From the NCBI GenBank assembly GCA_030390025.1, contig CM059432.1, forward strand, positions 82,648,001 to 82,712,000: 64,000 nucleotides of DNA, read 5' to 3'. The notes under the pieces were generated by a model. The model had not been told where the DNA came from, made no database searches, and saw nothing but the letters and a program-made list of their open reading frames with translations. The stretch is from Squalus acanthias. Lineage: Eukaryota. This document shows positions 1-64,000 of the stretch, piece by piece. A program made the position numbers and the translations under genes. Numbering within the stretch: position 1 is the first letter of the stretch; the number at the start of each line of letters is the position of its first letter.

Positions 1-432
1 TCCGCCGTGGCTCAGTTGGTAGCACACTTGCATCTGAGTCAGAAAGTTGTGGGTTCAACTCCCGCTTCAGAGACTGCACAAAATCTAGGCTGACACTCCA
101 GTGCAACACTGAGGGAGTGCTGCACGGGAGTAAGTTCCATCTTTCAGATGAGACGTTAAACCGAGGCCCCTTCTACCCTCTCAGGTGGACGTAAAAGATC
201 CATGGCACTATTCGAAGAAGAGCAGGGGAGTTCTTCCCAGTGCCTCCCCACCAACATCACTAAAAACAGATTACCTGGTCATTATCACACTGCTGTTTGT
301 GGGACCTTGCTGTGCTCAAATTCCTATATTACAACAGTGACTGCATTTCAAAAGTACTTCATTGCCTGTAAAGTGCTTTGGGATGTCCTGAGGTCCTGAA
401 AGGTACTATATAAATGCAAGATTTTCTTTCTT
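1..432 (+). mobile_element. tRNA-derived DeuSINE (SacSINE1-like), copy 1
   Basis: A box TGGCTCAGTTGG and B-box-like GGTTCAACTCC. Deu-like core GATGAGACGTTAAACCGAGGCCCC...AAAGATCCATGGCACTATT. L2-type tail TATAAATGCAAG. Matches three other copies in the window. Confidence 0.85.
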
Positions 433-614
433 TAAAGTAACCAATATTGGATTTACTAAAGGCCAGTTGCTGAGAAGACCCAGTAAAAAAATATATCTTT
501 CCGCCTGCCAGCCTTAGCAAATCCAACAAATTTACTTTGAGGTTGCTATTGAAGCATCAGGAACTAGCACTAGACTCACACAATATGTAAAAGCAGCTTT
601 AGATTTATCATCTG

Positions 615-928
615 TAGGTGTGAGGGGGAGTCTAGGACTCGGGGGCATAGACTAAAAATTAGAGCAAGATCTTTCAGGGGTGAAATTAGGAAACACTGCT
701 ACACACAAAGGGTGGTAGAAGTTTGGAACTCTCTTCCACAAATGGCAATTGATGCTAGATCAATTCTTAATTTTAAATCGGAGAATGATAGCATTTTGTT
801 AACAAAAGGTATTAAGGGATATGGTGTAAAGGTGGGTATATGGAGTTAGGTTGCAGATCAGCCATGATCTCATCGAGTGGCGGAAATGCCTCGAGGGGCT
901 AAATGGCCTCTTCCTGTTCCTACGTTCC
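615..928 (+). mobile_element. CR1 LINE 3' end fragment
   Basis: Degenerate ORF2 C-terminus (GESRTRGH...TQRVV...WNSLP-like) and 3' UTR ...AAATGGCCTCTTCCTGTTCCTA, similar to other CR1 ends here. Confidence 0.8.
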
Positions 929-2129
929 ACCATGTAACCATGTAACCATGAAACGTAATTGCTGAAAAGTGTCGCCCCACATTTAGTTTGTGCAACGTGA
1001 GCCATTTGATTCAACAAGAGATTTATAAATCCACATTTTCATGGCGCTCACACTGATTCTTTTTTGGTCAGATTGTTTACACGTAGAATTGCAACTGAGA
1101 GAGGGTGAACATGTGTCTGCTATCAGTTGCATTTGTCTAATGCTGCTTTTACACTGCCCTTAGAGGGGTGCCAGCACTTTCAGCTCTCAAAATACAGGCC
1201 TCGAGCAGCTGCTCACAACCCCAAAGTAAATTTACCAGATTTGTTAAATCCAGCTGCTGGGTCAAGCCTGATTTTATATTAAACCAGGTTTCCCCAGTGG
1301 CTGGATTTAACAATTCTGACAAGTTTACATTGGGGGTCAGTGCTGACTGTGGGAGAACTGGGTGTCGAGAGCCACCCCTCTAAGGCCAGTATAAAAGCAG
1401 TTTAGAAAGATCTGCGACCAATGAAAAAGAAAATTATCTTGCACAGCACTTGGGAATTTTCTGTAGTAAGCTTCTGAAACATTTCATCACAAAAGAAAAA
1501 CCCTGCTCATAGTATTGTTAAAGATTGCCCTCCAGCTAAAGTCGTTAAGACTTTGCTAATACTCTAAAGGCCCATTCAGAACTGCTGAAGACCACAACTT
1601 TGGTATATGTGCTGTTTGTTTACACATGGCATTGTATTGTATTTGCACCAAGATCACCGCCATTACTATGAAAGAGCTGAATAGCATCTGGTAACAGCTA
1701 GGAGTGACCAATATGCTGACAAAATTTAATTCATTTTGTCTATAATCATGATTGGGGGAAAGCCATGGCAGATTAATTACCAATTAGTTATCAGTTGCAC
1801 AGATCAGTAACGAACTAATCAGTCAACTTCACTTTTCAATTCAGTTATATTTAATGTTACAAAAGTCAAAACGTATTTCAAACAGTCATGCTAACTTTCA
1901 ACATTCCCTTAAAAGGGGCACACTGTCAGATCCATTATTCCTCTCTAAACCACAATACAAAATATTCCATCTAAGCATGTATCCAGAGAATGTCTGTGAC
2001 TGTGTGTGGAGTATTTTCTGCCAAGATTGGCCAGAATCATGGATATTGTTTTTTTATACCACATCAGTGGTAAATTTTGTATCCAGTTGAATTCAATCAG
2101 AACTAAAACAAACACATCAGGTGCAAGTG

Positions 2130-2461
2130 ATTGCTGATGGTCCCTTTAAATACCGCTGCTGGAGCCTCCTTCCTGCTTGTCAATGCTTGTTCAGCTCATA
2201 GTTGTTAAGGCATGCCAGTAAGTGGAGCGGCGAAGTCCAAACTCACAGATTGGGCATCAATTGAGCGTTGCACACTCACTGACGTCATGATCTGCTTCTT
2301 TACAATGATTTTCATTATCACTGCTATCGGCAGCACTGCGGGCCATCCAAAATTGGCGAATGCCGTGGGACCCACTGCCAGCTGGCGGAACAGTGGCGGC
2401 CGCCATTTTTTGCCCAATTATGTCAGTAGCGGGTGGCGATAAACCACCCAATTTCTAGGCC
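2130..2461. mobile_element. Degenerate Harbinger-family MITE, right-end fragment
   Basis: CCCTTTAAATA, GCGTTGCACACTCACTGACGTCATGATCTGC and terminal AATTTCTAGGCC parallel the right end of the elements at 37632-38521 and 57733-61955. Confidence 0.6.
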
Positions 2462-2594
2462 ACAGTATTTGTTTTAATACCTCTATGACTTTTGTACCGG
2501 GTTGTTTGCAGCAATGTCCAGGAAATTATTCTTTCATTCCTAGAGACTCCAGGGCAATCCTCTCAATGTGAATTTCTCACATTTGTCTCTTCCC

Positions 2595-2822
2595 GTCTCC
2601 AGTGACCCTTGCTGGAACGTGCACATGTGTAAATGTCGGTAGAAGACAGGATTGAGCTTGGCTGTTCCCCATCCCCATGATAGAAAAGCCTGCTGACATT
2701 CACTATCTAGACTCAGACATGAAAACTGACCACTTGGGCAAGATTGCCAGCACCCATAAAGTCGTAGCTCACATAAGTGAGCACCTTCGAAAATGGTGGG
2801 GAGAAAAGAGAAGAAAATTGGA
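2595..2822 (+). mobile_element. AmnSINE2-like SINE fragment
   Basis: CCAGTGACCCTTGCTGGAA...CTAGACTCAGACATGAAAACTGACCACTTGGGCAAG matches the copy at 51775-52890. Family assigned from memory of the consensus. Confidence 0.55.
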
Positions 2823-3422
2823 AATAAAAAATATGGAAGGACATTTACTTTTTAAGTGATATACGTCAAAATCAGTTGCATTTTTATACCACAATTAGTG
2901 GTTGGCAGGTCTGTTGTGTAGGATAGGGATCTAAAAAGATGGAAACAGTAAGTTAAAACCTTAGCAAATAAATTAACCCTGATATGAAGAATTATGTTAT
3001 TGGCCCCTGTGAGTTCATAATGAGAAGATTTAATAACACATTAAAAATCTTTGCCTTATTTTTCAAGCAACTGCATAGATCCTTCATGTTAATATGGAAG
3101 GTATAACAAAAAAAATACCAGATTTGTTTAGCATTCTACCCTATATTTAATTTTTGATGAAGAAGATTTCATTTTATAAGTGGTACTGATTTTTTAACTA
3201 GAAATAAAAAATAACAGTTGTTGAAGCAAATTAACATAACGTCCCCAGCCACAAAGCAGCTGAAAGGCTCCCTGATAATGAGTTTTATTAACTCTCATAA
3301 TGTCTGCAAAGTAGCACTGCATCAAAGTATTGAATCTATTGTGTAGTCACTCCCAGAAGAGCCACTTACAGGAGCAAGTGGGTCAATGACTAATTGATCA
3401 GTGAAAGGTTCCTTGCTTCCAG

Positions 3423-3504
3423 TCTTTGCAAAAGCTGCATGAAAATAGTAACAAAGGATGCACTACCCTGCCCAGTCTGCGATATTGAAAGAGGAACAGC
3501 ATTG
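3423..3504 (+). CDS. Putative host-gene exon A (LCKSCMKIVTKDALPCPVCDIERGTAL), zinc-finger/RING-like motif
   Basis: Acceptor TTCCTTGCTTCCAG and donor TTG|GTAAAA. 82 nt, phase 2 in and phase 0 out, in frame with exon B. Encodes CxxC-x9-CPxC. Confidence 0.6.
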
Positions 3505-4583
3505 GTAAAATTGTTTGTTTATTGCTGTATCTTTTTAATTATTTTGTGGAAAGAAGGCAAACACTTTTCTTAAACCATACTGTTGATGCACAATTAAATT
3601 GAATCCCATTTTAAACTGTTTTTTTTTGTTGTGAAACATTTCAGCTTTAGAGACTTTAATTGGGTAACAAGTAGATGGCTTTGCTCATGGTGAGTTGGAG
3701 GTTTCATAAGAACAAGGGCATTATGCGAAGAGATATTACATTGACTTATCAGCAGTAGGGATGGCCCAGGGATTTGGCAGTATGGGAATGGGGTCTAGTA
3801 GTAGTTTGAGATGGGCTCTCAGGATCTGGGAATACTGGGAAAGGGCTCCCAAGGCACCAGAAACACCGGAAAGGGAAATTATAGGAACAGTGGGACAGGT
3901 CCTGGGATCTGGGATCACGAGGAGAGTGTTCCTAGGACCTGTTGACATTGAGGAGGGACTTCTCTAGGTCAGGTAGCGTTGGGGCAGGTATGGGATGAGA
4001 GAGCATTAGAAATGTAGTCTGGGGGTTTATGATCACTCAGAGTGGGTAGAGGGATCTAGGAGTGGAGGGGAACATGTCTAACGATGGACATTGTGAGGAC
4101 CAACAGAACTTGGTGCAAGGCATTTGAAGCATTGATGGTTGTTGGGATCAGGCAGTATTTGGGGATTAAGGTTGGAAAGGAAGAACCAGGAGAATGGGAC
4201 CCAAACTGTCATTGGCCCATTAGATACTATAAGGCCCCAAATCCCCATGTATTCCCGCATGTCATTTACACTGACCACCACTTTTACCAATTATCAGCCA
4301 GTCCCTATCAATCTATGCTTGCCTTCAAGCATTTCACCATAAATTTTCTGCTTTTTAAATTAATGGGTGGAATTTCATGCACTAGGACTGCACTATTAGT
4401 GAGCTTACCGATTTAGATATTCTTCAATAAACAGAAATGCCCATAAACAATCAAAAATGACCTTATAAAATACTCAAAGTGCATCATTTACATTAAACAA
4501 TTGTTACGCCTCAAAGGAGCAATTTTTTAACCAAATATATACAATCAAAAGCATTTATTGACGAAAAATTCTCAATAAACTAT

Positions 4584-5325
4584 GGGCCAAAAATTGATCC
4601 CGCTGCGCGAGAGTACGCACTGCGTACTCTCGCGTATTCTCTCTCCAATTGCCGGTTTTCTGCATGCACTGCGCATGCGCTGAAAACCGGCACTTGGTCT
4701 TTGGAAAAGGGGGCGGTTCCTCGGTGCACCGCGTGCGCGCTACAGGCTGCGCGCACGCTGTGCACTTAGTGCTTTGGACGCGCAGGTAAGGACGGAAGAT
4801 TTTAGAAATGAAAAAAGGAGGAGTAAGACCCACTTTTAACAAGGTAAGTAGTGAATTAAGTATTATTTTGAATTTTTTTTAACAGGTATATCTTTTTTAG
4901 AGACTTTAAAGACAGGTAAGTTTATTTTTATAACTTTTTAAAAGATTTTAAATTTTTTCAAAAATTTAAATTTTTATTTAAAATGGTTAATTTATTTAAC
5001 TATACTTATTTTATTAATGTGATGTTTTTTTTTTAATTTAATTGAGGTTTAGCTGTTATTTTGGGGGTGTGTAAGATTCATAGCTTTCACAGCACGTATG
5101 TGAAACTTATGAATGGAAGATGGTGTGCTGCCATTGGCTCTAACTGAGTCACGTGATCCCACAGCTCGCACGAATTCACTACGCCGGTGGGATACGCAAG
5201 CACTGCCCAGCTGATGTCTGGAACATCAAGTTCGTGCGAGCTGGATCTGAAAAAGCCAACGCGGAGTGAGAGATCGCGCCTGCTCCTTACCCCCGCGGGA
5301 ACAGAGCGAGATCAATTTCTGGGCC
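4584..5325. mobile_element. MITE (probably PIF/Harbinger-type) with AT-rich core
   Basis: 21-bp TIRs GGGCCAAAAATTGATCCCGCT and rc GGCCCAGAAATTGATCTCGCT. Flanks TAT/AAT form an imperfect 3-bp TSD. Confidence 0.7.
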
Positions 5326-5442
5326 AATCTCTTTTCTTTTCTAACCATCAACAAACAACCCACAATAACAGTTGTTACTATTCCCACATGTTGCTTCTTC
5401 TTTCAGTGAAGAATTTATAACAGAAAAATACAACTTCAATAT

Positions 5443-5490
5443 AGAACAGCAACTTTTATTTATAACGCGCCTTTAATGTAGAGAAATGTC
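5443..5490 (-). mobile_element. Short L2/SINE-type 3' tail remnant
   Basis: AACAGCAACTTTTATTTATAACGCGCCTTTAA resembles the minus-strand L2 tail at ~40135 (AACAACTTGTATTTATATAGTGCCTTTAA). Confidence 0.45.
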
Positions 5491-5521
5491 TGCTTCTGGA
5501 TCTTGCTCAGCTTGACAGCCA

Positions 5522-8500
5522 ATAGTAACTCTAATTATAGTAACTCTAATCATAGTAACTCTAATTATAGTAACTCTAATTATAGTAACTCCAATTATAG
5601 TAACTCTAATCATAGTAACTCTAATTATAGTAACTCTAATCATAGTAACTCTAATTATAGTAACTCCAATTATAGTAACTCTAATTATAGTAACTCCAAT
5701 TATAGAAACTCTAATCATAGTAACTCCAATTATAGAAACTCTAATTATAGTAACTCCAATTATAGTAACTCTAATTATAGTAACTCCAATTATAGAAACT
5801 CTAATTATAGAAACTCTAATTATAGTAACTCCAATTATAGTAACTCCAATTATAGTAACTCCAATTATAGTAACTCTAATTATAGTAACTCCAATTATAG
5901 TAACTCTAATTATAGTAACTCTAATCATAGTAACTCCAATTATAGTAACTCTAATTATAGTAACTCTAATTATAGTAACTCCAATCATAGTAACTCCAAT
6001 TATAGTAACTCTAATCATAGTAACTCCAATTATAGTAACTCCAATTATAGTAACTCTAATTATAGTAACTCCAATTATAGTAACTCCAATTATAGTAACT
6101 CTAATCATAGTAACTCCAATTATAGTAACTCCAATTATAGTAACTCTAATCATAGTAACTCCAATTATAGTAACTCCAATTATAGTAACTCTAATCATAG
6201 TAACTCCAATCATAGTAACTCCAATTATAGTAACTCTAATCATAGTAACTCTAATCATAGTAACTCCAATTATAGTAACTCTAATCATAGTAACTCCAAT
6301 TATAGTAACTCCAATTATAGTAACTCCAATCATAGTAACTCCAATTATAGTAACTCTAATTATAGTAACTCTAATTATAGTAACTCTAATCATAGTAACT
6401 CTAATTATAGTAACTCCAATCATAGTAACTCCAATTATAGTAACTCTAATTATAGTAACTCTAATTATAGTAACTCTAATCATAGTAACTCTAATCATAG
6501 TAACTCTAATCATAGTAACTCCAATTATAGTAACTCTAATCATAGTAACTCCAATCATAGTAACTCCAATTATAGTAACTCCAATCATAGTAACTCCAAT
6601 TATAGTAACTCTAATTATAGTAACTCTAATTATAGTAACTCTAATCATAGTAACTCTAATTATAGTAACTCCAATTATAGTAACTCCAATTATAGTAACT
6701 TTAATCATAGTAACTCCAATTATAGTAACTCTAATTATAGTAACTCCAATTATAGTAACTCTAATTATAGTAACTCCAATTATAGTAACTCTAATTATAG
6801 TAACTTTAATCATAGTAACTCCAATTATAGTAACTCTAATTATAGTAAATCCAATTATAGTAACTCTAATTATAGTAACTCCAATTATAGTAACTCCAAT
6901 TATAGTAACTCCAATTATAGTAACTCCAATTATAGTAACTCTAATTATAGTAACTTTAATCATAGTAACTCCAATTATAGTAACTCTAATTATAGTAAAT
7001 CCAATTATAGTAACTCTAATTATAGAAACTCTAATTATAGTAACTCCAATTATAGTAACTCCAATTATAGTAACTCCAATTATAGTAACTCCAATTATAG
7101 TAACTCCAATTATAGTAACTCTAATTATAGTAACTTTAATCATAGTAACTCCAATTATAGTAACTCTAATTATAGTAACTCCAATTATAGTAACTCCAAT
7201 TATAGTAACTCTAATTATAGTAACTCCAATTATAGTAACTCCAATTATAGTAACTCTAATCATAGTAACTCCAATTATAGTAACTCCAATTATAGTAACT
7301 CTAATTATAGTAACTCTAATTATAGTAACTCTAATTATAGTAACTCTAATCATAGTAACTTTGATCATAGTAACTCCAATTATAGTAACTCCAATTATAG
7401 TAACTCTAATTATAGTAACTCTAATTATAGTAACTCTAATTATAGTAACTCTAATTATAGTAACTTTGATCATAGTAACTCCAATTATAGTAACTCTAAT
7501 TATAGTAACTCCAATTATAGTAACTCCAATTATAGTAACTCTAATCATAGTAACTCCAATTATAGTAACTCCAATTATAGTAACTCTAATTATAGTAACT
7601 TTAATCATAGTAACTCCAATTATAGTAACTTTAATTATAGTAACTCCAATTATAGTAACTCTAATTATAGTAACTCCAATTATAGTAACTCTAATTATAG
7701 TAACTTTAATCATAGTAACTCCAATTATAGTAACTCCAATTATAGTAACTCCAATTATAGTAACTCCAATTATAGTAACTCTAATTATAGTAACTCTAAT
7801 TATAGTAACTCTAATTATAGTAACTTTAATCATAGTAACTCTAATTATAGTAACTCTAATTATAGTAACTCCAATTATAGTAACTCTAATTATAGTAACT
7901 CTAATTATAGTAACTCTAATTATAGTAACTCCAATTATAGTAACTCTAATCATAGTAACTCCAATTATAGTAACTCTAATTATAGTAACTCTAATTATAG
8001 TAACTCTAATTATAGTAACTCTAATTATAGTAACTCCAATTATAGTAACTCCAATTATAGTAACTCCAATTATAGTAACTCTAATTATAGTAACTCTAAT
8101 CATAGTAACTCCAATTATAGTAACTCCAATTATAGTAACTTTAATCATAGTAACTCCAATTATAGTAACTCTAATTATAGTAACTCCAATTATAGTAACT
8201 TTAATCATAGTAACTCCAATTATAGTAACTTTAATCATAGTAACTCCAATTATAGTAACTCTAATTATAGTAACTCTAATTATAGTAACTTTAATCATAG
8301 TAACTCCAATTATAGTAACTCTAATTATAGTAACTTTAATCATAGTAACTCCAATTATAGTAACTCTAATTATAGTAACTTTAATTATAGTAACTCCAAT
8401 TATAGTAACTTTAATCATAGTAACTCTAATTATAGTAACTCCAATTATAGTAACTTTAATTATAGTAACTCTAATTATAGTAACTTTAATCATAGTAACT

Positions 8501-11500
8501 CCAATTATAGTAACTCTAATTATAGTAACTTTAATTATAGTAACTCTAATTATAGTAACTTTAATCATAGTAACTCCAATTATAGTAACTCTAATTATAG
8601 TAACTTTAATTATAGTAACTCTAATTATAGTAACTCTAATTATAGTAACTTTAATTATAGTAACTCTAATTATAGTAACTTTAATCATAGTAACTCCAAT
8701 TATAGTAACTCTAATTATAGTAACTTTAATTATAGTAACTCCAATTATAGTAACTTTAATCATAGTAACTCTAATTATAGTAACTTTAATCATAGTAACT
8801 CTAATTATAGTAACTCTAATTATAGTAACTTTAATCATAGTAACTCTAATTATAGTAACTCTAATTATAGTAACTTTAATCATAGTAACTCCAATTATAG
8901 TAACTCTAATTATAGTAACTCTAATTATAGTAACTCTAATCATAGTAACTCCAATTATAGTAACTCCAATTATAGTAACTCTAATTATAGTAACTCCAAT
9001 TATAGTAACTTTAATCATAGTAACTCTAATTATAGTAACTTTAATCATAGTAACTCTAATTATAGTAACTCTAATTATAGTAACTTTAATCATAGTAACT
9101 CCAATTATAGTAACTCTAATTATAGTAACTCTAATTATAGTAACTCTAATCATAGTAACTCCAATTATAGTAACTCCAATTATAGTAACTCTAATTATAG
9201 TAACTCCAATTATAGTAACTTTAATCATAGTAACTCTAATTATAGTAACTTTAATCATAGTAACTCTAATTATAGTAACTCTAATTATAGTAACTTTAAT
9301 CATAGTAACTCCAATTATAGTAACTTTAATCATAGTAACTCCAATTATAGTAACTCTAATCATAGTAACTCCAATTATAGTAACTTTAATCATAGTAACT
9401 CCAATTATAGTAACTCTAATTATAGTAACTCCAATTATAGTAACTTTAATCATAGTAACTCTAATTATAGTAACTTTAATCATAGTAACTCTAATTATAG
9501 TAACTCTAATTATAGTAACTTTAATCATAGTAACTCCAATTATAGTAACTCTAATCATAGTAACTCCAATTATAGTAACTCTAATTATAGTAACTTTAAT
9601 CATAGTAACTCTAATTATAGTAACTCCAATTATAGTAACTCTAATTATAGTAACTTTAATCATAGTAACTCTAATTATAGTAACTCCAATTATAGTAACT
9701 CCAATTATAGTAACTCTAATTATAGTAACTTTAATCATAGTAACTCTAATTATAGTAACTCTAATCATAGTAACTCCAATTATAGTAACTCCAATTATAG
9801 TAACTCCAATTATAGTAACTTTAATCATAGTAACTCTAATTATAGTAACTCTAATTATAGTAACTCTAATTATAGTAACTCCAATTATAGTAACTCCAAT
9901 TATAGTAACTCTAATCATAGTAACTCCAATTATAGTAACTCCAATTATAGTAACTCCAATTATAGTAACTCTAATTATAGTAACTCTAATTATAGTAACT
10001 CTAATTATAGTAACTCCAATTATAGTAACTCCAATTATAGTAACTCCAATTATAGTAACTCTAATCATAGTAACTCCAATTATAGTAACTCTAATCATAG
10101 TAACTCCAATTATAGTAACTCCAATTATAGTAACTCCAATTATAGTAACTCTAATCATAGTAACTCCAATTATAGTAACTCCAATTATAGTAACTCCAAT
10201 TATAGTAACTCCAATCATAGTAACTCTAATTATAGTAACTCCAATTATAGTAACTCCAATCATAGTAACTCTAATTATAGTAACTCTAATTATAGTAACT
10301 TTAATCATAGTAACTCTAATTATAGTAACTCCAATTATAGTAACTCTAATCATAGTAACTCCAATTATAGTAACTCCAATTATAGTAACTCCAATTATAG
10401 TAACTCCAATCATAGTAACTCTAATTATAGTAACTCCAATTATAGTAACTCCAATCATAGTAACTCTAATTATAGTAACTCTAATTATAGTAACTCTAAT
10501 CATAGTAACTCCAATTATAGTAACTCCAATTATAGTAACTCCAATCATAGTAACTCTAATTATAGTAACTCCAATTATAGTAACTCCAATTATAGTAACT
10601 CTAATTATAGTAACTCCAATTATAGTAACTCCAATTATAGTAACTCCAATTATAGTAACTCCAATCATAGTAACTCTAATTATAGTAACTCTAATTATAG
10701 TAACTCCAATCATAGTAACTCTAATTATAGTAACTCCAATTATAGTAACTTTAATCATAGTAACTCCAATTATAGTAACTCCAATTATAGTAACTCCAAT
10801 TATAGTAACTCCAATCATAGTAACTCTAATTATAGTAACTCCAATTATAGTAACTCCAATTATAGTAACTCCAATCATAGTAACTCTAATTATAGTAACT
10901 CTAATTATAGTAACTCTAATCATAGTAACTCCAAATATAGTAACTCTAATTATAGTAACTCTAATTATAGTAACTCCAATTATAGTAACTCTAATTATAG
11001 TAACTCTAATTATAGTAACTCTAATTATAGTAACTCCAATTATAGTAACTTTAATCATAGTAACTCCAATTATAGTAACTCCAATTATAGTAACTCTAAT
11101 TATAGTAACTCCAATTATAGTAACTCTAATTATAGTAACTCTAATTATAGTAACTCCAATTATAGTAACTCTAATCATAGTAACTCCAATTATAGTAACT
11201 CTAATTATAGAAACTCTAATTATAGTAACTCCAATTATAGTAACTCCAATTATAGAAACTCCAATTATAGTAACTCCAATTATAGTAACTCTAATTATAG
11301 TAACTCTAATTATAGTAACTCCAATTATAGTAACTCCAATTATAGTAACTTTAATTATAGTAACTCTAATTATAGAAACTCCAATTATAGTAACTCCAAT
11401 TATAGTAACTCTAATTATAGTAACTCCAATTATAGTAACTCCAATTATAGTAACTTTAATTATAGTAACTCTAATTATAGAAACTCCAATTATAGTAACT

Positions 11501-14500
11501 CCAATTATAGTAACTCTAATTATAGTAACTCCAATTATAGTAACTCCAATTATAGTAACTTTAATTATAGTAACTCTAATTATAGTAACTCTAATCATAG
11601 TAACTCCAATTATAGTAACTCCAATTATAGTAACTCCAATTATAGTAACTCTAATTATAGTAACTCCAATTATAGTAACTCCAATTATAGTAACTTTAAT
11701 TATAGTAACTCTAATTATAGTAACTTTAATTATAGTAACTCTAATTATAGTAACTTTAATTATAGTAACTCCAATTATAGTAACTTTAATTATAGTAACT
11801 CTAATTATAGCAACTCTAATTATAGTAACTCCAATTATAGTAACTCCAATTATAGTAACTTTAATTATAGAAACTCCAATTATAGTAACTCCAATTATAG
11901 TAACTCTAATTATAGTAACTCTAATTATAGTAACTCCAATTATAGTAACTCCAATTATAGTAACTCCAATTATAGTAACTTTAATTATAGAAACTCCAAT
12001 TATAGTAACTCCAATTATAGTAACTTTAATTATAGTAACTCCAATCATAGTAACTCCAATTATAGTAACTCCAATTATAGTAACTCTAATTATAGTAACT
12101 CCAATTATAGTAACTCCAATTATAGTAACTCTAATTATAGTAACTCCAATTATAGTAACTTTAATCATAGTAACTCTAATTATAGTAACTTTAATTATAG
12201 TAACTTTAATCATAGTAACTCCAATTATAGTAACTCCAATTATAGTAACTCCAATTATAGTAACTTTAATCATAGTAACTCCAATCATAGTAACTCCAAT
12301 TATAGTAACTCCAATTATAGTAACTTTAATCATAGTAACTCTAATCATAGTAACTCTAATCATAGTAACTTTAATTATAGTAACTCCAATTATAGTAACT
12401 TTAATCATAGTAACTCTAATCATAGTAACTCCAATTATAGTAACTCTAATTATAGTAACTCCAATTATAGTAACTCCAATTATAGTAACTCCAATTATAG
12501 TAACTCCAATTATAGTAACTCTAATTATAGTAACTCTAATTATAGTAACTCCGATTATAGTAACTCCGATTATAGTAACTCTAATTATAGTAACTCCAAT
12601 TATAGTAACTCCAATTATAGTAACTCTAATTATAGTAACTCCAATTATAGAAACTCCAATCATAGTAACTCTAATTATAGTAACTCTAATTATAGTAACT
12701 TTAATCATAGTAACTCCAATTATAGTAACTCTAATTATAGTAACTCCAATCATAGTAACTCCAATTATAGTAACTTTAATCATAGTAACTCTAATTATAG
12801 TAACTTTAATCATAGTAACTCCAATTATAGTAACTCCAATCATAGTAACTCTAATTATAGTAACTTTAATCATAGTAACTCCAATTATAGTAACTCTAAT
12901 TATAGTAACTCTAATTATAGTAACTCTAATTATAGAAACTCTAATTATAGTAACTCCAATTATAGTAACTCTAATTATAGTAACTTTAATCATAGTAACT
13001 CTAATTATAGTAACTTTAATCATAGTAACTCCAATTATAGTAACTCTAATTATAGTAACTCTAATTATAGTAACTCTAATTATAGAAACTCTAATTATAG
13101 TAACTCCAATTATAGTAACTCTAATTATAGTAACTCTAATTATAGTAACTCCAATCATAGTAACTCTAATCATAGTAACTCTAATTATAGTAACTCCAAT
13201 TATAGTAACTTTAATCATAGTAACTCTAATCATAGTAACTCCAATTATAGTAACTCCAATTATAGTAACTCCAATTATAGTAACTCCAATCATAGTAACT
13301 CTAATCATAGTAACTCCAATTATAGTAACTCCAATTATAGTAACTCCAATTATAGTAACTCCAATCATAGTAACTCTAATCATAGTAACTCTAATTATAG
13401 TAACTCCAATTATAGTAACTCCAATTATAGTAACTTTAATCATAGTAACTCTAATCATAGTAACTCCAATTATAGTAACTCCAATTATAGTAACTCCAAT
13501 TATAGTAACTCCAATTATAGTAACTCCAATTATAGTAACTCCAATCATAGTAACTCTAATCATAGTAACTCCAATTATAGTAACTCCAATTATAGTAACT
13601 CCAATTATAGTAACTCTAATTATAGTAACTCTAATCATAGTAACTTTAATCATAGTAACTCTAATTATAGAAACTCTAATTATAGTAACTCTAATTATAG
13701 TAACTTTAATCATAGTAACTCCAATTATAGAAACTCTAATTATAGTAACTCTAATTATAGTAACTTTAATCATAGTAACTCTAAGTATAGTAACTCTAAT
13801 TATAGTAACTTTAATCATAGTAACTCTAATTATAGTAACTCTAATTATAGTAACTCCAATTATAGTAACTCTAATTATAGTAACTTTAATCATAGTAACT
13901 CTAATTATAGAAACTCTAATTATAGTAACTCTAATTATAGTAACTCTAATTATAGTAACTCTAATTATAGTAACTTTAATCATAGTAACTCTAATTATAG
14001 TAACTCTAATTATAGTAACTTTAATCATAGTAACTCTAATTATAGAAACTCTAATTATAGTAACTCTAATTATAGAAACTCTAATTATAGTAACTCTAAT
14101 TATAGTAACTTTAATCATAGTAACTCTAATTATAGTAACTCCAATTATAGAAACTCTAATTATAGTAACTCTAATTATAGTAACTCTAATTATAGTAACT
14201 CTAATTATAGTAACTCTAATTATAGTAACTCTAATTATAGTAACTTTAATCATAGTAACTCTAATTATAGAAACTCTAATTATAGTAACTCTAATTATAG
14301 AAACTCTAATTATAGTAACTCTAATTATAGTAACTCTAATTATAGTAACTTTAATCATAGTAACTCTAATTATAGTAACTCCAATTATAGAAACTCTAAT
14401 TATAGTAACTCTAATTATAGTAACTCTAATTATAGTAACTCTAATTATAGAAACTCTAATTATAGTAACTCTAATTATAGAAACTCTAATTATAGTAACT

Positions 14501-17500
14501 CTATTTATAGTAACTCTAATTATAGTAACTTTAATCATAGTAACTCTAATTATAGTAACTCCAATTATAGAAACTCTAATTATAGTAACTCCAATTATAG
14601 TAACTCTAATTATAGTAACTCTAATTATAGTAACTCCAATTATAGAAACTCTAATTATAGTAACTCCAATTATAGAAACTCCAATTATAGAAACTCTAAT
14701 TATAGTAACTCTAATTATAGTAACTCTAATTATAGTAACTTTAATCATAGTAACTCTAATTATAGTAACTCCAATTATAGTAACTCTAATTATAGTAACT
14801 CCAATTATAGAAACTCTAATTATAGTAACTCTAATCATAGTAACTCTAATTATAGAAACTCTAATTATAGTAACTCTAATTATAGTAACTCCAATTATAG
14901 TAACTCTAATCATAGTAACTCCAATTATAGAAACTCTAATTATAGTAACTCTAATTATAGTAACTCCAATTATAGTAACTCCAATTATAGTAACTCTAAT
15001 TATAGTAACTCTAATTATAGTAACTCCAATTATAGTAACTCTAATCATAGTAACTCCAATTATAGTAACTTTAATCATAGTAACTCTAATTATAGTAACT
15101 CCAATTATAGTAACTCTAATTATAGTAACTTTAATCATAGTAACTCCAATTATAGTAACTCCAATTATAGTAACTCTAATTATAGTAACTCCAATTATAG
15201 TAACTCTAATTATAGTAACTCTAATTATAGTAACTCCAATTATAGTAACTCTAATTATAGTAACTCCAATTATAGTAACTCTAATCATAGTAACTCCAAT
15301 TATAGTAACTTTAATCATAGTAACTCTAATCATAGTAACTCCAATTATAGTAACTCTAATCATAGTAACTCCAATTATAGTAACTCCAATTATAGTAACT
15401 CCAATTATAGTAACTCTAATTATAGTAACTCCAATTATAGTAACTCTAATCATAGTAACTCCAATTATAGTAACTTTAATCATAGTAACTCTAATCATAG
15501 TAACTCCAATTATAGTAACTCTAATCATAGTAACTCCAATTATAGTAACTCCAATTATAGTAACTCTAATCATAGTAACTCCAATTATAGTAACTCCAAT
15601 TATAGTAACTCTAATTATAGTAACTCCAATTATAGTAACTCTAATTATAGTAACTCCAATTATAGTAACTCTAATCATAGTAACTCCAATTATAGTAACT
15701 TTAATCATAGTAACTCTAATTATAGTAACTCCAATTATAGTAACTCTAATTATAGTAACTCCAATTATAGTAACTCTAATTATAGTAACTCCAATTATAG
15801 TAACTCCAATTATAGTAACTCCAATTATAGTAACTCTAATTATAGTAACTCCAATTATAGTAACTCCAATTATAGTAACTCTAATTATAGTAACTCCAAT
15901 TATAGTAACTCTAATTATAGTAACTCCAATTATAGTAACTCCAATTATAGTAACTCTAATTATAGTAACTCCAATTATAGTAACTCTAATTATAGTAACT
16001 CTAATTATAGTAACTCTAATTATAGTAACTCTAATTATAGTAACTCCAATTATAGTAACTCCAATTATAGTAACTCTAATTATAGTAACTCCAATTATAG
16101 TAACTCCAATTATAGTAACTCCAATTATAGTAACTCTAATTATAGTAACTCCAATTATAGTAACTCTAATTATAGTAACTCTAATTATAGTAACTCTAAT
16201 TATAGTAACTCTAATTATAGTAACTCCAATTATAGTAACTCTAATTATAGTAACTCTAATTATAGTAACTCTAATTATAGTAACTCTAATTATAGTAACT
16301 CCAATTATAGTAACTCTAATTATAGTAACTCTAATTATAGTAACTCTAATTATAGTAACTCTAATTATAGTAACTCTAATTATAGTAACTCCAATTATAG
16401 TAACTCTAATTATAGTAACTCTAATTATAGTAACTCTAATTATAGTAACTCTAATTATAGTAACTCCAATTATAGTAACTCCAATTATAGTAACTCTAAT
16501 TATAGTAACTCTAATTATAGTAACTCCAATTATAGTAACTCTAATTATAGTAACTCCAATTATAGTAACTCTAATTATAGTAACTTTAATTATAGTAACT
16601 CCAATTATAGTAACTCTAATTATAGTAACTCCAATTATAGTAACTCTAATTATAGTAACTCTAATTATAGTAACTCCAATTATAGTAACTCTAATTATAG
16701 TAACTCTAATTATAGTAACTCCAATTATAGTAACTCTAATTATAGTAACTCCAATTATAGTAACTCCAATTATAGTAACTCTAATTATAGTAACTCTAAT
16801 TATAGTAACTCTAATTATAGTAACTCCAATTATAGTAACTCTAATTATAGTAACTCTAATTATAGTAACTCTAATTATAGTAACTCCAATTATAGTAACT
16901 CTAATCATAGTAACTCCAATTATAGTAACTCCAATTATAGTAACTCCAATTATAGTAACTCTAATTATAGTAACTCCAATTATAGTAACTCTAATTATAG
17001 TAACTCTAATTATAGTAACTCTAATTATAGTAACTCCAATTATAGTAACTCTAATTATAGTAACTCAATTATAGTAACTCTAATTATAGTAACTCCAATT
17101 ATAGTAACTCTAATTATAGTAACTCAATTATAGTAACTCTAATTATAGTAACTCTAATTATAGTAACTCCAATTATAGTAACTCTAATTATAGTAACTCC
17201 AATTATAGTAACTCTAATTATAGTAACTCTAATTATAGTAACTCCAATTATAGTAACTCCAATTATAGTAACTCTAATTATAGTAACTCTAATTATAGTA
17301 ACTCCAATTATAGTAACTCTAATTATAGTAACTCAATTATAGTAACTCCAATTATAGTAACTCTATAACTCTAATAGTAACTCCAATTATAGTAACTCCA
17401 ATTATAGTAACTCTAATTATAGTAACTCCAATTATAGTAACTCTAATTATAGTAACTCCAATTATAGTAACTCCAATTATAGTAACTCTAATTATAGTAA

Positions 17501-20500
17501 CTCCAATTATAGTAACTCTAATTATAGTAACTCCAATTATAGTAACTCCAATTATAGTAACTCAATTATAGTAACTCAATTATAGTAACTCCAATTATAG
17601 TAACTCTAATTATAGTAACTCCAATTATAGTAACTCCAATATAGTAACTCAATTATAGTAACTCCAATTATAGTAACTCCAATTATAGTAACTCCAATTA
17701 TAGTAACTCCAATTATAGTAACTCTAATTATAGTAACTCCAATTATAGTAACTCCTAATTATAGTAACTCTAATTATAGTAACTCCAATTATAGTAACCT
17801 CCCCCCAACCTCAATTATAGTAACTCTAATCATAGTAACTCCCAATTATAGTAACTCCAATTATAGTAACTCTAATTATAGTAACTCTAATTATAGTAAC
17901 TCTAATTATAGTAACTCTAATTATAGTAACTCCAATTATAGTAACTCCAATTATAGTAACTCCAATTATAGTAACTCTAATTATAGTAACTCCAATTATA
18001 GTAACTCTAATCATAGTAACTCAATTATAGTAACTCTAATATAGTAACTCAATTATAGTAACTCCTAATCATAGTAACTCCAATTATAGTAACTCTAATT
18101 ATAGTAACTCTAATTATAGTAACTCCAATTATAGTAACTCCAATTATAGTAACTCTAATTATAGTAACTCCAATCATAGTAACTCCAATTTATAGTAACT
18201 CCAATTATAGTAACTCCAATCTATAGTAACTCTATTCATTATAATTATAGTAACTCCAATTATAGTAACTCCAATTATAGTAACTCTAATTATAGTAACT
18301 CTAATTATAGTAACTCCAATTATAGTAACTCTAATTATAGTAACTCAATCTATAGTAACTCCAATTATAGTAACTCCAATTATAGTAAACTCTAATTATA
18401 GTAACTCTAATTATAGTAACTCCAATTATAGTAACTCCAATTATAGTAACTCAAATTATAGTAACTCTAATTATAGTAACTCCAATTATAGTAACTCAAT
18501 TATAGTAACTCCAATTATAGTAACTCTAATTATAGTAACTCTAATCATAGTAACTCTAATTATAGTAACTCCAATTATAGTAACTCTAATTATAGTAACT
18601 CTAATTATAGTAACTCTAATTATAGTAACTCCAATTATAGTAACTTCTAATTATAGTAACTCTAATTATAGTAACTCTAATTATAGTAACTCTAATTATA
18701 GTAACTCAATTATAGTAACTCCTATTATAGTAACTCTAATTATAGTAACTCTAATTATAGTAACTCAATTATAGTAACTCTAATTATAGTAACTCCAATT
18801 ATAGTAACTCCAATTATAGTAACTCTAATATAGTAACTCTAATTATAGTAACTCCAATTATAGTAACTCAATTATAGTAACTCTAATTATAGTAACTCTA
18901 ATTATAGTAACTCCAATTATAGTAACTCTATTATAGTAACTCTAATCATAGTAACTCTAATTAAGTAACTCAAATTATAGTAACTCCAATTATAGTAACT
19001 CTAATCATAGTAACTCCAATTATAGTAACTCTAATTATAGTAACTCTAATTATAGTAACTCTAATTATAGTAACTCCAATTATAGTAACTCTAATTATAG
19101 TAAATCTAATATAGTAACTCAAATTATAGTAACTCAATTATAGTAACTCTAATAATAGTAACTCCAATTATAGTAACTCTAATAATAGTAACTCCAATTA
19201 TAGTAACTTAATTATAGTAACTCTAACTATAGTATCTCTAATATAGTAACTCCAATTATAGTAACTTAATTATAGTAACTCCAATTATAGTAACTCTAAT
19301 ATAGTAACTCAATTATAGTAACTCTAATTATAGTAACTCCAATTATAGTAACTCTAATATATGAAACTCTAATTATAGTAACTCTAATCTAGCTAACCTC
19401 CAATTATGTAACTCTAATTATAGTAACTCTATTATAGTAACTCCAATTATAGTAACTCTAATCATAGTAACTCTAATTATAGTAACTCTAATCATAGTAA
19501 CTCTTCAATTATAGTAACTCTAATTATAGTAACTCCAATTATAGTAACTCCAATTATAGTAACTCCAATTATAGTAACTCTAATTATAGTAACTCCAATT
19601 ATAGTAACTCTAATTATAGTAACTCCAATTATAGTAACTCTAATTATAGTAACTCTAATTATAGTAACTCCAATTATAGTAACTCAATTATAGTAACTCT
19701 AATATAGTAACTCTAATTATAGTAACTCCAATTATAGTAACTCTAATTATAGTAACTCTAATTATAGTAACTCTAATTATAGTAACTCCAATTATAGTAA
19801 CTCAATTATAGTAACTCCAATTATAGTAACTCTAATTATAGTAACTCTAATTATAGTAACTCTAATTATAGTAACTCCAATTATAGTAACTCTAATTATA
19901 GTAACTCTAATTATAGTAACTCTAATTATAGTAACTCCAATTATAGTAACTCTAATTATAGTAACTCTAATTATAGTAACTCCAATTATAGTAACTCTAA
20001 TTATAGTAACTCTAATTATAGTAACTCCAATTATAGTAACTCTAATTATAGTAACTCTAATTATAGTAACTCTAATTATAGTAACTCCAATTATAGTAAC
20101 TCCAATTATAGTAACTCCAATTATAGTAACTCTAATTATAGTAACTCCAATTATAGTAACTCTAATTATAGTAACTCCAATTATAGTAACTCAATTATAG
20201 TAACTCAATTATAGTAACTCTAATTATAGTAACTCCAATTATAGTAACTCTAATTATAGTAACTCTAATTATAGTAACTCCAATTATAGTAACTCCAATT
20301 ATAGTAACTCTAATTATAGTAACTCCAATTATAGTAACTCTAATTATAGTAACTCCAATTATAGTAACTCCAATTATAGTAACTCCAATCATAGTAACTC
20401 TAATTATAGTAACTCTAATTATAGTAACTCCAATTATAGTAACTCTAATTATAGTAACTCTAATTATAGTAACTCTAATATAGTAACTCCAATTATAGTA

Positions 20501-23500
20501 ACTCTAATTATAGTAACTCTAATTATAGTAACTCTAATTATAGTAACTCCAATTATAGTAACTCTAATTATAGTAACTCTAATTATAGTAACTCCAATTA
20601 TAGTAACTCTAATTATAGTAACTCCAATTATAGTAACTCTATTATAGTAACTCCAATTATAGTAACTCTAATTATAGTAACTCTAATTATAGTAACTCAA
20701 TTATAGTAACTCTAATTATAGTAACTCCAATTATAGTAACTCTAATTATAGTAACTCCAATTATAGTAACTCAATTATAGTAACTCTAATTATAGTAACT
20801 CCAATTATAGTAACTCTAATTATAGTAACTCCAATTATAGTAACTCTAATTATAGTAACTCCAATTATAGTAACTCTAATTATAGTAACTCTAATTATAG
20901 TAACTCCAATTATAGTAACTCTAATTATAGTAACTCTAATTATAGTAACTCCAATTATAGTAACTCCAATTATAGTAACTCTAATTATAGTAACTCTAAT
21001 TATAGTAACTCCAATTATAGTAACTCCAATTATAGTAACTCTAATTATAGTAACTCCAATTATAGTAACTCTAATTATAGTAACTCCAATTATAGTAACT
21101 CTAATTATAGTAACTCTAATTATAGTAACTCCAATTATAGTAACTCTAATTATAGTAACTCTAATTATAGTAACTCCAATTATAGTAACTCTAATTATAG
21201 TAACTCTAATTATAGTAACTCCAATTATAGTAACTCTAATATAGTAACTCCAATTATAGTAACTCTAATCAAGTAAACTCCAATTATAGTAACTTTAATC
21301 ATCGTAATTAATATAGTAACTCCAATTATAGTAACTCTAATTATAGTAACTCCAATAAGAATCTATTATAGTAACTCCAATTATAGTAACTCTTATTATA
21401 GTAACTCCAATTATAGTAACTCTCAATTATAGTAACTCCTATTATAGTAACTCCAATTATAGTAACTCTAATTATAGTAACTCCAATTATAGTAACTCTA
21501 ATTATAGTAACTCCAATTATAGTAACTCCAATTATAGTAACTCTAATTATAGTAACTCCAATTATAGTAACTCTAATTATAGTAACTCAATTATAGTAAC
21601 TCTAATTATAGTAACTCTAATTATAGTAACTCAATTATAGTAACTCCAATCATAGTAACTCTAATTATAGTAACTCTAATTATAGTAACTCCAATTATAG
21701 TAACTCTAATTATAGTAACTCTAATTATAGTAACTCCAATTATAGTAACTCAATTATAGTAACTCTAATATAGTAACTCTAATTATAGTAACTCTAATTA
21801 TAGTAACTCCAATTATAGTAACTCTAATTATAGTAACTCCAATTATAGTAACTCTAATTATAGTAACTCCAATTATAGTAACTCCAATTATAGTAACTCC
21901 AATTATAGTAACTCTAATTATAGTAACTCTAATTATAGTAACTTTAATCATAGTAACTCCAATTATAGTAACTCTAATTATAGTAACTTTAATCATAGTA
22001 ACTCCAATTATAGTAACTCTAATTATAGTAACTCTAATTATAGTAACTTTAATCATAGTAACTCCAATTATAGTAACTCTAATTATAGTAACTTTAATCA
22101 TAGTAACTCCAATTATAGTAACTCTAATTATAGTAACTCTAATTATAGTAACTCCAATTATAGTAACTCCAATTATAGTAACTCTAATTATAGTAACTCC
22201 AATTATAGTAACTCTAATTATAGTAACTCCAATTATAGTAACTCTAATCATAGTAACTCCAATTATAGTAACTCTAATTATAGTAACTTTAATCATAGTA
22301 ACTCCAATTATAGTAACTCTAATTATAGTAACTCTAATCATAGTAACTCCAATTATAGTAACTCTAATTATAGTAACTCTAATTATAGTAACTTTAATCA
22401 TAGTAACTCCAATTATAGTAACTCTAATTATAGTAACTCTAATCATAGTAACTCCAATTATAGTAACTCCAATTATAGTAACTCTAATTATAGTAACTCC
22501 AATTATAGTAACTCTAATTATAGTAACTTTAATCATAGTAACTCCAATTATAGTAACTCTAATTATAGTAACTCCAATTATAGTAACTCTAATCATAGTA
22601 ACTCCAATTATAGTAACTCTAATTATAGTAACTCTAATCATAGTAACTCCAATTATAGTAACTCTAATTATAGTAACTCCAATTATAGTAACTCTAATCA
22701 TAGTAACTCCAATTATAGTAACTCTAATTATAGTAACTCCAATTATAGTAACTCCAATTATAGTAACTCCAATTATAGTAACTCTAATTATAGTAACTCT
22801 AATTATAGTAACTCCAATCATAGTAACTCCAATTATAGTAACTCTAATTATAGTAACTCCAATTATAGTAACTCTAATTATAGTAACTTTAATCATAGTA
22901 ACTCCAATTATAGTAACTCTAATTATAGTAACTCCAATTATAGTAACTCTAATCATAGTAACACCAATTATAGTAACTCTAATTATAGTAACTCTAATTA
23001 TAGTAACTCTAATTATAGTAACTCCAATTATAGTAACTCTAATTATAGTAACTCTAATCATAGTAACTCTAATTATAGTAACTCCAATTATAGTAACTCT
23101 AATTATAGTAACTCCAATTATAGTAACTCTAATCATAGTAACTCCAATTATAGTAACTCTAATTATAGTAACTCTAATTATAGTAACTCTAATTATAGTA
23201 ACTCCAATTATAGTAACTCTAATTATAGTAACTCCAATTATAGTAACTCTAATTATAGTAACTCTAATTATAGTAACTTTAATCATAGTAACTCCAATTA
23301 TAGTAACTCTAATTATAGTAACTCTAATTATAGTAACTTTAATCATAGTAACTCCAATTATAGTAACTCTAATTATAGTAACTCTAATCATAGTAACTCC
23401 AATTATAGTAACTCTAATTATAGTAACTCTAATTATAGTAACTCCAATTATAGTAACTCCAATTATAGTAACTTTAATCATAGTAACTCCAATTATAGTA

Positions 23501-26500
23501 ACTCTAATTATAGTAACTCCAATTATAGTAACTCTAATTATAGTAACTCTAATTATAGTAACTCCAATTATAGTAACTCTAATTATAGTAACTCTAATTA
23601 TAGTAACTCCAATTATAGTAACTCTAATTATAGTAACTCCAATTATAGTAACTCTAATTATAGTAACTCTAATCATAGTAACTCTAATTATAGTAACTCT
23701 AATTATAGTAACTTTAATCATAGTAACTCCAATTATAGTAACTCTAATTATAGTAACTCCAATTATAGTAACTCTAATTATAGTAACTTTAATCATAGTA
23801 ACTCCAATTATAGTAACTCCAATTATAGTAACTCTAATTATAGTAACTCTAATTATAGTAACTCCAATTATAGTAACTCTAATCATAGTAACTCCAATTA
23901 TAGTAACTCTAATTATAGTAACTCTAATTATAGTAACTTTAATCATAGTAACTCCAATTATAGTAACTCTAATTATAGTAACTCTAATTATAGTAACTCC
24001 AATTATAGTAACTCTAATTATAGTAACTCTAATTATAGTAACTCCAATTATAGTAACTCCAATTATAGTAACTCTAATTATAGTAACTCCAATTATAGTA
24101 ACTTTAATCATAGTAACTCCAATTATAGTAACTCTAATTATAGTAACTCTAATTATAGTAACTCTAATTATAGTAACTCCAATTATAGTAACTCTAATCA
24201 TAGTAAATCCAATTATAGTAACTCTAATTATAGTAACTCTAATTATAGTAACTTTAATCATAGTAACTCCAATTATAGTAACTCTAATTATAGTAACTTT
24301 AATCATAGTAACTCCAATTATAGTAACTCTAATTATAGTAACTCTAATTATAGTAACTTTAATCATAGTAACTCCAATTATAGTAACTCTAATTATAGTA
24401 ACTCCAATTATAGTAACTCTAATTATAGTAACTTTAATCATAGTAACTCTAATTATAGTAACTCTAATTATAGTAACTCTAATTATAGTAACTCCAATTA
24501 TAGTAACTCTAATTATAGTAACTCCAATTATAGTAACTTTAATCATAGTAACTCTAATTATAGAAACTCTAATTATAGTAACTCTAATTATAGTAACTCT
24601 AATTATAGAAACTCTAATTATAGTAACTCTAATTATAGTAACTCTAATTATAGTAACTCTAATTATAGTAACTCTAATTATAGTAACTCCAATTATAGTA
24701 ACTCTAATTATAGTAACTCCAATTATAGTAACTCTAATTATAGTAACTCCAATTATAGTAACTCTAATTATAGTAACTCCAATTATAGTAACTCCAATTA
24801 TAGTAACTCTAATTATAGAAACTCTAATTATAGTAACTCTAATTATAGTAACTCCAATTATAGTAACTCTAATTATAGTAACTTTAATCATAGTAACTCC
24901 AATTATAGTAACTCCAATTATAGTAACTCTAATTATAGAAACTCTAATTATAGTAACTCCAATTATAGTAACTCTAATTATAGTAACTCCAATTATAGTA
25001 ACTCTAATTATAGTAACTCCAATTATAGTAACTCTAATTATAGTAACTCCAATTATAGTAACTCCAATTATAGTAACTCTAATTATAGTAACTCTAATTA
25101 TAGTAACTCTAATTATAGTAACTCCAATTATAGTAACTCTAATTATAGTAACTCTAATCATAGTAACTCCAATTATAGTAACTCCAATTATAGTAACTCT
25201 AATTATAGTAACTCTAATTATAGTAACTCTAATTATAGTAACTCCAATTATAGTAACTCTAATTATAGTAACTCTAATCATAGTAACTCCAATTATAGTA
25301 ACTCTAATTATAGTAACTCCAATTATAGTAACTCTAATTATAGTAACTCTAATTATAGTAACTCCAATTATAGTAACTCTAATTATAGTAACTCTAATTA
25401 TAGTAACTCTAATTATAGTAACTCTAATCATAGTAACTCTAATTATAGAAACTCTAATTATAGTAACTCTAATCATAGTAACTCTAATTATAGTAACTCT
25501 AATTATAGTAACTTTAATCATAGTAACTCTAATTATAGAAACTCTAATTATAGTAACTTTAATCATAGTAACTCTAATTATAGAAACTCTAATTATAGTA
25601 ACTCTAATTATAGTAACTTTAATCATAGTAACTCCAATTATAGTAACTCTAATTATAGTAACTCCAATTATAGTAACTCTAATTATAGTAACTCTAATTA
25701 TAGTAACTCCAATTATAGTAACTCCAATTATAGTAACTCTAATTATAGTAACTCCAATTATAGTAACTCTAATCATAGTAACTCTAATTATAGAAACTCC
25801 AATTATAGTAACTCTAATTATAGAAACTCTAATTATAGTAACTCCAATTATAGTAACTCTAATTATAGAAACTCTAATTATAGTAACTCCAATTATAGTA
25901 ACTCCAATTATAGTAACTCTAATTATAGTAACTCCAATTATAGTAACTCTAATTATAGTAACTCTAATTATAGTAACTCCAATTATAGTAACTCCAATCA
26001 TAGTAACTCTAATTATAGAAACTCTAATTATAGTAACTTTAATCATAGTAACTCCAATTATAGTAACTCTAATTATAGTAACTCCAATTATAGTAACTCT
26101 AATTATAGAAACTCTAATTATAGTAACTCTAATTATAGTAACTCCAATTATAGTAACTCCAATTATAGTAACTCTAATTATAGTAACTCCAATTATAGTA
26201 ACTCCAATTATAGTAACTCTAATTATAGTAACTCTAATTATAGAAACTCTAATTATAGTAACTCCAATTATAGTAACTCTAATTATAGTAACTCTAATTA
26301 TAGTAACTCAATTATAGTAACTCCAATTATAGTAACTCTAATTATAGTAACTCTATTATAGTAAACTCCAATTATAGTAACTCCTAATTATAGTAACTCC
26401 AATTATAGTAACTCCAATTATAGAAACTCTAATTATAGTAACTCGTACTCAATTATAGTAACTCCAATTATAGTAACTCTAATTATAGTAACTCCAATTA

Positions 26501-29500
26501 TAGTAACTCCAATTATAGTAACTCCAATATAGTAACTCTAATTATAGTAACTCCAATTATAGTAACTCTAATTATAGTAACTCAATTATAGTAACTCCAA
26601 TTATAGTAACTCTAATTATAGTAACTCTAATTATAGTAACTCCAATTATAGTAACTCCAATTATAGTAACTCCAATTATAGTAACTCTAATTATAGTAAC
26701 TCCAATTATAGTAACTCTAATTATAGTAACTCCAATTATAGTAACTCTAATTATAGTAACTCTAATTATAGTAACTCCAATTATAGTAACTCTAATTATA
26801 GTAACTCCAATTATAGTAACTCTAATTATAGTAACTCCAATTATAGTAACTCTAATTATAGTAACTCCAATTATAGTAACTCCAATTATAGTAACTCTAA
26901 TTATAGTAACTCTAATTATAGTAACTCCAATTATAGTAACTCTAATTATAGTAACTCCAATTATAGTAACTCTAATTATAGTAACTCCAATTATAGTAAC
27001 TCCAATTATAGTAACTCCAATTATAGTAACTCTAATTATAGTAACTCTAATTATAGTAACTCTAATTATAGTAACTCTAATTATAGTAACTCCAATTATA
27101 GTAACTCCAATTATAGTAACTCTAATTATAGTAACTCCAATTATAGTAACTCTAATTATAGTAACTCTAATTATAGTAACTCTAATTATAGTAACTCCAA
27201 TTATAGTAACTCTAATTATAGTAACTCCAATTATAGTAACTCTAATTATAGTAACTCCAATTATAGTAACTCCAATTATAGTAACTCTAATTATAGTAAC
27301 TCCAATTATAGTAACTCCAATTATAGTAACTCCAATTATAGTAACTCTAATTATAGTAACTCCAATTATAGTAACTCCAATTATAGTAACTCTAATTATA
27401 GTAACTCCAATTATAGTAACTCCAATTATAGTAACTCTAATTATAGTAACTCCAATTATAGTAACTCTAATTATAGTAACTCCAATTATAGTAACTCCAA
27501 TTATAGTAACTCTAATTATAGTAACTCTAATTATAGTAACTCCAATTATAGTAACTCCAATTATAGTAACTCTAATTATAGTAACTCCAATTATAGTAAC
27601 TCTAATTATAGTAACTCCAATTATAGTAACTCCAATTATAGTAACTCTAATTATAGTAACTCTAATTATAGTAACTCCAATTATAGTAACTCTAATTATA
27701 GTAACTCCAATTATAGTAACTCTAATTATAGTAACTCCAATTATAGTAACTCCAATTATAGTAACTCTAATTATAGTAACTCTAATTATAGTAACTCCAA
27801 TTATAGTAACTCTAATTATAGTAACTCCAATTATAGTAACTCCAATTATAGTAACTCTAATTATAGTAACTCCAATTATAGTAACTCTAATTATAGTAAC
27901 TCCAATTATAGTAACTCCAATTATAGTAACTTTAATCATAGTAACTCTCATTATAGTAACTCTAATTATAGTAACTCCAATTATAGTAACTCCAATTATA
28001 GAAACTCTAATTATAGTAACTCCAATTATAGTAACTCTCATTATAGTAACTCTAATTATAGTAACTCCAATTATAGTAACTCCAATTATAGTAACTCTCA
28101 TTATAGTAACTCTAATTATAGTAACTCCAATTATAGTAACTCTAATTATAGTAACTCCAATTATAGTAACTCCAATTATAGTAACTCTAATCATAGTAAC
28201 TCCAATTATAGTAACTCTAATTATAGTAACTTTAATCATAGTAACTCTAATTATAGTAACTTTAATCATAGTAACTCTAATTATAGTAACTTTAATCATA
28301 GTAACTCCAATTATAGTAACTCTAATTATAGTAACTCCAATTATAGTAACTCCAATTATAGTAACTCCAATTATAGTAACTCCAATTATAGTAACTCTAA
28401 TTATAGTAACTTTAATCATAGTAACTCTAATTATAGTAACTCTAATTATAGTAACTCCAATTATAGTAACTCCAATTATAGTAACTCTAATTATAGTAAC
28501 TTTAATCATAGTAACTCTAATTATAGTAACTTTAATCATAGTAACTCCAATTATAGTAACTCTAATCATAGTAACTCCAATTATAGTAACTCTAATTATA
28601 GTAACTTTAATCATAGTAACTCTAATTATAGTAACTTTAATCATAGTAACTCCAATTATAGTAACTCTAATTATAGTAACTCCAATTATAGTAACTCCAA
28701 TTATAGTAACTCTAATCATAGTAACTCCAATTATAGTAACTCTAATTATAGTAACTTTAATCATAGTAACTCTAATTATAGTAACTTTAATCATAGTAAC
28801 TCCAATTATAGTAACTCTAATTATAGTAACTCCAATTATAGTAACTCCAATTATAGTAACTCTAATCATAGTAACTCCAATCATAGTAACTCTAATTATA
28901 GTAACTTTAATCATAGTAACTCCAATTATAGTAACTCTAATTATAGTAACTCCAATTATAGTAACTCCAATTATAGTAACTCTAATCATAGTAACTCCAA
29001 TTATAGTAACTCTAATTATAGTAACTCCAATTATAGTAACTCCAATTATAGTAACTCTAATCATAGTAACTCCAATTATAGTAACTCTAATTATAGTAAC
29101 TTTAATCATAGTAACTCTAATTATAGTAACTCTAATCATAGTAACTTTAATCATAGTAACTCCAATTATAGTAACTCCAATTATAGTAACTCTAATCATA
29201 GTAACTCCAATTATAGTAACTCTAATTATAGTAACTTTAATCATAGTAACTCTAATTATAGTAACTCTAATCATAGTAACTTTAATCATAGTAACTCTAA
29301 TTATAGTAACTCCAATTATAGTAACTCTAATCATAGTAACTCCAATTATAGTAACTCCAATTATAGTAACTCTAATCATAGTAACTCCAATTATAGTAAC
29401 TCCAATTATAGTAACTCTAATCATAGTAACTCCAATTATAGTAACTCCAATTATAGTAACTCTAATTATAGTAACTCTAATTATAGTAACTCCAATTATA

Positions 29501-32500
29501 GTAACTCTAATTATAGTAACTCTAATCATAGTAACTCCAATTATAGTAACTCTAATTATAGTAACTCCAATTATAGTAACTCTAATTATAGTAACTCCAA
29601 TTATAGTAACTCTAATTATAGTAACTCCAATTATAGTAACTCTAATTATAGTAACTCTAATTATAGTAACTCCAATTATAGTAACTCTAATTATAGTAAC
29701 TCCAATTATAGTAACTCTAATTATAGTAACTCCAATTATAGTAACTCTAATTATAGTAACTCTAATTATAGTAACTCCAATTATAGTAACTCCAATTATA
29801 GTAACTCTAATTATAGTAACTCCAATTATAGTAACTCTAATCATAGTAACTCTAATCATAGTAACTCCAATTATAGTAACTCCAATTATAGTAACTCTAA
29901 TTATAGTAACTCCAATTATAGTAACTCTAATCATAGTAACTCCAATTATAGTAACTCTAATTATAGTAACTCTAATCATAGTAACTCCAATTATAGTAAC
30001 TCCAATTATAGTAACTCTAATTATAGTAACTCCAATTATAGTAACTCTAATCATAGTAACTCCAATTATAGTAACTCTAATTATAGTAACTCTAATCATA
30101 GTAACTCCAATTATAGTAACTCTAATTATAGTAACTCTAATCATAGTAACTCCAATTATAGTAACTCTAATTATAGTAACTCCAATTATAGTAACTCTAA
30201 TTATAGTAACTCTAATTATAGTAACTCTAATCATAGTAACTCCAATTATAGTAACTCTAATTATAGTAACTCTAATCATAGTAACTCCAATTATAGTAAC
30301 TCTAATTATAGTAACTCCAATTATAGTAACTCTAATTATAGTAACTCTAATCATAGTAACTCCAATTATAGTAACTCCAATTATAGTAACTCTAATTATA
30401 GTAACTCCAATTATAGTAACTCTAATCATAGTAACTCCAATTATAGTAACTCTAATTATAGTAACTCTAATCATAGTAACTCCAATTATAGTAACTCCAA
30501 TTATAGTAACTCTAATTATAGTAACTCTAATTATAGTAACTCCAATTATAGTAACTTTAATCATAGTAACTCCAATTATAGTAACTCTAATTATAGTAAC
30601 TCTAATTATAGTAACTCCAATTATAGTAACTCCAATTATAGTAACTTTAATCATCGTAACTCCAATTATAGTAACTCTAATTATAGTAACTCTAATTATA
30701 GTAACTCCAATTATAGTAACTCCAATTATAGTAACTCCAATTATAGTAACTTTAATCATAGTAACTCCAATTATAGTAACTCTAATCATAGTAACTTTAA
30801 TCATAGTAACTCCAATTATAGTAACTCCAATTATAGTAACTCTAATTATAGTAACTCCAATTATAGTAACTCTAATCATAGTAACTTTAATCATAGTAAC
30901 TCCAATTATAGTAACTCCAATTATAGTAACTCTAATTATAGAAACTCTAATTATAGAAACTCTAATTATAGTAACTCTAATCATAGTAACTCCAATTATA
31001 GTAACTCCAATCATAGTAACTCCAATCATAGTAACTCCAATTATAGTAACTCCAATTATAGTAACTCCAATTATGGTAACTCTAATCATAGTAACTCTAA
31101 TCATAGTAACTCTAATTATAGTAACTCCAATTATAGTAACTCTAATCATAGTAACTTTAATCATAGTAACTCCAATTATAGTAACTCCAATTATAGAAAC
31201 TCTAATCATAGTAACTCTAATTATAGTAACTCTAATCATAGTAACTCCAATCATAGTAACTCCAATTATAGTAACTCCAATTATGGTAACTCTAATCATA
31301 GTAACTCTAATCATAGTAACTCTAATTATAGTAACTCCAATTATAGTAACTCTAATCATAGTAACTCTAATCATAGTAACTCTAATTATAGTAACTCCAA
31401 TTATAGTAACTCTAATCATAGTAACTTTAATCATAGTAACTCCAATTATAGTAACTCTAATTATAGTAACTCTAATCATAGTAACTCTAATCATAGTAAC
31501 TCTAATTATAGTAACTCCAATTATAGTAACTCTAATCATAGTAACTCTAATCATAGTAACTCTAATTATAGTAACTCCAATTATAGTAACTCTAATCATA
31601 GTAACTCTAATTATAGTAACTCCAATTATAGTAACTCTAATCATAGTAACTCTAATCATAGTAACTCTAATTATAGTAACTCCAATTATAGTAACTCTAA
31701 TCATAGTAACTCTAATCATAGTAACTCTAATTATAGTAACTTTAATCATAGTAACTCTAATCATAGTAACTCCAATCATAGTAACTCCAATTATAGAAAC
31801 TCTAATCATAGTAACTTTAATCATAGTAACTCCAATTATAGTAACTCCAATCATAGTAACTCCAATTATAGAAACTCTAATTATAGAAACTCTAATTATA
31901 GAAACTCTAATCGTAGTAACTTTAATCATAGTAACTCCAATTATAGTAACTCCAATTATAGAAACTCTAATTATAGAAACTCTAATCATAGTAACTCCAA
32001 TCATAGTAACTCCAATTATAGTAACTCCAATTATAGTAACTCTAATCATAGTAACTCCAATTATAGAAACTCTAATTATAGAAACTCTAATCATAGTAAC
32101 TCCAATCATAGTAACTCCAATTATAGAAACTCTAATTATAGAAACTCTAATCATAGTAACTCCAATCATAGTAACTCCAATTATAGTAACTCCAATTATA
32201 GTAACTCTAATCATAGTAACTCCAATTATAGAAACTCTAATCATAGTAACTTTAATCATAGTAACTCCAATTATAGTAACTCCAATTATAGTAACTCTAA
32301 TCATAGTAACTCCAATTATAGAAACTCTAATTATAGAAACTCCAATTATAGTAACTCCAATTATAGTAACTCTAATCATAGTAACTCCAATTATAGAAAC
32401 TCTAATCATAGTAACTCCAATTATAGTAACTCCAATTATAGTAACTCCAATCATAGTAACTCCAATTATAGAAACTCTAATTATAGAAACTCTAATTATA

Positions 32501-35477
32501 GAAACTCTAATCATAGTAACTCCAATTATAGTAACTCCAATTATAGTAACTCTAATCATAGTAACTCCAATTATAGAAACTCTAATTATAGAAACTCTAA
32601 TTATAGAAACTCTAATCATAGTAACTCCAATTATAGAAACTCTAATCATAGTAACTCCAATTATAGAAACTCTAATTATAGAAACTCTAATTATAGAAAC
32701 TCTAATCATATTAACTCCAATTATAGTAACTCTAATCATAGTAACTCTAATCATAGTAACTCCAATTATAGAAACTCTAATCATAGTAACTCCAATTATA
32801 GAAACTCTAATCATAGTAACTCCAATTATAGTAACTCCAATTATAGTAACTCCAATTATAGAAACTCTAATTATAGAAACTCTAATTATAGAAACTCTAA
32901 TCATAGTAACTCCAATTATAGTAACTCCAATTATAGTAACTCCAATTATAGTAACTCCAATCATAGTAACTCCAATTATAGAAACTCTAATTATAGAAAC
33001 TCTAATTATAGAAACTCTAATCATAGTAACTCCAATTATAGTAACTCTAATCATAGTAACTCTAATTATAGTAACTCCAATTATAGTAACTCCAATTATA
33101 GAAACTCTAATTATAGTAACTCCAATTATAGTAACTCTAATCATAGTAACTCTAATTATAGTAACTCCAATTATAGTAACTCTAATTATAGAAACTCTAA
33201 TCATAGTAACTCCAATTATAGTAACTCTAATCATAGTAACTCTAATTATAGTAACTCCAATTATAGTAACTCCAATTATAGAAACTCTAATTATAGAAAC
33301 TCTAATTATAGAAACTCTAATCATAGTAACTCCAATTATAGTAACTCCAATTATAGTAACTTTAATCATAGTAACTCCAATTATAGTAACTCTAATTATA
33401 GTAACTCCAATTATAGTAACTTTAATCATAGTAACTCCAATTATAGTAACTCTAATTATAGTAACTCTAATCATAGTAACTTTAATCATAGTAACTCCAA
33501 TCATAGTAACTCCAATTATAGTAACTCTAATCATAGTAACTTTAATCATAGTAACTCCAATTATAGTAACTCTAATTATAGTAACTTTAATCATAGTAAC
33601 TCTAATCATAGTAACTTTAATCATAGTAACTCCAATTATAGTAACTCTAATTATAGTAACTTTAATCATAGTAACTCTAATCATAGTAACTCTAATTATA
33701 GTAACTCTAATTATAGTAACTTTAATCATAGTAACTCTAATCATAGTAACTCTAATTATAGTAACTCCAATTATAGTAACTCTAATTATAGTAACTTTAA
33801 TCATAGTAACTCTAATCATAGTAACTCTAATTATAGTAACTCCAATTATAGTAACTCTAATCATAGTAACTTTAATCATAGTAACTCCAATTATAGTAAC
33901 TCCAATTATAGTAACTCTAATCATAGTAACTTTAATCATAGTAACTCCAATTATAGTAACTCTAATTATAGTAACTTTAATCATAGTAACTCTAATCATA
34001 GTAACTCTAATTATAGTAACTCCAATTATAGTAACTCTAATCATAGTAACTCTAATCATAGTAACTTTAATCATAGTAACTCCAATTATAGTAACTCCAA
34101 TTATAGTAACTCTAATCATAGTAACTTTAATCATAGTAACTCCAATTATAGTAACTCTAATTATAGTAACTTTAATCATAGTAACTCTAATCATAGTAAC
34201 TCCAATTATAGTAACTCCAATTATAGTAACTCTAATCATAGTAACTTTAATCATAGTAACTCCAATTATAGTAACTCTAATTATAGTAACTTTAATCATA
34301 GTAACTCTAATCATAGTAACTCCAATTATAGTAACTCCAATTATAGTAACTCTAATCATAGTAACTTTAATCATAGTAACTCTAATCATAGTAACTCTAA
34401 TTATAGTAACTCCAATTATAGTAACTCTAATCATAGTAACTTTAATCATAGTAACTCTAATCATAGTAACTCTAATTATAGTAACTCCAATTATAGTAAC
34501 TCTAATCATAGTAACTCCAATTATAGTAACTCCAATTATAGTAACTCTAATCATAGTAACTTTAATCATAGTAACTCTAATCATAGTAACTCTAATCATA
34601 GTAACTCTAATTATAGTAACTCCAATTATAGTAACTCTAATCATAGTAACTCCAATTATAGTAACTCCAATTATAGTAACTCTAATCATAGTAACTTTAA
34701 TCATAGTAACTCTAATCATAGTAACTCTAATTATAGTAACTCCAATTATAGTAACTCTAATTATAGTAACTTTAATCATAGTAACTCCAATTATAGTAAC
34801 TCCAATTATAGTAACTCTAATTATAGTAACTCTAATCATAGTAACTCCAATTATAGTAACTCCAATTATAGTAACTCTAATCATAGTAACTTTAATCATA
34901 GTAACTCTAATCATAGTAACTCTAATTATAGTAACTCCAATTATAGTAACTCTAATTATAGTAACTTTAATCATAGTAACTCCAATTATAGTAACTCCAA
35001 TTATAGTAACTCCAATTATAGTAACTCTAATCATAGTAACTTTAATCATAGTAACTCCAATTATAGTAACTCTAATCATAGTAACTTTAATCATAGTAAC
35101 TCCAATTATAGAAACTCTAATCATAGTAACTTTAATCATAGTAACTCCAATTATAGTAACTCTAATCATAGTAACTTTAATCATAGTAACTCCAATTATA
35201 GTAACTCCAATTATAGTAACTCCAATTATAGAAACTCTAATTATAGTAACTCCAATTATAGTAACTCTAATTATAGTAACTCCAATTATAGTAACTCTAA
35301 TTATAGTAACTCCAATTATAGAAACTCTAATTATAGTAACTCCAATTATAGTAACTCCAATTATAGTAACTCTAATCATAGTAACTCTAATTATAGTAAC
35401 TCCAATTATAGTAACTCTAATCATAGTAACTCTAATTATAGTAACTCTAATCATAGTAACTCTAATCATAGTAACTC
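5522..35477. repeat. 15-bp tandem satellite/minisatellite, consensus AATTATAGTAACTC(T/C), about 2000 copies
   Basis: Directly visible 15-bp periodicity over 30 kb. Common variants are TCT/TCC/TTT, TAT/CAT and GTA/GAA. Indel-rich stretches at ~17066-21770 and ~26310-26585. Confidence 0.99.
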
Positions 35478-36029
35478 AGTGACAGTAGCCAAAGCCTGGG
35501 TGTTTCGGTTGAGCTAGTTCCAGTCTAGCTCATGTGCCAGATCAATTGCACTGCAAATTTGACATTGAATTCACATGCATGACAGTAAATTTTGCCCCTA
35601 CACCGCAGCTGACCAAACCCATGGAAAATGGTCTGACCATGAATTTATGTTCTGGCGAAACAGGTGCAGCAAAACATCTCTCAAAAACTGATGCATGTCC
35701 TAAGTGCAATATACAAAGAAATGAATCTACCTCCTTAGTAAAACAAGTCTAACTCCCTCAAGCCAACTGACTAATGCTGGTAAGTAGAATTCAGGGTGTG
35801 AGGCAGGGTGAAGCGGGTCACGCTCTGGGTGTTCTGATTTCCTCCGAAACTTGGGGTACCCCTGTGCATGTGGAAGGACAAGTTTTAAAGGAAACTACGG
35901 CCACATCATCAAGGGCGGTGCAGCATGAAAGGCAGCATTTGAGTTTTACAAATGTTTTTACAGATATAAGAAGCTGCCTGCAAACTAAATTAACTGAATT
36001 TTAAAATAAATCCGAATTGCCAGCAACTT

Positions 36030-37631
36030 AGTATTGAGAGGGAGAAGGTACTAGCGGTTTTAGTGGGCTTAAAAGTGGATAAATCCCCAGGCCCAGACGA
36101 GATGTATCCCAGGCTGCTGTGTGAGGCAAGAGAGGAGATTGCAGGGGCTCTGACACAAATTTTCAGAACCTCTCTGGCCACAGGGGAGATGCCAGAGGAC
36201 TGGAGGACAGCTAACGTAGTACCATTATTCAAGAAGGGTAGTAGGGATAAACCAGGGAATTGCAGGCCAGTGAGCCTAACATCAGTGGTAGGGAAATTAT
36301 TGGAAAAAATTCTGAGGGACAGAATTAGTCTCCACTTGGAGAGGCAAGGATTAATCAAGGATAGTCAGCATGGCTTTGTCAGGGGGAGATCATGTCTGAC
36401 CAATTTGATTGAATTTTTCGAGGGGGTGACTAGGTGTGTGGATGAGGGTAGTGCAGTTGATGTGGTCTACATGGACTTCAGTAAGGCTTTTGACAAAGTC
36501 CCGCATGGGAGACTGGTCAAGAAGGTAAGAGCCCATGGGATCCAGGGCAATTTGGCACATTCGATCCAAAATTGGCTTAGTGGCAGGAGGCAGAGGGTGA
36601 TGGTCGAAGGTTGTTTTTGTGACTGGAAGCCTGTGTCCAGTGGTGTACCGCAGGGATCGGTGCTGGGTCCTTTGCTGTTTGTAGTGTACATTAATGATTT
36701 AGATATGAATGTAGGAGGTATGATCAGTAAGTTCTCAGATGACATGAAAATTGGTGGAGTGGTAAATAGCCTCAGGCTACAGGACAATATAGACGGGTTG
36801 GTCAGATGGGCAGGCCAGTGGCAAATGGAATTTAACCCTGAAAAGTGTGAGGTGATGCATTTTGGGAGGACTAACAAGGCAAGGGACTACACAATGAATG
36901 GTAGGACCCTAGGAAGGACAAAGGATCAGAGGGACCTTGGTGTGCATGTATATAGATCCCTGAAGGCAGCAGGACAGGTAGATAAGGTGGTTAAAAAGGC
37001 ATATGGGATACTTGCCTTCATTAGCCGAGGTATAGAATATAAGAGCAGGGAGGTTATGATGGAGCTGTACAAAATGCTAGTTAGGCCACAGCTGGAATAC
37101 TGTGTGCAGTTCTGGTCGCCACACTATAGGAAGGATGTGATTGCATTTAAGAGGGTGCAGAGGAGATTCACCAGGATGTTACCTGGGCTGCAGCGCTTCA
37201 GCTATGAAGAGAGACTGGACAGGCTGGGGTTGTTTTCCTTAGAGCAGAGAAGGCTGAGGAGGGACCTGATTGAGGTGTACAAAATTATGAGGGGCATAGA
37301 TAGGGTAGATAGAAAGGAACTTTTCCCCTTAGTAGAGGGGTCAATAACCAGGGGGCATAGTTTCAAGATAAGGGGCAGGAGGTTTAGAGGGGATTTGAGG
37401 AAAAACTTTTTCACCCAGAGGGTGGTTGAAATCTGGAACTCACTGCCTGAAAGGGTGGTAGAGGCAGGAACCCTCACAACATTCAAGAAGCATTTAGATG
37501 AGCACTTGAAACGCCATAGCATACAAGGCTACGGACCAAGTGCTGGAAAATGGGATTAGAATAGACAGGGCTTGATGGCCGGCGCGGACACGATGGGCCG
37601 AAGGGCCTCTTTCTGTGCTGTATAACTCTAT
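36030..37631 (+). mobile_element. 5'-truncated CR1 LINE
   Basis: ORF2 RT region followed by 3' UTR (GATGGGCCGAAGGGCCTCTTTCTGTGCTG) and a TAACTCTAT tail. Confidence 0.95.
36063..37559 (+). pseudogene. CR1 ORF2 reverse transcriptase, 5'-truncated
   Basis: KSPGPD, PLFKKG, QHGF, DFSKAFDKVPH and GVPQGSVLGP motifs, with the catalytic motif reading FSDD. No endonuclease domain. Confidence 0.9.
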
Positions 37632-38521
37632 GGGGGAGAAATTCAGTATCGCCCCGTTTGGGGCGCAATTATCGGCCGGGCGCAAAGTTTAGCGCCTGGC
37701 GCTAATTATCACCTCCGACTGCAAACTTGGGTTTTATCACCCCTGGAGGTGATTAGAGCACTAAATCAGGCACTGCACACCTGTCTTAAGGCGCAAAGGC
37801 CGAGGAGCAAGGCGCTAACTCAGAGTGCTGGCGAAGCTCATGTGATATCAGTCAGCAATGGAACACAGACACACTGGCGCCGGCCAGTTCTTAAAGAGGA
37901 GGGTCGATCTTGCTCTCCATCCATACCCTGCTCATTGCAGCCTTGAATCTAGGCCTGGAGAGCCTTTACATCAAATCTGTTGGAAAGAACAATGGAGAGG
38001 ACCAGGGAAAGAGCTCAGAGTGCAGCCCCCATATTCTCTTCTAAATCGATGCAAGGAAGATCAAATAAAAAAGAACCTGCAAAGTGCTGCTCAGTACCCA
38101 AAACTCCTCAACACAGCTTTGAATATCTCCTGCAGTCTGTCTCTCTCACTCAGAATGCGTGGTGAAAAAATTTCGCCGACAAAAAAAGGCAGGAAGCGGT
38201 CGCCTTTAAATAGCGCTCCCCCAGTCCCTTCCCGACTGAAAACGCTCCCCTCAACCTGTCGTTGCTAGCGGCAGGCGGTAAGACAGGGGGCGCCACTCAA
38301 TATCCGGTCCGGGGCGCTACCGGGGCGTTGCACACTCGACTGACGTCACGATCTGCGGGTGCAGGAGATCGTGGCGGTAGTGTTTAGCACCGCCGCAAAA
38401 TGTCTAGTCAATTTCGTGAGCGGCGTAAACATCGCCATGCACGGGCGCTAGTTGCTTTGCGCCCCATTAGCGCCCTTTTAAGGCGCTAACGGGAGGTGCA
38501 AACCAATCGAATTTTTCCCCC
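37632..38521 (+). mobile_element. Non-autonomous deletion derivative (MITE) of the Harbinger family at 57733-61955
   Basis: TIRs GGGGGAGAAATTC and GAATTTTTCCCCC. The left ~330 bp matches 57733-58065 and the right ~400 bp matches the right end of the full element. Flanks TAT/AAT. Confidence 0.9.
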
Positions 38522-38593
38522 AATGACTCTAACTTGCTATCAACAATATTTCTTTAAATTGTTTTCCTTTATTAGATCAGACCTTTTTTTTAT

Positions 38594-39822
38594 GGGGGAG
38601 AAACTCATTGTGTGTCAGCCGTGGCTCAGTTGGTAGCACTCTTGCTTCTGAGTCAGAAGGTTGTGGGTTCAAGTCCCACTCCAGGGACGTGAGCACATTA
38701 AGCTAGGCTGACACTCCAGTGCAGTGCTGAGGGAGTGCTGCACTTGTTGGAGGTGCCATCTTTCGGATGAGACGTTAAACCGAAGCCCCGTCTGCTCTCT
38801 CAGGTGGATGTAAAAGATCCCACGGCACTATTTTGCAAAAGAGCAGGGGAGTTATCCCTGGTGTCCTGGCCAATATTTATCCCTCATTCAACATAAAAAA
38901 AACCCAGATTATTTGGTCATTATCACATTGCTGTTTCTGGGAGCTTGCTGTGCGCAAATTGGCTGCCGCATTTCCTACATTACAACAGTGACTCCACTTC
39001 AAAAGTACTTAATTGGCTATAAAACGCTTTGAGACGTCCGGTGGTTGTAAAAGGCGCTATATAAATGCAAGTCTTTCTCTTTCTATCATTATGGCCCCAT
39101 TTGGGGTGCTAAACCTCGGAAGCAGAAAAATTATCGGCAGGCGCTAATGATGAGTGGCTCCCGCGAAATTCAGTTGGAGCGCTCCAAGAGGGATGTGGAG
39201 TGCTAAATCAAGCGCTACCACTTCCCCATGAGCGCTAAAGGGAGTGAGGGGGCAGTATCGGCAGAGCGCTGATCAATGTTCCGTGCATCGCTGCCGGATT
39301 CGCAGGCTCCCTCCCTCCCTTAAAGGGAAGGGCCAATGCTCACAGCAGTTAAAGGTAAGGCTGGCGATTGGTCAGCGACGGCACCCACGATCCACAAGGA
39401 GCAGCCCCAAGCACTCAAAGAGAGGGCAGGACTGATCAATCGTGGCAATGAAATTTTTTTTTAAAACAGCACAAAGGGATGAGAAACATTTTTTGGCCTA
39501 CCTGATCACCAATCCCTTTAATTAGCGCTCCCCAAGCATCCGGCCGAGGTCACAACGCCTCCTGCAGCTGCCGTTGCTGACGCCCGGCAAAGCTGCGGGG
39601 GGTGGAAGCGAATTTAGGATCCGGGGCGATGCGCACCGGATGACGTCACGCTATCCGGGGCGCAGGAGATCGAGGTGGTAAGTTTTACCGCCGGTGCTAC
39701 CACCCCATTGAATTTCGCGGGAGTCGTTTCTTTCGCCGCGCCTGGTCGGTAAATCGTTACCGTCCCGTTAATCCCCCCCCGGAGGCGATAACGGGAGGTG
39801 CAAAGGAGGCCAATTTCTAGCC
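38594..39822 (+). mobile_element. Related Harbinger-type MITE interrupted by a SINE
   Basis: Begins TAT|GGGGGAGAAACTC, resumes after the SINE with GCCCCATTTGGGGTGCTAA, contains GCGCTA motifs and TGACGTCA, and ends AATTTCTAGCC. Confidence 0.7.
38610..39083 (+). mobile_element. tRNA-derived DeuSINE (SacSINE1-like), full-length copy 2
   Basis: A box TGGCTCAGTTGG, B box GGTTCAAGTCC, Deu-like core, and tail GGCGCTATATAAATGCAAGTCTTTC. Confidence 0.9.
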
Positions 39823-39850
39823 TGCTGACTTTATTATAATGTTGTTGCAG

Positions 39851-39936
39851 GTTAAAAAAAATGAACTTGGAGCATTTTGCCGTGATCAGGACAACATGGG
39901 TCATCTTAATCCTGAAGTCACCACACAAGAAAAATA
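39851..39936 (+). CDS. Putative host-gene exon B (VKKNELGAFCRDQDNMGHLNPEVTTQEK-Y)
   Basis: Acceptor TGTTGTTGCAG with upstream CTGAC, donor TA|GTGCGT. 86 nt, phase 0 in and phase 2 out. TA plus the first C of exon C gives TAC. Confidence 0.6.
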
Positions 39937-40131
39937 GTGCGTTTTAACCAAGAAAGTTAAATTTAGTCAAATCCAGAGCAGCCCCTGCAGATTAAGAATG
40001 AATTTCTTAACCCTTAGTGTGTGCCTCAGACAAGGCCCAAGCCTTATCACGTGTAAGGAAAATTAACATTGTTTTCTCACCCTGTTGTATTTTTTAAATG
40101 ATTGTATTTTTTTTGGCCAATTTTTTACCCT

Positions 40132-40655
40132 ACAACAACAACTTGTATTTATATAGTGCCTTTAACATTGTAAAAAGTCCCAAGGCACTTCACAGGAGTA
40201 TTATAAAACAAAATTTGACATCGAGCCACATAAGGAGATATTAGGGCAGATGACCAAAAGCTTGGTCAAATAGGTAGGTTTTAAGGAGAATCTTAAAGGA
40301 GGAAAGAGAGGTAGAGAGGCGGAGAGGTTTAGGCAGGGAATTCCAGAGCTTAGGGCCTAGGCAACAGAAGGCACAGCCGCCAATGGTGGAGCAATTAAAA
40401 TCAGGGATGCTCAAGAGGGCAGAATTAGAGGAGCGCAGATATCTCAGAGGGTTGTGATGCTGGAGGAGATTACAGAGATAGGGAGGAGCAAGGCCATGTA
40501 GGGATTTGAAAACAAGGATGAGAATTTTGAAATCGAGGCGTTGCTTAACCGGGAGCCAATGTAGGTCAGCAAACACAAGGGTGATGGGTGAACGGGACTT
40601 GGTGCGAGTTAGGACACAGGCAGCAGAGCTTTGGATGACCTCAAGTTTACGGAGA
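40132..40655 (-). mobile_element. L2 LINE 3' end
   Basis: ORF 40241-40576 reads LHWLPVKQRLDFKILILVFKSLHGLAPPYL...LWNSLP...FKILLKTYLF, a typical L2 ORF2 C-terminus. (GTT)n tail. Confidence 0.9.
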
Positions 40656-40659
40656 TAAC

Positions 40660-40760
40660 CTACTCTGGAGATACAATTCTACAGGCACCAGGAGCCCTTC
40701 AGTACCTCACCCAATTGGCCATTCTTCATGTGTAAGTCTAGATAGTGTCAGCTGGTAATA
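40660..40760 (-). mobile_element. AmnSINE2-like SINE fragment
   Basis: GTACCTCACCCAATTGGCCATTCTTCATGTGTAAGTCTAG matches the reverse complement of the core at ~52030-52070. Confidence 0.55.
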
Positions 40761-41199
40761 TCCTTGTCTCCGAGTCAAAAAGTTGTGTGTTCAAGTCGCA
40801 CTCCAGAGATTTAAGCACAAAAATCTAGGCTGACCCTCCCGTGCAGTACTGAGGAAATAAAGCTCTGTTGGAGATGCCATCTTTTGGATGAGACGTTAAA
40901 CTGAGGTCCTGTCTGCTCTCTCAGGTGGACATAAAAGATCCCATGGCACTATTTTGAAGAAGAGCAGGGGGGTTATCTCTGGTGTCCTGGCCAATATTTA
41001 TCCCTCAATCAACATCACCAAAACAGATTATCTGGTCATTATCACATTGCTGTTTGTGGGAGCTTGCTGTGTGCAAATTGGCTGCCGCGTTTACTACAAT
41101 ACAACAGTGACTTAACTTCAAAAAGTACTTCATTGGCTGTAAAGCGCTTTGGGCGTCCAGTGGTCGTGAAAGATGCTATATAAATGCAAGTCTTTCTTT
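40760..41199 (+). mobile_element. DeuSINE (SacSINE1-like), copy 3, degenerate 5' end
   Basis: Aligns to copies 1, 2 and 4 over the core and tail. Confidence 0.88.
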
Positions 41200-41458
41200 A
41201 GACATTGAGGACTGGATTCTCATCCGCAATCCCTGGGTGGGATAATGGTGGGGAATGATGGAAAATTTGGGTGGTGAGGCCTACCGCCATCTCACTGCCT
41301 GACCTGCAGTTCCTTCTCCCCACTCCAGTCAGGAATTATGCTTACTGCACCCCTGCCACCTACCGCATGTAACTGGTGGCGGGCCGGCAGGGCCTGGGTT
41401 GCTGGCGGATTTTCCTCCCGTTCATTCGTTATACTACCTATTCCTGTGGCACTGGTAG

Positions 41459-42643
41459 TCATTACAGCCTTGGTCCAAACATGGATAAAGGAGCTGAATT
41501 CCAGAAGTGAGGTAAGAGTGATTGCCCCTAACAACATTTGACAGAGTGTGGCATCAAGGAGCCCTAGTAAGACTGAAATCAATGGGAATCGGGGGGAAAA
41601 CTCTCCACTGGCTGGAGTCATACCTAGCACAAAGGAAGATGGTTGTGGTGGTTGAAGGTCAATCATTACAGCCCCAGGACATCGCGGCAGGAGTTCCTCA
41701 GGGCAGTGTCGTAAGACCAACCATCTTCAGCTGCTTCATCAATGACCCTCCCTCCAACATAAGGTCAGAAATGGGGATGTTCGCTGATGACTGCACAGTG
41801 TTCAGTGCCATTCACAACTCCTCAGATAATGAAGCAGTCCATGCCCGCATGCAACAAGACCTGGACGACGTTCAAGCTTGGGCTGATAAGTGGCAGGTAA
41901 CATTCGCGCCACACAAGTGCCAGGCAATGACTATCTCCAACAAGCGAGAGTCTAACCACCGCCCCTTGACATTCAATGGCATTACCATCGCCGAATCCCC
42001 CACCATCAACATCCTGGGGATCACCATTGACCAGAAACTTAACTGGACCAGCCACATACATACTGTGGCAACAAGAGCAGGTCAGAGGCTAGGTATTCTG
42101 CGGCGAGTGTCTCACCTCCTGACTCTCGAAAGCCTTTCTACCATCTACAAGGCACAAGTAAGGAGTGTGATGGAATACACTCCACTTGCCTGGATGAGTG
42201 CAGCTCCAACAACACTCAAGAAGCTCAACACCATCCAGGACAAAGCAGCCCGCTGGATTGGCACCCCATCCACCACCTTAAACATTCACTCCCTCCACCA
42301 CCGGCGCAACGTGGCTGCAGTGTGTACCATCTACAAGATGCACTGCAGCAACACACCAATGTTTCTTCGGCAGCACCTCCCAAACCCGCGACCTCTTCCA
42401 CCTAGAAGGACAAGGGCAGCAGTCGCATGGGAACACCACCACCTCCAAGTTCCCCTCCAAGTCACAATCCCTCCTGACTTTGAAATATATCGCCGTTCCT
42501 TCATCGTCGCTGGGTCAAAATCCTGGAACTCCCTCCCTAACAGCACTGTGGGAGTACCTTCACCACGCGGACTGCAGCGGTTCAAGAAGGCGGCTCACCA
42601 CCACCTACTCAAGGGCAACTAGGGATGAACAAATAAAAAAAAG
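41459..42643 (+). mobile_element. 5'-truncated copy of the tRNA-headed CR1-group LINE family ('family B')
   Basis: ORF 41522-42622 has GVPQGS, FADD and WADKWQVTF. High identity to 46630-47715. Ends in an A-rich tail. Confidence 0.9.
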
Positions 42644-43046
42644 TGCTGGACCCTAGGAAGTGGCAGTAACAGCCTTGAGGCCCCTTGTAGGCCTTGATCT
42701 CTACCAACCTCTACTGAGCTTCCGATCATCCAATCTTTGGGGCGTCTCTGCCCTTTAATTATCTGGCCGCCTCTTTTGGTGCTGCAGCACCGTGGAGGTT
42801 TTCTGGGAGGGAAATGTCAAGTTCATTCTTGGCAGTGGCATTCCTTCCGGAAGCCCACCGTGCGTTTGTGATGAAACTGGGTCAAGGTTATGCCGGTTGT
42901 GTCAGAGGGGCGAATGGAAGTTCCACCCTGCCGGAACACTGCTGCTGGATGGAGAATCCCGGCTCGAGTGTCAGCAGAATGATGAATCACGACAGTTGAG
43001 CTGCAAAGGGCGTGCACAACTGGGAACATTTTACTGATCATATACT

Positions 43047-46000
43047 GGGAACAGTAGCATGGTGGTTATGTTACTGGACTAGTAACCCAGAGGCCTGGGC
43101 TAATAGATCCATGAGTTCAAATCCCACCAGCAGCTTCAGTTAATTAAATAAATCTGGAATAAAAAGCTAGCATGGTAACCATGAAACTACCGGATTGTCA
43201 TAAAAACCCATCTGGTTCACGAATGCCCTTTAGAGAAGAAAATCTGCCGTCCTTACTTGGTCTGGCCTATATGTGACTCCAGACCCACAGCAATGTGGTT
43301 GACTCTGAAATTGCCTAGCAAGTCACTCAGTTATACACAACTGCTACAAAAAACAATAATAAGAATAAAAAAGGATGGACCACCCATCATCGACCTCGGC
43401 ACTGGCTTCGTAACACGACAAAGGCACATCCAGCCCAGTCGACCCGGCAAAGTCCCCCTCACTAACAATTTTGGCACAAGTCCCCAGATGTTAGTGAGGG
43501 GGACTTATGCCAAAATTGGGAGAGCTGTCCCACAGACTGGTCAAGCAAAAGCCTGACATAGTCATACTCACAGAATCAGATGTTTCAGCCAATGTCCCAA
43601 ACTCCTCCATCACCATCCCTGGGTATGTCCTGTCCCACTGGCAGGACAGACCCACCAGAGGTGGCGGCACTGTGGTATACAATCAGCAGGGAGTGGCCCT
43701 AGGAGTCCTCAACATTGGCTCCGGACCCCATGAAGTCTCATGGCTTCAAGTAAAGCATGGGCAAGGAAACCCCCTGCTGATTACCACCTACCGCCCTCCC
43801 TCAGCTGATGAATCAGTACTCCTCCATGTTGAACACCACTTGGAAGAAGCACTGAGGGTAGCAAGGGCACAGAATGTAATCTGGGTGAGGGACTTCAATG
43901 CCCATCACCAAGAGTGGCTCGGTAGCACCACTACTGACCGAGCTGGCCGAGTCCTGAAGGACATAGCTGCCAGTCTGGGCCTGCGACAGGTGGTGTGAGA
44001 ACCAACACGAGAGAAAAACCTACTTGATCTCGTCCTCACCAATCTACTTGTCGCAGATGCATCTGTCCATGACAGCATTGATAGCAGTGATCACTGCACA
44101 GTCATTGTGGGGACAAAGACCCGTCTTCACACTGAGGACACCCTCCATCGTGTTGTGTGGCACTACCACCGTGCTAAATGGGATAGATTCAGAACAGATC
44201 TAGCAGCTCAAAACTGGGCATCCATGAGGTGCTGTGGGCCATCAGCAGCAGCAGAATTGTATTCCACCACAATCTGTAACCTCATGACCCAAAATATCTC
44301 TCACTCTACCATTACCATCAAGCCAGGGGACCAACCCTGGTTCAATAAGGAGTGTAGAAGGAGCAGCACCAGACATACCTAAAAATGACATGCCAACCTG
44401 AGGAAGCTGCAACACAGGACTATATGCATGCTACACAGCGGAAGCAGCATGCTGTAAACAGGGCTAAGCGATCCCACAATCAACGGATCAGATCAAAGCT
44501 CTGCAGTCCTGCCACATCCAGTCGTGAATGTTGGTGGGCAATTAAACAACTAACGGGAGGAGGAGGCTCCATGAATATCCCCATCCTCAATGATAACAGA
44601 GCCCAGCACGCGAGTGCAAAAGACAAGGCATTTGCAGCCATCTTCAGCCAGAAGTGCCGAGTGGATGATCCATATTGGCCTCCTCCTGAGGTCCACACCA
44701 TCACATAAGCCAGCCTTCAGCCAATTCAATTCACTCCACATGATATCAAGAAACAGCTAAGCGCACTGGATACAGCAAAGTCTATGGGCCCCGACAACAT
44801 AAGAACATAAGAACATAAGAAATAGGAGCAGGAATAGGCCACTTGTTCCCTCGAGCCTGCTCCGCCATTCAATAAGATCATGGCTGATCTTGGGCTCAAA
44901 GCCACTTCCCCGCCCACTCCCCATAACCCTTCACTCCCTTATCTTGCAAAAATCTGTCTATCTCCACCTTAAATGTATTTAATGACCCAGCCTCCACAGC
45001 TCTCTGGGGCAGAGAATTCCACAGATTTACGACCCTCTGAGAGAAGAAATTCCTCCTCATCTCAGTTCTAAAAGGGCGACCCTTTATTCTAAAACTGTGC
45101 CCCTGCGTTCTAGATTTCCCCATGAGGGGAAACATCCTCTCTGCATCTACCCTGTCGAGCCCCCTCAGTATCTTATATGTTTCAATAAGATCACCTCTCA
45201 TTCTTCTAAATTCCAATGAGTATAGGCCCAGCCTGCTCAACCTTTCCTCATAAGTCAACCCCCTCCTCTCTGGAATTAACCTAGTGAATCATCTCAGAAC
45301 TGCCTCCAATGCAAGTATATCCTTCCTTAAATAAGGAGACCAAAACTGTACACAGTACTCAAGGTGTGGTCTCATCAATACCCTGTACAGTTGTAGCAGG
45401 ACTTCCCTGCTTTTATACTCTAACCCCTTTGAAATAAAGGCCAACATTCCATTTGCCTTTTTGATTACTTGCTGTACCTGCGTGCTAACTTTTTGTGTTT
45501 CATGCACAAGGACCCCCAGGTCCCTCTGAACTGTAGCATTTTGTAATCTCTCTCCATTTAAATAATAATTTGCTTTTTTATTTTTCCTGCCAAAGTGTAT
45601 AACCTCGCACTTTCCCACATTATACTCCATCTGCCAAATGTTTGCCCACTCACTTAACCTGTCTATATCCCTTTTCAGGTTCTTTGAGTCCTCTGCACAA
45701 CTTGCTTTCCCACCCATCTTTGTATCATCCGCAAACTTGGCTACATTACACTCGGTCCCTTCATCCAAGTCATTAATGTAGATTGTAAATAGTTGAGGCC
45801 CCAGCGATCCCTGTGGCACCCCACTGGTTACCGTTTGCCAACCAGAAAATGACCCATTTATCGCGACGCTCTGCTTTCTGTTAGTTAGCCAATTCTCTAT
45901 CCATGCTAATATATTACCCCCAATTCCGTGAGCTCTTATTTTATGCAGTAACCTTTTACGTGGCACCTTATCGAATGCCTTCTGGAAATCCAAATACACC

Positions 46001-47776
46001 ACATCCACTGGTTCACCTTTGTCCACCCTGCTCGTTACCTCCTCAAAGAACTCCAGCAAGTTTGTTAAACATGATTTCCCTTTCATAAAACCATGCTGAC
46101 TCTGCTTGACTGCATTATGATTTTCCAAATGCCCTGCTAATGCTTCCTTAATGAAGGACTCCAGCATTTTCCCAACGACAGATGTTAGGCTAACTGGTCT
46201 ATAGTTTCCTGCTTTCTGTCTCCCTCCTTTCTTAAATAGGGGTGTTACATTTGCGGTTTTCCAATCCGCTGGGACCTCTCCAGAGTCCAGGGAATTTTGG
46301 TATATTGCAACCAATGCATCCACTATCTCTGCAGCCCGGCTGTCGTGCTGAAGACTTGTGCTAGAGAACTAGCCGCGCCTCTAGCCAAGCTGTTCCAGTA
46401 CAGCTACAACACTGGCATCTACCCGAGAATGTGGAAAATGGCCCAGGTATGTCCTGTCCACAAAAAGCAGGACAAATCCAATCCGGCCAATTACCGCCCC
46501 ATCAGTCTACTCTCAATCATCAGCAAAGTGATGGAAGGTGTCATCGACAGTGCTATCAAGTGGCACTTACTCACCAATAACCTGCTCACCGAGGCGCAGT
46601 TTGGGTTCCGCTCAGACCACTGGGCTCCAAACCTCGTTACAGCCTTGGTCCAAACATGGACAAAGGAGCTGAATTCGAGAGGTGAGGTGAGAGTGACTGC
46701 CCTTGACATCAAGGCAGCATTTGTCCGAGTGTGGCATCAAGGAGCCCTAGTAAAGCTGAAGTCAATGGGAATCAGGGGGAAAACTCTCCACTGGCTGGAG
46801 TCATACCTAGCACAAAGGAAGATGGTTGTAGTTGTTGGAGGTCAATCATCTCAGCCCCAGGACATCGCTGCAGGAGTTCCTCAAGGCAGTGTCCTAGGCC
46901 CAACCATCTTCAGCTGCTTCATCAATGACCTTCCCTCCATCATAAGGTCAGAAGTGGGGATGTTCACTGATGGTTGCACAGTGTTCAGTTTCATTCATAA
47001 CTCTTCAGATAATGAAGCATTCCATGCCCGAATACAGCAAGACTTGGATGACATTCAGGCTTGGGCTGATAAGTGGCAAGTAACATTCGTGCCACACAAG
47101 TGCCAAGCAATGACTATCTCCAACAAGAGAGAGTATAACCACCTCCCCTTGACATTCAACAGCATTACCATCGCCAAATCCCCCACCATCAACATCCTGG
47201 GAGTCACCATTGACCAGAAACTTAACTGGACCAGCCACATAAATACTGTGGCAACAAGAGCAGGTCAGAGGCTGGGTACTCTGCGGCAAGTGTCTCACCT
47301 CCTGACTCCCCAAAGCCTTTCCATCATCTACAAGGCACAAGTCAGGAGAGTGATAGAATACTCTCCACTTGCATGGATTCGTGCAGCTCTAACAACACTC
47401 AAGAAGCCTGACATCCAGGACAAAGCAGTGCGCTTGATTAGCACCTCATCCACCACCTTAAACATTCACTCCCTCCACCACCAGCCACCGACAAGGGCAG
47501 CAGGCGCATGGGAACACCACCACCTCCTAGTTCCCCTCCAAGTCACACGCCATCCTGACTTGGAAGTATATCGCCGATCCTTCATCGTCGCAGGCTCAAA
47601 ATCCTGGAACTCCCTGCCTAACAGCACTGTGGGATTACCTTCACCACAAGGACAGCAGCGGTTCAAGAAGGCGGCTCACCACCACCTTATGAAGGGCAAT
47701 TAGCAATGGGCAATAAATGCTGGCTTTGCCAGCGACGCCCACATCCCATGAACGAATAAAAATAAATAAATAAATA
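43047..47776 (+). mobile_element. Near full-length single-ORF LINE (family B) with tRNA-like 5' head, interrupted by a CR1 insertion
   Basis: A box TAGCATGGTGG (43055-43065) and B box GAGTTCAAATCCC (43113-43125). APE motifs from ~43507 (PDIVILTE, GGGT, YRPP, DFNAHH, LDLVLTN, SDH). RT at 46335-47703 (NYRPISLL, QFGFR, GVPQGSVLGP). 3' UTR and (AAAT)n tail. Confidence 0.88.
44796..46336 (-). mobile_element. 5'-truncated CR1 LINE inserted antisense into the family-B LINE
   Basis: ORFs 45289-46323 and 44896-45258 (FADD, DFQKAFDKVP). Tail appears as (AAGAACAT)n on +. The host frame GPDNI|PAVVLK is split at the insertion. Confidence 0.95.
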
Positions 47777-47854
47777 ATCACCTATGGTCAATGAAGTAAC
47801 TTTTGGTATTCCAGTAGTGAAGACTGTCTCTCCTCTATTTCCAGCTGCACAAAA

Positions 47855-48295
47855 TCATAAGATAGGTATGGGTGAGTTAGGCCATTCAACCCTTCTTAGA
47901 TTATTCATACAGAAAGACCCAACAGCCCACAACCACCCCCAACATCACCCCAATCACATTATCTAGCTATTTATTAAATGATTGAAGGTTTTTTCACTTC
48001 CAATGCCCTACCTGGAGGTCCATTCAGTGTCTTGCTAGTTGGAATCTATGCCTCTTGTCCATTTGCCAGAGTTCAATTGTAAGTAGTGAACCAGATTTAC
48101 CTTTTCTACGGCATTTACTATCCCACATTCACCTTAAATAACATCACCTGTCACCTCCTTTCAAACCCATGTTTCTGCAGTCTGCCCTCATATCGTAACA
48201 CTCTGATGGTAGAGATCAGTCTCAAGGTTCTTCTCAACACTAACTTCAAGGCTTGAATGTCTCCCTTGTGTCTCAGTCACCAGAACTGGCACGAA
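47855..48295 (-). mobile_element. Old degenerate CR1 3' fragment
   Basis: GGCCATTCAACCC, TCCAATGCCCTACCTGG and ACCAGAACTGGCAC resemble reverse-complemented CR1 ends. Confidence 0.45.
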
Positions 48296-48404
48296 CAGAC
48301 CATATCTGACACAATTTAGAATTGAGGCTTTCTAGGGAATTAATAGAAAAAAGGCGACCTTCAGTAAACATTTCCTTTGATCATTTAATCTATTTATATT
48401 TTAT

Positions 48405-48578
48405 GTTTTTTATTCATTTTATTTGTTCATGGGATGTGGGTGTCGCTGGCAAGGCCAGCATTTATTGCCCATTCCTAATTGCCCTTGAGAAGGTGGTGGT
48501 GAGCCGCCTTCTTGTTCGCTGCAGTCTGTGTGGTGAAGGTACTCTCACAGTGCTGTTAGGGAGGGAGTTCCAGGATTT
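48405..48578 (-). mobile_element. Family-B LINE 3' end fragment
   Basis: Matches the reverse complement of ~47597-47765 (GGGATGTGGGTGTCGCTGGCAAGGCCAGCATTTATTGCCC...GGAGTTCCAGGATTTT). Confidence 0.9.
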
Positions 48579-48919
48579 TGTGTTTGTATTAAAATACTGT
48601 CGAGATGAAATTCTAATTGTAGGAAGCAATCTATTTGCATTTACTGTTATACTGCTGGCGACATGAATTTGTTAGAACATGAATCATGCTCCTTTTCTTT
48701 AACAACGATAAGCATAGTTTGATAGCTCTTACTGCACCAACAGAGGAATTAACAAAAGAAGTCAAGCTCCATGATTACACACACTCTTCTTTAGGCAAAA
48801 ATGGCAGGGGCGGGGGGTGTGCAGAAATTCTTTCAAGTTTATATATCTGTCTATGTCTATTGTTCAGAGTTTCATTTGAATAATTTTGTTTTATTCCTTT
48901 TCACCTTGTGTATTTTCAG

Positions 48920-48990
48920 CTGCTACATCAAGGACAAAAAGGCATCAAAATATTTGATGTATACTTATTCCGATGAAGTAATTCAGCCAG
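48920..48990 (+). CDS. Putative host-gene exon C (CYIKDKKASKYLMYTYSDEVIQP)
   Basis: Strong acceptor CCTTTTCACCTTGTGTATTTTCAG and donor CAG|GTAATG. 71 nt, phase 2 in and phase 1 out. Only this frame is stop-free. Confidence 0.68.
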
Positions 48991-49299
48991 GTAATGAATT
49001 TTGTCAAAGATTCAAATTCATACATTTTCTATAAAACTGTATGCCAATTAAATTCCAAAAATATTTAGAGAGAGAATATCCAACTTGATGTACAACCAGA
49101 AAGCTGTAGATTCATCTTTCAAATTATCTTTTTTGGCACAACTCTTAATTTCTTTCATTTGTTTTATGCCAAGATTCCTATTGCTACCCTTGCACAAACA
49201 AAAAAGGGACATGGGCTTGAAAATGTTCTGTGCACACAAGGGTAATTATGAAGTTCTGCACTTTATTTCCCCTTACCAATTTTATCCGCTGTACTCCTC

Positions 49300-49570
49300 C
49301 CTAAAGGAATCAGCACAGTTCCACTGGCACCAGTCGCTCTCTGCTCCCTCACCCAAATGATCTTTGATGGTGAATATTTGTAAGCTATTAAACCACAAGG
49401 GGCACAACAGTCAAGTCTGACCCATCCTCACTTGGCATCCACACCTACACGTACTTCTAGCAGGAGTCATTGGATAGCGATGAGGACAGAGAAGCCTGGA
49501 TGATTGTCCCTTCCCTAATTCAACATAGACCAGGAATTGAGGCTGGGACCTTCCTGCTTTGTATGGGTCA
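49300..49570 (-). mobile_element. AmnSINE2-like SINE, degenerate
   Basis: CTCACCCAAATG...CATCCTCACTTGGCATCCACAC...CAGGAGTCATTGGATAGCGAT...CTGGGACCTTCCTG, matching the reverse complement of the family. Confidence 0.55.
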
Positions 49571-50809
49571 GCTACTGTTGAATTGTTTTTAACAGTTGCT
49601 GCCACATAAAGGGTGATAATGGCCAACAGGTGCAGCCAAATCTATTGTCCTGTCCTTTGCAGAACAGCTAGTCAGTCCGGCTGTAAGCTGGTCCTTAGAG
49701 AGCTGCAGCTTTCTTGTTACTTCTGGTGTTTAATTACAGACATATGCTCTTAGATACTGTACCTGTCAAATTTAGCAGGAATGGGTGATCTCTGATCCCA
49801 GGGTTCACATTGCCTTTGATTGACTGTCATTGTTAAAAGAATAACTAGGAACCTTGGACAATAATAATGCATTCATTTATTTTTTAATTATTTTAGACCG
49901 AATTAAAAAAGAGGATATATGATAAATGAATCCTGTGTATACAAAATAAAGCAATCTACAGATTTACTGTTAGTGTTAATTATTAGATAAACAAATCTAT
50001 CAAACTGCGGCATCTGTAAAGATAAACTCTTGCATAAACTCTTGAATAAAAATTAATCTGATATTCAGAGGCACATATCAAATTTCTTTCTCTACTCTTT
50101 TAATAAAGGGGTTACACAAAATTAGTGCCCGATTATAATAAGGAACAATTTGGTATGGGCACATTAAGCTTTCATTGATAACATCGCAAATTTCCACCCT
50201 ATACTGTAGTGATTATCAACAAATGTGGTTTCTCTTAGTTTCCAATAGTAAAATTAATCAGGAAGTGTCTGCTGTTCACTTGATAAAAAAAATCAACTAT
50301 TTAAAAGAATACCTGGATTATCCTACCTTCTGTCTACTTCTGTTTAAATATTTTTGCTAATGACACCTCGTGTACGCTGAGAGCTGGAGCTGTAGTCTGT
50401 CCTCAGCCTTCACATTAACCATCTGCTGGTTCACCAACCCGTCTATATGGAGGGGAACAAAATACATGATGCAGCTGCTCCTGCCCTCTCGTAACTGCCT
50501 TGTCATCCCATGCCCCAGTTATCCGTTATTTAACTAGAGCACTGGTTCCATTTCCAGTACATAATTTAAAAAAAATTACTGCCCAAATGCTATATATGTT
50601 TTTGAACTGTACATGTCTAAGTTTCCATATTCCAGTGGATAAATTATTGATCCATATCCGATCCATTTTCAAGTTCCTAAATCCAACTCCACATCATTAC
50701 CCACCTCCGCCTCAACCCAAGTCCCTCCATCACTGACGCCCTTACCCATGCTTTTGCCACCTCCAGATTGGATTTCTCGATTATCCTCTTCACTGGCTTT
50801 CTATCATGT

Positions 50810-50960
50810 AAGGTACACATGCTTTGTTTTCTATCTATATATGCTTTGGCGATTCTGTATCTAATTTACTTCACCTGAGGAAGGAGCAATCGATAGCTCC
50901 GAAAGCTTGTGATTTCAAATAAAACTGTTGGACTATAACCTGGTGTTGTGCGACCTCTCA
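50810..50960 (+). mobile_element. Penelope-like element terminal-repeat fragment inserted in L2
   Basis: Hammerhead motif followed by AATAAA and TGTTGGACTATAACCTGGTGTTG, an arrangement typical of PLE ends. Confidence 0.65.
50871..50912 (+). ncRNA. Minimal type-I hammerhead ribozyme motif (PLE-type)
   Basis: Stem I TCAC/GTGA, core CTGAGGA, stem II GGAGC/GCTCC, GAAA, and palindromic AAGCTT in place of stem III. Confidence 0.75.
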
Positions 50961-51529
50961 ATTTTTTCTATTATGTCCCCTCCTTAAACTCTTTTATTCT
51001 GTCCTACACTGTCGTGCTCACCGCCATCACATCTGTCTTTTCTGACCTAGGCTGGAGTCAGTCCCCTAAGGCAATACATTTAAAATCTGCGTCGTCTTTT
51101 TTGAAATACCTCCATTGTCTCACCCCACCCTAACCCCTCTCACCCCCCACTCCAATCTCCTTATATTTCTGCCTGCACCCTTCAGTCCTCCAATGGTCTC
51201 TTTCTGTGCATCCCCATCCCTTTGCCCTGTCATTGGTGACAGAACTTTCAGCCGCCTAGGGCAATCTCTCTGAAACTCCCCCACCAAACCCCTCAGCCTC
51301 TCCATTTCACTCACTACCTTTAAAAACCTTCTCAAAACCCACCTTTTTGACCAAGCTTTCAGTCACCCTTGCTAATGTCTCCCTTCATGGCTTGGTATCT
51401 CCTCTCTTATACATTCAAAAAAAATTCCCCTCCCCCTTCCCCCCGTACCCTGTAAAGCACTTTGTGATATTTTCTAGGTGAAAGGTTGTGGCTGTGCTTA
51501 TTTTTGTTAAGTTATTTGGGATTTTGTTC

Positions 51530-51750
51530 CCAATACTCTCCTATCCTCTCTGACTGGTGTGTGCTGCCGTGGATACTAGTAACCCACTGTACCTCACTCA
51601 AGTGGCCATTCTTTATGAGTGAGCTTAGACAGTGATTGTTGGCCTGCTACTTGACTGTGGATGGAGGCCGCGCAGCCAGACCCAATCCAGACCTCTGATG
51701 TCTTGACACAAGCACGATCCAGTGGGTTAGTTGAATAGCAATCAGTAGCT
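51530..51750 (-). mobile_element. AmnSINE2-like SINE
   Basis: GTACCTCACTCAAGTGGCCATTCTTTATGAGTGAGCTTAGACAGTG. Inverted relative to the adjacent copy. Confidence 0.6.
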
Positions 51751-51774
51751 CAACTTTGGGGATTCAGAGGTTTC

Positions 51775-52890
51775 CCCAATGGCCAAGAGGGTAAAGCCAT
51801 TATCCTGGTGTGGTGCAAAATTATTTAGACCAGGAGGTTCCAGATTCAGTTCCCAGTCTGGACTAAATTAGCTGATTTCAGCAGAGCAGTAGTTACGGCG
51901 CTATAATTAGTCTCAATGCCCCGGGCTAGGGAGAAGAAAATCTTCCAGTTCCCACTGCTGATTGCTATCTGCAAAAAGTGCATGTGTATGGATATTAGGT
52001 GAGGATCAGGCCTGGCTATTAACTCACCATCCAGGCTCACACATGAAGAATGGGCAGTTGGGCGAGGTACGAGAGTTGACGGTGCCTTAAGTCATTGCAA
52101 GAGTCATTGGGGGAAAAATTCCGTTGATTTGCGCCTCCCGGGGCGCAAAGCAGCTAGCGCCTGGGTGCGGTGCCGCTAACGCCTCCCGCGAAATTCAGCG
52201 GGAGGTTAGCGGCGGCAGTAACCATTAGCGCCCCGCAGCGCTGTGCCGCCAGCGATGACGTCATCGCCATGCGCAGTGCCCCGCTCGCGCCCAGGCTGCG
52301 ATCTTCAGTAGCGCCCCCTGACTTACCACCGGGCACTATGTTCGCCAGGGTCAGGGGGGCTTACCTGCGGCCGGGGCGGTGCAAATTAAAAGGACGGTGC
52401 CGGTCGGCCATTTTTGTTGCTGGCCACTGGCCAGCACCTGCCCACTTTGCCGTCCCTGGCCTTCTGTGCAGCCCCCCCGTGGAGTGCCGGCTGCGTTCCG
52501 TGAGACCGGCACTTCTCTTGAGTGCCGGGCTCTTTTGCCGGCACTCCGATCCCTGGTGGCCTAGCTGGGCCCCGGGTCGCGCTGCGCTAGGCCCCTCCCC
52601 TTTAATAAGGGGAGGAAGGTCTGCAGTACCGCGGCGCAACGTGCCGCAGAGCGTGGCGCTGCGGCACGTAGCGTCGCAATATTCACTCGCAGCGCCCCAA
52701 GAGGGAGGTGGGGCGCTTCCAGTGGTGCCCTGCCTCCCTCTTGGGGCGCTACTGGTGAATTTCGGGCACGGGGGCACTAACTTTCTTGGGGCACTAAAAG
52801 TAGCACCCCGGCGAAGTTAGCGCCCCAAAGGGGGCGTGACCCAATTTTTCCCCTGTTGATTTTAGAGAGAAGGGGAGGGAAGAAAATTAA
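51775..52890 (+). mobile_element. AmnSINE2-like SINE with a MITE inserted near its 3' end
   Basis: TTAGCTGATTTCAGC...GGGCTAGGGAG...CCAGGCTCACACATGAAGAATGGGCAGTTGGGCGAGGTAC. The tail GAGAGAAGGGGAGGGAAGAAAATT resumes after 52854. Confidence 0.6.
52109..52854 (-). mobile_element. GC-rich Harbinger-type MITE
   Basis: TIRs GGGGGAAAAATT and AATTTTTCCCCT, TAGCGCC subterminal motifs, TGACGTCA. Orientation is opposite to 57733-61955. Confidence 0.85.
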
Positions 52891-53301
52891 AAATAAAACA
52901 AAAGCATGGACATAGTTCAGGAAACAGGCTGACATTCAAGAGAACAACTTGGATACCAAGCTGGCTACAAAACAGAAAAGAGAGCATAGGTGGCAGCTAC
53001 TCAGACAGGCAAAAGGTAGAAGTGGTATGCCACATGAATCGGTGCTAGGACCACTGTTGTTCACAATTTACATAAACGATTTGGACTCGGGGATATGGAA
53101 GTACAATTTCAAAATTTGCGGATGACAGCAAATTGGGGGGGGTATAGGTAATACTGAGGAAGACTGTGACAAAATACAAGAAGACATTAATAAACTTGCA
53201 GAATGGGCGTGTAATTGGCAAATTAATTTCAATATAGTTAAGTGTGAGGTGGCGCATTTTGGTAGGAAGAATAACGAGGTCACATACTCCTTGGAAAATA
53301 G

Positions 53302-54521
53302 GGGCTAAAACTTCGGCAGCGGTAAAAACCTGCCAATGCCACTGCGGGCCGGTGACAACGGCCGCTGAAAATGGTGGCGCTGCCAGGTAAACTGGCATTG
53401 GTGGCTAATTAACATTGACCAACAAGAGGGAGAGGAGATTGAAGAAGAAGAAGAAACACCGTCACTCGATTTCACACTCCCAGCCACCAGCTACTCAAGA
53501 TCAACCAGCAAGGGTATTTGCAGTGTCCCCCACTGAAAGTCAGCAGCCTTCCACCAGTCATGCTGCAGCCACTAGGGTAGTACTGCGTGATATCAGTAGG
53601 ATAGGCAAAGGCACACACAAGACAATCACTAAGAGAATGCATAAGGGTGATGAGTTGATTTCTGGATGTCCTATTGGATGGATATATGTATAAAGTTGGA
53701 TTGGAAAGCTTGCTTTGTGGTGGCTTTTATTTCAGCATCGTGGCCAAGAGGACACTGTGCTGGTCAGTAACAGAGGGATGGTAAGGTATGGGACTAATGT
53801 TAAAAGGGGAATTGGGGTTGTGGTCACTGGTACTGCAGGTGGATGATTTCATCCCAGATATCCCGGCCAGAAAGGGGCCTTCTGCTTTCTCCTTTTCTGC
53901 TTCCTCCTCTTCTGCTTCCTCCTCTTCTGTGTCTTCCTCTTCTGCGTCTTCCCCGTCACTCTGCAAGCGGATGCTGTAAATCTGAAATGATCTCATAAAA
54001 TGCTGGAAATACTCAGCAGGTCAGGCAGTATCTCGACCTGAGATGTGAACTCTGTTTCTCGCTCCATGGGTGCTACCTGACCTGCTGAGTATTTCCAGCA
54101 TTTTCTGTCCTCTCAGAGGCCTTCCTTTACCATCCGAGGCCTTGCAAGTGTCCAGCAGCACTCCCTGCACACTTTAAAAACTTTTAACATGTACTACTAC
54201 AATAAAATTTTAAAAATCCAGTCCAAAAACTTAAATGTAAACTTACCTGAAAGACTGTGTGTCACTTTATGAAGTGCTGACAGTGTCTCTCTCTGCCAGT
54301 TTGCTGAATGCTCACTTTTCAAGCAAGCTTAGGACCCAGCGTTAAACTCATGCCGACTGACGTCACGCTCTCTTCATTTACATCTCCAGGACCACTAAGG
54401 CCCTCACCAAAATGGCAGCCACCAAGTCCCGCACCAGAGAAGGGCTCTAGAGTGGTGGCTGCCATTTTTTGCCATGATTCCAGAGCTAACGGGTGGCACT
54501 AAGGTAGGGAATTTCTAGGCC
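53302..54521 (+). mobile_element. Internally deleted, diverged Harbinger element retaining the 3' ends of both genes
   Basis: TIRs GGGCTAAAACTT and rc GGCCTAGAAATT, flanks TAG/TAA. 53540-53575 resembles 59880-59915. Minus-strand acidic tract (EEEDTEEEEAEEEE) resembles the transposase C-terminus. Confidence 0.65.
53967..54108. mobile_element. Palindromic Penelope-derived short element with decayed hammerhead
   Basis: Arms AAAATGCTGGAAATACTCAGCAGGTCAGG and CCTGACCTGCTGAGTATTTCCAGCATTTT. Same family as 62118-62310. Confidence 0.7.
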
Positions 54522-55048
54522 TAAGGGTCATATGGGTTAGAGAGCAAAGGGATCCAGGGGTGCACTAAAAGTAGTGAATCAGGTTAATAAGGCCATAAAA
54601 AAGCAAACCAAGCACTGGGGTTCATTTCTAAAGGGATAGAATTGAAAAGGAGTGAAGTCATGGTAAACTTATATAGAACCTTGGTTAGACCACACTTGGA
54701 GTACTGTGCACAGTTCTGGTCTCCATATTATAAAAAGGATGTAGAGGCACTGGAGAAATTGCAAAAAATATTCAAGAGGATATACCAGAACTGAGATGTT
54801 ATAACTATCAGGAAAAATTGAACAGGCTGGGACTCTTTTCTCTAGAAAAGAGAAGGCTGCGGGGTGACCTGATAGGGGTCTTTAAGATAATAAAAGGGTT
54901 TGAGAGGGTAGATGTGGAGAAAATGTTTACACTTGTGGGGGAGACCAGAACTAGAGGCCATAAATATAAGATAGTTACTAATAAATCAAATAGGGAGTTC
55001 AGGAGAAACTTCTTTACCCAAAGAGTGGTAAGAATGTGGAACACACTA

Positions 55049-56110
55049 TCACATAAGAACATAAGAACATAAGAATTAGGAGCAGGAGTAGGCCATACGG
55101 CCCCTCGAGCCTGCTCCGCCATTCAATAAGATCATGGCTGATCTTCGACCTCAACTCCACTTTCCCGCCCGATCTCCAGATCCCTTGATTCCCCTAGAGT
55201 CCAAAAATCTATCTATCTCAGCCTTGAATATACTCAACAAATCAGCATCCAAAGCCCTTTGGGGTTGAGAATTCCAAAGATTCACAACCCTCTGAGTGAA
55301 GAAATTACTCCTCATCTCAGTCTTAAATGGCCTTATCCTGAAACTATGCCCCCTAGTTCTAGACTCTCCAGCCATAGGAGAACACTCTCATCCCAGGAAT
55401 CAATCTAGTGAAACTTTGTTGCACTCCCTCGAGGCAAGTATATCCTTCCTTACACAAAGGAGACCAAACTGTGCACAGTACTCCAGGTGTGGTCTCACCA
55501 AAGCCTGTACAATTGTAGCAAGACTTCCTTACTCTTGTAGTGTCAGCTGTGGCTCAGTTGGTAGCACACTCACCTCTGAGTCAGAAGGTTGTGGGTTCAC
55601 AGTCCCACTCCAGGGACTTGAGCACATAAAACTAGGCTGACACACCAGTGCAGTGCTGAGGGAGTGCTGCACTGTCGGAGGTGCCGTCTTTGGGATGAGA
55701 CGTTAAACCGAGGCCCCGTCTGCTCTCTCAGGTGGATGTAAAAGATCCCATGGCACTATTTCGAAGAAGAGCAGGGGAGTTATCCCCGGTGTCCTGGCCA
55801 ATATTTATCCCTCAACCAACATAACAAAAACAGATTATCTGGTCATTATCACATTGCTGTTTGTGGGACTTTGCTGTGTGCAAATTGGCTGCCGCGTTTC
55901 CCACACTACAACAGTGACTCCACTTCAAAAGTACTTCATTGGCTGTAAAGTGCTTTGAGATGTCCGGTGGTCGTGAAAGGCGCTAAATAAATGCAAGCCT
56001 TTCTTTCTTTTCTTTTTACTCAAACCTCCTTGCAATAAAGGCCAACTTGCCATTTGCCTTCCTAATTGCTTGCTGTTCCTGCATGCTAACTCTTTGCGTT
56101 TCTTGTACTG
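55049..56110 (-). mobile_element. CR1 LINE 3' fragment (internally deleted), interrupted by a SINE
   Basis: (AAGAACAT)n tail and ORF 55151-55375 (GESRTRGHSF...FFTQRVVNLWN). Continues at 56016-56110. Confidence 0.88.
55540..56015 (+). mobile_element. DeuSINE (SacSINE1-like), full-length copy 4
   Basis: A/B-box head, Deu-like core and (CTTT)n tail. Confidence 0.9.
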
Positions 56111-56611
56111 AAAGGAATAGTTGAGGCAAGTAGCATAGATGCATTTAAGGGGAAGCCAGATAAGCACATGAGGGAGAAAGGAACAGAACGATATGCTGAT
56201 AGGTTTAGATGAAGTAGGGCGGGAGGCGGCTTGTGTGGAGGATAAATGCCGGCAGAGACCAGATGGGCCGAATGGCCTGTTTCTGTGCTGTAGACTCGAT
56301 GTAACCCAGTGTAAGAACAATTTTATATCTGGATGGGTTATTGATGTTGAGCGGGAAGAAACTAAATGGGGTTCCATTTTATTTTGACAACAGAGTGTCC
56401 TCAAAATGAGAATTAATTACACTTTGCAACAGTTTCCAGCCACATAAATCAGATAATACACCAATCCCACATACAGGGAGGTAGGACATTGTAGTAATCC
56501 ATACAGTACCACGCACACTATTTCAGTCTCAGAAGTACTTTTTAAATGTATTTAAATTTTTTGCTTTTTCCTTGAATTCTCCCCCTTTACCTTTCCTGTT
56601 GGGAACAAGCC

Positions 56612-57732
56612 TGAATAGGCTTGCCAGCAAAGTTGAAGCCCATGGAATAAAAGAGACAGTGGCAGCATGGATACGAAATTGGCTAAATGACAGGAAACAG
56701 AGAGTAGTGGTGAATTGTTGTTTTTCGGACTGGAGGAAGGTACACAGTGGTGTTCCCCAGGGGTCGGTTCCAGGACCACTGCTTTTCTTGATATATATTA
56801 ATGGCTTGGAATTGGGTGTACAGGACACAACTTCAAAATGTGCAGATGACACAAATCTTGGAAGTATAGTGATCAGTGAGGAGGATAGTCATCGACTTCG
56901 AGAGGACGTAGACAGGCTGGTGGAATGGGCGGACACGTGGCAGATGAAATTTAATGCAGAAAAGTGCAAAGTGATACATTTTGGTAGGAAGAATGAGGAC
57001 AGGCAATATAAACTAAAGGGTACAATTCTAAAGGGGGTGCATGAACAGAGAGACCTGGGGGTACATGTGCACAGGACAGGTTGAGAAAGCGGTTAAAAAA
57101 GCATACGGGATCCTGAGCTTTATAGAGTACAAAAGCAAGGAAGTTATGATGAACCTTTATTAAACACTGGTTCAGCCTCAACTGGAGTATTGTGTCCAAT
57201 TCCGGGCACCACACATTAGGAAGGATGTGAAGGCTTTAGAGAGGGTGCAGGAAAGATTTACAAGAATGGTTCCAGGGATGAGGGACTTCAGTTACGTGGA
57301 TAGACTGGAAAAGCTGGGGTTACTCTCCTTCGAGCAGAGAAGATTGAGAGGAGATTTGATAGAGGTGTTCAAAATCATGAGTGGTCTAGACAGAGTAGAT
57401 AGAGAGAAACTGTTCCCATTGGCGGAACGGTTGCGAACCAGAGGACACAGATTTAAGGTGATTGGCAGAAGATCCAAAGGTGACATGAGGAAAAACGTGT
57501 TTACGCAGTGAGTGGTTATGATCTGGAATGCACTGCATGAAAGGGTCATGGAGGCAGATTCAGTTGTGGCTTTCAAAAGGGAATTAGATAAGTACCTGAA
57601 GGAAAAAAATTTGCAGGGCTATGGGGAAAGGGCGGGGGATTGGAACTAGCTGAAGTGCTCTTGCAGAGAGCCAGCACGGGCTCAACGAGCCGAATGGCCT
57701 CCTACTGTACTGTAACCATTCTATGATTCTAT
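56612..57732 (+). mobile_element. 5'-truncated CR1 LINE with frameshifts
   Basis: ORFs 56572-57084 (GVPQGS, CADD) and 57227-57511. 3' UTR with TTCTATGATTCTAT tail. Confidence 0.92.
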
Positions 57733-58090
57733 GGGGGAAAAATTCAGTCGCGCCCCGTTTGGGGTGCAAATATCGTCCGGGCGCAAAAATTAGCGCCTGG
57801 CGCTAATTATCGCCACTGACTGTAAACTTCACTTTTAACGCCCCTGGAGGTGATTGGAGCGCTAAATCAGGCGCTGCACACCTGTCTTAAGGCGCAAAGG
57901 CCGAGGAGTGAGGCGCTAACTCAGAGCGCGAGCGCAGCGCAGTTGCTGCCAGTTAGCGAGGGAACACAGACACACTGGCGCCGGCCAGTTCTTAAAGGGG
58001 GGGGGCGATCTTGCTCCCCAGCCACACCCTGCTCATTGCAGCCTTGAATCTCGGCCTGGAGAGACCTGTGAATCCATTTTCCAGCCAAGG

Positions 58091-59988
58091 ATGGAGAGGG
58101 TGAGAGAACGAGCTGAGCGCTTCACCGAGCGGGCCTTGGATGCTCTGGTTGGCGCGGTGGAGCGCCGAAGAGCAATACTGTACCCAAAGAGTGGCAGGAG
58201 GCCTTTGCCGCGTGACTACAGAAGAGTGTGGAGGGAGGTGGCTCAGCGCATCTCCTCCAGGAGCATGGTGCCCAGGACCCATGTCCAATGCCGGAAAAAG
58301 TTCAACAACCTCACTCGGGTCGACAGGGTGAGTGGCTTTTTTGCAATACCTCTCCATCCCTCCATCTCAACCTCACTCTATGGCCAGAGGGTCTTAAAAC
58401 CACAATTAACAACACTCATCCAACACCTATGGCCCTTTCATGAAGCACACACACACATTCCATACTTTGCATACAGTAAGGGCTATTCACCTATGGGAGG
58501 CACATCAGGCAAGACCATGGCTGTATACAGTAAGGGCTATTCACCTATGGGAGGCACATCAGGCAAGACCATGGCTGTATACAGTAAGGGCTATTCACCT
58601 ATGGGAGGCACATCAGGCAAGACCATGGCTGTATACAGTAAGGGCTATTCACCTATGGGAGGCACATCAGGCAAGACCATGGCTGTATATTTACTCAGAC
58701 GCCGTCCTTTTCTTGCAGGCCAAGCTGGCGCATAATAGGAGACAGCAGCAACGGACAGGTGGAGGGCGGCCTCAGCTGCAACGCCTCAGCGATCTTGAGG
58801 AGCGCGTCCACAGGATTGTGGCAAGCCGGGTGATCGGTCCCGTCGCCACTGGAGACGCCGACCCCGTTCTGGACAGCAATGGTAAGGTCATCACCTTTTT
58901 GTCCTCTGTCCTTCCACTTGTCCCTCACAACACCAGCCTTTGACACTTTCAATCCAACTTACTAACTCGCTGCACTTATTCCTCCCTTACTGCCACCCTG
59001 TCCTTACGCTAAAGCCACTCTTGTACCTCCCTGCTTTCAGATGGTGATTCACCAGCTGAGGAGACGGGCCCTCAAGCTGCCAGTGGGAGTGAAGCTGCAG
59101 CCGAGGAGGAAGAGGAAGCCGGAGCATCAGTGCCACCCTCTCCCGAGGAAGCCCATGCCGACACTGGGAACACGCCTTCCCTGGAGGGGAGCAGGGGGCA
59201 AGGGTCTGATGAGGGTGAAGCTCCAGGAACCAGCGGGCTGCAGCAACGCGATGGGGGTAGGGAAGCTCGGGGGCCTTCTCCCCGGAGGGAGAGTATGCCA
59301 GCGAGTCCTGCTGCACTGGACGCAGAGGAGGAGCGGCTGATCGCGGAAATGAACACCCAGGCGGTGGGCATGCACACTGAGCTCATGGCTGCAGTGGGAA
59401 GGGTGCCCGAATGCATTGAAGCACTGGCAAGGAGTGTGGAGCACTTTCGCTGCAGCGCAGGCGGATGCGACACTGAAGCTCAGTGCTGCAATTCAATCTC
59501 AGACTGCTCTCATGCAGACTCAGATTGAGGCCACGCGAGCACTGTCTGCTGCCATCCTCGCTGGTTCGTTCACATTTCCCCGGGGCTCTCACCGCGCCGC
59601 AGCAGGCCAGCAATCTGTGCTCCAGCAGATTGCTCCGGATGCTGAGGTGCTGCCCCGTGGGAGTGCCAGTGTGCCGGTCAAGCTGGGAGTTGCTGTCCTC
59701 GCTCAAGATGACAGCATTCCTGCTGCCACCACTGTCACTTCTCCACTGCAGTTGCCACCGCCTGTAGGACAGACTGCTGCCGCCCATGCAGAGTTGGTGC
59801 AGTCTGCAGCCGGGCCCTCCAGGCACAGAACTGGTCGAGGCCGTCCCTCAAGGGCATCTGCATTGTCAGGGCCTGACAGTCAGCAGCCTTCCATCAGCCT
59901 TGCTGCAGCCACTGAGGTCCCATTGCGGAGGAGCAGTAGGGTAAGAAGGGGGGAAGGGCGCACAGGAAGGAGTTCACCCTCGATGTAG
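58091..59988 (+). pseudogene. Harbinger Myb/SANT-like DNA-binding protein; exons 58091-58327, 58719-58881, 59041-59988; frameshift at ~59446
   Basis: RFTERALDALV...WREVA...QCRKKFNNL (trihelix/Myb-SANT) and a TGGG motif. GT-AG introns with matching phases 0 and 1. Confidence 0.85.
58471..58688. repeat. 54-bp tandem repeat, 4 copies, in intron 1 of the Myb-like gene
   Basis: ATACAGTAAGGGCTATTCACCTATGGGAGGCACATCAGGCAAGACCATGGCTGT starts at 58471, 58525, 58579 and 58633. Confidence 0.95.
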
Positions 59989-60299
59989 GAGGTGTGACAA
60001 AATGCTGGTCATTTTTTTATTAAAGGTCGAGGTTCGTGGTCAAACTTTTGTTGAGTGTTTTGCACATGATCTCCAGGTTGTGAGAACCAGTTATGGTAAT
60101 GACTGTTTTTTTGTGTTTATTTGTATGAGTTTGTCATGAAGAAATGACACACACAGAGTTTGTAAAATAAATAAGTTTTGGTACTCAAAATATACATGTT
60201 TGGTGTTTGGAATCATTGGTGCCTTGGCCGGCTTAGGGGTTACGTGTTGGGTTCATTCATGCTGTTCTCAATGGCAGAAGCCATTTCCTCAGCAGGGGC

Positions 60300-61445
60300 C
60301 TAGAAGCGGCTTGCTATCAGCCGCTGACGGACGGCCCTTGCAGTTTCACCATTGTGGGCCGCCCTCACGCCTTGGTGCTGCTGCTGATCATCCTCCTCCT
60401 CCTCTTCCTCCTCCTCCTCTGGTGGTGCTCCAAGGCCTGGTGGCATTGGCTGGGTCCTGAGGATTGCCATGTTATGCAGCATGCAGCACACAACTACGAT
60501 GTTGGAAACTCGCTCAGGCGAGTACTGCAGGGCTCCTCCAGAATGGTTGAGACAGCGGAACCGTTGCTTGAGCACGCCGATTGTGTGCTCCACGATGTTC
60601 CTGGTAGCTTGATGGCTCTCGTTGTACCGCAGCTCAGCAGGGGTGTTGGGCGTACGGAGCGGTGTCATCAGCCAGGTGCTCAGTGGATACCCCTTGTCCC
60701 CGAGAAGCCAACCAACTGGCTGATGCGATGCCTCGAAAAGTTCTGCCACAGTAGTCTGGCGCAGGATGAAAGCATCGTGGCAGCTGCCAGGATACTGGGC
60801 ATTGACAGCGAGTATCAGCTGTCTGTGGTCAACTGAACATTCAAGGAATGGAACCCCTTTCTGTTCTGGAAATCCTCGGCATTCTCATGCGGAGCACGCA
60901 AAGCCACATGCGTGCAGTCAATGGCGCCCTGCACCATGGGGAAGCCCGCTATCCTGGCAAAGCCCAGAGCGCGTTCTTGCTGCTTGTCTGGGGTCATGGG
61001 GAAAGAGATGAACTCTCGTCTCGTTTTAAAGAGGGCATTTGTGACCTTCCTGATGCAGCAATGCACCGCGAACTGGGAGATATTGGCGATGTCCCCAACA
61101 GCAGATTGAAATGAGCCAGTAGCATAAAAGTTCAGAGCCACTGTGATCTTCACTGCCACCGACAGAGACGTCCTGGACCTCAGTTGAGGCTGCAGATCTG
61201 GCTGCAGCAGGTGGCAGAGCTCAGTGACCACCTCCTTGCTGAAGCGCAGCCTTCGCAGACACTGCTCCTCAGACATATGAATGTAGGAGAGCTGTTCACG
61301 ATATACCCTGCGAGGGTAAGCTCTCCTGTACAGACTCCTGTTGGCCCTCCTCCGTCTGACCATCATTGCCACTCTCTCTCTGCGTCTCTGTCTTCTCCGA
61401 TTCAGCTGGCGCAGGACGACACCCCCCCATCAGTGCAGCCCCCAT
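60300..61445 (-). pseudogene. Harbinger (HARBI1-like) DDE transposase with two frameshifts
   Basis: GAIDCTH, NRKGFHSLNVQ, PGSCHD, LLGDKGY and RNIVEHTIGVLKQRF motifs. Frameshifts at ~60830 (small deletion) and in a G7 run at ~61425. Confidence 0.92.
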
Positions 61446-62117
61446 ATCTCTTAGCAAGCAAAGTTATGAAGGCCAGAAACCAAAGTACCAGCGAAGTTTG
61501 GATGAGCAGCCAAAACTACCTCACACAGCGTTGACTCAATGCAGAAGTCTCTCTTTCTCTCTCTCAGAATCTCTCTCTCTCTCTCAGAACGAGTGGTGCA
61601 AAAATGTCCACCACAGAGAAAGACAGGAAGAGGCCCCCTTTAAATAGCGCCCCCCCCAGTCCCACAGCGAATGATAGCTTTCCACTCTACCGGTCGTTGG
61701 ATGCGCCAGGCGGTAAGGATGGGGGCGCCACTGAAATTCTGCTCCGGGGCGCCACAAGGGCGTTGCACTCTCGTATGACGTCACAATCTGCGCGCGCAGG
61801 AGATCGCGGCGATAAAGTTTAGCGCCGCTGCAAAATGTCCAGTGAAGTTCCCGAGCGGCGCAAACATCGCTGCGCCCGGGCGCTAGCTGCTTTGCGCCCC
61901 ATTAGCGCCCTCTTAAGGCGCTAACGGGAGGCGCAACCAACTGAATTTTTCCCCCTATGAATGTAGTGACTAATACTTTGGTGGAATCCTTTGAAGGCCC
62001 ACAGCTGAAGTGCCCATTCTAAGTGAGCTTAGATACTAGCCATTGAAGTCTCATCCTGTCTTCTCCCCATGCACTTTCCAATAGTAGTCAGTAGATAATA
62101 AATGCATACAGGAATAT

Positions 62118-62310
62118 AAACAGAAAATGCTGGAAATACCAGGCAGGTCAGGCAGCTTCTGTGGAGAGAGAAACAGAGTTAACGTTTCAGGTCGATGACC
62201 CTTCGTCAGAACCAGTTCTCTCTCCACAGATGCTGCCTGACCTGCTGAGTATTTCCAGCATTTTCTGTTTTTATTTCAGATTTCCAGCATCCGCAGTATT
62301 TTGCTTTTGT
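62118..62310. mobile_element. Palindromic Penelope-derived short element
   Basis: ~55-bp inverted arms at 62118-62172 and 62216-62270 enclosing a hammerhead motif. Confidence 0.8.
62178..62212 (-). ncRNA. Minimal type-I hammerhead ribozyme motif (PLE-type)
   Basis: Minus strand reads GTT-CTGACGA-A-GGGTC-ATC-GACCT-GAAA-CGTT-AAC: stem I GTT/AAC, intact core, stem II, palindromic AACGTT. Confidence 0.8.
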
Positions 62311-63086
62311 AGTAATGCAAACAGGAACCCTGGCCATTTTTTATAGCAGCAAATTTGTTGACCAGCGAGCCTCTGGTCTATATAGTTTAGCGCCACACAA
62401 CATAGAACATTGACCCTCTGAGTCATCAGAGAGAGCCTTTGTTTTTGTACGGTATATTGGAATATTTAACAGTCCCACATCTATGCAAAGTTAGGCAATC
62501 TCTGGGCATTTCCATCATTACTTTTTTATGGCTGACTGACTTGCTTTCCAAATCAATAACTTGAGCAGAAGTGCAGGTAATGCCCTCGGTGGCTTATTAG
62601 TTGGCTGAGTGTCTCATATTGTGCTTCAACATGTGACAAAAAATAAGTCAAATTAAGGTTGATTTTGCCTGCAAGAATTAGTGAGATAATTACAGCTGTT
62701 GTTTTTGTCTTGGGCAAACCAGACTATATAATTTGTTTGTTACATTTTATAAAAGGAATGACCTACACGTGGATTGTCTGTGGTGAGATTTAACCCTCGG
62801 AGAGATGCCTTGGGTAGAACACTTCACACTGACTCCCAGTTTCTATGAGCACGGAATTTCATGGCCATGTTAAGTGGTCAAATAAAGTTGCAAAGTTTCA
62901 AATATTTATGCTCGAAGCACAAATTTATAAAGGTATTTAATTTTAAATCAGTTATAGAATTCTGTAATACAAAAATGTTCCAAAAACATGGCATGGTAAT
63001 GAAAAAAGGTCTATTATTTTGCTGTCCATTTATCGTGGCATTGCTCTGGTATTTTCCTAGACAGCATTTATATTTAACCCTTGCAG

Positions 63087-63127
63087 ATGTATTTAGATGG
63101 GAGAATAAAACATTTACATTATGCTAG
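63087..63127 (+). CDS. Putative host-gene terminal coding exon D (DVFRWENKTFTLC*)
   Basis: Acceptor TATTTAACCCTTGCAG. Phase 1 matches exon C (G+AT=Asp). Ends at TAG. Confidence 0.5.
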
Positions 63128-63389
63128 CTCTAAACTTAATGCAAATGTAGTGAAAATGTGTTTTACTCCTCTCCTCTTCTCCTTTTCTGCCCCAGTCTTA
63201 GCCAACATTTTTCACTTGTATGTTTCTCTTCACACAAAGAGTGATCAACACATGGAATGAACCTTCAGGTAGGATATTAGAGGCAAAAAGCCTAGGAACA
63301 ACGTTTTTTTCTGCAATGTGAGGAACTCCTGGATTCTACCATGTTCAAAATTGAAGCCATTCAATATTTGCTTCTGCCTCCTCCGGCTA

Positions 63390-63710
63390 CCTCTCAACTA
63401 CCGCTTTCCCACAACACCAGTCACAGTCACAAATCACACCCTGTGCGGTTGTGACTGTGGTTCTCTGTCTCTCCTCATCCTCCTCTTCAACCTCTGAACT
63501 GCCTTTGACATTGTTGACCATTTCATCCTCCTTCAACATGTCTGCTTTGGTGTCCACCTCCATGGCACTGCTCATTCCTGGCTCCACTCATAGTTGTCAC
63601 AACATGATATTGTATCATCTCCAGTGACTTCTCCTTCTCTGCACACACAGTCACTTCCAGTGTACCACAGACCTCCATCTCTGGTCCCCTTCTTACAAGT
63701 TACCACTTGG
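63390..63710 (+). mobile_element. Degenerate L2 RT fragment
   Basis: CTGCCTTTGACATTGTTGACCATTTCATCCTCC (AFDxVDHxIL) and a decayed VPQ..SGP motif. Confidence 0.55.
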
Positions 63711-63711
63711 A

Positions 63712-64000
63712 CAATCCTAGTAACTACAGGCTGGTCAGTTTAACAGTGGTGGGTAAAGTTTTAGAAACAATAATCAAGGAAAAAATTAACGGGCACTTGG
63801 AGAGGTTTAAGCTAATTAAGGAGAGCCACCATAGATTTGTAAAAGGCAGATCATGTTTGACTAATCTAACTGAATTTTTTGATGAAGTGACAGGGAGGAT
63901 CGATGAAGGGAATGTAATGGATGTTGTCTACATCGATTTTAGGAAGGCGTTTGATTTAGTACCACATAGAAGACTGGTTAACAAAATTGAGGCTCATGGA
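63712..64000 (+). mobile_element. CR1 ORF2 fragment running off the window end
   Basis: NYRLVSLT..GKVLE...FVKGRSCLTNLTEFFDEVT...DVVYIDFRKAFDLVPH. Confidence 0.9.

What the first reader, a model, noticed from the sequence alone, without database searches (positions are those of the whole stretch)
43047..47776. Candidate Pol III-transcribed autonomous LINE: tRNA-like head, no ORF1, no sense-strand TTTT
Seen: removing the CR1 insert leaves ~3.2 kb consisting of a tRNA-like head (A box 43055, B box 43113), a ~350-bp leader, one APE+RT coding region and an (AAAT)n tail, with no room for ORF1. Reading the sense strand by eye I found no T4 run, except the one at 43469-43472 created by a local inversion. 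Even TTT is rare, while A4+ runs are common. The second copy (41459-42643) also has no TTTT, whereas the ordinary CR1 at 36063-37559 has many. Established: A/B boxes drive Pol III, T4+ terminates it, and LINEs are normally Pol II units. Inference: this family may be a protein-coding retrotransposon that captured a SINE promoter and purged Pol III terminators. That would imply translation of an uncapped RNA or a non-canonical start; I cannot fix the start codon.
Basis: partly seen in the sequence, partly recalled or inferred. Interest (0 to 1): 0.9.

Follow-up and report, generated by a model that had tools for sequence, protein, structure and literature searches.

The report
LINE retrotransposon with a tRNA-type head
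This is a worn copy of a very abundant 3.3-kb jumping gene that encodes its own copying enzymes yet begins with the tRNA-like promoter normally found on short non-coding SINEs and avoids that polymerase's stop signals, so it may be a protein-coding element read by RNA polymerase III, which is inferred and not yet shown.

Summary
The window copy belongs to a ~3.3-kb, single-ORF (973-codon APE+RT), CR1-group LINE of a cartilaginous-fish-like genome, with about 14,000 leader-to-ORF junction hits. The tRNA-Thr-like head is its true 5' end: of 20 copies picked on ORF sequence alone, 9 reach head position 1-2, 11 are 5'-truncated, and none has another 5' end. The ORF was under purifying selection (shared variants pN/pS 0.28 vs singletons 0.82). 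Absence of TTTT alone is not significant (expected 1.8; P 0.12-0.15). Windows with at least 4 T in 5 nt, which cover canonical and degenerate Pol III terminators, are depleted: 1 vs 9.5 (P 0.002), the lowest ratio against 105 control ORFs. Against this, T-poor composition and a single ORF look like clade traits, the dominant lineage has no usable AUG, and no RNA data address the polymerase. Short head+leader+tail SINE-like forms are also common. The architecture was not found in ten literature searches. Pol III transcription of a self-translating RNA is inferred at about 0.55.

The parts
43047..43130 (+). tRNA-derived head, tRNA-Thr(AGT)-like, with a 21-nt tandem duplication of the anticodon arm (43075-43112); authentic 5' end of the family
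   Evidence: aligns to a host tRNA-Thr gene better than 998-1000 of 1000 shuffles; Rfam tRNA 19.8 bits, below cut-off
43055..43065 (+). Pol III A box (element position +9)
   Evidence: the motif around it has 30,695 genome hits at up to 2 mismatches, control 3
43113..43124 (+). Pol III B box (+67 here, +72 in the family)
43131..43336 (+). Non-coding leader/body, shared with short SINE-like forms; no significant fold; an in-frame ATG (mutated to ATT here, 43310) is followed by TAG at codon 3
43337..44800 (+). 5' part of the single ORF: Arg-rich N-terminal extension, APE endonuclease, linker (broken in this copy)
43469..43496 (+). Private 28-bp inverted duplication that creates the copy's only sense T4
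44801..46334 (-). Inserted 5'-truncated ordinary CR1 element (not part of the family)
46335..47703 (+). 3' part of the ORF: reverse transcriptase and CR1/L2-type C-terminus, stop at 47701-47703
47704..47777 (+). 3' tail: AATAAA at 47712-47717, predicted stem-loop, A-rich end
   Evidence: (z -2.3 for the family tail)
41459..42643 (+). Second, 5'-truncated copy of the same family; no T4
48401..48580 (-). Third fragment: 3' tail of the same family

Best explanation
An autonomous CR1-group LINE replaced its 5' end with a tRNA-derived SINE head and is transcribed from that internal promoter by RNA polymerase III. Shown: the head is the family's 5' end; there is one APE+RT ORF and no ORF1; the ORF was under purifying selection in head-bearing lineages; the sense strand lacks canonical and nearly all degenerate Pol III terminators; the tail is shared with short head+leader+tail forms. 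Inferred: TFIIIC binds the A and B boxes, Pol III starts at +1 and reads 3.3 kb to the first T run beyond the tail; the uncapped RNA is translated without a conventional AUG start (probably reinitiation after the in-frame AUG-GCC-UAG mini-uORF, or a non-AUG start); the protein binds the tail of its own RNA and inserts it by target-primed reverse transcription; it also moves the short forms. The clade's T-poor, single-ORF make-up is likely what allowed the switch.
For: 9 of 20 copies picked on ORF sequence reach head nt 1-2, and none has a different 5' end; 16 of 20 picked on the head run into the APE. 13,959 leader-ORF junction hits, control 19. Majority of 16 copies: 3.3 kb, 973-codon ORF, 0 T4, 7 T3. 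T3 runs 5 vs 11.2 (P 0.005) and vs 15.5 (P 0.0003). 4-of-5-T windows 1 vs 9.5 (P 0.002) with no such loss for A, G or C, and 1 vs 10.8 in dinucleotide shuffles of the whole element (P 0.003). The observed/expected ratio is 0.11 vs a minimum of 0.57 in 105 control LINE ORFs, and single natural copies agree (L179 0 vs 7.5). None of 62 control ORFs is T4-free. Such degenerate motifs terminate human Pol III (PMC3141230, passages). Shared non-CpG variants: 58 synonymous, 52 nonsynonymous, 0 stops; singletons: 331, 867, 51 stops. Pol III transcripts retrotranspose without ORF1p, whereas Pol II versions need it (PMC2666806, abstract).
Against: T4 absence alone is not significant. The 4-of-5 measure was chosen after T3 depletion had been seen. 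By z-score the family (-2.4) is not the most extreme: four listed controls reach -2.4 to -3.3. Only 6 of 105 controls are comparably T-poor. The sister-clade L222 has T 0.20, Phe 2.2% and mild depletion. In 62 copies the in-frame ATG (57) is mostly blocked by TAG (40) and TAA (43), and the first Met of the open frame lies about 287 codons in. No leader structure or IRES/ribozyme match was found. SINE lengths of 100-700 bp are ascribed to weak Pol III processivity (PMC10886601, passage). No fully intact copy was seen among 115 scored.
Confidence: 0.55

Rival explanations
1. An ordinary Pol II LINE: the SINE head is a captured 5' UTR module (LINE 5' switching), transcription comes from a Pol II element in the head or leader, and the lack of T runs reflects the clade's composition or avoidance of U-rich splicing and polyadenylation signals.
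For: 5' switching is common in LINEs (bioRxiv 2022.11.04.512097, passages). Sister-clade L222 is equally T-poor, and low Phe runs through the clade. AATAAA lies about 45 nt before the A tail. A capped RNA would ease translation.
Against: The element starts at tRNA position 1 with intact A and B boxes in both the main and the older head types. T-cluster depletion is much deeper than in L222 (ratio 0.11 vs 0.60) and is specific to T. L222 carries T5 and T6 in its 3' UTR, whereas this family has none before its tail. An AUG is missing under this model too.
Confidence: 0.28
2. Two-polymerase life cycle: Pol III makes the full-length template RNA (a giant SINE), while the protein comes in trans from capped Pol II read-through transcripts of some copies.
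For: It removes the need to translate an uncapped RNA. Deletion forms are frequent: 11 of 20 consecutive heads lacking an exact junction hit are short head+leader+tail elements, so trans-mobilisation works well. The in-frame ATG is blocked in most copies.
Against: Purifying selection on variants shared among head-bearing copies (pN/pS 0.28, no shared non-CpG stops) means the propagating lineages needed their own ORF; about 14,000 ORF-joined copies exist.
Confidence: 0.15
3. Chance neighbour or targeted insertion: a truncated LINE sits next to, or inserts into, a separate SINE.
For: A SINE with the same head, body and tail exists in this genome.
Against: Thousands of copies share one junction. 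5' truncations fall at scattered leader positions. Flanks beyond the tail are unique and hold no SINE remainder.
Confidence: 0.02

Closest known systems
Single-ORF CR1-group LINEs (lepidopteran Zenon; lancelet and decapod relatives)
   Same: One APE+RT ORF and a CR1/L2-type C-terminal WN.LP...FK motif. Nearest RTs are 45-48% identical, in 930-990-aa proteins on 3.2-4-kb contigs; named members come from Branchiostoma, Scylla, Penaeus and Loxostege. Lepidopteran CR1 can be single-ORF and yields deletion forms (Persaeus; PMC6740152, passages).
   Different: Persaeus has no tRNA homology or Pol III promoter. L222 has an AUG before the APE and T5/T6 in its 3' UTR; its 5' end was not recovered. Placement in Zenon could not be tested.
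tRNA-derived SINEs on bipartite LINEs (Bov-tA, SINE2-1_ACar, SINE2_Gav, CoeSINE4)
   Same: tRNA head plus sequence shared with a LINE at both ends (PMC5786205 and PMC4494074, passages); the short forms here have this layout.
   Different: There the head sits only on the non-coding form, and PMC5786205 states that SINEs cannot encode a protein. Here the head is on the full coding element.
T+ SINEs (B2, Dip, Ves)
   Same: AATAAA upstream of an A tail; 3,416 tails have T4+ there against 15,181 with one T.
   Different: Those SINEs are non-coding. Here the T runs form near-symmetric TnAn tracts and also occur mid-tail, so they may be post-insertion tail changes; PMC8466645 (passages) reports that such T runs lengthen with age.
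TRIMp3 elements (Cassandra, Helenus, Ajax)
   Same: Retroelements of a normally Pol II class that carry a small-RNA Pol III promoter (PMC10886601, passages).
   Different: They are LTR-type, short and non-coding.
Shark SINEs SacSINE1 and CmiSINEs; MetaSINEs
   Same: tRNA heads in cartilaginous fishes (PMC5499810, part 2 of 6); MetaSINE heads are also tRNA-Thr-like (PMC4824008).
   Different: By eye the body matches none of the printed Deu, Meta or UCON3 domains. SacSINE1 and CmiSINEs have L2-derived tails.

Membership tests
Non-LTR retrotransposon, CR1 group | APE endonuclease followed by RT in one ORF | tested here: met
   Pfam PF14529/PF03372 and PF00078; motifs GDFN, SDH, YRPISL, VPQGS, ADD present in the family ORF
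Non-LTR retrotransposon, CR1 group | CR1/L2-type C-terminus, no RNase H | tested here: met
   WNSLP...FKK motif shared with the window's CR1 and L2 frames (by eye); no RNase H hit in Pfam
Non-LTR retrotransposon, CR1 group | 3'-anchored copies with variable 5' truncation | tested here: met
   window copies 41459-42643 and 48401-48580
Non-LTR retrotransposon, CR1 group | Autonomy (ORF under purifying selection) | tested here: met
   pN/pS 0.28 shared vs 0.82 singleton in 24 copies; no fully intact copy among 115 scored
Canonical two-ORF CR1 | ORF1 upstream of the APE-RT ORF | tested here: not met
   329-nt leader; the longest upstream sense frame is 99 codons stop-to-stop and overlaps the main ORF
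CR1-Zenon | RT groups with reference Zenon elements | not testable with these tools
   No labelled reference is held; a lepidopteran protein (P0070) joins only at weakly supported nodes, 0.36-0.54
tRNA-derived SINE (SINE2) | 5' tRNA-derived head with A and B boxes | tested here: met
   the Rfam score is below cut-off
tRNA-derived SINE (SINE2) | Short and non-coding | tested here: not met
   3.3 kb with a 973-codon ORF; met only by the ~400-bp forms
tRNA-derived SINE (SINE2) | No internal Pol III terminator | tested here: met
   0 T4 and one T2CT2 in the majority sequence; 14 of 24 decayed copies still have no body T4
tRNA-derived SINE (SINE2) | Transcribed by Pol III | not testable with these tools
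   Only contig-level runs of uncertain type were available
T+ SINE | AATAAA, then a Pol III terminator, then an A tail | tested here: inconclusive
   T4+ in 3,416 tails vs 15,181 with one T; the pattern fits tail instability
Meta-, Deu- or UCON3-domain SINE | Conserved central domain | tested here: not met
   No resemblance by eye to the printed domains; CORE, V and other domains were not compared
Site-specific LINE targeting a SINE or tRNA gene | Target remainder on both flanks | tested here: not met
   Unique 3' flanks and truncations inside the leader

The most novel reading that the evidence does not exclude
A vertebrate autonomous retrotransposon whose 3.3-kb RNA is made by RNA polymerase III and translated without a cap or a conventional AUG start into a ~970-aa APE-RT protein: in effect a self-sufficient protein-coding SINE, which reached over ten thousand near-full-length copies and keeps generating non-coding SINEs by internal deletion.
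Probability: 0.55. Interest if true: 0.93.

Novelty: new variant of a known kind. Interest (0 to 1): 0.8.

Why it matters
The working division in the field is that LINEs are Pol II units that encode protein and SINEs are Pol III units that cannot (passages of PMC10886601 and PMC5786205). This family joins a SINE promoter head to a selected LINE ORF at high copy number. If Pol III does transcribe it, it is a natural long Pol III mRNA. It would make three questions testable in one construct: how far Pol III can read, how an uncapped RNA is translated, and whether the polymerase sets the need for ORF1. Even under the Pol II reading it shows a direct route from LINE to tRNA-headed SINE by simple deletion.

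Tried and rejected
ARAGORN and Rfam at gathering score on the window: nothing. Rfam E-value scan of head and leader: no IRES or ribozyme family. Folding of the leader: z between -0.6 and +0.8, and no convincing covariation between old and new types. RNA evidence: no RNA holder listed on record; four laid runs are contigs of guessed type and cannot show start, strand or level. Viral collection: three scans found no relative. The metagenome scan returned only distant LINEs (24-42% identity), none with this head; they were used as controls. Of 57 genome-collection loci one (L222) fell in the sister clade, and it lacks its 5' end. Tail T4+ runs as proof of a terminator: set aside as ambiguous. A test of whether shared variants avoid creating T4: no shared variant does, but with 40 one-step sites the test has no power. 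A -1 frameshift from the overlapping 99-codon frame: no conserved slippery site seen by eye. TSDs: found in 2 of the copies with both ends (7 and 12 bp), plus one 5-bp match of doubtful standing. The bacterial promoter scan is irrelevant here. Gunnery and Mathews 1995, on functional mRNA from Pol III, was seen only as a reference title; the paper is not held. Repbase and Dfam could not be searched, so the family may already be catalogued there. Supplements of bioRxiv preprints were not seen.
Full report
1. Observation. The stretch 43047-47777 is as described. An A box starts at 43055 and a B box at 43113. APE and RT domains follow, split by a reverse-strand CR1 at 44801-46334. The only sense T4 (43469) lies in a 28-bp inverted duplication that none of 20 aligned siblings has. 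The host is a 3.7-Gb genome. Its Deu-domain SINEs and CR1 tails resemble by eye those printed for the elephant shark and relatives in the supplement of PMC7245038, so I call it cartilaginous-fish-like.

2. The head belongs to the family. A search with head plus ORF start scored 40 of 12,716 candidates. I fetched 20 of these at length; 17 begin within 10 nt of the window copy's first base, with unrelated upstream flanks. That sample is biased towards the head, so I made two unbiased picks (20 of 40 hits each). Of copies chosen on the APE start alone, 9 reach head position 1-2, 11 end at scattered leader positions (100-358) in unrelated DNA, and none shows another 5' end. Of copies chosen on head and leader alone, 16 run straight into the APE, one does so after an insertion, and three break off. 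Genome-wide, the leader-to-ORF junction motif has 13,959 hits (control 19) and the A-box motif 30,695 (control 3). Flanks beyond the tail are unique. Together these results rule out a chance neighbour or a SINE-targeting LINE.

3. Anatomy. The majority sequence of 16 long copies is about 3.3 kb: head, a leader to nt 329, one 973-codon open frame, and a short tail with AATAAA about 45 nt before a poly(A) end. There is no room for ORF1. The head aligns to host tRNA-Thr(AGT) genes; 0 to 2 of 1000 shuffles score as high. I picked that tRNA by its anticodon loop and did not rank other tRNAs. The main subfamily duplicates the anticodon arm (21 nt); an older type has a single arm. The Rfam tRNA model scores only 19.8 bits. 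Copies are 3.1-6.8% from the majority, and none of 115 scored has a fully open ORF, so the family is probably not recently active here. Near-identical sequence occurs in eight coded organisms. Four laid runs cover the whole element including the head, although no single contig spans it.

4. Autonomy. Among 24 copies, non-CpG variants shared by three or more are 58 synonymous, 52 nonsynonymous and 0 stops (pN/pS 0.28). Singletons are 331, 867 and 51 stops (0.82). The source lineages of head-bearing copies therefore needed the protein.

5. Terminator avoidance. T4 absence alone is weak: 1.84 runs are expected under codon-preserving shuffles (P 0.12-0.15). T3 runs are depleted (5 vs 11.2, P 0.005; vs 15.5, P 0.0003), whereas the window's two CR1s are not. 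Human Pol III also stops at T3VT, TVT3 and T2VT2 motifs (PMC3141230, passages), so I counted 5-nt windows with at least 4 T. The ORF has 1 against 9.5 expected (P 0.002), A, G and C show no such loss, and the whole element has 1 against 10.8 in dinucleotide shuffles (P 0.003). The single site is T2CT2, reported there at 15% termination. Across 105 control LINE ORFs of at least 500 codons, the observed/expected ratio has median 1.00 and minimum 0.57; the family's is 0.11. None of the first 62 controls is T4-free. Against this: the measure was chosen after seeing the T3 result; by z-score (-2.4) four listed controls are as low or lower; only 6 controls are comparably T-poor; and two decayed window pieces are not significant alone. 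The one sister-clade element with DNA, L222, has the same T content, Phe 2.2%, one T4 in its ORF and 11 vs 18 windows (P 0.07), but also T5 and T6 in its 3' UTR. Phe is 1.8% in the family, lower than in all 84 full-length homologs, yet the sister clade is low too. A T-poor ORF is thus probably inherited, and the extra depletion is what points to Pol III.

6. The tail. 3,416 tails have T4+ just before the A run and 15,181 have one T, which recalls T+ SINEs (PMC8466645, passages). But in 20 fetched examples of each class the T4+ tails are near-symmetric TnAn tracts, T runs also appear mid-tail, and a T-A5 junction in the leader has drifted to T2-T3 in 5 of 43 copies. I count this as inconclusive.

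7. Translation. The open frame starts after a stop and has no Met for about 286 codons. An in-frame ATG lies nine codons upstream in 57 of 62 copies, but codon 3 is TAG in 40 and codon 9 is TAA in 43. Older-type heads mostly have GTG there. The Arg-rich extension before the APE resembles that of lancelet-like relatives by eye, which suggests it is translated. I found no leader structure, IRES or ribozyme. AUG-independent reinitiation in L1 ORF2, and translation of uncapped ribozyme-cut R2 RNA, are precedents that I recall and did not check here. This step is the weakest part of the model.

8. Short forms. Of 20 consecutive heads on contig C1 that lacked an exact junction hit, 11 are ~400-bp head+leader+tail elements (two of them duplicates), 3 run into the APE, 1 jumps to mid-ORF and 5 are interrupted. 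Their junctions vary and several keep bits of both ORF ends, so deletion from LINE to SINE happens repeatedly. Of 17 older-type heads, 11 join the tail directly, several at one shared junction, and 1 (L219) runs into the ORF. Leader-to-tail joints also appear in other organisms' runs. Whether the SINE or the headed LINE came first is not settled. A template switch between a SINE and its partner LINE would fit the model in PMC5786205 (passages).

9. Relations and novelty. The RT is 45-48% identical to its nearest relatives and groups (support 0.78-0.84) with lancelet and decapod single-ORF-sized proteins. It is a CR1-group LINE, possibly Zenon-like (untested), and not a SINE by definition. Ten searches of the held literature listed no description of a protein-coding LINE with a tRNA head. 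I read listings only, except for the papers cited by call; subscription journals, Repbase and Dfam are not covered. The passages read state the opposite rule. PMC2666806 (abstract) links Pol III transcription to ORF1 independence, though the missing ORF1 here probably predates the head. Two earlier notes of this scan describe other copies of the same family; they agree but are not independent.

10. Verdict. The architecture is established: an abundant, once-autonomous LINE whose 5' end is a SINE promoter head. Pol III transcription with cis translation is the best reading (0.55), ahead of a Pol II LINE with a passenger head (0.28) and a two-polymerase cycle (0.15). Interest 0.8.

Noticed in passing
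window 5370-35480: A ~30-kb array of a 15-bp satellite (over 1,800 register positions) that gives spurious ~2,980-codon open frames on both strands.
   Followed up: no
window ~38620-39080, ~40750-41200, ~55545-56000: Three Deu-domain tRNA SINE copies (SacSINE1-like; the name is recalled, and the Deu domain was compared by eye).
   Followed up: partly
window 48921-48990: A possible + strand exon (AG...GT, one open frame), which suggests that the element lies in a host intron; unverified.
   Followed up: no
L031-L090, many copies: The family is unusually prone to internal deletions at short direct repeats, for example a recurrent 12-nt loss in the leader and losses in the head; this may reflect RT template jumping.
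   Followed up: partly
G000:C26:41657441-41692577 and contigs C319, C460, C603, C959, C1017: Tandem arrays of tRNA-Thr(AGT) genes with a period of about 2.06 kb.
   Followed up: no
L222-L278: Many bacterial MAGs in the genome collection contain eukaryotic LINE contigs, apparently host contamination.
   Followed up: no
P0028-P0115 clade and the lancelet-like clade P0001-P0020: A wide clade of ~940-aa APE-RT proteins with low Phe (mostly 2-3.5%, against 4-6% outside) on 3-4-kb contigs; their 5' ends should be checked for tRNA heads.
   Followed up: partly
L279-L318: Poly(A) tails in this genome often turn into near-symmetric TnAn tracts.
   Followed up: partly
window 40141-40678 (minus strand): An L2-type 3' fragment with six sense T4 runs.
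   Followed up: no
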